DNA of 64,000 nucleotides from contig OZ024742.1 in the NCBI GenBank assembly GCA_964016885.1, positions 324,818,001-324,882,000 on the forward strand, written 5' to 3'. The translations under genes were made by a program, and so were the position numbers. Under the pieces are notes generated by a model, which made no database searches, had not been told where the DNA came from, and worked only from the letters and a program-made list of their open reading frames with translations. Position 1 is the first letter of the stretch; every line of letters begins with the position of its first letter. The DNA is from Eledone cirrhosa. Its lineage: Eukaryota. This document shows positions 1 to 64,000 of this stretch, piece by piece.

Positions 1-257
1 CCTTTCTAGTGGGTCCGGGTATGATTTTACATTCATTTAAATTATTGACGTATTGTTTTATTGATATTTTTTATCTGTTTGGCCCGAATCTTCCTTTATC
101 GATTTTAAATCGTATGGTTGATTGTAGACTTGTTCTATATGTGACGGTATTTTAACGATAGTTATAGCTCTGATTCATCTGAATTATTGAGCCCTCTGCC
201 GCTCATATCGGATTTCGTTTTTCGTTAACTCGTGCGCCGATTTTTCGATACTCGATC

Positions 258-311
<54 letters not shown>

Positions 312-318
<7 letters not shown>

Positions 319-606
319 CATGCACACATATATATATGTACGTATGGATTCACCGAACATTTATTATAATGCTCGGTGTGTTTGTAAACAAACATCCCGA
401 ATTAAGCCGTACAGTGTCTAGCAACCATCGTAATAAGCTTGAAACTAGTACAGCGTTCCTTTGTCAGTGTTGAACAAATGAGCAACGATGGTTGCTAGAC
501 ACTGTACGGCTTAATTCGGGATGTTTGTTTGCAAACACACCGAGCATTATAATAAATGTTCGGTGAATCCATACGTACATATATATATATGTTTGCATGT
601 ATGTAT
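312..606. repeat. Fold-back inverted repeat (about 120-bp arms) between (TA)n tracts
   Basis: 312-431 is the near-perfect reverse complement of 485-606. The spacer has GAAACTAGTA (441-450), resembling the 3' half of a minimal HHR, but no CTGANGA. Confidence 0.9.
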
Positions 607-787
607 ATATATATATATATATATATATACATACTACTGTACGTCTGTATACATATAAGTATGTACGTATACATACTTATATTTAAGTAACAGCCGTACT
701 AAGCGTAAGAAATGAAATTTCGTTTCATTTTTGCCGTTTATATATATATATATGTATACCATTTAGATCGCGGTTGATTCATTTTTC

Positions 788-901
<114 letters not shown>

Positions 902-1017
902 AGGTTTAATCGGGGTAACCACAGTAAGTAAGGTACTCAATACATAGTAGAGTATAAATAAATATACAAATGGCTTCTACAGGACTAGAGCTGTTTTATT
1001 CGGACATTATCAGCAAA

Positions 1018-1067
1018 GCTTTCCTGATGATTTCCTTCGAATGAAACAGTTCTAGTCCTGTATAAGC
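1018..1067 (+). ncRNA. Type I hammerhead ribozyme motif (family A)
   Basis: gctttc-CTGATGA(1024-1030)-tttc cttc gaat-GAAA(1043-1046)-cag..ctGTA(1060-1062)-taagc. A decayed mirror copy lies on the - strand at about 972-1017. Homologous to 12381-12557 and 15031-15300. Confidence 0.7.
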
Positions 1068-1142
1068 CATTTCTATATTAAATATCTATATATATATGTA
1101 AATGTATGTATGTATATATATATATTCATGTATGTATCTGAA

Positions 1143-1445
1143 GGTGTGTGCCTTCCTGGGTAGGGAATCGGCTCACGATCGTAAGGTCATGAGTTCGATT
1201 CCTGGCGGCGCGCTGTGTCCTTGAGCAACGTATTTTATTTCAGGTCGCTCCAACTGAGTTGTACTGTAATTCGAAGGATTAGCCTTGCCTCCTTCATTGT
1301 CCCTCCAAATCTCCCTGAGAACTACGTAAAGGGTACGCGTGTTTGAGTTATGCTCAGCCACTTGCACGTTAATTTCAAGTGCAAGCAGTTCCGTTGATCG
1401 GATCAACTGGGACATTCGTCTTCGTAACCGATGGAGTACCTTCCA
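1143..1445 (+). mobile_element. tRNA-derived SINE with CORE-like segment
   Basis: B-box-like GAGTTCGATTCC followed by TGTGTCCTTGAGCAA, ending in (ATGT)/(TA)n. Related pieces at about 10197-10330, 22495-22575 and 55340-55500. Confidence 0.65.
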
Positions 1446-1465
1446 CTCCATGTATGTATGTGTGC

Positions 1466-1516
<51 letters not shown>

Positions 1517-1554
1517 ATAATAATAAATGGAAACTATATTTATAAAACCATATT

Positions 1555-1610
1555 TATTTTATTATATATATTTCAAGGCAAATTATGGTGCGCTTTCATC
1601 AGATAAAATA
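1555..1610 (-). ncRNA. Type I hammerhead ribozyme motif (family B)
   Basis: Minus strand reads tattttat-CTGATGA-aagcgca ccataatt tgcctt-GAAA-tatatat-A-ataaaata: 8-bp stem I, palindromic stem III, AUA site. Flank 1512-1686 is homologous to 49803-49980. Confidence 0.8.
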
Positions 1611-1733
1611 CAGATTTGTTTTATAAATAAATATTGATACACCTGGAAAAAAAGACAACCTTAACGGTTGGAACTTCCTGGATAGTCCTGGGTATTTAAG
1701 CTTGTTGAATCCCAACAAATTAAATATAACCTC

Positions 1734-1777
<44 letters not shown>

Positions 1778-3959
1778 GATGAGTGTGTGTGTACGCATGT
1801 GTGAATAATTTACTAACATATTCAATTTATAAAACGTAACTGCTGATCTTCAAGTGATACTGGAGGGTAATCTTACAAAGGATATCAGTATTAATGGGTG
1901 TTTGTCATGAAGTCTATCTGTTACTAAACGATCTTTAGTAACTTTTGCATTCGTGCATATATAGAATGTTCTACACATAAAATATTCCTCCTCGGTAGTT
2001 GACTGCGCCTTTTTATTATTTTCATTGTCATGCTTAAGTTAACATATTGTTTCTTTTCATGGCAGCGTCTTTTCTCTGTTTTAGACATTTTGCTGTTAGC
2101 TCTGTAATTCTCAAGACTTAAAGAAAACACACCCAGGTGCAGATAATTTGTAGCAGCTGTTGTTATGTTGTAGACAACGCTGCCAGGAGTTGTATTATAT
2201 ATTGTATAGGGATGGTAGGCTACAGATATTGCTGTCAGTTCCGTTGAGATTTTGAATGTTGGCCATCTCTACTTCATGTTAAATAAATTGTTGGTGGTAA
2301 CAGTAATGCTAATTCTTGTGGTTGATGCTTTGATTTGCAGGCTTTTCTTCGTGATACTGCTCTGCAGTGTCGTCTCACAGTTCATTACGAACCAAATCGT
2401 ATGAACCAAATCTATATAAAAGCAACGTACTGACAATAAATCGCACAATCGCAAACGAAGCCCCCCCCCCCCTATCCATTATTGATAACTTCAAAAAATG
2501 TCCATATCATCACCTGTTTTAAAGATGTTTACTACACTTCTAGTCTCTTCATAGCCATTCGACAGAGAAGATCTCCCTGTTCTATATTTTCAATGAGAGG
2601 TTAATCATCTATAACATCTCTCTTGGTAACGCCCTGCAAGTGAAACGTCATAACTAAACACCTCTCCCTCACACTACCGGGAAAGCTGTCTACCAGCTGT
2701 CAGTTGCACTATATATTTAAATAGATTATGCGGAAACAAAATATCAGATATTTGTTGATAAGAAACAACAAATTTTAACTGTATAAAAACTATGCTAATA
2801 ATAAAAATATCATCATAACAAAATTAGAAAAAATAATATCGCCAGTTGCAGGATATACGTTCTGTATATAAAAAAAACCCATTTTCCAACAAGATAATTC
2901 TATAAAAAAGATAATATTTCTATATATAATATGCCATAGTCAATCTCGGATAGATCTGAACTCAGCTGTTAAAGAGGCGTAACCGCATGGCCTAGGATAT
3001 TTTGTGAAGCTTCTCTACCAATTCTACTAATTAATATTGTATATTGCCGCATAATATGTATGTAGTGTTTACTTGTATTGTGGTGTTAATTGAAAGTCCA
3101 AATGCAGTACAGCAAAAATAATAAAAAAAAGAAGGAAAATATAAAATCAAAAAAACAAACAAAAACAAGACAAAAAGTAGTTATTTCATTCTATTTCTTC
3201 ATAGGCAAAAATCAGACAAACATTGATGCAAACATGTCTTATGTAATGAATGAAGAAAATGTCATCATTGAATATTTCACGCGTAATGAGGAGAAAAAGA
3301 AACTTTGTCACAGATTAATTCAAGTCAATCAAGGAGATCAGGAGAGATATTCCTGAAATTTGAATATATTTTAAACTAATTAAATATTCTGTGTGAACAG
3401 ACCTTGAAGTGTGATAATTACGTACATGTTTCTGTTTAATGGAGTCTTTTCAGCAAAAGAAAGTCATATCCATATTGACATGTCTTAGCGAGTTGAAAGA
3501 AATTAGGGAATATGACTATGTAACATATACTATAACCTGGTGCACCTTTGTGCATATTAACAATGAGATCATACTTAACTGCTCAGTTAAAACAATCAAA
3601 GACGGATGAAAATGTATGATGTTTTCACAAAACATCAACATTCTGGAATATATAATTCAATAAAAACGGAAAGACGTGACAGCAGCTTACAATAATGGCT
3701 GCGGGAAATACATGACAACTAGTGTATGGCAACGTCACCATTTCTCTTTTTTAAATTCATTTCATGCAAAAGACAGCCGCGAGAGAGCTGCCATCTATCA
3801 CGAAAATGACGAAAAAGAAATCTTGTCTGTGCAGATATTTTTATCCACCTACATTTTCATTTATAAGGTTTATCAATTTATATATAAAAAAAACCTCATT
3901 ACAATCATGTACGTTGATATGTTAAGCGGCTGTTGATACATAAGTGAGAAAAGAAATAC

Positions 3960-4340
3960 CTTCTTCTTCTTCTTCTTCTTCTTCTTCTTCTTCTTCTTCT
4001 TCTTCTTCTTCTTCTTCTTCTTCTTCTTCTTCTTCTTCTTCTTCTTCTTTGGTGCATAACATTTCACCACCCACAAAGACCTATCTTTCAACCTAATCCT
4101 CATGAGGCAAATCGTCCCTCCTAAGGGCATCCACCTATATAGTGGAGTTTCCATCCTCCATCCAAATTTAAAGTATCTGATGTTGAAGAAACACCGACTG
4201 TTTCTATCCGGTAGCGTGTAGCCCCCTCCACTAGTTCCTGCTCCTTACCAGTAATGGTTGTGTTGTTCCACGTTCCAGTTGTCGAGGTTTGCTCTCTTCC
4301 GAACCCTCTTTGGTATCTCGGGATGCACAATCTCACAAAT
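3960..4340 (-). mobile_element. Internally deleted RTE-clade LINE fragment with (GAA)n tail
   Basis: ORF 4121-4336 GTWNNTTITGKEQELVE..RYRIETVGVSST..GWKLHY resembles the start of an RTE APE endonuclease and runs into (GAA)n at 3960-4049. Confidence 0.6.
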
Positions 4341-4621
4341 CAAAATAATTTGGACAGGAAAAGTTTCCCGATTGGTACAAATATAATTTGCAACCGGTTC
4401 CCTTTTCTGGTATTGTAACTACGACAACTAAAATATAAGTAGGTTTTCATTCGTACAATATGGTAATTTATCTAGGATCTATAGAAGTATATAGAATTTG
4501 AGACAGATATTCTTATGTATAGAAGGAAAATATATGCATGCACGCATTTCTGCAAAATTGAACACACATTATTAAACAGAAACAGATGTGCAAATACGTA
4601 CATACACATGTATACACATGT

Positions 4622-4686
<65 letters not shown>

Positions 4687-5864
4687 TATGAATTCATGAA
4701 TTTATATACATATATATTGTAAAATATTCAATTAAGCACAGTGATACTCGCTGTTCCACACAATCACACACGCGATGAATATAGCTGGAATTCGTCACAG
4801 GGCATTGCGTCATTTCCAGATTCTGAAGCAACCGGTCGTCAGAAATATTGCCAGGTTCACTGTTGAATTAACAGGCGCGGTTCCTCTTGCAAAAAATCCA
4901 GCTTTAGGAACGCACAATCGTAAAAGAATCTATAAACATCGAGTGTATATCATTCCCTCTACATATCAGCTTTAGGAGCAGAAAAAATTAGCACTTGAAT
5001 CCAAGTGCATCACTCTGCACAAAACAGTAGTTCACTAGAAACGCGGGACGTAACTGCTCTGATCAAATGATTAGCCGTAAGGAATGAGAACCTACCTAAA
5101 ATATGCTCTTAGAGATATAACATATTTTCTCTATGTTTATGAATAGAATATCTGTAAATGCTGCGAAATATGTCGCGTGTCTGTCATTGGGAAGATATGA
5201 GCAAAGATGTAATGTATACCCCAACTATTGTTCAATAAATATATATTATAATTCATATTTATTATGAGAACCAACATTTATAAATTTGTAGAGTTTATAA
5301 ATCAGCAGCTCTAATACTTATTAAAGTAAATGTTTGGATTAAAATGAAAAGTGTTGCAGATACTGTCAGGGTGTAAACCTATATATGTCACAGCGATCAT
5401 AAGAAAAGGGACGGAATTTGCTCATAAATGTATGGATTTTTGTTCGATAAAATCATTTACTTTTATTGGAAAAGATCCATGAAGCTGGAAAACTTTTTAT
5501 TTCTGAAAATGTTCGCTGCTATCATATTATTACACAATGCAGGAAGCCGTATAAATCATCTTACTCGTGTAAATTGAGAATTTACGAGATCATTCACCGC
5601 TACATTCATATCATGTAACACAGGACTCTGGTAAAATCATTTCGTTTATTTGCATACATTTAACACTATTAAATTAGTTCTGATGTATGAGATTCGTATA
5701 ATTGAGCGTATTTTTAAGTTAGTTTACCAACATGTCAAAAGACTGATAACTGAAAAACCAAAGAGTAAAGGATTGCAAATGCAATCCAGATAATTCTCTT
5801 CTGTACCCTCTTTCTGGTCCCATTGTTTCGTGATTATATATAATATAATATATATTATGATGTA

Positions 5865-5920
<56 letters not shown>

Positions 5921-6203
5921 TTATAATATATATATATATACATATGTGTGTGTATGGCTGTGTGTGTGTGTTATATAGATATGCACACGTACACATATAT
6001 ATATATACACACAAATATATAAATACACACACAAATATATAAATACACACATATATACATATGTATGTATATCGAACACTAAAACTAATGTTCCATTCGT
6101 TTGAAAACAAACGAGCCGATTTGAAGCGGGTAATAGGAAAATAGTCAGGAACCCGGCGGCTGAGCTCTGGCCGTTTGGACAGCTAGATCCGACTCTTTTG
6201 CTA

Positions 6204-6320
<117 letters not shown>

Positions 6321-6644
6321 CCCCAGTGCATCAATAACTAATATAAGTTATTGGGAAAAAACAATTGGAGAGAGAGAAAGAAAATATATAATAACAGAAG
6401 GGAAAAGGGAAGAAAAGAGAAAAGCGAACAAATTGGAAACAACAAAACGAAGAGAGAAACCTGGAGACAAGTGTGTGAGCAACTCGAAGAGGGAAAATTA
6501 AAGTCAACAACAATTACTGAACTTAAGTTTTAGATTGTGCGGACGAGAAAAAAGACACGTCTGACCTCCGCAAGAGTAAGTGAGGAAGTGACTGCTAGAG
6601 GGACAGGCGAGGGAAATTTACACACTGGGGCTAGATATCTGGTT

Positions 6645-6941
<297 letters not shown>

Positions 6942-7943
6942 CGTGTGTGTATGTATGTGTGTGTGTGCGCGCATATGTGTGTTTATATATATATATATTG
7001 TGTTTACGTGTGCATACTTACATTTATGTATCAGCTGTGCTAAGGTGAGAAATAAATTCTAATTATATATATATATACAAACATCAAATAAATACGGAAA
7101 TGAAATTCAAATTAAGCTAAAAGAGGCACCGTACATCTTAGAAAACACCAAGTCATAAATCACATAAAATTCACAAAGTGAAGAAACGCACAAAAGCCAA
7201 GTAGTTTCACCTTTAAAATAACTAGAATATAGGCTCGTTTAGAAACTAAAATCTACCCAAGACCGCAGTTGTCGGCATCATCTGGTTACTATTGCACACA
7301 CACATATATATACACATATACATCTCAAACACACATACAAACACATAAACACACATACACACATATATATAAATATATATGTGTGCAACTGGTAAAATGA
7401 AATTCACGTGTATCATGCACATATAGTCGCAAGGTTATTGACATAAAGTTATGAATATTTACGAGGTAAGTGAAGAACACGATGAAGTAAAGACGACAAA
7501 GACGTATAACAAAATAAAAATGGCATCTAATAATTCGATGATAACGGAAGCTACTACATCGATGATGCTAATATCGAGAGATGAATTAGCAGGACGGGGC
7601 AATATTTATAATAACGTTACTGCATATGCTAATGATTATATGCATCATAATTAATATTGACATCACATGCATTATCATAGAAGAATGAGTGATAGAACGA
7701 GTGTGATGGTGTAAAGAATATATTCTGTTTGATTTTTCTTTATGTTATGAGATCTCAACACACAGATCAACATTATCATTCATTGCTCCATGATCGATAG
7801 AATAATTAAAGAGTTATCAAGTATTGAGGTCAACTTATCTACACAATATTCCAAAAGTTGCTGTCTTGTACATAAGTTAAACATTAACATGATGATGATA
7901 ATGATGCTGATGATGATCATCATCATACCCATTATATTCTTCT

Positions 7944-7975
<32 letters not shown>

Positions 7976-8169
7976 TTCTTCTTCTTCTTCTTCTTCTTCT
8001 TCTTCTTCTTCTTCTTCTTCTTCTTCTTCTTCTTCTTCTTCTTCTTCTCACCACTATTTTCTGTTTTTGCATTGTCTCGAATGTGATGGGCACTTGTGGG
8101 TTATACATGTTTATTTGTGCCTAAAGTAGAAACAATTAATATTACTCGCTTCGTGATTATTATGTGGTC

Positions 8170-8632
8170 GTCTAGACACCATAAATTTGTGATTCTATGT
8201 CGTTGATCTAGATAGGCTTCATAGACAGTGACCCGGGTACTAAAAGTTGGTCGCGTCGTTCCCGGCACGCAGAGAATACGAAGAATGGATTAGTGAATTA
8301 GCTAAGCAGGCTTTAACGGGGGAAATCGTCAACAACAAATCATGTTTCTTAAAGAATGGGGTTATTAGAGCAGAATCGCTAAGATTTAGCAAGGCTGTAA
8401 CGATAGAGAAAACTAAACAGCCTTTTTCCATGTCTATTCAGGTGGAGCGGGGTTTAGGACATGGTAGCAGACTATAGTTCCTACCTCGACGACTTCGGTG
8501 ATGATGCGGAGTGCTGCGAAAACCCTATAGCAACAGCCGAAATAAGAGAAACCCTGCCTGTATATGCGGTGCGTAAATCGCATGGTTTAGATAGTCAACC
8601 TTATAAGGTTTACGTAGACATGTCAGATTCGT
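8170..8632 (+). pseudogene. Decayed L1/Tx1 ORF2 fragment related to the element at 45208-48645
   Basis: ISELAKQALTGEIVNN..IRAESLRFSK and DYSSYLDD..AECCENPI..EI..RKSHGLDSQPY align by eye with ISRLVKERLTGAIVNN..IRTESISYSK and DFGPYLDG..AESCEGPI..EI..RKSPGLDGIPY. Confidence 0.75.
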
Positions 8633-8639
8633 CCATAAA

Positions 8640-9300
8640 AATCATCAAATGTGAAAAGATCAATTATGAGATACAATCAGTCAACGGCATTATTGGTAAT
8701 GTAAATACCGTTTTATTGTTCGTGAAAGATTTAAAGTTGTATGGCCGTAATGAAACAGAAGTTCATTCACTTGACCACACAGTGAGGATTGTATCATATG
8801 GCATAGGCATTGAATTTAATTTAGACAAGTGCAAAACATTGTCCATGATAAGCTAAAATTAGTTGGATTAAAAAGAGCGCTCAGGGCATTATTACTGCCG
8901 CAAAAGAGCAGACACTCAGAATAAATTGGGTGAAAGCTAACATCCATGGGGAAAATTACTCCCCTCCTTTCAGAGTATGCAATAAAACAGACGAATCTGT
9001 GGCACATAATGCTTGTAGATGTGAGCAATTAGCAATAAGACGTTATAAGATATGGTATGATCTTATAGCAAATAGAGTCATTGGGTGTTTTTCAAAAATT
9101 AAAACATAGAAACGCAATGTCAGTGGTACGGACATACTTCACTTTAATCCTGCCTATCAGGTGAGGGAGTAGAGTTATTTTGGGACCTTGTGATCATGAC
9201 TAGAAGCTAAGTCCAACACAACTGAGCTGATATTGTGAAAACAAACAACCCCTCAAAATAGACTGATTGATATTGCGATTACTTAAGACCACAATGTGGT
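8640..9300 (+). pseudogene. Decayed R4/Dong-like non-LTR retrotransposon fragments
   Basis: LLFVKDLKLYGRNETEVHSL..TVRIVSYGIGIEFNLDKC matches the R4-type RT motif-5 region. Traces of WD..I.T, DIV and LIDIAI (REL endonuclease) at about 9180-9300. Confidence 0.6.
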
Positions 9301-9873
9301 AGTCTGTGTAGCTTGTTATGTGGTTACCCGGCATATAACACTTGCGTGGTTATATTCTCATAAGTGATACTGTCAACTCTTCTTGTCTCATTTTGCATAT
9401 GTAACTGTATGTCATAAGTTTAAATTCATTAGCATAAAAACGTTCCACCTCCATATATATCTATATGTGTGTTTGCGTATCTGTGTGTATGTCTAGCTAA
9501 GTATATTTATATGCGTTACTGCGCTGAAAAAAATCATATCTTTATCTAATAGTATTCTGTCTAGTTTGAATGAGACCATCATCTGAGGCGTGTTAGTGAT
9601 ATATTCAATTCCATGGTGCGTGACGTCCAATATTTTTGTTCAAATAATCGGATATTTATAAATGGAGACAAACATCTTTATCATTAGTTTCCCTATAATT
9701 CAGTAAAATTGGTATGTTCTGTAAATAGCAGTGTGGGCTTATCATTTTCTCGCCAGAGTAGAATTATTGCCACTTCTTTCTTTTATTTGAATTGATTTTA
9801 TTTTTGGAAGTAGAAATAATTAATTTTTAGGATGAAAAGAAACATTGATTCATATATATATATATGAATCAAT

Positions 9874-9919
<46 letters not shown>

Positions 9920-9922
<3 letters not shown>

Positions 9923-10138
9923 AATTCTGGATGTCGGTGAGCATGTCCAGCTAACCTCAGTCTCCTCTCTGGGAGCCCCTACATGGACACACTAGAAGAG
10001 GAAGACCAAGGTTAACGTATGTTGATGCCCTAAGGACAGACACTGGTCTGTTGGAGACGCAGAACATGGCAGCGATAATGAGGGACAGAGACCGCTGGAG
10101 AGAACTCGTCCATGGATCTCGGGAATTTTACCCGCCTT

Positions 10139-10140
<2 letters not shown>
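9920..10140 (+). mobile_element. RTE-clade LINE 3' end fragment
   Basis: Translates LWEPLHGHTRRGRPRLTYVDALRTDTGL..MRDRDRWRELV, a typical RTE C-terminus. Flanked by (TA)n. Confidence 0.7.
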
Positions 10141-10196
<56 letters not shown>

Positions 10197-10671
10197 GTGG
10201 AGGTACGTGGTAAGGGTGTTGGACTTACGACCATAACGTTATTGGTTCAATTTCTGGACTGGGTTGTGTGTTGTAATTCATGTTACTCCAGTATACTTAC
10301 CTGAAAATGAGTACCAGCAATAGCTGGAAGTATATCCCTGCGATGGACTAGTACCCCGTCAAGGGGACGTATTATACTCGCACGGAAACTGGGATACACT
10401 TACATGTGCGGAATACCAAATTACATCACATGCTTAAAAAGTCAATGTCATACCAGAACGGAAGCAAGAAATGTCCTCTTTACGCAAGTGAGACATTCAA
10501 GATTTTAAACTCTCAGGATAAATACCTCAACTCGAAGACAGAGATCTCCAGAAATTGCTTGAAATAAAAGAGATTCTTTTATTATTATGTATAAGCGTGT
10601 GCGAGTATATGTCTATTAAAAAAAAACTTTTACATTTTAATAAATTTTAAATATTTGTTTGTGTATAAATA

Positions 10672-11861
10672 CAGGGTGCGGACGGTATTTGAGGACACAT
10701 GTATTTTTAGTCATTTTATTTGACTAATTTTTATTGAACTTCCATTTCAGAAAATAACAATGAAAATAACTATGCTTACTAATGAAATGAAAAGGCATGT
10801 TGTGATTGTGGCTTTGAAGGCTAAGCATGGGGTTTTAGAAATTTCTCGTTTTCTGAAAGTTGCAAGATCTTTTGTCCACAAGATTCGGTGTGAGTTAGAG
10901 AAAGAAGATGGAAGCGTATTACCTGTATCAAAACGTAAAAAACATTCCAAACGCTCTGATTCTATCAGGACACCTGAATTTATTCAGGAAGTTAAGCAAA
11001 ACATTGATGACAATCCAGGAAAATCAATGAGGTCAATTTCAAAAACGTTTGGTCTCAGAAAAAGCAATCAGAAATGTTGTGCATGAAGACATCAGATACA
11101 AAGCTAACGTGACGAGGAGAGGTCAATTCATGTCAGAAAACACGAAAGAAAAGCGTTTAATCAGATCCAAAAGACTTTTAAACAAACTTAAAAATCCATC
11201 AGAAGATGGTGTGATTTGGTTTTGCTCAGATAAGAAAAACTTTGACCAGGACCACAAAACTAACAGAAGAAATGACAGATGGCTATGTGCAGACCCTTCT
11301 GCAAGTGTCATTGTTTTGGGTGTTTTAGCAACCTCAGGGTGAATGCTGCTGCGTATATTGAGGTTGTGGAAAATTTTGTTAAGCCTTGGATCAACAGTGT
11401 AAGCAATGGAAGGCCTTAGGTCTTTCAACAAGATACTGCACCATTACACAAGGCACAATTGACACAAGAATGGATGACTGACAACTTGCATGATCACATC
11501 ACCCGCAACATTTGGCCTCCTAATTCTCCAGGTCTCAATCCACTGGACTACTATGTATGGAACATCGTTAAGAAAAATGTCATTGAACACCCCTATAGCA
11601 CCAAAGATACTTTGAAAGCCGTCATAATTCGAGTCATGTCCAATATGAACAAGGATCACTTAATCCGAACTTGCAAACGATTTCGACCCCGTGTAGAGGC
11701 AGTTATTGATGCTTATGGTGGTTTTATTGAATTAAATTATTACATTGATAATTTAGCTTTATGTTTATGTTATTTTTATAAGAATACGGATTTTTTCTGT
11801 TATTATATAAGCGTTTTTTTTTTAAACCATAAATCTGTCCTCAAATACCGTCCGCACACTC
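10672..11861 (+). mobile_element. Tc1/mariner DNA transposon, DD37D (maT-type), defective
   Basis: 26-bp TIRs at 10672-10697 and 11836-11861 (2 mismatches), with TA on both sides. Frameshifted transposase 10760-11740 contains IWFCSD and FQQD-x37-D (WPPNSPGLNPLD). Confidence 0.92.
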
Positions 11862-12340
11862 TATATTTGTATTTTTTATCCGATATAATTTTAACTTAAT
11901 TACTTTAGCTATTTTCAAAATAACTGATAAGTCAAAGGTTGCTTCCCTTGATCCTCAATTCACGTAAGGGAACCAAATGTGTAAATAATTGGTCTACAGG
12001 CGGAAATTTAAAGCCATAATTATTTCCTCCCTTGTTTCCAAAATGAAACTCTGCGCTGTTTGGAGCAAAGATTGTCGGTGGAAATTACTTTGCCTTTCAT
12101 AAATTTGTCACGAGGCCCGATGACAAGTTTTTAAAAACTGTCTCCTCCGATATACAGTGGTAGCATTAGCTAGACCACTAAACCAAGGGGAGCACATACA
12201 TGTCAATTGTATGAAACTTTGTTTATATTAAATAAGTTCTCTTGCAACAAATTGAGCCCTATTTTCCTTGATCTTTCATCTATGGATTCCGCGCAGCCCC
12301 TCTCTCTCCCTCTTTCTCTCTCTCTCCACACACACACACC

Positions 12341-12379
<39 letters not shown>

Positions 12380-12380
12380 G

Positions 12381-12557
12381 AGCTTCCTGATGATTTCTCA
12401 CGAATGAAACTGATCTAGAATAACTATATATAAGTTATTCCGGGTTGAATCGGAGGTAACCACAGTAAGTAAGGTACTCAATACATAGCAGATTATAAAA
12501 GTTTTAATATAGAAGAGCTTCTACAGGACTAGAACAGTTTCATTCGTGAGAAATCAT
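12381..12557. mobile_element. Family A HHR-bearing fragment with two partial, inverted ribozyme halves
   Basis: Plus strand: agcttc-CTGATGA(12387-12393)-stem II-GAAA(12406-12409), truncated. Minus strand 12511-12557: ATGA-stem II-GAAA..GTA-gaagct. 12451-12500 matches 911-958. Confidence 0.7.
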
Positions 12558-12627
12558 GATACAAAGAATCAGAGATCCTATTTTACGAATTTGGCAATTC
12601 ATTCCGTCTTGGAGCAAAATCGTTATT

Positions 12628-12685
<58 letters not shown>

Positions 12686-12694
12686 TCTCTCTCT

Positions 12695-12801
<107 letters not shown>

Positions 12802-13849
12802 CTTCAGTTCTGATATATTTCAATAATGGACCTGCTATGTTGTTGGCGACGCACTATCTCTCTATTTATTGGCAAAATAACAAAGAATTCTCTTGTATTT
12901 CTTTCAGTGTTGTCTCGTGCAGTCGTTAGGTTATTTACAATCCACTGATCAATTTAGTTTACAGAAGAAGACACAAAATGCAGTTCATTCGACGCAGGTG
13001 ATTATTGCCGAGATTGGTTTATATTTTTTTACTATAAAAATTGTTTGCAAGGTAGATAAAGTAAAGTCTTTGTAACTGCATATACTATCACTTCATTATA
13101 TGGATCACAAAGAATCTATAAACTCAGTAAAAGCATCGAATCAATACATTTCTATATTGAGCAGTATTAAGTATTACGAAATGAAGTTTTGTCAATGAAT
13201 AAGATTTTATATGAAATAGAATAATCTTCATAGCTATCCCTAAATAATTATTTCAAGCACAGCACATGTCCTCTACAGCTGACATTTCGATTCTTGTTAT
13301 TTATTGTGCTATTTCATTGTCAATGATCTGCTGTAATATTCAACATTCAAAAATAAACATTAATATAATCGTCAGCTATGCATAAACACTTATACAGACT
13401 TCAGTTTTATAAAATCATTTAAACAGTCAAGGAATGAGATTTAACACATACCTGGGCAGGGATTTCTACATCGTCAAACGATGGACAGGATAACTATGAA
13501 GTTCCAATAGGGGTAAACGATTTTTTTAATACATTGAAACATTTTCAAAGGTCACAGTAAATACCCCTGCCTATTTAATGTGTACACACTGCAGCACACT
13601 AGCATAAGCCCTGGCTGTCACAAAATCTTTTAGTGACAGTCAGAGAAATTAAGACAAATGTAATGTATGTGACTGAGAGCATGGCTGTAGGAAAAATAGC
13701 AATGAGAGATAAAACGAAATAGAAACGGCATCGCAGAATGCGTTCTCAGAAAGCTAACGTTTATTCCGAGGTTTGTCTTCATAGTATAAAAGTGAAGACA
13801 AAACTCTTGTTCCTCATGATGCTATATTATCTGTCTGCCTATGGATCTG

Positions 13850-13893
<44 letters not shown>

Positions 13894-13898
<5 letters not shown>

Positions 13899-14012
13899 AG
13901 ATTTGAATGGATACAGTTTAGTTGAAAGGAATTTATTGACACGTGTTTCTATAACAGTTACATAACCTGAAAACAGCTGCTATCTACAAAAGTGTATTCA
14001 TGTATTAAAGTG

Positions 14013-14087
<75 letters not shown>

Positions 14088-14805
14088 GTATATACAGATG
14101 TGTATGTATATGTATGTGTGTACACATAGACTAGAGTATGTATGTATATATGTGTGTGTCTATACGTGTGTATATAAAGATAAGTTGAGTATGAAAATGT
14201 ATACACATGAACGCGTATGTATGTACATGAATACATGAATACATGTGTGTATGTATATATGTATGCATGTGTATATGTATGTAAGTATGAATATGTGAAT
14301 GTGAGTATATGTATTTTGTAGAGGTGTGCAAATATATTTGAGTGTGAATGCGTGGGTGACAGGATACGTACACTTGAAAGAAAAATTTAAGTCTGAATGT
14401 CAATTAAGTGCAAACACAAAACCAACCACGCATATCTTTACTATCTCTAATCCTTCTATAAATTTAGAAAAATAACCAATAATATATTCTATAAAAATGT
14501 CAAAACAACAGATGAGAATCTAATTACTCACTGCCACCAAAAATTCTCACTGCTATCAACAAACCACTCCCTCAACTATTCTTCTAACAACTTCACCCCT
14601 CCCTCCTAATATTCTCTATAAAAACCAAATAGGTCCTCAGTAATATTATTCTGATGAAATGACTGTAAATAATAACATTGAAATATTGAATGTCTGCATA
14701 ACTAAAACTTTGTAGATAGCAGCTGTTTTCAGGTTATGTAACTGTTATAGAAACACGTGTCAATAAATTTCTTTCAACTAAACTGTATCCATTCAAATCT
14801 TTCTA
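13894..14805. repeat. Inverted repeat, 97-bp arms, about 720-bp spacer
   Basis: 13894-13990 is the reverse complement of 14709-14805 (about 1 mismatch). The locus is bounded by (TA)n. Confidence 0.9.
14646..14766 (+). ncRNA. Type I hammerhead motif with long stem II
   Basis: ttatt-CTGATGA(14651-14657)-92 nt-GAAA(14750-14753)-palindromic ACACGTGT-GUC site(14759-14761)-aataa. The base of stem II (aatgactgt/actgttata) pairs imperfectly. Confidence 0.7.
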
Positions 14806-14913
14806 TTTTTCTCCGGATTACTTTTGGAACTACAACTGTAACCGTCGAGCAAACTCTATGTGAGCTGTCAATCTACTGTGTGTAATATTTATATTACAAT
14901 ACAACGGAAAATA

Positions 14914-15021
<108 letters not shown>

Positions 15022-15030
15022 TTTATTTTA

Positions 15031-15300
15031 TAGAAGGAGCTTCTACAGGACTAGTACTGTTTCATTCAGATGAAATCTTCAGGAAGCTGGGTGTCATATT
15101 AAGTTCTGGTATTTATACATTTAGGTAGTGATTAGGGAGGGGTGGTGGAAGGGGGGGATGGTATTTAGGTACACAGGACCACTTCATGGCACAGTCTTAC
15201 CACTACCTAAATGTATAAATACCAGAACTTAATATGAAACCCAGCTTCCTGAAGATTTCATCTGAATGAAACAGTACTAGTCTTGTAGAAGCTCCTTCTA
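15031..15300. ncRNA. Fold-back with two opposite-strand HHRs (family A): 15038-15088 (-) and 15243-15293 (+)
   Basis: Arms 15031-15130 and 15201-15300. agcttc-CTGAAGA(15249-15255)-tttc atct gaat-GAAA(15268-15271)-cag..GTA(15285-15287)-gaagct, with a perfect 6-bp stem I. Confidence 0.82.
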
Positions 15301-15349
15301 CAAAATAACATTTTGTTTACTCTGCCTTGTATTGAGTACCGGGACCTAC

Positions 15350-15401
<52 letters not shown>

Positions 15402-15580
15402 GTAATAATAATAAATTTGAAGACTAAAATACAAAGAGGGCTCGATAAGGATAAATATATATCAATATATTAATATATATATATATATTAATATGTAGGA
15501 GGTGAGTTTTATTGTAGTACAATAAAGCAATGCAGATATCGGATAAGAAGCACTCTACAGTTTGTGGGACTGGAGTATGC

Positions 15581-15918
15581 ATAATATAAGATCAAAAGAT
15601 GGTTAAAGGAGTTCCATATATTTTATTATGCGCATTTCAAAAACAAACATCATCAAGCAATAATATTTGTGTTTTCATCAGATAAAACAGGAGAACATGA
15701 TATGAAGGCTAAAAAACACTTGTGGATAGTGCAGTTTTAAATCAACATATATGTTGATTTAAAACTGCACTATCCACAAGTGTTTTTTAGCCTTCATATC
15801 ATGTTCAACTGTTTTATCTGATGAAAACACAAATATTATTGCTTGATGATGTTTGTTTTTGAAATGCGCATAATAAAATATATGGAACTCCTTTAACCAT
15901 CTTTTGATCTTATATTAT
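15581..15918. ncRNA. Spacerless 338-bp palindrome with two HHRs: 15621-15687 (-) and 15812-15878 (+)
   Basis: Centre at 15749/15750. ttttat-CTGATGA(15818-15824)-36-nt stem II-GAAA(15861-15864)-palindromic ATGCGCAT-A-ataaaa. Confidence 0.85.
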
Positions 15919-15921
15919 ATA

Positions 15922-15991
<70 letters not shown>

Positions 15992-16207
15992 TAAACGGAA
16001 TAGAAAATGCTGACAAATTGTTCACAGTTGAAAAATGGTTTAATTAGGAATAAAAGAGTATTAGTGATTGTATTGGTTAGTATTCAGTTGTGGTTTTAAG
16101 TTTTTAAGTTTTTACCGGTTGCGCATTTCTAAATGCTTTTCAAAAATAATTTTGAGATAGAGTGTCCGTGCTGTTTGCTCTGATCTGGTTAGTTTTGGGA
16201 ATTCTAC

Positions 16208-16434
16208 CTGTTTTTATGTTAAAAAAGTGGCTCCAGCGTTATTTTTGTGTTGCAAAAATGCTTGTGGTCAAAACAATTTTGATTGGTCGGTAGAGGTCAT
16301 GTGAATGTAAAAAGTTGATTTTGCGCCAAGACTGTTTTTATGTTAAAAAAGTGGCTCCAGCAAAAATTCTTGGTCAAAACAATTTTGATTGGTCGGTAGA
16401 GGTCATGTGGATACAAAATTGGTTTTGCGCCAAG
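16208..16434. repeat. Local tandem duplication (about 100-125 bp)
   Basis: ctgtttttatgttaaaaaagtggctccagc...ggtcaaaacaattttgattggtcggtagaggtcatgtg...ttttgcgccaaga occurs twice. Confidence 0.8.
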
Positions 16435-16472
16435 ATTGAGAAATGACTCTTTCATAACAAATATGTGTGTGT

Positions 16473-16532
<60 letters not shown>

Positions 16533-16605
16533 AGTAGTAGTAGTGAGGTGTTCGATGCTGCGACAATGGCCAGCAGCGATGTGTGTCAAATGGCTATTAA
16601 GATAA

Positions 16606-16707
<102 letters not shown>

Positions 16708-17177
16708 CAGAGTAATTCGATGGTCAGTAAGAATGTGTCTGAAAGCAATGGGGGGTATTTTAGCATGTCAAAAGATATTTTTCAGCTTTTGTCTTATACG
16801 GAGAAGTGCGTGTGTGTGTGTGTGTGTGTATAAGTCTCTTTGTATGTTGATGTACGCGTGTGTATGTGTTTGTGTATATATATGTGTGTGTGTGTGTGTG
16901 TGTGGGTGGACCAGTATTCTTTTCCCCCTGGTAAAATGGTGTACATTATTCGATTTTTTCAGTAAAATCGGATCTCTTAATAGAACATCAAAAATCTTAA
17001 CAATAAAAGGTGTGAAATGATATTCACTATATATATATACACATACATATATTCACTACATATATATATATATATATATATACATATATACATACATATA
17101 TATGCACATATATTTTTTTGTATTGCACCATAAACGTATATATAGTAGTAAAGTAATAAAGCAATATAAGGCAATTA

Positions 17178-17237
17178 TTCCATTCACCAGAGGTTTCTTA
17201 AAAGCAAAAAATGTTTCCTTCAATCTTCAGAATGGAA
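17178..17237 (-). ncRNA. HHR motif 3' of the Penelope-like ORF (GUG at the cleavage site, probably inactive)
   Basis: Minus strand reads ttccatt-CTGAAGA-ttgaag..cttttaa-GAAA-cc tct g-GTG-aatggaa, with a 7-bp stem I. Same strand as the ORF and about 360 bp downstream of its stop. Confidence 0.7.
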
Positions 17238-17592
17238 AAAAATGAAAAAAACCTGGTTTATCCACATATACATACATATACACACACAAATTTACATATA
17301 TATACACATCCACATACACACACATACATATATATATATACACACACACATATATATACATACATATATACATATATATATATATACATATATATATACA
17401 CACAAAAATACATACACATACACATAGGTATGTGAAGGGCAAAAAAAAAGGAATATATGGGGGGGGGGGGCTAAGAGGAGGTAAAATATAAGGGGAGGTA
17501 AGGGAGAAAAACATTTTGTAAATATACAGAAGTACAGAAGGTATAATCAGCAAAATAAAAACCCTAGCAGAAGTAAAGAGCAGGGAAGGAGT

Positions 17593-19029
17593 TCAAGGCG
17601 GTTGATTTATCATAGGAGTGTCAATCCAGTTACAGATCAGATGCGATTTCAGATGAGGACAGCATCTGAAGATCTCAGTCTTTGAGTTAAGGCAAGCGGA
17701 AGTGGCTCTCAAGTTTAGCAAAATCCTATACTTTTCTGTGGTGCACAAAGAACAATTCTTTGTGCCCCTTTGGTACTCCCTCGAATGGTCTAATATAGAC
17801 CAATCAATAGAGTACGGGATATTACTATCCCTGAGATCCCATACCTTACTTGCGAGGGCCGTTGATGTTCGTTTATCGGAGTGCTTAAAACAGCGACATG
17901 TGAGTAAAATCTGGTTTTAAACCTGTCCTGGGTCATACCGACATATCGCTCACTCCTGGCTGGCTGGTTGTTGATAACTGGCGTTATCTTAGCCTTATAA
18001 ACGACAGATTTTGTGTTACATTTACCCTGCAATGGGCATTCATCCGGCTTCCTGCAACTGCATCCTGGATTTATCCTCGTACGGTTTGAACTGGTGATTT
18101 TGGACTTCATAGATGGGCAACAAGAGTAGCTGATCTTAACTACATTCCTATTAAAAATCTTATAATATCTATGAATAGGAGGAAAATGTTTGTCTAATAG
18201 TTCAAGGAATTTCCTTCCTACATTAGTTTTGACAGTTAGAGAGAAGGGGGGTGTGAACCAAATAATCTTCCTTTTCCTGTTAGTATGGTTAGTTTTAGGG
18301 GGGGGGGGGAGTAGGTAAATAAGAAATTTTTTCTGTAAAACCGCTGTTCTTAAGGGCTTTATTATAATAAGGGGCGGCTTTATTAAAAATGTCTATAGAC
18401 GAAGATAAGGTAGAAATCCTACGGCTAATGTTAGGAATAAGATTATTAAAAACTATAGGTGGATGGCAAGACTCTTTGTGTATATACCTAAGATTTTCAT
18501 TAGGTTTATGATAGGGTTTAAAAGAGGCAGTAAGTAGATCAAGATTAATATCAAGAAAGTTAGCATTAGTAAGGTTCGTATCTATAGTAATTTTAAGGTT
18601 AAGATTAGCAAAAGTATTGATTAAATCTTTACGGAATTTATCAAGATTATGGCCGTTTGTGGTATGAGAAACTGCTAATCCGTCATCACGGTATAAACCG
18701 ATATTATGGGACGGAAATTTCTCTTTGAGTGTGTGGAGAAGGAATAATCCTACTAAGTCACGTACATCCGCACTGTCATATGAACCCATTGCAACATCAA
18801 AAGAGCTTTCAGGGTTTGACTTTTTAACCCAAATATTATCATTAGTAAAAAGTAAAGTTTTTCTAGCATGAAAGATAATGTCCTCTTCTAATTTAGAGAT
18901 ATTAATGAAGGGTCTTGCAAAATCTAAGGCATTAGTTAATAAGGAAACAGTAATAGAAGGGTAAAAATCGACAATATCAACTTGGGTAAATCTACACTTA
19001 TTTTTATCTTGTATATTATTGAACCAAGA
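17593..19029 (-). mobile_element. Penelope-like retroelement (RT plus C-terminal GIY-YIG), 5'-truncated and frameshifted
   Basis: RT motifs [35 protein letters not shown]. Linker RKRKIIWFTPPFS and CSCRKPDECPLQGKC. GIY-YIG-like VVY..YVGMT..FKTRFYSH. End CSLCTTEK..LNSKTE..CPH. The 5' end abuts (TA)n. Confidence 0.92.
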
Positions 19030-19034
19030 AATAT

Positions 19035-19195
<161 letters not shown>

Positions 19196-19445
19196 CATGT
19201 ATATATATATACATATATATAATTATATATACATGTATGTATATATATATATTTATATATATGTATATCTGAACACATACATGAGGCGAACAAACGAAGA
19301 AAACGTGGGTGGGTGGGGGGTTGGGGGCGGTTTAAGTGGATAGAGTTCTATATATGATTAAACTGAACTCCACGATCATAATGGATAATCTGAAATACGT
19401 TAAACTATATAAATTCCTCACTGTCGCACTCCCCCCCTCTCTCTC

Positions 19446-19542
<97 letters not shown>

Positions 19543-19894
19543 CTTAGAGAGTGTGGTAAGATACCAAGTGGACCATAACGCACCAGAGTACACAATACTT
19601 AGGTTAGTACAGTGGGTAATAGGAAAAGGGTCAGGACCCCGACGTCTGAACTCCGGCTGTTTCGACAGCTAGATCCGTGCGTGTGTGTATTTACTTGCCT
19701 GTATGGATTATATTTGCTTACGTATGTGAGAGACTTTCCTGCCTATTTGATAACGAATAATTATTCTGTGAATTCCAAAATTAACGAGGCGTATAGCAGC
19801 AATATGAACACCCAACCACATAGAAACACGCACACATATTTCCCTCTTTTTCTCACTTTTTCCTATCTTTTTCTCTCTCTCTCTGTATATATAA

Positions 19895-19925
<31 letters not shown>

Positions 19926-19954
19926 CATACACATATATACACATATATGTAGAT

Positions 19955-20073
19955 AATTGTTTCTACTTTTGGCACAAGGCCAGCAATCAACCAGTATATT
20001 ACTGGTACTTTATTTTATCGACCCCGTAAGGATGAAAGGCAAAGTTAACCTCGGCGGGATTTGAACTCAGACT
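19955..20073 (-). mobile_element. tRNA-derived SINE (main family), partial
   Basis: Reverse complement of CTGAGTTCAAATCCCGCCGAGGTTAACTTTGCCTTTCATCCTTACGGGGTCGATAAAATAAAGTACCAGT...TAGAAACAATT, followed by short tandem duplications at its junction. Confidence 0.8.
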
Positions 20074-23039
20074 GTAACATATATGTAGATAATGCGTTTT
20101 AACTCAGACTGTAACATATATGATTTGAACTCAGACTGTAACATATATGTAGATAATGCGTTTTAAACACTTGTGTATTTATGTTGTTTGTTCAAGTGCA
20201 TTTGCATATGCGCATTATTTCAATGTATAGAATAATTAGCCCAATCTAGTTATTGGTAAGTTAATCCCTGATGGATCATATTCCCCTGTTAGTACCTAAA
20301 TATACGTCACTCTTGTAAACGGGTATCAGTTAATTTAGATATCATATCAAGATATTTACACGTGACTGATTTTTCAGTTTATTGGCTCATTACGTTTGTC
20401 TCTCATGGCGGAAATAGTTAATTGATGAATAATCTGTGAATAACCATCTGATGTTGTTGTTGTAATTGCTGTGGCGTTTGCTTTTATTGTTGTTCTAACT
20501 CTGTTCAAACCACCCTGATCTAGATGGCTTATAGTTAAATCCATTTTAAACCTGGGTCCATTTTCTTGCACGCCGTTTTAAGGTTTCTATGTTACTGAAT
20601 TATATAATGATTTATTCTAGCATATGCAACAGAAGAATGTGATTTGAGGGTGAATTGACTGTTATATATCACGAGTTGAGTGGCAACGTAGTCACTTCTT
20701 TGTTAGTTAGGAGTCACTGATGTAAATGGGAATTAAGTTGTGTTTCTTCCACTTAGTAAAAAGTCTACAACCATAATCTATTGTAAATATATAAAAAGGG
20801 ATTTCTTGTATATATACTGCCCACTCGGATGAGGAAGAAATAAAGTGAGTATTAAAACGGAGCTCAAGTTGTGGGGTGGGCTCTGGAAACTGATCCCTGA
20901 TTTGATATCTCAATCAGACGAACGACGACATGAGACAGCAACAGTCTCATACACAAGATGTACCACTTAGATCAACTTCATTTATATAAAGATATGTCTT
21001 GTGGCTGGTGATGAGTAACTTCCCATATTTTTGTTTTAAGGCAGTAGATGTAATTTGAATGAAAGCCGGCTAATATTTCTAGTTGAGCGTATTGTTGTTC
21101 CTGTTATTGTTTTTATAATTGTTATTGTTGTTGCTTGTTATTGTTGTTGCTTGTTCTGTTGTTGTTTCTCATTTTGTGGTTTTTGTAGTTATTACTGTTG
21201 TATAGATCTCATTCAAGCCCTGTTTAAGACCTACGATCAAACAAATTTCAGCCATGACCAATTTATCTTTTTGATTCAGACACCAAAGATTAAGGTATAT
21301 ATTTGCAATGTGTCATAACTACATCATAAGATAAGGTGTGCTTAGAAGGAAATTAAAGCGCCCTAATTCATGAGTTATGCTGTTGGTATTGTCCTTGCTT
21401 AGCTCCATTTCAGACCTTATAGAATTAGGAATAATGGTGCTTTAGTGATAACAAAACCGTATTTTAGTTTTCATACATTATGCATCTATAACCACATTAT
21501 TCAATGTTTCTTTACAATTTCAAGAAAAAATCCGTGTGATTTATATAGATTTTCCTGTTACTTATACCTGGACGTCCGTGTGGGAGTTATATAGTGTATA
21601 GTAGTATTGATATGAAGTGGATTATATATTAATGCCTTTTGGATTATATATTAATGCACACCTACATATATTACACTGAATACTACAGTGTAGGAGGGAT
21701 TCTCGTGTTGATATGATTTTATTGTAATTTAGATATGTCTTTAATATTTTAAAATTAGCTGCTTCATCCCACTCACTGTACACATCTTTCCATCTGCGAT
21801 AGAATCTCAATAACAACGCTGCTGTTGCTACAAATAATGCTGTTGATGAGATGTATGTTTTTGATGGCGTGGGTAGAAAGACGATGTGAATGAGGAGACG
21901 GCAAAGAAGAACAACATAATATGGTAAATAATCCTCGATTTCCTATCTTCCCTACTTAATGACCATATAATTCCTCATCTCAAAAAGTGTGAAATAGGAA
22001 GAGAGACAATTGGAGAGAGATAGATAAGAAAAGTGAAGAACGTAAAACATACAATATATGATATCGCCTAAGACAAACAAACGGAAACTTGTAAACTTTT
22101 GTCCATTGCTTGCAAGTAAACTGGAACTGACTTTCCTAAGTATGAAAATTCACCCGAAATATATCACTTCTTGGGTGTCGTCCATAATCTCCCTCGCCTT
22201 CTCGTGGGATAACGGTTTCGTTATTCTGTCAGTCAGGGAAACCAAAATAATTATGGCGACGAATATTGTCAAATTAGTACGATGTTCTACTCGCCATCAT
22301 ACAACACTGAGTTCAATCCAACTGAGTGGCACCTTAAGCAAGTGTGGTGTAACATAGCCTCCAGTCAACCCTAACCTTGTGAGTGAAACTAGTTAGAGGG
22401 AAACTGTTTGGAAGCGTGTCGCACGTATTGAATCTGTAATACAAAAGGTCATCCGTGTCCGATAGTATTTCATGTTTAATTTCTCTGAGAAAACTCAGCC
22501 TCATCACGTTAATTTCACAAGTAGGTTGTTTCAATGACCAAACAAGTGGAACGTTCATCGTCGAAACAGACACTGATCCATTCTAATACAGAAAGTGTTA
22601 GTAGATGTAACTACCAATACGTCATATTGTTCGTTCTCCAACTTAAAAAAAAAAATCATTTATAAAATATCTATTTATTACCGCTTGATCTTTTTGTTTT
22701 TATTTTATTTCCGTTTGTCTTATCCTAGCCAGAAGGAAAGTTTAGAAAATTAAGAATTCCTTGTATCCGGAATTCACTGTATCCCTCATTAATTTATTAA
22801 CGTGCATACATCTGAATGGATAGATTTTCTGTAAAAGTCTCATAAATATAAAACCATTCGCTTCACTTCCAGGTATAGATGCTACTTACTCCCATTCCGT
22901 ACGTGCTGTGCTTTGAAAAACATGCATTTATAGAAATAGCACTAATTCTAAAATACTCACATGTATGTATGTATGTATGTATGTATGTATGTATGTATGT
23001 ATGTATGTATGTATGTATGTATGTATGTATGTATGTATG

Positions 23040-23440
23040 ACCCCTTAGCCTTTGTCAAGGCAGAATTCTAGGAGAAGGAAAACTCTGATATAACACCTGC
23101 AACCTTGATGGTATCCAATGATGTTGACTTGTTCTTCTTTTTGGTAAATATCATCTTGGTTAAGAGAGTGGGACTGGCTTTGTGCAGTGCCTTTGCTCAC
23201 TATAAAAGCTTCACGGCACAGGCATTGGTTTATATCTGGAGATCTCTCTGCACTTGTCATCACAGGGTACCATGGGCCCAGCACTATGTGTCAATAATTG
23301 TCACAAGTGTAGTGTTTGTACCAGAGTTTTCAAGTCGCTGGCTGGACTAAAAAGTCACACTCGTTCAGCGCATCAGTAGGGGTTCTCCTACATGGATATA
23401 AAGTAGTGGCCATACTCGAAAACGAGTTGGCAGCTACCAT
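23040..23440 (+). mobile_element. Non-autonomous RTE derivative between (ATGT)n tracts
   Basis: The 3' part encodes a C2H2-like HKCSVCTRVFKSLAGLKSHTRSAHQ* followed by an (ATGT)n tail. The 5' part has GAAGGAAAACTCTGAT, which resembles RTE 5' regions. Confidence 0.55.
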
Positions 23441-25229
23441 GTATGTATGTATGTATGTATGTATATTTTTATGTATGTATATACATACGCACGTATATAT
23501 GTATTTTGTATGTATGTTTTTATATATGTATGTATGCATGTATTTATTTATAAATATGTATGTATGTATCTTTGTATGTGCGTTTTTGTGAATGCCTGGG
23601 ACTCTATGTATATGTGTGCTTTTTGTGTAAAAACAAATACGAACGCATTTCTGTGGAAACGTGCTCTGAAGCAAAGTTAGCTAAATGGGGGCATTTACGT
23701 AGATAAGCATATTGATTTGTTGAATAGAAATAGTGTCTGTTTTTATAGGAGAGAAAGATATAGTCAATTTATCTGTCCCATATTCTAACTGGTATTAAAT
23801 TTATTGCTCGATTCAAGATAATAGCCAAAATCCTGATTTGCTGATTTTGCCTTTATTTAAATGTATCTAAATATATCTATCACTCTAATTTTGACAGCTA
23901 TCTTCCTCAATCGCACACACCGTTAAAATATTGATTTCTTCAGGATACATATGAAAAAAACTTTTGCGAGTTGATGGGCAAAATAAACTATCGATCTTCA
24001 TATATCTCTTGCATTACTTTTATAGGAGCAAGAACGATTAAAACCATACTATACTTCAATGAAGATTTAATTTACAATCTCATCCAATTGATCTACACAT
24101 AGAAACCGCTTCATCAAACTATATAAATATTGTTGATGCTAAAATTAATATTATCTCATCTTTTTCATTGGTAGTTGAAATCATATTCAGCTGAAAGTAG
24201 TAAAATGCCGTAGTTTTTACAGTTTTCAAAGGGATTATTTACACAGAGTAAAAATGGGTTGAATTAAAGCATTGATTCGCTTTATTGGTAAAAGATAAGG
24301 TTATATGGAAGTGGCATACACATCCAGAACAATATTTACATAGGTACTGGCATCGAAGACTAACAGGAAAATACTGCCACGACCTTTGTCACGAGAGCCG
24401 AAGAGTTCTGAAAAGCGGCACTGAAATCCGAGAGGCCTTGATTAGCTGGAAGATAAGAAATTACCTACTTTGAATATTCTGTCCCACTAACTATAGTACT
24501 GCCCTCAGTACATTTGTTGAAAGGTGGGTGAATGCTGTAAGGCCGGCTCGACTTAATGGGCCTAATCTGACCATGCGCTTGTACGCTGGAGAGTTTAGAG
24601 AACAGAGAGGCAGCATTTGATGGTAACTTTGGCGCATAGGGTGGACCCAAATTGGTGGTGCTCCTTAATTACAACCAGCGGATGATCCCCTATTGGAGAA
24701 GTCTGTTGTTATATATTTTATTATATATTTTTACCTCTATTCCTTCTTTTTACACGCAATGATGGAAGTCCGCACTGTCTCGTTTCGGCCCGAGTGGCTA
24801 ATAATGAAATAATAATAATGATTGTTTGTTAGGATATCTTCAGAATTTATCTCAGTCAAGCGAACATGAAATAATAGAAAAGTTTATCATGTTTGTGATG
24901 TGCAACAGTTACGTTTACACAAGGGAGACCAAAGTTGAGAGAGCTGATATTCTTTAGATTTTGCAGCTGACAGGGTGTGACATACGAACTTGGTGAGTAT
25001 TGAAAGCATCACACTTGCATTCATTCTTTTTATTTCACCATTTCTATGTCTAGTCGAGGATAATCGTTAATTGTGCTGACAATATATGTACAATAAGGAA
25101 AGATACATGCCAGCAAACTTGACAGCTTCAGTCCATTAGGATTTAAAAGAATAATGCCGACACACATATATGCATGCATATATAAATATATATTTGTCCC
25201 TTTATATATATATATATACACACACACAC

Positions 25230-25318
<89 letters not shown>

Positions 25319-25689
25319 CACACACGCGCGTACACATACACACACACGCACACACACACGCGCGTACACACACGCACACACACACACGCACACATATATT
25401 TTTATATGTGTCTGTGATTATGAGTGTGTCTATCTCTCTCTCTATATATATATTTATTTCTGTGAGTCACTGATATATACATGAGGGGAGAGACCAAGAA
25501 AGACATTGCTAGATTGATAATTTACAACAAACTGAACTACAAGTAAGTACTAATGAGTTTATTGTTTACATACGTAGAGTATAACGTAGCAAACAAAGTT
25601 GCAAGCATAACATAGACTCCAATAAACACAAACACGAATACTACAATACTATGTATAATTCAAATAATGACCATTCAACTTTATGGCAA

Positions 25690-26020
25690 ATATTCACACA
25701 CCAATTTTTTCCAGCACTTTCAGAGATGCACCGATTCTCTTCTCTGCTATTTTTATTAACAAAAATAATGTTATTTTCTCTCCTAAACTATCGAGATGTA
25801 TACCTTCACTCCAACAAATCCAAATCATAATATCTGTGTTATCGTTTAATTTAACACCTGACTGTGCCTTTGTACCAGGATTTTGACCGATGTGCATCAC
25901 TCAAGATGTTGCACTAATGTCTCTGCTGAATCATTCTTCAACAGTAAAGTATACCCCTTTAACTGTATTCCTGTCCTCGCTTTCCTGGATACTCAGAAGA
26001 ACAAGATCTTGCAGAAATGA
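25690..26020 (-). pseudogene. Possible decayed Merlin/IS1595-like transposase fragment
   Basis: KNDSAETL..HI..NPGT..S followed in another frame by FVN..N.CI.ES resembles the Merlin pattern DRSAETL..PGT..SD..NH..FV..IE. Many disablements. Confidence 0.4.
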
Positions 26021-26041
26021 CAACATTATATATATATATAT

Positions 26042-26219
26042 AAGGCGGTGGATTGGCAGTTTTGGTAGAAGGTCGGACCCCATGCTTTGTAGCAGAGAGT
26101 TGCGGCCCTTTATGGTCTGAGTTCAAATCCACCGAGGTTAACTTTGCCTTTCATTCTTACGGGGTCGATCAAAAAAGTACCAGTAATACACTGGGATAGT
26201 TGCTGGCCTTGTGCCAAAA

Positions 26220-26220
<1 letters not shown>
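26042..26220 (+). mobile_element. tRNA-derived SINE (main family)
   Basis: AAGGCGGTGGATTGGCAG head, B box GAGTTCAAATCC, core CTTTGCCTTTCAT..GGGGTCGAT..AAGTACCAGT. Confidence 0.85.
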
Positions 26221-26257
<37 letters not shown>

Positions 26258-26261
26258 CATA

Positions 26262-26715
26262 TTTGAAGACCAAATGCAGCACCCCATTGACAAACTCTCG
26301 AAGCAACGTCCCCATTGCCAGGCTGAAGAAGAGAGTCTGGGAGAAATGAAAATTAACTACAAATCCAATATTTCTGTCTACCTGAAACGTGTCCTCAGCA
26401 CACTACTTTACAGGTGCGAGAGATAGAGCGTCTACTCCAGACAGGAGATTGCCTTCGATGTAGGCGAGTATCACGCAATGGTATGGAGCGAGGGGAAGAG
26501 AAACTGAAACTTGTCTCCGAGGAAACGCGGTGCTCGAAAAGAGGACAACGCAGTAGCACCGAAGGAGAGCATATTTAAATGCATTCATTGTTTCCAAGGC
26601 TGTCACACCCGTGTGATCCTGTACTGCTACAGCAGACACTGTACAGCCGTCAGCAACTGAGACACAAAATTCTCCAGGCGCATATCCATGGCCTTTCGAG
26701 ACACCGACGGATATA
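26262..26715 (+). pseudogene. RTE LINE 3' fragments
   Basis: ARLKKRVWE..ISVYLKRVLSTLLYRCE..YSRQE, then a terminal FKCIHC..CH.R zinc-finger remnant. Confidence 0.65.
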
Positions 26716-26910
26716 ATAATAATTGTTTCTACTTTTGGCACAAGGCCAGCAATTATCCAGTGCATTACTGGTACTTTATTTTATCGACCCCGTAAGGATG
26801 AAAGGCAAAGTAAACCTCGGCGGGATTTGAACTCAGAATGGCAAGGACCGTAACTCTATGCGTCAAAGCATGGCGTCCGACCCTCTACCGATACTGCCAA
26901 TCCACCGCCA
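26716..26910 (-). mobile_element. tRNA-derived SINE (main family)
   Basis: Full-length reverse-strand copy of the 56277-56470 type. Confidence 0.85.
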
Positions 26911-26995
26911 ATACGGATATAATAATAATAACATATAGATATATATACCGTATACAAACACACAAATATATCTATATACACTCACAAATATACAT

Positions 26996-27041
<46 letters not shown>

Positions 27042-27550
27042 ACACACACACACACATATATATATACATATATAAATGCTAGTGGGTAAAATCGAACTTG
27101 TAGCTAATGCAGAATCTCTCGAAAGTACAATCCTCAGAAGCTTTGCACAAGCACTAGATAAGATTATATCGATACGTCGATAAATTAAATCTTAGAGTAA
27201 TAAGCATACGTTAAAGGTGTGACAAACTAAAAATGTGGCTAGGTAAAGAATGCCACAATTGCCACTACAACAACGAAAATACAAATATGTTAATACGAAC
27301 CTGGACCTAGTCGATAGATATTATGAAAATATCTTCGATTGGTTTCTGTGAAATTTATATCAACGATCCAAAGTACGTAATGCGTAAGTCTTTACTGTAT
27401 CAAGATCGAACGTGGAAGCACTTTATCAACAGGGATTTCTTTCTGTGTGCCAACCGCTGGACACAACGTGATTGCTGCTAATACTATAGTATCAACTATA
27501 GCAGCAGGGGTCACGTGTTTTTATTCAAGGAATGAGGAAGAATATATACA

Positions 27551-27594
<44 letters not shown>

Positions 27595-27612
27595 CATTAT
27601 ATATAAATCTAT

Positions 27613-27709
<97 letters not shown>

Positions 27710-28270
27710 ATGTGCATGTGTGTGTTTCATAGAAATACAAATGTACACACAAATAAAAATATATGTGCATTTATATGTCATATATTACAAAAATGCACAT
27801 TATTTTCAGGAGAGATTATTTCTGACTGTTTTCGCTGATGATAAGTGACGACCCCAACACTCGCAATATGCACAATATCTAACTTTCTTAGGATGCCATA
27901 TATTGAGAAATATTTACTTCACCAATACTTTAATTCCTGATAAATTAAATTGCCTTATGTCAGAGCTTATCTGAATTTTCTCAGCGTTTGCAAATAGGAA
28001 CTTACGATATCAAATTATATTTTTGGTCAATAAAAATAGGTGATACCGTTATCTGAGAAATACGAGGTTCAACTCCTCGTAGCGGTCGATGGCAACCTCC
28101 CTTTCTCTCACTTATTGTCTTAATCACATTTTATATGTTATATTATAGTATATCGGCGAATGAACATACCACTCTTTATATTATATATATACATATATAT
28201 ATATCAAGTAAGTATGTTTTGAAACAGTGAGCGAGTTTGAAATTAGAAAATATATAGCTTTCACCGTATT

Positions 28271-28426
28271 TTTAACTAGAGGAATTTCAGCTTGATAACG
28301 GGGTTTAGAACCCTCAGATAAATGGAAAAAGATGAGTATTGACGTACATGTACGTCAATACTCATCTTTTTCCATTTATCTGAGGGTTCTAAACCCCGTT
28401 ATCAAGCTAAAATTCCTTTAGTTAAA
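28271..28426. repeat. Spacerless 156-bp palindrome
   Basis: Centre GACGTACATGTACGTC at 28348/28349, with 2 mismatches. No canonical HHR core recognised. Confidence 0.92.
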
Positions 28427-28732
28427 TATATATATATATTGAAAGAGTGAAGAATAACATGATCAACAGTACAAAAAAGGGTTTTATTTACAGTCTTAAC
28501 AATTGATTCACTGATTAAGTTGTCTAAAAATTGCTGAACACTTGGAGCTCTACCACTCAATTTTAAATAAGTTGTCAGCTTAACCAGATCATCGGAGAAA
28601 TATATATATATACATACACACACAAACGCGCGCGCACACACACACAAACGCGCGCGCACACACACACGCACACATATATATATCTATATATATAAAACAA
28701 AGAAGGTGTGATAAGATACCACGTGCGTAATT

Positions 28733-28850
28733 GAAAAGAGTTAGGACCCGGACGGCTGAGCCCCGGCCGTTTCGACAGCTAGATCTATCAGTTCAGATCT
28801 AGCTCTCAAATCGGCCGTAGCTCAGCCGTCTGGGTCCTGACTCTTTTTCT
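28733..28850. repeat. Fold-back of family C (also at 6128-6190 and 19612-19677) with an HHR 3' half
   Basis: Minus strand reads CTGATAG-atctagctgtc-GAAA-cggc cggggctca gcc-GTC. Stem III and the GUC site are good, the core is imperfect, and stem I was not found. Confidence 0.7.
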
Positions 28851-28854
28851 ATGC

Positions 28855-28897
<43 letters not shown>

Positions 28898-28956
28898 GTA
28901 ATAATAATAAATTTGAAGACTACAATCGAAAGAGGGCTCGATAAGGATAAATATAT

Positions 28957-29035
<79 letters not shown>

Positions 29036-29089
29036 CGTTTCTGAATTTGTTTAGCAAGATTCTTTATCTGAAATCGTGTGTTGAAACCG

Positions 29090-29609
29090 ATATTGTTATA
29101 CTTTGGGAGGGTCATGTTGCCAATAAGAAACACACGCACCAGTTGCTTTCACTTCAATTTAATTTAATATATATTTATAAATTTACAAATTTATAAATTT
29201 CTGGTTGGTTGGTTGGTTCCACAACCAGATAGTTGTTTATATATATATAGTCATAGTTCTTTCGTCACACACTCTGTGACCTCTTCAGTGACTGGGGATT
29301 TCTTTCTTCGTTTCTGTGCCTTTCCTTTCTTCTATCCTACGCCATTTTGTTTGTGTGCAAAATGGCGTAGGATAGAAGAAAGGAAAGGCACAGAAACGAA
29401 GAAAGAAATCCCCAGTCACTGAAGAGGTCACAGAGTGTGTGACGAAAGAACTATGACTATATATATATAAACAACTATCTGGTTGTGGAACCAACCAACC
29501 AACCAGAAATTTATAAATTTGTAAATTTATAAATATATATTAAATTAAATTGAAGTGAAAGCAACTGGTGCGTGTGTTTCTTATTGGCAACATGACCCTC
29601 CCAAAGTAT

Positions 29610-29617
<8 letters not shown>
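29090..29617. ncRNA. 528-bp palindrome with two HHRs: 29249-29293 (-) and 29414-29458 (+)
   Basis: 260-bp arms with no mismatch seen and an 8-nt loop at 29350-29357. agtca-CTGAAGA(29419-29425)-g gtcaca gagtg tgtgac-GAAA(29444-29447)-gaa-CTA-tgact. Confidence 0.85.
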
Positions 29618-29647
<30 letters not shown>

Positions 29648-29843
29648 GTTGTGTATAACACATATAATTAAGTAAATCCGAATGTAGCTGACAGAGGAGA
29701 AAAACTGAATATTGAAGTAGAGTTTAAACTTTCATTTATTATTACTAAGTAGTGAGTCTTGTTACTCTGGAGTTTCCTCTGAGCACTTGCAGGATCACCA
29801 CACAAGAAAGTCCTGTGAGCAGAACATTGAAAATATTAATTAC

Positions 29844-30920
29844 ATTACGTTAGCATTGTGCGGATTATTTACTTCTACTGTTTTTACAATTCATTTGAAA
29901 ATGGAGGGGAATAGGATTCATTACCGTCATTTGATGCTCTCTTATTTCTGGAAAGGAGTAACATGCTGCACAAACAGCGAACAAGATATATGTTGTTTAT
30001 GGAGATAGTGCCATAGATGGTTATACTGTTAGCATGTCTTTCGCTAGGTTTAGAGCCGGAACCTTCGACCTCGAAGACCGTGCACATTATGGCAGGTCTA
30101 TAGTTGTTGATAATGACCAAAAAGAGACTTTAATCGAATATAATCCAGGTAAAACAACGCTAGACATCGCAGAGATACTTCACATATCTCATATAAGCGT
30201 TAAAAGGTATTTGAAAACACTTGAATCTGTGCATCGCTATAATGTTTGGGTGCTCCATAATTTAACGGAAAACAATTTAATAGAGCGCATTGCCATCTGC
30301 AATTATCTTCTCAAACGAAACCAATCCATTTCTGAAACGAATGATCACGAGTGATGAAACATTGATTATTTACGACAATGGAGCGTGTAAGAGAACGCAG
30401 AGAAAACCAAATGAACCAACTTCAACCATTTTAAACGCCGGCCAGTATCCGAAGAAGGTAATGCTTTCTATCATGAGACCCTTTCAGGAAATCAGACGTT
30501 AAATTCGGACTGAATATTTTTGTTTAGACCGATTAAAGGAGGCAATCGATGAATTCGGTGTGGTCATACATGAGGATAATATTAAACCACATGTATCTTT
30601 GCAGACCTGCAGAAATTGGTACAGCTTGTCCTACCACACCCAGAGTATACACTTGGCTTCGGATTATCATCTATTTCGATGCCTTCAACACATTCTATAT
30701 GGGAAGAACTACGATTATTTAGAAGACTGCAAAATCCAGCAAGACCAGTTAATGACGCCAAAACATGCCGAGTTTTGGTTGGATGGCATCATGACGTTGC
30801 TTGAAAGATAGTGGAATAAAGTGGAAAAAAACGTGGTTGAATAAAGCTATGTACATCTATTTAAATATTGGTAATGGATTTCACTTAAAAAACGGTATGA
30901 ACTTTTCTTTCAACCCAATA
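29844..30920 (+). mobile_element. Decayed mariner DNA transposon
   Basis: RFRAGTFDLED, YNVWVLHNLTE, FLKRMITSDE, HEDNIKPH, LASDYHLF. The 3' TIR-like end is ..CAACCCAATA (30920); the 5' TIR is degenerate. Confidence 0.85.
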
Positions 30921-30924
30921 CACA

Positions 30925-30993
<69 letters not shown>

Positions 30994-31042
30994 TGGTATA
31001 TATATACATACATATGTATAGATACATACATATATATATATG

Positions 31043-31129
<87 letters not shown>

Positions 31130-31130
<1 letters not shown>

Positions 31131-31790
31131 GATATCCACGGTAAGTTGTGGGGTCTAGTCTGCATGAAGAACTCAATGTAATCCATATGTTGAAAATGTT
31201 GTAGTTTAAAATAAATCCCGGAAAACAATAAAACATTAAAAGGAAAACAGAGTCATGATATAAGTTAAAATAATGAAATAAAAAGACAAGTCATTAGAAA
31301 TATACTTCACTGCCTTACGATCGTTTCTAGGTGATGATAATACATCGTAACTATACTTCGTTATCGATCTATGTAAGGTTAGTTACAAAATATCAAATAA
31401 GGAGAACATTTACTTACATGCATATCACCAGCTGTTGTCAAAAGCAATAATAATTTTATTCAAAATTAGTATTAGATTAGTAGTAAGTTTAGTTCTATGA
31501 CCTTATTTGGAGGTAGCTGAAGAACTAACCAATCAGATTGTTTTTTCCATATGATGTTAAGATGAAAAATAATTCACTTTAGTTGAGGTCATGACCCTTT
31601 GAAAGGAATGGTTGAATGGTATTAATAATAGAATTGCTATAAAACATCTATTAGGAAGAAAGGGATTGTCAAATTGATAGTTGAATGTATATGGTATATC
31701 GAAGTTTAAAGGGAATGTAAACATTAAATGTTGGGTTGTGTTGTATGGAGTTTTTAGGTGAATATAAATTAAGGTCATGATTAGGAAAGA
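31130..31790 (-). mobile_element. Old PLE-type 3' end with a decayed HHR (about 31307-31450)
   Basis: Minus strand reads ttattgctt-TTGACAA..catcacc ta-GAAA-cgatc-GTA-aggcagtga. Shares ctagaaacgatcgt and atgaagaactcaatgta with the 41531-41870 element. Confidence 0.5.
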
Positions 31791-31821
31791 CAGTATATTA
31801 AAAGATGAAAATTACAATGAG

Positions 31822-32010
31822 ATAATTGTTTCTACTCTTGGCACAAGGCCAACAATTAACCAGTACATTACTGGTACTTTATTTTATCGACCCCGTGAGG
31901 ATGAAAGCCAAAGTTAACCTTGGCGGGATTTGAACTCAGACCATAAAGGGCCGTAACTCTTTGCTGCAAAGCATGGCGTCCGAATCTCTACTGATACTGC
32001 AAATCCACCA
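31822..32010 (-). mobile_element. tRNA-derived SINE (main family)
   Basis: Same core and B box on the minus strand. Confidence 0.85.
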
Positions 32011-32431
32011 ATATGATATAATATAACACAGTACGGTGTAGTAAATTGTACTTAGTATAATACAGCGTATGATGCGCCTTAAAATACTTTCAAGTATGTC
32101 TATGTATAAATAATCAAACTCAGATAAATGCATGTTGACATAGTCAAAATGCATACATTTTACAGATCACACATTGCATATACTCACATTATAGATAGAG
32201 GTATAGTTATATTGATACTCAATTAAAAATATACATACGCATAAATAGATGCAAACATATACATACATCTACACATGTGCACACAATCATATACACATAT
32301 ATTTATATATATATATATCTACATATACACACCTATACACACATATATATATATATGTATGTACACACACATACATAGTACACACACACATATAAAAACA
32401 CTCATACACATATACTCGCATATACACACAT

Positions 32432-32536
<105 letters not shown>

Positions 32537-32739
32537 CATATCATACATACATAGATACATATTTACTCATGCAATTACGGGTGGTTGTGTACCTTGTTGC
32601 CTTTAGTCATTAACGCATAAATCTAAGGAAGCTAAAAAATTAAAAGGTAAGAAATAAGCATGAATGCATATAATTAGGGGAAAGGGGTACTAATAAATGT
32701 TACACTATATAGAATTATAGTGAGTTGCTATTTAGAATA

Positions 32740-33330
32740 TTTAATTAGGTTTATAGTATTTAACTGTTTTTCGTATACGGTGATTACAAACTATAATCAG
32801 TCCTGTCTTTTATTCAATAAATCGTCCTTAGATTTAGTAATTTCCAAGATCTCCCCTGAACATAACATGCATTCCCTCCTGTTCCCAAAATATGGAGTTC
32901 TTTGTAGAATGGTGTTCCACGACAGCTTGAAATCTATTTTTTTCTTTTTATAGTTATTTACTGCTTCAGCTAAATATGTGGTGTTAGCTAGTTTAGTATT
33001 GTTAAAACTACTAGAGTGTGCGTAAAATCTTTTCTTAAATGTGTTTGATGTAGATCCTATATATGTTTTGTTGGAGTCTGTAGTAGACACAGTGCATTTA
33101 TATATTACATTATTAATCAAACAGTTGCCATTTAAGGGGAAAATGCTTCTAATTCTGCAATTACAACCATACGCAAGATGGTTGTTGGGGGTACCTTTAC
33201 CATTCGCATTAATCCTTGAGGTATTCCTATTGTAATTAATGTTAGCGGGAGAATGAATATTGCTTTGTGGGTGGTTTAGTGCTAGGGTTGTATTGAGATT
33301 GTGTTATGTTGTTTTTGTGTTGGTAATTTG
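32740..33330 (-). pseudogene. Penelope-like GIY-YIG 3' fragment
   Basis: GCNCRI..PLNGNCLINNVIYKC..TYIGSTSNTFKKRFYAH..CMLCSGE..LLNKR is the same motif series as at 17593-18110. 5'-truncated at (TA)n. Confidence 0.85.
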
Positions 33331-33389
<59 letters not shown>

Positions 33390-33552
33390 ATAATAATAAA
33401 TTTGAAACTGTTCCTCGGATGAACGGCCTGTTCCTTTGCTACGGCCCTTGATAAACCTGTTCTACATCATCCACTTTCATCCCAGGAACAGTTTTTGATA
33501 GCGCTAGTTTGTGATTTAAATTCAGGAATTTTATATTCTTTGAATGAAAAGA

Positions 33553-33636
33553 ACCTTCTGACGAGAATCTTTCTTTGCAACGAAGGCCGTATGGTCTCCG
33601 TTTTATTTTTGGGATTCGAAACCGATCGGTAAAGGT
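33553..33636 (+). ncRNA. Type I hammerhead ribozyme, copy 1
   Basis: acctt-CTGACGA(33558-33564)-gaatctt..gggattc-GAAA(33618-33621)-palindromic ACCGATCGGT-GUA site(33629-33631)-aaggt. Confidence 0.88.
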
Positions 33637-34035
33637 AACTATAGTAGGTAAAGTCAATTTTTAAAAATTTATTTTGAAACTTTTTCATTGTTTACTAAAC
33701 CTTGTTTATATTTGTTCTGGCTCGTTAATTTATTAACCCGCCATTGAACCACACTGGCATTTGGTTGGACAATACATGCGTACCTTGGCGCCTTGTGCGT
33801 GAAGGGACGTATTTCATATTACTACTACCTCCACTAACGTTGAGAACAAACCTGGTCATTCCGACTGCTGCTAGTAATAGCTGTGGCTAGTTTGACCTAC
33901 CTCCTTTTGCCTCTATCTTTGCTACGGCCCTTGATAAACCTGTTCTACATCATCCACTCTCATCCCAGGAACAGTTTTTGATAGCGCTAGTTTGTGATTT
34001 AAATTCAGGAATTTTATATTCTTTGAATGAAAAGA

Positions 34036-34119
34036 ACCTTCTGACGAGAATCTTTCTTTGCAACGAAGGCCGTATGGTCTCCGTTTTATTTTTGGGATTC
34101 GAAACCGATCGGTAAAGGT
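34036..34119 (+). ncRNA. Type I hammerhead ribozyme, copy 2
   Basis: Identical to copy 1. CTGACGA 34041-34047, GAAA 34101-34104, GTA 34112-34114. Confidence 0.88.
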
Positions 34120-34292
34120 AACTATAGTAGGTAAAGTCAATTTTTTAAAATTTATTTTGAAACTTTTTCATTATTTACTAAACCTTGTTTATATTTGTTC
34201 TGGCTCGTTAATTTATTAACCCGCCATTGAACCACACTGGCATTTGGTTGGACAATACATGCGTACCTTGGCGCCTTGTGCGTGAAGGGACG

Positions 34293-34339
<47 letters not shown>

Positions 34340-34341
<2 letters not shown>

Positions 34342-35475
34342 AAATTAAGATATATTAAATTAAATTAAATTAAATTAAATTAATGGTGTCCTGCCGGATA
34401 GACATGCACCATATCACCCGTAAAATATGCTCCAAAATTCTAATGAATAGATCCGAGCATTTTATATCAACTAGAAATTGATTGACAAATAAACATATGA
34501 AACAATCACAGGGGATAATTTGTAAAAGTGTGTAAGCACACATAGCTAGGTAGGTAACTAAATAAAGTTTAACTAGAACTTCAAAAATAGATACCTTATA
34601 AAATGATTAATCTTCTTTGTATATATTCCATTAAAGAAATATATTTAACCAATTAATCGATTGGTAAATTGGATTTTCAACAGGGAAGAGGTCCAACAAT
34701 CTGTGTTTACGCATCACATTCAAATCAGCGACTGGCTAGTAACACGTGCTGTATTTACTAAAATACACACATCAGACCAGCTTCGTCCCGGTGGCGTGAA
34801 TAGGGTTATCGACAACTAGCTACCTACCTAGCTATGTGTGCTTACACACTTTTACAAATTATCCCCTGTGATTGTTTCATATGTTTATTTATATGTCAAT
34901 CAATTTCTAGTTGATATAAAATTCTCGGATCTATTCATTAAAATCTTGGAGCATATTTTACGGGTGATATGGCGCATGTCTATCCGGCATGACACCCTTA
35001 ATTTAATTTAATTTAATTTAATTTATCTTAATTTTGGATATATATAAATACGGCTCCTTAATTGTAGAGCTAACTTAGTTGAAAGGACTTGACTGCTGTT
35101 TCTAGTTGTCGATAACCCTATTCACGCCACGGGGACGAAGCTGGTATGATGTGTGTATTTTAGTAAATACAGCACGTGTTACAAGCCAGTCGCTGATTTG
35201 AATTTGATGCGTCAACACAGATGGTTGGATCCCTTCCTTGTTGAAAATCCAGGATCTGGCTACTGTCGTTTACCAATCGATTAATTGGTGAAATATATTT
35301 CTTTAATGGAATATATACAAGAAAGATTAATCATTTTATAAGGTATCTATTTTTGAAGTTCTAGTTAAACTTTATTTAGTTACCTACCTAGCTATGTGTG
35401 CTTACACACTTTTACAAATTATCCCCTGTGATTGTTTCATATGTTTATTTATGTCAATCAATTTCTAGTTGATAT
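34340..35475. repeat. Inverted plus permuted repeat: A-B-C | B'-A'-spacer-C'-B'
   Basis: 34821-35036 is the reverse complement of 34340-34556, and 35102-35475 is the reverse complement of 34464-34819. Direct repeat 34821-34917 / 35381-35475 has a period of 560. Confidence 0.88.
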
Positions 35476-35508
35476 GTATACATATATATATATGTGGATA
35501 TATATATA

Positions 35509-35552
<44 letters not shown>

Positions 35553-35597
35553 TAAACAAATAATGAATAAACAATTCCTTATATTAAACAAAAAAAG

Positions 35598-35751
35598 TTC
35601 ATTATTTAACGATCGTTTCTAGGATATATATGTGTTAGAGTTGGCATGCATATTCAACAGATCTATGTACAAAATTATACAAAATTATACAAACTATCAA
35701 GATTAAATATACATACCAACACATATATACGCCGTCTTCAGAAATAATGAA
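35598..35751 (-). ncRNA. Type I HHR with 115-nt stem II (left arm)
   Basis: Mirror of 41531-41684, with TCTTCAG at 35735-35741. Confidence 0.75.
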
Positions 35752-36401
35752 ATATATTTATTGATAATAACAACAATTCAAACTTTCAGGTCCGTTTGGG
35801 AACAAAATTGACCAATGAAAATACAAAAGGTTTAATGCCGTTCGGTGTGTGTATATACATGTAATAACCCTTACACATATTTTACAAAAATGTATGCACA
35901 ACCTGTATACTCATACAAAAAGGATGGATGCAAATACAAAATTTCAAGGTTAATGTCTCTGTAAGTTTATAATGCACAGATAAGATGCGTATAGATACAT
36001 AAATATGAAATAAGTGTATACACATATTTTCACACTAACACATATCCGTACAATCACACATACACGCGCGTATATGCATAAACATACACATAAACTACAA
36101 ACATACAAACACACACACACCACCACTCACATATATATATGTGGATATAAAATCCTAAGCACATGGATATTAATTCACTCACATAAGCACTGGCACACAC
36201 ATTTAGATAAAGATACAGAAATTAGGTGGGAGGGGGGGGGAGAGGTCAATATTCAACGGTTTGGGCTGCCTGCTTAATATAGATGTATCTATAAACTAAG
36301 AAAATAAAAAATAAAAAATAATAATAATAAATAATAAATAAACATTAAAAAGGAAAGAAAAGAAAAAGAAAAAAGAAAAAAGAAAAAAGAAATATATCAA
36401 G

Positions 36402-36432
<31 letters not shown>

Positions 36433-36646
36433 CCATATATATATATCTATATATATATATACATACATATATATATACATACACATACATACACACACAC
36501 ACACACATATACATATACACATACACATATACAAACACATACATACATATACACACATCCACACTTAGAACATAACATACACACACATATATAAACATAT
36601 ACATATACACACATAGATACAAATACACACATACATATAAATACAC

Positions 36647-36729
<83 letters not shown>

Positions 36730-37026
36730 CATACACTCATACATAGGCATATAATCACACATACTATATAGACACACATATATATACACACATACATACA
36801 CATATACCTACACTTACATACATATATACATACAGATATACACATACATACCTATATATACACACAAATACATACAGACATATATACATACATACAGACA
36901 AATACTTACGCATCTATATATCGGTATATACATACAAACACCACTACACTCTCACACAACTCAGACATACAAAGAAAAAGGTATATACCCATACACATAT
37001 ACATATACAAATAGAGAAACATATAC

Positions 37027-37085
<59 letters not shown>

Positions 37086-37302
37086 CATACATATACATAT
37101 ACACATACACACATACACATACAAACACATACATACATGTACACACACATAGATATATATACACACACATACACACATACACATACATATATAGTCATAC
37201 ACACACATACACCTACACGAACATACACATACACATATACAAAGATATATATACACACACACACCCACATACACACACACACATATATATATAAAAAAAT
37301 AA

Positions 37303-37361
<59 letters not shown>

Positions 37362-37994
37362 CATACACATACATACACACATACATAGACATATATGTAC
37401 ATACATACATATACATAGATACATACACATACATACATACATATATATATACACACATAGACATATACATACATACACACACAACATACATACACACATA
37501 TATACTCATACATAGAATTAGATATATAAACATACATACATACGCACTTACATATACTCATATATACCAATACAAACGCATCCATATATGCGTATATACA
37601 TAGAAACACCACTACACCCTCACCCAATTCAGATATACAAAGAAAAAGGCATATACATATACATATATACACGCATCAATAGAGATATATATACACACAT
37701 ATATATATATATATATATATGTGTGTACACACATACACTTATATACATATACCCACACACACATACAACCATAAATACACATACAAACACCCACATATAT
37801 AAATATATACACATATATATATATATACACACACATAAAAGACAGACATGCACACATATATATTTTTTTACACATATATATACACATATATATACATATA
37901 CACACCCTCACATATACACATACACATAAGTTATATTATAATAATAAATAATATACATACATACATACACACACATATATATATATACATATAC

Positions 37995-38047
<53 letters not shown>

Positions 38048-39255
38048 CAGACATACACATACACATACATATACACACATGCATATATACACACATATAC
38101 ACATACATACACACATATATATATATACACACAATCATACATTCTTATTTGCATGCGCATATATGTATTTTTATATTCAGATATAAATACCCAAATATAT
38201 ATACACCTACCTACATATATATTCATACATACACGCTTATAAACACAGATGATAATAGTATGGGGGAAAGGGGGGGGTTGGAGAAGGGGATTATAGTAAA
38301 TATATGATGTTTCAAGAAACATAGAATATTATCTGTATCTAGATCCAATGTATGTTTATACATAGTATCAGTGATAGGAAATACAATAAACAAGGAATAA
38401 GGCAAAATTTATGCAATTCAAAAAAAATAAGTATACCATTAATTATATGTTAACTAAACTAAAGATAGTTAACATATTGATTTCTAAGGTGTAAATTAGT
38501 TAGGTTTATAATATTTGAAGCAGAATTTTGAAGTTAAATAGTAGTAGAGTATTAATTATAGTATAACTAAATTAAAGTTAATAACTTTATGGTATCAATA
38601 TTAGGAAATGAATTTAGTAATAGGGAAAAAACAAATAAAGTATTACATCGGTAGTAGAATATAAAATATAGGTTAATTAAATTAAAAATTATATATTTAT
38701 TTCTATAGTATATGTTAATTAGGTATATAATAAATAAAACAGATATTGTATTTTATCAATAGCAGAATATAATTATATGCAAATAGAAATCAAAATTAAT
38801 ACATATACATATACATATACATACACATATATATATACACATATATATACATATATATACATATATACACATATACATACGCACATACATACACATACAC
38901 ATATACATATACATATTTTTATATGTGTATATATATATATATGTATATGTATATATATATATGTGTGTGTATGTATGTATGTATATGTGTGTGTGTGTAT
39001 ATATATGTATGTCTCTCTATTTATATGTATATCTTCGTATCTATGTGGATATATGTGTGTGTGTGCATGTATACACATATATGTGTTTATGTGTTTATGT
39101 GTGTATGTATATATATGTGTGTATGCACACACATGTATATGTGAATGTGTGTATGTGTGTGTGTGTATATGTATGTGTATATATGTATGTATATATATCT
39201 ATGTGTGTTTATATGTCTATATTCATATGTGTGTGTGTGTATATATATGTATATG

Positions 39256-39288
<33 letters not shown>

Positions 39289-39897
39289 GTATGTGTATAT
39301 ATATATATATTATTTATTATTATAATATAACTTATGTGTATGTGTATATGTGAGGGTGTGTATATGTATATATATGTGTATATATATGTGTAAAAAAATA
39401 TATATGTGTGCATGTCTGTCTTTTATGTGTGTGTATATATATATATATGTGTATATATTTATATATGTGGGTGTTTGTATGTGTATTTATGGTTGTATGT
39501 GTCTGTGGGTATATGTATATAAGTGTATGTGTGTACACACATATATATATATATATATATGTGTGTATATATATCTCTATTGATGCGTGTATATATGTAT
39601 ATGTATATGCCTTTTTCTTTGTATATCTGAATTGGGTGAGGGTGTAGTGGTGTTTCTATGTATATACGCATATATGGATGCGTTTGTATTGGTATATATG
39701 AGTATATGTAAGTGCGTATGTATGTATGTTTATATATCTAATTCTATGTATGAGTATATATGTGTGTATGTATGTTGTGTGTGTATGTATGTATATGTCT
39801 ATGTGTGTATATATATATGTATGTATGTATGTGTATGTATCTATGTATATGTATGTATGTACATATATGTCTATGTATGTGTGTATGTATGTGTATG

Positions 39898-39976
<79 letters not shown>

Positions 39977-40194
39977 TTATTTTTTTTTTATATATATGTG
40001 TGTGTGTGTATGTGGGTGTGTGTGTGTATATATATCTTTGTATATGTGTATGTGTATGTTCGTGTAGGTGTATGTGTGTGTATGACTATATATGTATGTG
40101 TATGTGTGTATGTGTGTGTATATATATCTATGTGTGTGTACATGTATGTATGTGTTTGTATGTGTATGTGTGTATGTGTATATGTATATGTATG

Positions 40195-40251
<57 letters not shown>

Positions 40252-40548
40252 GTATATGTTTCTCTATTTGTATATGTATATGTGTATGGATATATACCTT
40301 TTTCTTTGTATGTCTGAGTTGTGTGAGAGTGTAGTGGTGTTTGTATGTATATACCGATATATAGATGCGTAAGTATTTGTCTGTATGTATGTATATATGT
40401 CTGTATGTATTTGTGTGTATATATAGGTATGTATGTGTATATCTGTATGTATATATGTATGTAAGTGTAGGTATATGTGTATGTATGTGTGTATATATAT
40501 GTGTGTCTATATAGTATGTGTGATTATATGCCTATGTATGAGTGTATG

Positions 40549-40629
<81 letters not shown>

Positions 40630-40843
40630 GTGTATTTATATGTATGTGTGTATTTGTGTCTATGTGTGTATATGTATATGTTTATATATGTGTGTGTATG
40701 TTATGTTCTAAGTGTGGATGTGTGTATATGTATGTATGTGTTTGTATATGTGTATGTGTATATGTATATGTGTGTGTGTGTGTGTATGTATGTGTATGTA
40801 TATATATATGTATGTATATATATATATAGATATATATATATGG

Positions 40844-40874
<31 letters not shown>

Positions 40875-41530
40875 CTTGATATATTTCTTTTTTCTTTTTT
40901 CTTTTTTCTTTTTTCTTTTTCTTTTCTTTCCTTTTTAATGTTTATTTATTATTTATTATTATTATTTTTTATTTTTTATTTTCTTAGTTTATAGATACAT
41001 CTATATTAAGCAGGCAGCCCAAACCGTTGAATACTGACCTCTCCCCCCCCTCCCACCTAATTTCTGTATCTTTATCTAAATGTGTGTGCCAGTGTTTATG
41101 TGAGTGAATTAATATCCATGTGCTTAGGATTTTATATCCACATATATATATGTGAGTGGTGGTGTGTGTGTGTTTGTATGTTTGTAGTTTATGTGTATGT
41201 TTATGCATATACGCGCGTGTATGTGTGATTGTACGGATATGTGTTAGTGTGAAAATATGTGTATACACTTATTTCATATTTATGTATCTATACGCATCTT
41301 ATCTGTGCATTATAAACTTACAGAGACATTAACCTTGAAATTTTGTATTTGCATCCATCCTTTTTGTATGAGTATACAGGTTGTGCATACATTTTTGTAA
41401 AATATGTGTAAGGGTTATTACATGTATATACACACACCGAACGGCATTAAACCTTTTGTATTTTCATTGGTCAATTTTGTTCCCAAACGGACCTGAAAGT
41501 TTGAATTGTTGTTATTATCAATAAATATAT

Positions 41531-41684
41531 TTCATTATTTCTGAAGACGGCGTATATATGTGTTGGTATGTATATTTAATCTTGATAGTTTGTATAATTT
41601 TGTATAATTTTGTACATAGATCTGTTGAATATGCATGCCAACTCTAACACATATATATCCTAGAAACGATCGTTAAATAATGAA
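41531..41684 (+). ncRNA. Type I HHR with 115-nt stem II (right arm)
   Basis: ttcattattt-CTGAAGA(41541-41547)-..tatatatgtgttgg..ctaacacatatata..-GAAA(41663-41666)-cgatc-GTT-aaataatgaa, with a perfect 10-bp stem I. Confidence 0.78.
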
Positions 41685-41872
41685 CTTTTTTTGTTTAATA
41701 TAAGGAATTGTTTATTCATTATTTGTTTAATATTTTATCTTGACTCTGTATACCGTTTATCTTTCACCGAAAGTGATTTTTCATTACATTTCTTCTTTCC
41801 ATGATATCCGGAATACATTGAGTTCTTCATACGGATTGGACACTACCGTAAACTCTTGGTAGATTTATCTAC

Positions 41873-41954
<82 letters not shown>

Positions 41955-43034
41955 CGTGTGTACGCGTGTGTGTATGTGTGTGTGTGCCTGTGTTCTGTGC
42001 ATGTGTTTGTGTATGTATGTGTGTACATGTACATATATATATATATGTGTGTGTGTGCGTGTGTGTGTGTTTGTGTTCTGTGCATGTGTGTGTATGTATG
42101 TGTATATATATATACAAACATGTAAACATGTTTGTATATATATATGCGGATAAAAAAACTGTCATTTAGCTCTATGTATATCAACGTTTGTAGATTAACA
42201 GCAATAAGCATAAGATCACCTATTTGACACTAGCTCTCTAATTAGATTTTAGTCCAATTTTTCACACCACAAAAGCTTCAACTTCCTCATGTCATTATGT
42301 AATTGAATTGTTGAGAAAAATTCTAACTTATATGTAGACTTTCTCATGCTCATATTATATTTTATCTTTTCAAATGAGATTGGATGAAGTTGACTTATAA
42401 CATTAGAGAAATGTATTTAAATTAATTATATGCTTGACTCCACAGCACCTTGTGTACTTAGGTTTTGTTTGTTTAAACATAGTGATTTCTATATTATGCT
42501 TGGCTGAAGAGTTATCATCAGGATATTTATTTCCAGTCTCCATAAAATCCATTGTAATTGATTACTTATATAAAGGTATCTTTTTCCTAGATAGAGTCTT
42601 AAGAATGGCAATGATTTTAGAGATAGACATATTCTATTTAAATTTAGAAAATAATAAGTTCACAAATATCTAAAATCAATATCTCATATTTTATGTAGGA
42701 ACATATTACAATTTTGGCAAGAATTTATAATTAAGTGTCATTTATTCACACGTAATGCTGACCTAAAGATTAGTGAGAACTAATTATTTTAAGATATTTT
42801 AGAGTTCTTAACTTCCTCTATTAATATCATTTAAACATATGAGATATTCGGTAATAAAATAAGTAGTATTCATTAGCTGAACTGTATCTACAAAGTCTGA
42901 TTAATTTTATTGTCGATGTAATTATAGAAAGAACATTACAGCTCATCTGATATGCAATGGAACATAAAAACCAAACAATATTATTTCTTAAGTATGAGTT
43001 TAGCTTGATATGTTAATATATTGTTAAACTTACC

Positions 43035-43109
<75 letters not shown>
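43035..43109. repeat. (ATCT)n microsatellite 5' of the LINE
   Basis: Direct reading. Confidence 0.95.
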
Positions 43110-43551
43110 ATAATCTAGCTGTCGTCTGTTCTACAGTGTGGATGTCATTCACTTCGCACAGAAGTTTTGTTCAAATTTATTGAGGAAATTTTGTGAGTTC
43201 AAACTTAATTTTGATACAATTGTGTAGCTTGACCCTCCGTCTGAACTGTCAGGCGGTGGGTCAGCTCATCTTTACCCCTCCTAGAGGTGAAAAACCTGTT
43301 TTAAAAAATGTTGTGTAAACAATTTCAATCGTCTAACAGAAATGTTAAACGCAGCGAACGAAAATAGTGGTGGGGGGACAGCGGTAAGAGTTGTAAGCTC
43401 GCACGCTTTAGTCCCCCCCTTCCTTCCCAACTAACGTCATAGAGAAGGAAGGAAAAATTAAAATAAAAACAGACGAATCTGCGGAGAAAAAAAATGACGA
43501 AAACACAAATCTGGACATGGATTCCAACAGCGAAAAAAAAAATTTGAAAAA

Positions 43552-45174
43552 TTGCATGACAATACTAATAACACAAACAAAGACACAACAAACACAAAAT
43601 TAACATTTGAAAATAACACCATATCAGAACGCAAAGCAGACGACAAGATTTCATTTGCACAGAAAACAAAGAAATCTTTGACTTATATAGCGGAAAACAT
43701 TTCAGATGGGGTACGAAGGATCACGGACGCCAAACAATACATAAGTGAAGGAGAGAATGGTATTTTATCGGTGAAAATGCCTCAAGAATTCACGAAAGAC
43801 ATTGAAAGCCGAACGGTCAAGTTTCGGACCATCAACAACAGTACAAAAAAACCTGAACAGCCTTCTCAAGCAGATATCAAAACAGTACTCACAGAAGTAC
43901 TTAATGAAACCACTTTCATAAGAAAAGACAGATTGTATGGAAGCCTAGCAATTATCATGAAGAACGAATCGGCGGCAAAAAAATGTGCTTTGTCACCGAT
44001 TCGTTCGAAAAATTTCACCTTTTATCCATCTTATATGGGGAAAAGAACTCAACGCATATGGCTGGATGCAATGATGCCAGATGTGGACTACTGCTGGCTC
44101 ATAGCTGGCTTCATCGATCCAGTGAATGACAACGTGATTTTCATTGGGAAAACCACAGGAAATGCGTTCAGTGGAACAGGTATAGAGCTGGTAGTGCAAA
44201 TGAAGCCTGAACGCATCGCCCAAATACCCGACAGAATCCTATTAGAGGACTACGGGTATATAAACATTAGCGTGGAGGGGAGAAGGCCGTCCTGCCATAT
44301 CTGTGCAGGCAGAGGGCACCTGAAGGCCGCTTGTCCCCAACTCAACAAAAAGAAAACCCTGCTACCAACACCAACTCCACCACCACCACCACAACAGATA
44401 AACAAACAACAAAACTCAGTCCCACCCAACCCGTCCCTCAGTAAAACCACAACACCACCACAACACAAACAGTCACAACACAACCACCGCAGACACAACA
44501 CACAAGACAGTCTAACATAGTGACATCCATCTCCCCCACAAAGAAAACCAACACGGAAACATTACCAGCAAACATACCTCTTCCCTCCAACACTGAAGAT
44601 AACCCAACGAATTCGGAGGAAGAAACGGAGTCCTTCAGACAGATTAAAAGGAAAAAAAGAAAACATGTGCAAAACACACAAGGACAAACAACCCCCACCC
44701 AAATCTCAACACAATCCAACAAAACAGAAAACACCCCTCCAGCAACAAACAAAACCAAACCTGCCCCTCCCCTCTTCGAAACACTCACACCATCGGAAAA
44801 AAAGACATTACACTATACTTACATCAACAGAAACAATAATAAATTAAATGAACTCATATACAATAATCCTTCGGTACAAACCGAAGGTGTAAACTTTGTT
44901 TCGTCAGAAAACTACCCACATTTAAAATTAATAAAGATCCCAATGAACCTCTACCAAAAACTAAAAAAGGATTTTAAAGAGGACGTAGGACCACCCTCTG
45001 TCAAACCCATAAACCGCGTCCTACTAAAAAGCTTTCCCCCTCCCCTTCCCCTCCCCAACACAACTCCAAACACCACACACTGACGACCCCACACCACCAC
45101 AAGACACCCCTTCACCCAACACTCCCGACCCCATGGAAGTCGTGCAACCCGAACCCCGGGAAGCGGAAAGGTAG
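43552..45174 (+). CDS. LINE ORF1 (gag-like), split by frameshifts
   Basis: VEGRRPSCHICAGRGHLKAACP is a CCHC zinc knuckle. The Pro/Thr-rich tail continues in 44520-45083 and on to about 45174. The true start is probably just upstream of the A-run at about 43533. Confidence 0.75.
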
Positions 45175-45207
45175 GTCTCTACACTCTCCTTTGGCTCTGC
45201 CGCCCAC

Positions 45208-48200
45208 ATGGATGTGTTAAGAGTAGGATGTTTGAATGCACGTGGCCTGGGCTCAACTTGGAAGCAAGCAAAGCTTCTAAATGACCTCAGGTCATGTAGT
45301 ATAAATGTAATGGTTATCTGTGAGACTCGAATCAGCGTCGTGCGGCAGCTGGCCCCCACCTTCGATGACTTTGAGGTGCATGCATCTTCTGTCAACCTGG
45401 AGGTGGGGGTGGGGTTGTCGTACTGCTGCAAAAACACCTGGGTCTTGCCGTACAGGTTGTGCACTCGGACCCGGAGGGTCGTTTGTTGGTGCTAGACGTT
45501 GGCAGTAGTGAAAGTGCGGCCTTGAGACTGGTCGCCGTCTACTCCCCTTTCGGAGCTGAACGGCCCGACTTCTTCCAGTGTTTGGAGACTTTTCTGGGAA
45601 CGTCGCGTTCCCTGCTTCTAGCGGGGGATTGGAATGACATCCTGGATGCACGTTGGGACTATGCAGGAGCATGTCCTAATAGAGGGTGGTGTAACAGCCT
45701 CAAGGGGTTACTCGACCGTTTTAACTTGGTCGATAGATATCGACTAGATTTTCCAACTGTGCCTACCTGGACTTGGAGAAACCACAGTGGTCAATCTAGA
45801 TCGTACTTAGATAGATTCTTAGTTAGAAGTAAGGATAGGGACATATTAAGCTGTCCAGAAATGCGCACGGTTGGCTACACGGATCACAAATTAGTGACCT
45901 GCGTGGTCAATCTCGAGAAAACACATAGACAGGGTCCCGGTTACTGGAAACTTAACTTGTCTTTACCGGCAAAAGAGACTTACAGAAACCGGATTAGCAG
46001 ATTAGTTAAGGAGAGGTTGACGGGTGCAATCGTCAACAACCGATGGTGGGCATCTCTCAAAAGAGAGATTAGAACAGAATCAATAAGTTATAGCAAGATG
46101 TTAGCTGCCGATAGGAATAGAAACGAGAAAGAATTAACAGGTAAATTAGAAGAGGCAATCAAGAGCGAAGATATGGCCAGAGTGCTGGCATCGAGGACGG
46201 CCTTGAACCAGTTTTTCGATGCAAAGCACGAAGGCTGCGTCATTCGAAGTAAAATACGTGCTCTAGGTAATGAGGGGGCCAAAGCCGTTGGATGGGCCCG
46301 CGTGACAGAAGCTAAGAGTGGAAATCGATCCACCATCCGGTCGTTGCAAGACGAAGATGGACGGGTGATCCGGGAGCCTAAGCAGATGTGCGAGGCCTTT
46401 CAAAGGCACTTTGCCCGATTGTTCGGGGGGAGGCGAGGGTCCAGGCGGGGGCGTGGATTTCGGTCCATACCTCGACGGCCTGCCCCGTCTCTCGAGCGAA
46501 GTGGCAGAGTCCTGCGAGGGACCAATCTCGGCTGATGAGATCGGAGATGCGCTGAGCCAATGCAACAGACGCAAATCTCCAGGTCTCGATGGTATACCTT
46601 ACGAACTTTATTTAGCAATGCCGGTCTTCTGCTCCGAACTCCTCGAAGCGGTCTACTGCAATTGGCAGCAGAACGGGAGAATTCCTTGTTCTGTAGCCAA
46701 GGGCGTAGTCACGCTGGTGAGGAAGGACGAGAACAAGGGGGATAGTATAAATAATTTTCGGCCCATAACCCTGCTAAACACAGAGTTAAAGATTTTGGCC
46801 AAGGTGTTAGCAAAGAGGTTGGCGCTTGTCGTGGGTGGCCTGGTGGGAGATGCGCAGACATGTGCTATCCCATCCAGGTCCATTCACGATAACCTCCACC
46901 TCATGCGATACATCATAGAGAGGGTTGGCAACAAACCCGGCTTCGGTGGGGCCCTGATCAACTTGGATCAGTCTAAGGCCTTCGATAGGGTCGACCATGG
47001 TTACCTGGATGCGGTGCTAGCGGCGGCTGGGTTCGGTCCTGTTTTCAGAGGCGGCATCACTGCCTTACATAGCAACCACATCTGTTCTAGGATCAAGGTG
47101 AACGGCTACCTTTCGAAGCCGTTCGAAATCACACGATCCATTCGACAGGGGTGCCCTCTCTCCTCCCTTCTGTACGTATTGACTCTCGAGCCTTTACTGA
47201 AGAAGTTGGAGTTGTTGCAGGGTATCCCCCTGGAACCAGGATTGAGCAAAGCGGTGTCGGCCTACGCCGATGACGTAACAGTAATGGTATCGACCGACTC
47301 GGAGATCGAGGCGATCGGTACCTTACTGGAGGAGTACGAAAGGTTGTCAGGAGCGAAACTGAACCGGGAAAAATCCATCGGGCTGCAACTCGGAACGTGG
47401 AGAGGCAGACCGATGCCTCCTGACGGTGTCGTCGGACACTGGACGGAGGGCCCGGTAAAGTTGGTTGGAGTCTGGTTTGGACCGGACCTCCAGGTGGAAA
47501 AGAACTGGAACGAGGTTACGAACAAGGTGTTTGCACTAACCCAGAAATGGGCCAAGTGTAAGCTGTCCCTAAAAGGCCGGGCGGAGGTGGCGAACATTTA
47601 CATAGCGTCCGTCACTTACTACCACCTGACTGTCGTGCCTTGCCCTAAGGAAACACTCACCACCATGGAACGCATGCTCTTCCAATTTCTTTGGAAGAAG
47701 CGCCCTCCTATGGTGAGAAGATCCATCTGCTGCCAACAACCTTCGAAAGGAGGGCTGGGGATGCCGTGGTTGATGATGCGTAGGCACGCATTAAGGCTAC
47801 GGCACCTACAGGTATTCCTCACTGGTCAACCGGTGTGGGCTCCGTTCGTGAAACGAGCCTTTCCGAGACTCGTCTCGCTCACCGAGCTACAGTCCTGGGT
47901 CAAGCAAAGATCCGGAAAACTGGGAGACTGGTACACTGAGTGTGCTCAGGCGCTCAGGGCTCTCTGGCAAGCGGGCCAGGCCATCGGTGGAGAATCCACC
48001 TCATCATTCTATAGAGGGCTGGTGGCTAGCAGGGGCGATGACACCCTTGGAGAGTCGCTGGACATGGAGGAAGACGAACTGGCCAGCCTGTTCGGTAGGA
48101 CTTTCGGCCCAGGACCAATGGACAACTTCCAGAAGTTACTGGCCTGGCAGTGCTACCGGGGGGCTCTACCCGTTCGAGAGAGGCTCTACAGACACGGGCG

Positions 48201-48645
48201 CCCGGGCAGGGATCCCTCAAAAAAGATTTGCCCTAGATGCGTGCGTCACGAAGAAACCGTTGCGCACGCATTGGTGCAATGTCCGGGCGTGGATGATCTG
48301 TGGGGCTACGCCGAACGACTGCTGTCGCGGGTGGCGCCGATTAAATTGACCGCCGAGTCCGTGATGACAATCAAACCGCCTCCCCTCTTCACAAAGGAAG
48401 CAAAGGCGGTTTTTCTGTGCGTAATAGCCATGTTGAAAGAGGTTGTTTGGTGGACACGATTGAAAGGTCTGAGGTCAGGCAACTTCCTCTCTGGCCATAG
48501 TCTGGTCTACTTCTTCCGATATCACTACGGAAGAAGGATAAGAATGGAGAGAGAGGTGCTTGGCCACAGGCAGTTTTATGAAAGGTGGGTGATAGTGGCG
48601 AGAATGGCTCGTGTAAATGGGCCTTCTCTGTATACCATCCTGTAG
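45208..48645 (+). CDS. LINE ORF2: APE endonuclease, RT and C-terminal zinc finger, with two frameshifts
   Basis: CLNARGL, ICETR, AGDWN, SYLDRF, TDHK; KSPGLDG, FRPITLLN, LDQSKAFDRV, RQGCPLS, YADD; CPRC..EETVAHALVQC. Confidence 0.93.
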
Positions 48646-48859
48646 GTAAAGAAGTAAAGGAGAGGGGAGTACCTTCTCCATGTGCTCCCCGGGCAAAGGA
48701 TTGCACACTTTTTCGGGGGTGTGTGCAACCCCCATCACGTCCCCTCCCTTTTGATGTTATTTTCGATTATTTTCATGTTACACCCTTTTTACTCGATTAT
48801 ATGTAAACTCCCCCTTTGTATTTGTCACTTCTTTTTATGCCTTTATGGTAAATAAAGAA

Positions 48860-48881
48860 ATCTATCTATCTATCTATCTAC

Positions 48882-48952
<71 letters not shown>
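48860..48952. repeat. (ATCT)n microsatellite 3' of the LINE
   Basis: Direct reading. Confidence 0.95.
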
Positions 48953-49512
48953 ACTACGGGTGGGACCAATCCAGTTGACCACCGAGTCCATTGTCATGAT
49001 CAAACCGCCACCCTCCTTCAAAAACGAAGGAGAGGCGGTTTTCCTTTGTGTGATAGCTATGGCGAAAGAGGTTGTATGGTGGACAAGGTTGAAAGGGCTG
49101 AGGTCAGACACCTTTCTCTCCGGCCAACAACTGATTCTTTTTTTCAAATACCACTTTGGAAGAAGAATCTGGATGGAGAGAGAGGTGCTGTACCCCAGCA
49201 AGTTTTATGAAAGGTGGGTGAAAGTGGCGAGAATGACCCTAGTGAATGGGCCTTCTCTCTATATCAGCCTGTAGGTTGAGGAAAAGGAGGAGGAGAGGAA
49301 AGGAGTACAAGCTCTTCGTACTCCTGGAGATGAGGGTTGCACATTTTTTTGGGGGGGTATGTGTTACCCATATAAACTGTCTCCCTCTATTGGGGAAAAT
49401 CGACTAACTTTTAAATTCCATCTGTGATAACATTTTACACGTTTTTATTGTATGTAAACTTCCCCCTTTGTATTTGTCCCCTTCTTTTGTGCCCCTGTGG
49501 CTAATAAAGAAA
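48953..49512 (+). mobile_element. 5'-truncated copy of a sister L1/Tx1 subfamily
   Basis: ORF 48960-49274 parallels the ORF2 C-terminus (AVFLCVIAM.KEVVWWTRLKGLRS). Ends AATAAAGAAA plus degenerate TCTA units. Confidence 0.9.
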
Positions 49513-49551
49513 TATATCTAACTACCTATCTATTCACCTCTCTCTCTCTTT

Positions 49552-49631
<80 letters not shown>

Positions 49632-49716
49632 AATATTATGTATGAATCAAAATTTTAGCCACCATATAGCCGCAACACACACACACACACGCACACGCAC
49701 GCACACACACACGCAC

Positions 49717-49801
<85 letters not shown>

Positions 49802-49802
49802 C

Positions 49803-50953
49803 ACAATGATATTAAATAAATGGAAACTATATTTATACAACCATATTTATTCTATTATATATATTTCAAGGGTACCAACACTTTGGTACGCACTCATCAG
49901 ATAAAATACAAAGTTTGTTTTATAAATAGTGACATAACGAAGAAAAAATACCTTAACGGTTCCGTTTTTTCCTGGATAGTGAAGGAAAAGAGAAGAAATG
50001 TCAGATATTTCAAATTATTAAGATGAGTATGCAAATGAGGTTGAGGTATAGGGCTGAAAAAACGTTATTTTTAGACGCTATGCAGAATTTAAATAATTAG
50101 GATATATGTATGTATAAGTAGGAAGAAGAAAAAAAGAAAGAAGAGCTTGCATTTACGTTAATTTAAAAGGAATTAACAATTTGCGGGAATGGTGGAATAT
50201 GATTCCAGAATTTAAAATTTATTTAGCTATGTTATGAGTTATCATATTGTATATATAATCAATTAGATTATATGAAGAATTATGGTTGTAAGTAAATTTT
50301 ATCTTATTACATTACAATAGGTTGTAAGTATATAAATAACTATATAGATTAATAATTATGCATGTATAAGTATTATAGAAATAGAAATAAGTTACAATTA
50401 TTAGTTGTTTACATTTCTCATGAGTTACGAAGGAAGTTGATTATGCATTTTACATTAAAAAAAACTCGCAGTTCAAGTTGTAAGAGGAGATCAATTTGTA
50501 GATTCAAATATTTTGTTCCAACATTGAAAATCTTTTCAGAATATTGTTAATTTAGCGAAGTTATATAGTTTATCATACATATTATATTATAATATAATAT
50601 TTATGTTTACTCGATTTAAAAGGAAAAGATAACTCAAATCTTGTTTGCTAACCGCTAAATTTGATGAATGATTTACTCAGACAATATATAGAGAGAATTA
50701 TATACCTATACCTCAACCTTATTTGCATACTCATCTTAATAATTTGAAATATCTGACTTTTCTTCTCTTTTCCTTCACTATCCATGAAAAACTTGAACCG
50801 TTAAGGTATTTTTTCATGGTTATGTGAATATTTCTAAAACAAACTTTGTATTTTATCTGATGAGTGCGTACCAAAGTTTTGGTACCCTTGAAATATATAT
50901 AATAGAATAAATATGGTTTTATAAATATAGTTTCCATTTATTTAATATCATTG
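49803..50953. ncRNA. Inverted 250-bp arms with two family B HHRs: 49848-49908 (-) and 50849-50909 (+)
   Basis: Arms 49803-50052 and 50705-50953. tattttat-CTGATGA(50857-50863)-gtgc gtaccaa..ttggtac cctt-GAAA(50890-50893)-tatatat-A-atagaata. Confidence 0.82.
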
Positions 50954-52204
50954 AATATTATACTCCAGAAAACTTGTCGAGTGTTCTGAATCAGTTATAA
51001 ATATATTCCGTCGTCTCCCGGGTAAGTGTTTTCTACAGTAGCTTGTTTGACTCTATTTGCTGTTATACGATTAGTTTTATTTTGGTTCCTTGTTGAGTAT
51101 TGTACAAAGGATACGGGGCAATATATGAACGGAAATTATTGCGTTATTTTATATAACTTAGTTAAAATTTAGGTCTAATTGAATGTGTTACCATTATATA
51201 TGTATATATGTAGTATGTATGTATGTATGTATGTATGTATGTATGTATGTATGTATGTATGTATGTATGTATGTATGTATGTATGCATGTATGTGTGTAT
51301 GTATGCATATGTTTATGTATGTATGTATGTATGTATGTATGTATGTGTGTATGTATGTATGTATGTATGTATGTATGTATGTATGTAGGTACGTATGTAT
51401 GTATGTGTGTATTTATGTATGTATAGCAGATCTCTACCGCGTAGCTTCTGTACTTTAGACAAAAATAACTCGATATTTTGAAGTAAGATAAATCGAGTAA
51501 CTATTTTATACACATTCAATAGTATATTTATCGATTCTGAATGAAAACAAAATTCAAGCTAACAAAAAAGGTAAAAAAAATAAAATAAAATAAAGTAGGT
51601 AACTGAATCTCGATTCCACCATCCATTCGATTGCAATAATAATATTGCTAGTTGTACTAAATCCATGCGGTACAATACCACACAATTTTTGTGGAGACAT
51701 ATGATAGCTGAAATCCATTCCAGTGAGCACACAATAGGACATTTTACTTTTTAATAAAATTTCAAAAGCAATCTCAAGCAGAAAAGCAGGTGGGATTTAT
51801 ATTCAGATTGTAAAGGGACAAAGCATATTATATATTGGCAATAATATATACTTACATTATTACCATTATATATTTGACATACTGAAAAGAAAACAAAACC
51901 GAAATTGGTTGAGGGAAGAGGGTGGGGATTTGAAAAATGGCTGAAACGTAAATAGGTAGCAACTAAAAAATACTGAAATATATTGGTGAATGTAAAGACA
52001 TAAATCTATGCATAGAAAGTCGGGGGAAAAAAAACAATCCATCAATACAAAGAGTAAGCGCAATTGAAAATAGAAAAGTAAATTTCTGCATTTCTAAATA
52101 AATCTTTTATATGTTGGTGTCTTATAGTTTTGTTATTTTCATGATCGTATCTGTATTATACTTAATACGTTTATAATATTTTTTCTGAATCCATCTACGT
52201 TCAA

Positions 52205-52243
<39 letters not shown>

Positions 52244-52244
<1 letters not shown>

Positions 52245-52610
52245 ATAAATTATACAATTATCAAAGTTGTGTTCAAATCATTTAATAGCTGACAGTCGTT
52301 TCTTCCAAACTCTCATTTGGAGTCATCGGAGCATTATCAATGTTTGTACATCTAATTAACCTCCTATTCAACTGAACAATAATATAGATGTGACATATAT
52401 TTTATAAAATATATGTCACATACATTCCACCCTGTAAATACAAAACTGTTGCTCACAACATCAATATATATGTATCTATATTATTGTTCAGTTGTTAATT
52501 ACATGTACAAACATTGACAATGCTCCGATGACCCCAAATGAGAGTTTGGAAGAAAGAATTGTCAGCTATTAAATGATTTGAACACAACTTTGATAATTGT
52601 ATACTTTATT
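52244..52610. ncRNA. Fold-back with two variant HHR motifs (CCGATGA core): 52285-52334 (-) and 52520-52569 (+)
   Basis: Arms about 52244-52389 and 52474-52610. gct-CCGATGA-ctccaaat gaga gtttggaa-GAAA-cgact-GTC-agc. Confidence 0.65.
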
Positions 52611-52742
52611 TATTTTCCTGCTCTGTAAAACAACTGATGTTCATACATTGAGCTATTTCTCTTACTGGTAATAAGGTAGTAGGAAATTACTGACCTCCCT
52701 GTTTATGGTTGTTTATACTATATACATAACTATAAATAGTAT

Positions 52743-52836
<94 letters not shown>

Positions 52837-52915
52837 GTGTCTGATGGTAGCTAAGATGCTTCCATAGACGGTATGCCGGTTGAGCACTCTATGCTCTTAC
52901 AGAGCAGAGTATGAT

Positions 52916-53188
52916 AGAATAGAAAACGAAAAATCAGTGATGCATCTGAACTCAATTTATTGTGTGTTACAATAGTTTCGCCGGCGGACAGCTCAAGACG
53001 CGATCATTGTGTGGATCTGTCTGTGAGAGAATATGCTCCGAAATTATTAGACGTATCCGTCGAACCTGCGTGCCCAGAATCAGACAGATCCACACAATGA
53101 TCGCGTCTCGAGCTGTCCGTTGGTGAAACAATTCTAACACACAATAAATTGAGATCAGATGTATTACTGACTTTTCGTTTTCTATTCT
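52916..53188. repeat. Fold-back, 108-bp arms, with a possible decayed HHR
   Basis: 52916-53023 versus 53081-53188, about 10 mismatches. The minus strand has CTAATAA...GAAACTATTGTA. Confidence 0.85.
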
Positions 53189-53205
53189 CTCTCTCTATAT
53201 ACACA

Positions 53206-53358
<153 letters not shown>

Positions 53359-53772
53359 GTATATACGTGTATGTGTTTGTATGTATGTGTGTGTGTATAT
53401 ATGTATATTGAATGTACAGGAAAATGTACGCCTGCGAACTGGTGACATTGTACACTTTTTTCTGTCTATACGGACTTATATGCCTAACTTTTTAAACTAT
53501 TTTTTACATTCAAAATTCATAATTCGCTCAACGCTTCTAAAAGTACGATTATTTATATATATATATATGCATGTGTGTAGGTGTGTATGTGTTTATGCAG
53601 TTGACAAAACGGCTATACAATATGAGCAATGACTATAGTAGGACAATTTAATGACGACAAGGGAAAGGCTTAATCTACACAAAAATATAAGACGTGAGAG
53701 AAAAACAAATATTTCTAAGACTTTCAAAGAAAGAAGAAGAAGAAGAAGAAATCATAATTTATTTTTGCAAAT

Positions 53773-53855
53773 ATAATTGTTTCTACTTTTGGCACAAGGC
53801 CAGCAATTATCCCAATGTATTACTGGTACTTTATTTTATAGACCCCGTAAGGATG
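53773..53855 (-). mobile_element. SINE 3' fragment (main family)
   Basis: aattgtttctacttttggcacaaggccagcaatt...gaccccgtaaggatg. Confidence 0.75.
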
Positions 53856-54382
53856 TAGTTAAGACGCTTCTATGTCATCTATATATTGTTCAGTTTACAC
53901 GCCATAGCACATAATTTCAAACGTAGTGAGATGTTACGAATTAAACATTAACTAGAATTCACATGCAAAATATCATATAAACATTCTTTTTCATACAATT
54001 ACAAGTGTAAAGGTATTATCCTTTGTTTACTCACAATAGCTCATGTAAGAGTTCCTATTTATCTCGGACCTCCGGTAATTCTGAGGAGGAGAGTTCCTTT
54101 TATTTTATGAATCTACTCAAGAAATGAACATTGAAGTGGAACGTATACCTTTAACATAATACAAACACGTATACCTTTAACATAATTCTGAAAGATTTAC
54201 CAACACTGAGTTTTCCATATAATGTTTATAAACTCACAGACACACCATGCCAACAGAATTCGAACATAATTGTATGATCACGAGCTAAATCCACTCACTA
54301 CTAAGCTATATGTTATCACAATCTTTTACACGATTCCAAAAGCCATTCCCACAGAATGACTGCATATTTCCCTTCTTACATG

Positions 54383-54442
<60 letters not shown>

Positions 54443-54659
54443 CGTACGTGGAAACACTTCTATAAAATTAACCTCACTCATTCCTTATAAAAATATTTAT
54501 TGTATAGCTAAACATTAAATATCCTCTCAAAAGCCATTCACATTCTCTCGATCATATCTATCAATCTATCTCCATATACGCATAGGACCAATAGAATCAC
54601 AAAAATTATGTATACATATATTATATATATATGAATGTATATGTTAATATATATATGTA

Positions 54660-54735
<76 letters not shown>

Positions 54736-55111
54736 CGTGAGTAGGGGTGTGTGTAGGTGTGTGTTAGTGTGTTTCCTCACATATAGTTGCACGCATTAAT
54801 ACACAAACGTAATCAACAAGCATCACAGCGTAACAAACTGCCATAATTCTTACTAATCATTAAGTGTTGATATGTTTTTCCTTCAAGCTACAGTCTATGT
54901 TTTTTCTAGCTATATGTTTATACTTATAGTCAAAGTGGAAAGTTTTATGTTTGTGAGGCAGAACTCTCTCTCACACACACACACACATACACACACACAA
55001 ATATATATACAAATATATATATAATCATCATGCATATTGATACGTATATATTCCTTTTAAAAAATTACATACCCTTATACAAATATGCATGTATTTACTT
55101 TGCTTTTTCCT

Positions 55112-55174
<63 letters not shown>

Positions 55175-55634
55175 TATTTACAGACACACACATATATATA
55201 GATAAACATATATTTACATATATATTCATATATATATATAAATATATGCATATATGTTTGATATATATATACAAATATGCAGACATACTGTTGCGCATAC
55301 TCATATCGGAATATATGTATGTTCTTCTGGTTTTATGATTTTATAATCAGCTCATTATCTTAAGGTGGTGAGGTTGTGATTTCCAACAGGTCGTTGTGTC
55401 CTTGATGAAGATATTCTATTTCACGTTGCTTCAATCCAGGCAACTGGCAAACATTGACTGTAGAATGCTCAGCACGTTAATTTCACAAATAGTTTTATCG
55501 CTCTACATGGCTGATTACAATGAAATGTAAATCTGAGTTTTTCGAATATTAATAATAATATTCGATTCATTTGCAATTATGTAAACAGCCTCTTAAGCCA
55601 TGTTAGTAGAATGAGCCCGTCATTCTTGCTCTTC

Positions 55635-55846
55635 TGTTGGCATACACACCGAATGGCAGACACTAATGTTTCTGGGTGATTACCCTTCATCAGTACGGTA
55701 TACTGTTTACCAGCCAACTGTCAGAGCTCTCGAAAATATATATTTTCTGGAATATACAGTGACTGATCGGCCTGATTTGCATATTAGTAGACTGCCTGAT
55801 CAGTCACATCTGCATTAGTGTCTGCCGTTCTGTTTGTATGCCAACA
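55635..55846 (-). ncRNA. HHR (about 55646-55701) inside a 34-bp-arm fold-back
   Basis: Minus strand reads ataccgta-CTGATGA-agggt aatc accca-GAAA-cat ta gt-GTC-tgccattcggtgt. Arms 55635-55668 and 55813-55846, plus an inner hairpin at about 55759-55807. Confidence 0.7.
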
Positions 55847-56071
55847 TAAGACATGGCGCGTTGATTTGTTATGTCTTCGTTACGTTTATTGAGTAGTGAC
55901 GCGGCGTGTTTCGTTGTTGATCAGCTCATGATTCGATCTGTATCGGCCTGGCCCGACTCTGGAATCAAAAGCTCGTCGAACCTCTGCTGTGGTAATGCCG
56001 GAATAAGTCTACCACACAATAAATGTAATGAAGCCATAACAAATCGTCCGTTTATTATTATATTTACACTC

Positions 56072-56470
56072 TAAGGCGGTGAATTTGCAATATCGGTAGA
56101 GGGTTGGACGCCATGCTTTCTAGCATAGTTACGTCCCTTTACAGTCTGAGTTTAAATCCCGCCGAGGTTGACTTTGCCTTTCATCCTTACGGGGTCGATA
56201 AAATAAAGTACCAGTAATATACTGGATCATTGCTGGCCTTTTGCCTAAAGTAGAAACAATTATTATATTTACACTCTGGCAGTAGATTGGCAGTATCGGT
56301 AGAGGGTCTGACGCCATGCTTTGTAGCAAAGAGTTACGGCCCTTTATGGTCTGAGTTCAAATCCCGCTGAGGTTAACTTTGCCTTTCATCCTTACGGGGT
56401 CGATAAAATAAAGTAGCAGTAACGCACTGGGTAATTGCTGGCCTTGTGCCAAAAGTAGAAACAATTATAT
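56072..56470 (+). mobile_element. Two tandem tRNA-derived SINEs (main family)
   Basis: Copies at 56072-56266 and 56277-56470. TATATTTACACTCT occurs before, between and after them, like a TSD. Confidence 0.88.
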
Positions 56471-56564
56471 TTACACTCTGTTTATCTCTACACCTCGGTA
56501 CAGACGTGATTCTACGAATCGAGTGCTCACCTGGGCCAACCTATAGTAACTGCATGTCACACTT

Positions 56565-56611
<47 letters not shown>

Positions 56612-58000
56612 CTGTGTAGAGAGAGAGAGAAAGAGGGGGAGGGAGAGAGAGAGAGAAAGAGAGAGAGAGAAAAAGAGAGAGAGAGAAAGAGAGAGAGAGA
56701 TATATTATATATATATGTGTGAGTGTGTGTGTGTTGTATAAAGAAATGATGGAAAAACGAAAAGAAGAAAATGAGTATATATATGCATGAGTTTATGTAT
56801 AGGTGTATAAAAACAACAAGATTCTTAAAGAAATCGATGGTTCTGTTATTTAACAAGCAACGTTTCATCCCCTTATTCAGCAATGTCCTGGGGCTCTTCT
56901 AATTAGAACCATACGAAACAACCTTCGATTCAGAACAGATCATCTTGTCTCTCGAGGCTCACTTTATGTCTATGACGTCAGACGTACCCTCTGGCAGAAA
57001 GCAGTGTTAACACGCTGCAGTCAGAAAGCAAACGTTTCTTCAAACAAAATGTTTTAAAACAAACGAAGCGCACCTGCGCACATACTCTTACATGCATACA
57101 CATGGAACATTTGGTTTCTTATTGCTGGTAGCGAATTTTGCTGAATGATGTAAATTCTTAATAGAAATGATAGTTTCTCTTTTTCTCTTAGTTTTTCTTT
57201 TAGCTGATGTCTTCGATTTATTTTATTCATTGGTTTGTTTTTACATTGAACTGAAAGTATTTTAGTTCAAGATATTTTTGCATATATTTGATCTTAGTTG
57301 CGTTTATATCTGTTTTTAATTACATTTTACAACCCAGTAATATAAACGCTACGAAGTTTAACCGAATTTAAATTCAAGAATAACATTTTATTTGTGTTTA
57401 TTCTAGAAGTTAAAATTAATTGAGTTCCAAGCTACATTCACCTCAGATCATGCAGGTTTTTTTTTAAATTCTTGTTGGTACTTTTTCAATACACACAGAC
57501 ATATATATATGCTTGTGGGTATGTATGTATTTGTTAGCATGTATGGGATATTAAAGGTGTCGTTTCACTTGAAATATCATGCCTACTACAAAGGTAAATT
57601 GATTCTCTATGGTATTTGCTACGTTAATATTAAGAATGTACAATGGGAATCGGTAGAATAAAGTACAATTTGACTCACAATGTTTTGAAATGTGGACACG
57701 TCAAAGAAATATTTCTTTTCAGCACAACACCACGAATTAAAAAGAGGAAATGAAATGTAGTTCCGCAACCGGAAACAAGATTCCAATAGAAATATCCGTG
57801 CATTCTAACTTTATTAGTTTCAAATATAACCTTGCATTTGCAAATATCAACACACATTTATACACACGATTCTTCATTTATTAATCCAAATATTATGAAA
57901 TGTTTAATAGGAAAATTTATATTATATTGATATTTTTTTCTTGTTGAACTAAATTAAATTAGACTATCTGTTACGAGAAATCTAAGGCAGTGGATACTAT

Positions 58001-58110
58001 AGAACGGTAAATTGGCAGAGTCATTAGAACGTCGAGTAGAATGTATTCGTTCCGGCTCTCTGCTCTCTGAGTTCAAATCCCACCGAGGTGAACTTTGTCT
58101 TTCATCCTTT
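58001..58110 (+). mobile_element. SINE 5' fragment, older variant
   Basis: ttggcagagtcattag..CTGAGTTCAAATCCCACCGAGGTGAACTTTGTCTTTCATCCTT. Confidence 0.7.
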
Positions 58111-59049
58111 AGATTTACATAACAATACACTTCGTTTTTATGTACTATTTTCTGGTGCAACCTCAGCGTGTCGGCCACAAACCCTTTAGTTGATGCTCAT
58201 GACGCAGAAGTGCGAAAGATAATTAAATACCGGGCTTTGACTGACCATTTCCATTTTGTGTTGGTTTCCAGCTAGACATACTTTGTTCTCATTCCGAGAC
58301 TGCTGTGTTCCTTCGCGAGATCGGAAGGAGGGCATCTCGCCGGCGGAACGAGCCCCAACCCATTTCTTATCCTTCCAATATGTATATATTTATTTATTTT
58401 CCCTCTCCCCTTCCCCTGTTGTTATCTTTCCTTTTTCTATTTTTAAAACTAAGCAATTGAATATGAAAGTTTGAATCAACACAACTTCATGATATTTTGT
58501 CATTCACATTTCAAATACACAAACATCTAAATATCCTTTTCATTTAAATAAGTTTAGAGTAGAGAAAAACAATCTCATTAACGTTCAATTGCAAATTGTT
58601 TCAATGAGGGATTGAATTAGCTCCAAACACTTGCCGATTTATCCGTGTCTCGACTTTGTAAATCATTGTACAAATATTTGAAATATTTCATAGCAATAAA
58701 CAACTATGGTAAATTTTCGCAACAATGCTCTGCTGTTCTAAGATTTCTTTGTTTAAGCAGACTAATGGCATCAATTTATAGTCTAATTTGACCTGGCTTA
58801 TGAAATTCTGTGTAATAAATAATAATTTTTGTCTGGTTCGAATATAATAATTTGATTGTTTTCAAGATGTTTTAGAGATGCAGTCTTTTCTCTGCGATAA
58901 TATGTTTTTCTATAGCTTCGTTAAAACTACCTGTCCATGAAAATGTTAGTTTTACATATCAGTTGATAGTTTTGTTCGCCCTTTCTTCAAAGTTCCTTTC
59001 ATCTCGTACAAATTAGATCAGTCTAGTTATTCCTTAATTTTCACATAAA

Positions 59050-59363
59050 TGTTCCAAAGCTAATTCGAAGGGGCCGCTTTGATGTCAAAGAAATCTCTGG
59101 TGAAATTACAAGAATATTACATAGTGTTAAAGCAAGTGGTGCGTAATTTGCCATAGAGTCGCCAATGAGACGATGCCACATTTTAACCTCTAGAAAGCGG
59201 AGCCAGTAAGGCACAAATACCTTAAACTGACTTATATTGATATCATATTTAGGGACTCTGGGATTGAGCGTAAACACCTGGGGTTGACCACGCTGGAGAA
59301 CAGGAATTACTGGCGGGATGTTGTGAAGTCTATCTGGACTATGTTCGAAAGACGATGATGATG
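59050..59363 (+). pseudogene. RTE LINE 3' end fragment
   Basis: CHRVANE..KLTYIDIIFRDSGI..LENRNYWRDVVKSI followed by (GAT)n. Confidence 0.6.
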
Positions 59364-61113
59364 TCTTGATATCCTTTAAATTCTATCGTCATTCATTCTA
59401 TTTTGAAAACGAAATATATATAAGCTGTTTTTGCATTTTCTTCTACGTCCCCACAACATAAAACAGGCTTTAGGCGTATGATTAGTAAATAAGGTATAAC
59501 CTCGACAGTGAACTTGGATTGGTTTGATCAATGTTGATGCTTTGTTAATTTCTGTTCCCAAAGTTATTCTAAGAATAACTCTATTATCTCGGTAACGAAA
59601 GGCCTTTGGAAGTTAAGTTTTCTATACATATATATCCTATTTATAATTTCAAAATATGCATTATAATCAGTGTATAGCATGTCTTTGATTATAGTTGCGG
59701 TTTATTTGAATATGTGGGTCTGGAGTCACATATGCTGCTGTGTTGATTTGCACTCCTTCAAGGCAAACCTGAAACGTATCCAATGTCTTAAAAGAAAACT
59801 GGAGTCAGAATTATTGTCTAGGTCCCTTGAAGATGGTATACCAGCATAACCACAATCCAATATCTGCAACCAATTAATTAATGACATAAAATATTCATAA
59901 GGTTTAATGAATAAATTAATCTTGTTTTAATTATATAAGAAACATCTACATGATCAAATGTTCAAAACAATAAAATGTTAATAATTTTTAATCCTTAATC
60001 TAAAATTAAGGTCATATTGGTGAATAAGTAAATATAGTGAACATTTCAGTATTAGAAATAAAATAGGACAAGTTAACGAAGATTTTGAATATAGTGTAAA
60101 TAGAATAGTGTTCAGTAAAGAAAGCTGAAGAAATTCGTAATAGTGCCTCATATTTGAAGATGTAAAATAAGGTGTTTAAGGGAGAAAATGAAGTCCTAGC
60201 GCGACACGCCATTGATTGAAGTTGTCAGTAAAAATTAATGAAATCTAAGGATGGCGAGGGAGATGCAATAAAAGCACCAGTCAATCGTACATAACACATT
60301 TTGGGGTATGATTGATTATGTGACATGGCGGTAAACACACCGCGGGTGCTGAATAGTATGCCAACATTTTTTTCAGCAAGAATCTCCAATGTTCTATTGA
60401 TGTTGCTATGTTATAGCACCAGCTAGTAGAAAGATGATAAAAAGCTGTTTCTGTAATGTAGCAATATCAAGTTTAACAAATTTCCTCAGCTCGAATATAA
60501 ATAATTAACTTTTTTTTATAGCATGAGCGCTTTTCGAAAGTTCTACTGAGAAGACTTACATTCACCTGGCTGCATCTAATTGCTGTTTACATTATTTATT
60601 CCGTACAGTTAGATAGATAACTTGAATATAATACTTACATTGTTCTTTGTTAGATTTACCTCTAAATGAAACATTGTTTCCATTTATTAACAAAATAAAT
60701 CTACTAAGGATATGACGTCTTTTTAGATTTTAGTCGGTTGTAGTAATGTTTTAAACACTTCAAAGACAAATTGAAAATAAGGTTAATAAAATTCTTCAGC
60801 TGATAAAATGTGCTAGTCTCCAGTGTACTTTAAACAGTTCTGCTTCTGCTGGCGTAGATCTAGTTGTAGGCTGAGTGGTAGTGATGGTGATGGTGGCTTA
60901 AACTACTATACATAGTAAGAAATCAATTATAGTAGAGGAATCTTATGCCAATTTCATTGCCACTACGTCTGGTTTCATTTCATTAGATATATCTTCACTT
61001 CATTTGTTAAACAGACGATTTAGACAGGAATATAGTGTAAGAGGTATATTAGCGAGTGGATTTAATTATATCATCCATGGATTACGTCTTTTAGTTTGTT
61101 ACGTGAAATATAT

Positions 61114-61216
<103 letters not shown>

Positions 61217-62180
61217 GTATATATACATATATACATATATATATATATCTGTGTGTATGTGTGTGTGAGTGTGTGTGTGTGTGTGTTTGTGTGTGTATAT
61301 ATTTGTATGTATGTGTTCAACTCTATGCTAGTGTGTGTGTGTTTGTGTGTGTGTGTATATATTTGTATGTGTTCAACTCTATGCTAGTGCCTGTAAGAAT
61401 ATGTGTACATACAGGCACACAGTGTTATCAGTTTCAATTTTATTTCATCGGAGACAATATTCTGAACAATCAGTGAATGTTGTTCGAAATGAGAATTAAG
61501 AAATAAAAAAATGCAATGCGACTACCATCAACATTACCACCACCATCATTACCACCATCATTACATATACCATGTATTCAGCGTTAGACGTATATGAAAC
61601 ATATTGAAATAAATGTTGTTACCAGATTCGGTTTTCAAGCACTGGTTTTATTATTGCGAAAAGCTTCACTACCTAGCATGAAGTAGAAGCATAATTCAGC
61701 AGAAAAATAGTAAAAACATTCTACCGGAACAGGTAAAATACTAAGTTTGAGAAAGGAAATAAAGTGTTTCATTTTTCTTTTTCGTAAATTGTCAAAGTTC
61801 CAAGTTAATAGCAGAAAATCAATTATGTCTATATGGCGTTGTGTCGGTGTATTTAATCAATAGCTTGCAGAACATTCTTACTTTGTTTTGTTGAATTCCT
61901 CACCAGAAACTTGATATGTTCTATGTTGAGCTTGTTTTTGTTGTTGCTGTTGACGTTATTTTTGTTGTTGCTGTTGTTAGCATTGTTATTGTCAGGAAGG
62001 AGCAGACCCATGATGAACTGCAGTCCAGCTGTTACTATGCTGCCTTTTGAGGTGGTATGAATTGTATTACAATAACTAGTGTGTCCTTCATGTTTCAAGA
62101 CAGACTTTGATTTCAAAATTTCGTTATCACATTTTAAATGAAAGGTCGTCTATTGTATTTCAAATAAATTGAAAATAATC

Positions 62181-62625
62181 AATAATTGTTTCTACAATTG
62201 GCAAAGGCCAGCAATTACCTCAGTGCATTACTGGTGCTTTATTTTATCGACCCCCGTAAGGATAAATGGCAAAGTTAACCTCGACGGGATTTGAACTCAG
62301 AACGTAAAGGGCCATAACTCCATGCTGAAAAGCATGCTGTCTGACGCTCTACCAATAATCAATAATTGTTTCTACGTTTGGCACAAGGCCAGCAATTACC
62401 AAGTGAATTACTGGTACTTTATTTTATCGATCCCATAATAATTGTTTCTACTTTTTGGCACAAGGCCAGCAATTACCCAGTGCATTACTGGTACTTTATT
62501 TTATCAACCCCGTAATGATGAAAGGCAAAGTTAACCTCGGCCGGATTTGAACTCAGAATGGCAACGGCCGTAACTCTATGCGTCAAAGCATGGCGTCCGA
62601 CCCTCTACCGATACTGCCAATCCAT
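62181..62625 (-). mobile_element. Cluster of three head-to-tail SINE copies
   Basis: Copies at about 62181-62355, 62360-62434 (partial) and 62437-62625. Confidence 0.85.
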
Positions 62626-64000
62626 CGACCCCATAATAATGTCAGATATTTAGTAAAATAATTAAGGTTTATGCTGTTAAGATGGGGTTAAGGAGGTTTC
62701 TTACGTAACATTATTATGGCGGATAAATATAAACACTTAAATATAAGCAATATCATTTGGTAGAAAATAGGGACCGTTAAAGGTGTTTTATTATGAGATA
62801 TGCCCATTATATTTACGAGGTCGAATTAGCAAACAGAAGACCATTCTCTGTATTATTTGTTTATGACCACGTCTCTGCCAGGCATCCATTGAATATTTCA
62901 GTTCATCCAGGTCTCCATTTGTAATTTATATACATTTTTCAGTTTATAGCGTTTAGCAATTTCTTTTTATTTCAATGCCTACACATTTTCTGGGCTTTTG
63001 GCATGGCAAAATATTTAAACAAATTTTTATGTGCAGTGATAAATTTTGCAATACGCATTTATCTGGAATCTACCATGATGAAAATATATTTGATCTTGGA
63101 AATAGGGATTTATAACATATGTCTATAATCGTTGGAGTTATACATTCATAATTAAAGCGAGAAACTACTACAACAATGGTTTAAGCATATAGGAAAATAG
63201 TTCAGTGAATATTCACGAATTTACCACATGAATTACTATTTTGTCAAATGTAAAAGGCAGTGATCATGATAGTTGCACACTTCTGAATACCGGAGATGCC
63301 ACAAACGTTGGAATGCTGGTTCGTCTTTATAGGTATAACATTGACAGAGATATAGTTAACGCATGCAGTTTCAGGAAATAAAGAAGGGTATATTTGATAT
63401 ATTTAGTGTGTGTATAGCTTTAACAAGATATGGTATGTAATATTAAAGAGTGTTTAACCAATGCTCCGTACGTTTCAAGTTAGTTTAAAGAAGCAGAAGC
63501 AATTTTATTTACGGCAGGAATAATATAGAAATGAAACTCTACATAGAGATAGCGAAAGCATATTGGGGAGTTGGTAATTTTCTTTTATCAGGTTAAATAT
63601 CCTACCGTCTATGTCAGAATTAGCGGCTGAGATTGGGGGATACACGGTTGTATAGTTAAAAATACTGCTACTCGACCACATATCTTGTGTTGGGTATCAC
63701 GGTTTGCTCATTGGACACCATTTACCATAGCCTTGGTTTGGTCAATGGTTTGTGACTGAAATTTTGCAAGTAGAAACTGCATTGAAGCCATGGGAAGCAT
63801 AGCCTATATGATCTGGCCATTTTAATATCATCACTTGTCAAGTGAGTGTCTTTAGCAAAATTTAGTCAATTGCAAGAATTGCAACGATAATTCTACGTTT
63901 CTTCTCAACAATCTTGTACGACCTGAAAAGGGAAATGAGTTATATCTTTCCCTAGTAAGCAATGTCAAATATTTAATACTTTTAAAGCAGAGTATATATT

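What the first reader, a model, noticed from the sequence alone, without database searches (positions are those of the whole stretch)
15031..15918. Fold-back cassettes place one ribozyme on each strand, pointing outward
Seen: at 15031-15300 and 15581-15918 (also 29090-29617, 35544-41738, 49803-50953, 52244-52610) the left arm always has the HHR on the - strand and the right arm on the + strand. This fixed polarity in six loci argues for one mechanism. Established: PLE insertions often have an inverted pLTR at the truncated 5' end. Inference: these are extreme truncation or snap-back products. A transcript crossing in either direction meets the antisense arm first and then an HHR, so hairpin formation would compete with ribozyme folding and might neutralise cleavage of host pre-mRNA.
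Basis: partly seen in the sequence, partly recalled or inferred. Interest (0 to 1): 0.75.

Follow-up and report, generated by a model that had tools for sequence, protein, structure and literature searches.

The report
Penelope fold-backs copied from both ends
These mirror-image repeats with outward-facing self-cutting RNAs are real, very common insertions of a known jumping-gene class (Penelope-like elements), and their fixed orientation is likely a by-product of both cut DNA ends copying the element's RNA, not a device to protect host genes.

Summary
Five of the six cassettes carry type I hammerheads pointing outward; the sixth has a variant core. The polarity is genome-wide: 36 outward vs 0 inward partners within 1.5 kb in a 1.18-Mb sample, and 68 vs 4 neighbouring pairs in three families. 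Full-length parents encode RT plus a C-terminal endonuclease (Hydra-clade motifs for A and B). Head-to-head pLTRs with a one-sided tail are already described. Either arm can be the longer one, which argues against simple snap-back and for two priming events. In family B, many arms stop 69-70 nt upstream of the ribozyme. An extra G precedes that site in 1,809 copies (A: 469), as expected if a capped RNA is copied to its end. Cassette B's perfect centre is the predicted join of two such run-off copies. Ribozyme neutralisation is untested and not needed to explain the polarity. This scan noted the same architecture and the twin-priming idea before, in this and other genomes; my one look-up for the extra G found nothing.

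The parts
15029..15194 (-). Cassette A left arm: tail-less, the longer arm (owns the spacer 15131-15194); ends in (TA)n
15044..15082 (-). Type I hammerhead, family A (CUGAAGA, U-U at 10.1/11.1, stem III CAG/CUG around palindromic ACUAGU, GUA cleavage site)
15195..15352 (+). Cassette A right arm with tail (about 15301-15352, internally shortened against the family), ends in (TA)n
15249..15287 (+). Type I hammerhead, family A
15353..15491 (.). (TA)n runs holding a short end fragment of another repeat family (about 15395-15470; 33 hits in fetched loci)
15492..15580 (-).
15581..15750 (-). Cassette B left arm (pLTR of a Hydra-type PLE family; 11,715 exact 30-mer copies in the genome)
15627..15681 (-). 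Type I hammerhead, family B (palindromic stem III UGCGCA, AUA cleavage site)
15749..15750 (.). Fold-back centre: 2-nt AT overlap of the two arms at the inferred RNA start (+1 A, 69 nt upstream of CUGA)
15749..15918 (+). Cassette B right arm, tail-less, ends at the internal site TTATATTAT next to (TA)n
15818..15872 (+). Type I hammerhead, family B
13896..14916 (.). Third, asymmetric head-to-head cassette next to A: short tail-less left arm 13896-13990 (-), long right arm with HHR 14651-14761 (+) and tail
29033..29617 (.). Cassette C (family with a 1329-aa RT-EN ORF): tail on the left 29033-29089; HHRs 29254-29288 (-) and 29419-29453 (+), weak stem III
35544..41873 (.). Cassette D: 6.3-kb fold-back; long-stem-II HHRs 35608-35741 (-) and 41541-41674 (+); tail on the right 41739-41873
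49803..50953 (.). Cassette E shared arms: HHRs 49856-49900 (-) and 50857-50901 (+); tail continues to the right of 50953
52244..52700 (.). Cassette F: variant CCGAUGA-core hammerhead-like motifs 52291-52329 (-) and 52525-52563 (+); tail on the right

Best explanation
The cassettes are head-to-head insertions of endonuclease-bearing Penelope-like retrotransposons, likely made when both strands of a cut (TA)n site each prime reverse transcription of the element's sense RNA and the two growing cDNA ends are then joined. Shown: each cassette is two copies of the element's pLTR end in (TA)n; exactly one carries the tail; full-length relatives place an RT-endonuclease ORF upstream of the same ribozyme. 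Inferred: one strand primes at the tail end and the other at the internal site (the two start sites seen in vitro for an anole PLE). Each cDNA grows toward the RNA's 5' end and stops on its own, and the two 3' ends anneal by a few bases. That forces both ribozymes to point outward. In short family B cassettes, including the one in this window, both cDNAs likely ran off the capped 5' end of an uncleaved RNA, sometimes copying the cap as an extra G. The cassettes are predicted to be dead by-products, and their polarity needs no selection.
For: Parents: L289 has an 821-aa frame with YRDD, DKT, CxCX5C and YFGST, an HHR at its 3' end and an inverted pLTR at its 5' end; L302 (A) and L326 (C, three in tandem) are similar. 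Polarity: 68 minus-plus vs 4 plus-minus among neighbours within 7 kb in the first 100 listed copies of each of three families; 36 vs 0 within 1.5 kb in the even sample. Tail on exactly one arm in 68 of 71 cassettes, both in 1, neither in 2. Spacer on the tail-less arm in 19 and on the tail arm in 20 of 39 resolved of 71; re-check against full-length references gave 16 and 18 of 44, 10 unresolved. Family B 5' ends: 18 of 64 unselected copies at -70 to -72 on the L007 ruler, none at the cleavage site +55. Letter before +1 genome-wide: G 1,809, A 469, templated TTTC 3,538; G three bases further in: 99. Centres ATAT (6 of 26) and ATAT-C/G-ATAT (6 of 26) are the products expected from two run-off ends. 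In vitro: both strands cut and extended, two RT start sites bounding the tail, uncleaved RNA used (PMC11167929). Untemplated G as a cap signature in L1 and SVA (PMC4859970).
Against: All mechanism is read from dead DNA copies; no RNA was seen. Arms mostly share minority alleles (B: 91 shared vs 41 differences, 4 of them at polymorphic sites; C: 51 vs 4), which self-copying or later gene conversion also predicts. Family A does not show this sharing (5 vs 43). Of 30 G-bearing junctions the script called 19 untemplated, but 4 of these can take the G from the partner arm on inspection, leaving 15. The G/A comparison lacks a matched A count at the control position. A sharp 5' peak was clear only in family B. 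Four of 30 B loci (2 on inspection) and 4 of 30 C loci showed no inverted partner. Target-site duplications were mostly unreadable in (TA)n (15 weak candidates of 71).
Confidence: 0.72

Rival explanations
1. Self-priming: one strand (a nascent cDNA that snaps back, or an antisense RNA as proposed by Arkhipova et al. 2013) folds on itself and is copied into the second arm.
For: Arms share subfamily alleles and a few private ones (8 private shared alleles in 71 cassettes). Junctions show short inverted microhomology. PMC3846280 proposes antisense self-priming for the head-to-head palindromes.
Against: A copy cannot gain a tail that its template lacks, yet the short arm has the tail and the long arm lacks it in 16-19 cassettes. 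Zero-loop centres would need 0-2-nt hairpin loops. The extra G lies on the sense strand of both tail arms (10) and tail-less arms (15), sometimes on both arms of one cassette.
Confidence: 0.15
2. The outward polarity is kept by selection because the antisense arm silences the ribozyme in host pre-mRNA.
For: The hairpin is predicted to dominate. A preprint reports tandem retrozymes depleted in Xenopus introns (10.64898/2026.07.22.740005).
Against: The polarity follows from priming chemistry; most insertions already have two arms. 37 of 86 HHRs have no inverted HHR within their 10-kb stretch and persist. Monomers are not predicted to fold the active three-helix form. Published single PLE HHRs show little or no cleavage. 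It could still be a side effect; no gene annotation was available to test it.
Confidence: 0.08
3. The palindromes are assembly or library artefacts, or MITE-like units that move as a whole.
For: Near-perfect palindromes are a known artefact type (recalled). No contig piece in the read comparison spanned the whole of cassette B.
Against: The arms are asymmetric in a fixed, family-specific way and differ by point changes. Raw RAD-seq reads of two later runs of the same species label show (TA)n at both the tail end and the internal end, and head-to-head joints such as 15513 to 15827. Junctions differ from locus to locus.
Confidence: 0.05

Closest known systems
EN+ Penelope-like element insertion unit: pLTR, adjacent inverted 5'-truncated copy, one-sided tail (PMC3846280 passages; PMC8557442 Fig. 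2 legend)
   Same: Head-to-head arrangement described as the most frequent one, palindrome at the junction, tail on one inverted pLTR, partial tandems.
   Different: Tails here are longer (about 50-135 nt vs 30-40). Many insertions consist of the two ends only. The evidence here favours sense-template double priming over the antisense self-priming proposed there.
Hydra clade of C-terminal EN+ PLEs (PMC8557442, section 11 read whole)
   Same: Families A and B: DKT, RW motif, CxCX5C linker, CxxC and CxH around the conserved E and N, canonical HHR, (TA)n targets.
   Different: Units of about 3.3-4 kb or more (family B tandem spacings 3.3 and 3.9 kb) rather than <3 kb; RWT/RWR for RWK; no phylogeny was built. 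Family C has a CX4CxxC linker instead (Neptune-like).
Dual opposite-strand minimal HHRs of PLEs (PMC4209133, part 1 and passages)
   Same: HHR pairs 100-700 bp apart on opposite strands in truncated PLEs; weak or palindromic helix III.
   Different: That paper did not state the polarity or the tail asymmetry in the passages seen.
Poseidon PAc in vitro reaction (PMC11167929, main text read)
   Same: Both strands cut and extended; two RT start sites bound the tail; AT-rich targets; HHR cleavage not needed.
   Different: Different clade; the paper does not address how the inverted junction forms.
L1 twin priming and cap-derived 5' G (PMC4859970 passages)
   Same: Two target-primed cDNAs; untemplated G at full-length 5' ends.
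   Different: L1 twin priming inverts non-overlapping parts of one RNA (recalled); here the same 3' segment is duplicated.

Membership tests
EN+ Penelope-like elements | Single ORF with RT and C-terminal GIY-YIG-type endonuclease in full-length relatives | tested here: met
   Motifs in L289, L302 and L326. Pfam and PDB searches did not name these proteins; a 38%-identical window fragment hit GIY-YIG at E 3e-4, below cutoff.
EN+ Penelope-like elements | Hammerhead in the pLTR, on the ORF's strand | tested here: met
EN+ Penelope-like elements | Partial tandems and an inverted 5' copy | tested here: met
   L293, L294, L317, L326 tandems; L289 inverted pLTR
EN+ Penelope-like elements | Tail at one end only | tested here: met
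   68 of 71 cassettes
EN+ Penelope-like elements | Target-site duplication | tested here: inconclusive
   Flanks are (TA)n; 15 mostly low-complexity candidates of 71
Hydra clade (families A, B) | DKT, RWK-like motif, CxCX5C linker, CxxC and CxH motifs, (TA)n targets | tested here: met
   against the definition
Hydra clade (families A, B) | Placement in the Hydra clade by RT phylogeny | not tested
   No reference Hydra sequences were fetched
Type I hammerhead ribozyme | Conserved core, three stems, UH site | tested here: met
   A, B, C by descriptor; D, E by eye; F has U4C and a short stem I
Type I hammerhead ribozyme | Self-cleavage | not testable with these tools
   Monomer MFE folds lack the three-helix junction
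Non-LTR retrozyme | Non-coding tandem monomers, each with an HHR | tested here: not met
   Families A, B and C have coding parents; cassettes A and B are inverted pairs, not arrays
MITE / DNA fold-back transposon | Symmetric terminal inverted repeats and a fixed internal structure across copies | tested here: not met
   Ends asymmetric; junctions and spacers differ per locus

The most novel reading that the evidence does not exclude
Thousands of family B fold-backs are fossils of a PLE integration step not yet shown: a (probably dimeric) RT copies a capped, uncleaved sense RNA from both target strands at two fixed start sites, runs off and reverse-transcribes the cap, and joins the two cDNA 3' ends. 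This would replace antisense self-priming as the origin of inverted pLTRs and map the promoter from DNA alone. As a side product it would seed this genome with tens of thousands of perfect hairpins for ADAR and RNAi.
Probability: 0.6. Interest if true: 0.55.

Novelty: new member of a known kind. Interest (0 to 1): 0.33.

Why it matters
How Penelope-like elements build their tandem and inverted ends is named as an open task in PMC8557442. The tail asymmetry, the free choice of the longer arm and the extra G give concrete predictions for the existing in vitro system (PMC11167929). At about 73 hammerheads per Mb, with about half in fold-backs, these insertions could also be a large source of perfect dsRNA. 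PMC5625713 reports unusually many dsRNA-forming loci and heavy hyper-editing in an octopus, and heavy editing of Penelope in a lizard; whether this genome's cassettes are transcribed was not shown. The polarity itself is ordinary.

Tried and rejected
1) An apparent rule that the two arms of family B differ at two bases just 5' of stem I was rejected as an ascertainment artefact. The DNA search skips common words and so picked copies sharing my query's rare variant; Illumina data show almost only the common allele.
2) Rfam gave no hammerhead hit, only generic hairpin matches.
3) Pfam and PDB did not name the full-length ORFs.
4) I first read families A and B as Neptune-type; their motifs fit Hydra.
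5) No A-to-G excess between arms was seen in the 71 cassettes, so no ADAR scar here.
6) No RNA holder was listed.
7) A direct read-level tally of strand-changing joints on a single-arm reference was not obtained, so read support rests alone.
8) The partner check for family A stopped with a script error and is not counted.
9) The inward hairpin at 6645-6791 with CTGATGAAGGAAA failed the HHR descriptor and was set aside.
10) The unique-cassette count (34 vs 4) over-counts by rounding; HHR-level counts are used instead.

Full report
Observation. The window is AT-rich animal DNA full of (TA)n and (CA)n runs; it lies in G000, a 3.0-Gb assembly. Earlier scan notes call the genome octopus-type; I did not test that. 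A structural descriptor finds complete type I hammerheads in both arms of cassettes A (15044-15082 minus, 15249-15287 plus), B (15627-15681 minus, 15818-15872 plus) and C. D and E have full motifs read by eye, and F has a CCGAUGA core shared by its relatives. In 118 evenly spaced 10-kb stretches (2 of 120 asked for did not exist) the descriptor found 86 hammerheads, against 0 in the reversed sequence. The nearest inverted homologous partner was outward for 45, inward for 4 (all more than 4 kb away) and absent for 37; within 1.5 kb it was 36 to 0. Exact motifs occur 11,715 (B), 693 (A) and 7,919 (C) times in the genome. Among the first 100 listed copies of each, neighbours within 7 kb were minus-plus 68 times and plus-minus 4 times; 3 of the 4 lie between adjacent cassettes.

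What it is. Long family members are Penelope-like elements. L289 has an 821-aa RT-endonuclease frame followed by the family B hammerhead, with an inverted pLTR at its 5' end. L302 is the counterpart for A, and L326 holds three tandem hammerheads of C with a 1329-aa frame between each pair. A and B show DKT, CxCX5C, CxxC and CxH motifs as defined for the Hydra clade; C has a CX4CxxC linker. Pfam and PDB did not name these proteins, so the assignment rests on motifs. The 71 were chosen as minus-plus pairs from the lists; they include the window's three and one segment present three times. Raw reads from two later runs show family B ending in (TA)n at both the tail end and the internal end, and show head-to-head joints. 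No record spanned this exact locus.

How it forms. Target-primed reverse transcription grows from the RNA's 3' part toward its 5' end, so two cDNAs primed on the two sides of one cut must meet head to head with their ribozymes facing out (established chemistry plus inference). The anole PLE protein cuts and extends both strands and starts at two sites that bound the tail (PMC11167929). My data separate this from self-copying. The unpaired spacer belongs to the tail-less arm in 19 and to the tail arm in 20 of 39 resolved cassettes, or 16 and 18 of 44 examined against full-length references. Cassette A itself has the spacer on its tail-less arm. A snap-back copy cannot gain a tail that its template lacks. 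The bias differs by family (B mostly tail-less, C mostly tail). Against this reading, arms share minority alleles far more often than they differ at polymorphic sites in B and C; this fits one RNA or one source locus, but also self-copying or conversion.

The centre of cassette B. Family B 5' ends pile up about 70 nt upstream of the ribozyme (18 of 64 unselected copies) and none falls at the cleavage site, so the templates were likely uncleaved. The site reads TTTC-A-TATG, like an initiator (recalled). Genome-wide, the letter before it is G in 1,809 copies and A in 469; 3,538 copies continue upstream as templated, and a G three bases further in occurs 99 times. Of 30 G-bearing junctions, 19 were scored untemplated by script and 15 after inspection. 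An extra 5' G is the accepted sign of cap copying in L1 and SVA (PMC4859970), and the Penelope start site lies in the pLTR (PMC8557442). Two cDNAs ending at this base have self-complementary ATAT ends. A 4-nt overlap gives the commonest perfect centre (6 of 26), a 2-nt overlap gives the window's, and one extra G gives another 6 of 26 (that set includes G-selected loci).

The neutralisation idea. A read-through RNA is predicted to form the long hairpin, so the ribozyme would be masked. But single arms are not predicted to adopt the active fold, and published PLE hammerheads cleave little alone. Most insertions have two arms from the start: 21 of 30 B loci and 16 of 30 C loci show an inverted piece, 5 and 10 are undetermined, and 4 and 4 show none. 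Polarity therefore needs no selection. No gene annotation or RNA data were available, so a side benefit is neither shown nor excluded.

Known versus new. Head-to-head as the usual arrangement, junction palindromes and the one-sided tail are in PMC3846280 and PMC8557442; opposite-strand hammerhead pairs are in PMC4209133. Paper searches (listings only) returned nothing on an untemplated G or on twin priming in PLEs, but the library lacks most subscription papers and I read no supplements. What I saw of each paper: PMC11167929, parts 1-2 of 4 (the main text); PMC8557442, passages and sections 10-11; PMC3846280, passages; PMC4209133, part 1 of 4 and passages; bioRxiv 2026.07.22.740005, part 1 of 5 and passages; PMC4859970 and PMC5625713, passages. 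This scan holds 153 notes with the same key words in at least 26 genomes, and several in this genome already propose priming from both ends; one look-up for the cap G found none. Verdict: real, known architecture, with a modest new mechanistic clue.

Noticed in passing
window:13896-16110: A nest of at least five element ends in linked (TA)n runs: three fold-backs, a short end fragment at about 15395-15470 and another repeat end from about 15985 (21 hits in fetched loci).
   Followed up: partly
window:12379-12557: Inward-facing pair of family A-related fragments sharing a short TA run; neither piece is a complete hammerhead.
   Followed up: partly
window:33426-34302: Tandem of two 483-bp units, each with an intact hammerhead (33558-33631, 34041-34114, plus strand), pointing away from a PLE endonuclease fragment at 32797-33303 (minus).
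   Followed up: partly
window:328-588; L098, L101, L110, L138: Very common non-coding family of about 440-470-bp tandem units with a CUAG stem III hammerhead, also found as head-to-head fold-backs; retrozyme-like.
   Followed up: no
window:52291-52563: Family with a conserved CCGA(A/U)GA core (U4C) and a short stem I; activity unknown.
   Followed up: partly
window:17790-19347: Hydra-like PLE remnant on the minus strand, interrupted by microsatellites.
   Followed up: partly
window:43498-48645: Nearly whole LINE (ORF1, AP endonuclease, RT) in several frames; Tc1/mariner-like fragments at 10724-11899 and 29962-30354 (labels recalled from motifs).
   Followed up: no
L311 (G000:C1:118474552-118478235): One family A fold-back present three times in a tandem duplication of about 1.06 kb.
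   Followed up: partly
window:903-1100, 6645-6791, 28267-28430, 28734-28847, 52913-53191: Further hairpin repeats; the first is an old outward family A-related pair, the others carry no hammerhead by the descriptor.
   Followed up: no
Family B words are held by runs labelled with 15 other organisms, so the family or its relatives may be shared among species; only X4 was laid.
   Followed up: partly

Follow-up and report, generated by a model that had tools for sequence, protein, structure and literature searches.

The genome of Eledone cirrhosa contains a dispersed family of 483-nt repeats, which is probably a protein-free non-LTR retrozyme that is inserted by Penelope-type element (PLE) machinery and whose template, a circular RNA of monomer length, is copied by an enzyme borrowed from such elements. 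The borrowed reverse transcriptase (RT) and endonuclease probably belong to the Hydra clade. Judged from the sequence, the family shows every non-LTR retrozyme trait that can be assessed in this way, i.e., at least two complete consecutive type I hammerheads with a fold below -5 kcal/mol (here -20.8 kcal/mol), a short non-coding unit with less than 50% GC (483 nt and 38.7% for the monomer of the copy described below), and dispersed multimers without an autonomous ORF. This class of element is already known, and the family is of value for the genomic evidence on the mechanism of its insertion.

The copy from which the analysis started lies in a window of 64,000 nt (the whole stretch of DNA analysed; contig OZ024742.1), and its features are given in Table 1. 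The direct repeat at an offset of 483 nt (33434-33819 against 33917-34302) has three mismatches in 386 nt (33476, 33663, and 33690), which agrees with the 99% identity claimed in the first-pass annotation, and the absence of a credible ORF was likewise borne out, as the longest ATG-initiated ORF of the circular monomer has 13 aa in the sense and 73 aa in the antisense direction. The claim that the unit is bounded by (TA)n is correct for the right end, which meets the microsatellite directly, but not for the left, where a 47-nt junction (33387-33433) separates the repeat from the (TA)27 tract. This junction may have arisen by chimeric integration or by a deletion that reached into an older neighbour. 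The tip of about 22 nt that it contains was also found downstream of the Hydra ORF at locus L076 and at positions 15400 and 28896 of the window, and scrambled left junctions of this kind occurred in 2 of 40 single-arm loci. The host genome has a size of 3.0 Gb and is rich in microsatellites. Contigs of two sequencing runs cover the unit, which has no bearing on its expression.

Table 1 Features of the window copy and its immediate flanks (positions are those of the window)
Feature	Position	Strand	Remark
3' part of the GIY-YIG ORF of a Hydra-clade PLE	32533-33333	-	Pfam E 3e-4, below cut-off
Left (TA)27 target microsatellite	33333..33386	.	
Inverted 3' tip of a different, abundant TA-inserted family (about 22 nt, identical)	33385..33406	-	
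Inverted 19-nt snippet of the unit (33476-33494) within the scrambled 5' junction	33405..33423	-	Self-match
5'-truncated 1.80-mer of the 483-nt unit	33434..34302	+	869/483 = 1.80; 3' end is the 'long' family end (+188)
Predicted hairpin immediately preceding stem I	33520..33545; second copy 34003-34028	+	Alignment columns 399-424
Type I hammerhead 1	33553..33636	+	Core 33558-33564, GAAA 33618-33621, stem III 33622-33629; predicted cut after 33631
Predicted self-excised 483-nt monomer or circle	33632..34114	+	Inferred
Type I hammerhead 2, identical to hammerhead 1	34036..34119	+	Core at 34041; predicted cut after 34114
'Short' family end (+80)	34194 (also 33711)	+	Internal in the window copy; likely RT start site 1
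108-nt 'tail' between both fixed ends	34195..34302	+	Likely RT start site 2 at the long end
Covarying hairpin just before the long end, inside the tail	34259-34295	+	
Right (TA)n target microsatellite, joined via CATAT microhomology	34299..34339	.	

The two hammerheads had been described as identical and fully canonical type I ribozymes. They are indeed identical and have a canonical core (stem I ACCTT/AAGGT, CTGACGA, G10.1-C11.1, GAAA, and a GUA triplet), but stem II, which is closed by a G-C pair, carries an insert of about 50 nt. The free fold reached -22.9 kcal/mol, against -20.8 kcal/mol when the sequence was forced into the hammerhead. Nothing was found in Rfam at gathering score, and no hammerhead model even at E<=5, but this result carries no information, because the models are likely to fail on the long insert in stem II. 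Among 30 diverse clan members, the named ribozyme structure was paired in 92.5% of cells, and 32 compensatory cells were observed versus 11.9 in shuffles (none of 500 reached the observed value) and at most 12 in slid controls, although relatedness among these members can inflate the count; the number of pairs with double changes, 6 in the same members, was not significant. The compensatory changes indicate that the ribozyme function is under selection, and as far as sequence comparison can tell, the hammerhead structure is selected across the clan. In the hairpin preceding stem I, compensatory changes were also seen when families A, A2/A3, and B were compared. Recurrent 8-nt forms of stem III were all palindromes (CCGATCGG, which is also that of both window hammerheads, 214; CCGCGCGG, 8; CCGTACGG, 7), in a sample that favours CCGATCGG, and non-palindromic 9-nt forms were common (CCGATTCGG, n=74). 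The dimeric hammerhead model expects a palindromic helix III (PMC4209133); here it is not obligatory, since the older A2 subfamily has the non-palindromic 9-nt form. Two full ribozyme spans in one arm were present in 25 of 87 position-ordered loci, and the window copy, if transcribed, is of a kind that could release a monomer. Researchers have found that only one of nine Xenopus retrozyme dimers was cleaved in vitro (bioRxiv 10.64898/2026.07.22.740005). A word resembling a Pol III B-box in the ribozyme was dropped, being absent from family B by eye.

In the genome, 1,246 exact matches to the 19-nt ribozyme word were counted and none to its reversed control, so the repeat is not a product of chance. 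About 600 loci are estimated for this 19-mer family (the first 100 matches represented 47 loci), the 20-mer of the tail occurs 1,908 times, and a first-look search with the unit gave 1,719 candidates, of which the 40 that were scored were full-length with 96-100% identity. A pattern designed as a control gave 1,204 further matches, most of which belong instead to the older A2 subfamily with stem III CCGATTCGG. Sister family B has units of 477-483 nt that are about 60% identical and have the same layout. In family B (L093:4600-5450, L104-L132), the same stem III, two ends at about +97 and +195, and inverted arms were seen. Representative clan monomers of 468-487 nt align end to end, down to about 60% identity, and it is the whole unit, not the ribozyme alone, that is conserved across A, A2/A3, and B. 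The unit-length variants (481, 483, 484, and 485) are array-specific. Copies are spread across all large contigs, and the longest arms have 10.1 units (L085 has 10.1 + 1.9 units; L062 and L085 are arrays of 9-10 units).

For closer analysis, 122 of an estimated 1,000-2,000 loci were examined, i.e., 82 in set 1 (47 in position order and 35 best matches) and 40 further loci in set 2, which were found by the tail word (40 of the 44 such loci within the listed range). Seven overlapping duplicates among L001-L030 and the segmental duplicate L025 were left out of the counts, as were six secondary or foreign fragments from the end, private-mutation, and haplotype counts, and three from the cut-site counts. 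An attached ORF or a common foreign 5' flank was found at none of the 122 loci, and PLE fragments within a few kb were set apart by TA tracts or unrelated DNA. The retrozyme reading of the first-pass annotation was upheld by dispersed ORF-less multimers, none of the 122 loci being attached to a PLE ORF, by a covarying ribozyme, and by read-through of the cut site. Its two alternatives, a retrozyme or an ORF-less PLE-derived unit, merge into an independent retrozyme lineage with PLE insertion geometry. We also observed that a 17-nt minisatellite of several kb begins at the ribozyme cut site of the family, twice independently (L199-L203, G000:C4:374.306-374.315 Mb; L293/L294, C25:20.46 Mb), which is satellite DNA born from a retrozyme.

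The insertion geometry was derived from end positions counted from the first base after the predicted cut site. Among the 124 arms of the 82 set 1 loci, 69 had their 3' end at +80, 46 at +186-196, and 9 elsewhere; the 59 arms of the 40 further loci gave 35 short, 20 long, and 4 other ends. Both 3' ends finish in TATAT/CATAT and continue into (TA)n, and the 5' ends are scattered. Multimers with variable start points, as put forward in the first-pass annotation, were therefore not confirmed: variation is confined to the 5' ends, and the 3' ends have fixed positions (+80 or +188). The 3' end of the window copy, 34302, is likewise one of the two fixed family ends and not an arbitrary point of permutation. 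In many insertions, a second, inverted arm meets the first at their 5' ends, almost or entirely without a gap, and these head-to-head pairs combined a short with a long end in 33 of 41 cases in set 1 and 15 of 16 in set 2, a total of 48/57, the remainder comprising one short-short pair, no long-long pair, and pairs with one unclassified end. This matches the two-end pattern of autonomous EN+ PLEs of the Hydra clade, and their 5' truncation, inverted 5' copy, and (TA)n targeting were found as well, but the unit has no ORF with RT and C-terminal GIY-YIG domains; it fails as a PLE in this respect and works like PLE cargo. In PLEs, two internal RT start sites delimit the tail (PMC11167929). Because the two fixed ends and the short/long pairing resemble this tail, we strongly infer that the insertions were made by PLE machinery. 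Flanking duplications of about 13-16 nt were seen by eye at L007 and L026, with (TA)n hiding any duplications elsewhere, and the insertions have no LTR architecture. An intact Hydra-clade family with 915-aa frames, represented for example at G000:C3:360.37 Mb, has a pLTR hammerhead, ends at about +51 or +153, and a tail of about 102 nt, and its member L310 has one arm of each end type; other local pLTR-type families have tails of 60-100 nt.

The nature of the template was addressed through haplotypes. If the units of a locus had come from independent molecules, 1,266.6 mixed locus-site cells would be expected among 2,845 at 60 polymorphic sites, but only 21 were observed. The same held across direct and inverted arms (11/1,032 versus 501.6 expected), and although the expectation ignores subfamily age structure, the young subset agreed (3/770 versus 379.6). 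Cells with at least two copies were used, leaving out homopolymer-edge sites 32-34 and gap alleles. There were 42 haplotypes among the 64 fully scored loci, and the tail-to-tail locus L052 had mixed haplotypes, as expected for two insertions. At a coverage of at least 3, private mutations were single in 102 cases, partial in 10, and fixed in 2, indicating that homogenisation of the arrays after insertion is slow, so that a new variant can reach fixation across all units only by way of one monomer. Moreover, 283 arms crossed the cut site while 10 stopped within about 4 nt of it, and 129 of 130 family-A junctions at the cut site were perfect, in a count that required the upstream motif and took overlapping loci twice. 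A covalently closed monomer explains the haplotype purity together with the read-through most simply; homogeneous source arrays outside the sample, acting as linear multimers, would also give pure haplotypes. Within-array distances were not smaller than those to the nearest other locus (median 1.08% versus 1.03%, p=0.25), and this comparison was given up as a circle test, being non-discriminating, in favour of the haplotype test. Folding of the circle was unremarkable, its stability exceeding that of shuffled sequences only weakly (z=-1.6), whereas published circles have been called 'highly self-paired'.

A minority of arms may have another origin. Ten 5' ends lay within about 4 nt of the cut site versus 4.3 expected (p~0.01), which hints weakly that some of the template was cut linear RNA, since another interval (254-292) was equally enriched. 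Among non-satellite matches genome-wide, from which seven minisatellite matches were left out, truncations numbered 13/30 at +1, 11/24 at +8, and 3/27 at -81; the contrast of +1 with -81 (13 versus 3) gave p~0.02, and the 11 at +8 make it a plateau. A previous statement that 5' ends do not pile up at the cut site (2/124) was withdrawn, as the pooled data show a modest excess and that count was biased by picking loci with an intact ribozyme word.

These insertions could also be PLE-dependent copies of long linear multimers, transcribed from a small number of homogeneous source arrays and left uncut, with the hammerhead as a passenger or acting late and no circle involved. We consider this rather unlikely. 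Possible source arrays of 9-10 units exist (L062 and L085), cut-site read-through is expected on uncut RNA, and in vitro, insertion by PAc was unaffected by hammerhead mutants, cleavage being dispensable and uncut RNA the main substrate (PMC11167929). However, 42 haplotypes at 64 loci, each fixed across all units, mean that the sequence must have gone through a single-monomer stage repeatedly, new array mutations stay single, linear copying can only shorten arrays, and the compensatory ribozyme changes speak for a selected function. If a cleaved linear monomer were the template and the RT, on reaching its 5' end, jumped to the 3' end of that molecule, multimers would arise without ligation; this would account for the surplus of 5' ends near the cut site (10 versus 4.3) and of truncations at +1 (13 versus 3). 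Template jumps usually leave scars, whereas 129 of the 130 junctions were free of indels; as the excess is also a plateau (n=11 at +8) and the interval 254-292 is just as enriched, we find this explanation very improbable.

That the unit is the pLTR of an unsampled autonomous PLE, with the arrays as its truncation or tandem by-products, would fit the uniformly PLE-like insertion hallmarks, and only part of the family was examined. It is nevertheless hard to credit in view of the 122 loci, all lacking an ORF or common foreign 5' flank, the conservation of the whole unit across A, A2/A3, and B, and the fact that CCGATCGG ribozymes combined with another stem I were matched 5 times versus 9 for the control, none of them an ORF-linked element. 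A comparison of the monomers with 18 PLE proteins also gave no homology, except for a retrozyme inserted in L317. A satellite that multiplied locally or moved at the DNA level would fit the tandem arrays and the 35 family alleles that were single or partly shared at a coverage of at least 3, but dispersal over all large contigs, 3' ends fixed in the manner of an RT product, 5' truncation at random points, inverted arms, and TA targeting leave it with almost no probability, and the end structure largely refutes it.

Candidates for the enzyme that the retrozyme would borrow are present in the genome, which contains Hydra elements whose open frames span 850-960 aa. Twelve apparently intact Hydra-clade PLEs (L306-L317), up to 98.6% identical, were observed with frames of 912-963 aa, a 3' UTR of about 1.9 kb, and a tail of about 102 nt; they exceed the <3 kb described for Hydra, and clan retrozymes lie in TA tracts adjoining two of them. 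Another locus (L099:4491-6999, minus strand) holds an 836-aa open DKG-type (non-Hydra) PLE with its own pLTR hammerhead that ends in (TA)n. This element and Naiad are further candidates, as (TA)n is also the target of Naiads in octopus (PMC8557442 File S1). Similarity of the tail to PLE families was not significant (p 0.06-0.99) in the 10 PLE-type stretches sampled, and blastn of the unit against 22 Hydra loci found separate insertions only and no pLTR homology. A likeness of the tail to that of Hydra-915 (TGGCTC at the same offset, and CATTGA) was noticed only by eye and rejected (p 0.18-0.29). In a Hydra family (L057, L063, L070, L071, L075, and L076), the 3' UTR occurs with or without a stretch starting AG/GTAAGT, which suggests that spliced and unspliced Hydra RNAs were both retrotransposed. 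The GIY-YIG fragment next to the window copy has a CxCX5C-like linker and CxxC and CxH motifs; a CxC-type linker and these motifs are traits of Hydra-clade PLEs (PMC8557442). It was rejected as the unit's own ORF, since it belongs to a separate, older, and very abundant family with an unrelated 3' UTR, in which a pattern search found no hammerhead; it is 92.5-95.4% identical to 11 other copies, none of which has the unit nearby.

The window also contains other elements. Seven further type I hammerheads, with a palindromic or minimal stem III, belong to at least three other TA-inserted PLE-type families and mostly form inverted pairs (1602(-), 15681(-)/15818(+), 29288(-)/29419(+), and 49900(-)/50857(+)). 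A multi-arm inverted-repeat insertion between TA tracts (34342-35470) recurs at 71-95% identity in at least eight other loci, and no canonical hammerhead was found in it by pattern search. At 43498-48645 (+) lies a frameshifted LINE-type element with an APE-like endonuclease, RT, and zf-RVT.

Metazoan non-LTR retrozymes resemble the present family in being ORF-less, AT-rich tandem units with one type I hammerhead each, organised as dimers to multimers, with a short palindromic helix III and coexisting PLEs (PMC7229834; bioRxiv 10.64898/2026.07.22.740005), and a circle and a borrowed RT have been proposed for them in the same sources. The unit of 483 nt is above the 150-450 bp of Cervera (PMC7229834) and within the 51-972 bp of Li (bioRxiv 10.64898/2026.07.22.740005), and its helix II is long, with the insert of about 50 nt. 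Cleavage and circles have been demonstrated for coral, mussel, and axolotl retrozymes, whereas here they are predicted from sequence. Fixed RT-type 3' ends, short/long arm pairing, and single-haplotype insertions are found here and are not reported in the available parts of these two sources; our literature search, in a partial library and with supplements that may bear on the point, found no cephalopod retrozyme and no PLE-type ends in retrozymes.

On the PLE side, EN+ Hydra-clade elements share (TA)n targeting, two alternative 3' ends with a type I hammerhead upstream of them, truncation at the 5' end, an inverted 5' copy, and a tail at one end only (PMC8557442). The tail has 108 nt here, versus about 90-100 nt in local Hydra elements and 30-40 bp cited for other PLEs. 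In contrast to Hydra PLEs, the unit has no RT/GIY-YIG ORF and no detectable local pLTR homology, and spreads as pure monomer repeats. PAc Poseidon likewise has two start sites downstream of the hammerhead that define the tail, an AT-rich target, and nicking and extension of both DNA strands (PMC11167929), but its start sites lie inside its own ORF without target homology, whereas here TATAT/CATAT microhomology and a non-coding RNA are involved. Dimeric hammerheads through a palindromic helix III are shared with PLE hammerheads (PMC4209133). Circles were proposed there, as a hypothesis, to be templates for more-than-unit reverse transcription, and are here backed by counts of haplotype purity and read-through.

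Based on these observations, the retrozyme would move as follows. A transcript with two hammerheads would cleave itself, probably as a dimer through the palindromic stem III, and the freed 483-nt monomer would be ligated into a circle. A PLE endonuclease would nick both strands of a (TA)n tract, and the two DNA ends would prime reverse transcription at two internal sites. The RT would then circle the template until a random stop (mean arm about 610 nt, at most 10 turns), and the joining of two cDNAs 5' to 5' would create the inverted arm. A minority of templates would probably be linear cut RNA.

Published proposals for retrozyme mobilisation by PLE enzymes on a circular template rest on co-occurrence and pLTR similarity only. 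This family offers evidence at the level of insertions, i.e., two-site ends, short/long pairing, one haplotype per insertion, and read-through, and with its predicted RT starts at +80 and +188, (TA)n target, and candidate intact enzymes, it makes the circle-template hypothesis testable in vitro. We further speculate, seeing the chances as evenly balanced, that the families, which range from 99% to about 60% identity with the same size and fold, form a long-lived clan of viroid-like RNA circles of about 480 nt, independent replicons that parasitise Hydra-clade enzymes priming at two fixed sites on each circular haplotype. If so, this would be the first genomic record of rolling-circle reverse transcription building animal retrozyme arrays, and the inverted 'tail at one end' of PLEs would reflect obligate two-site priming.
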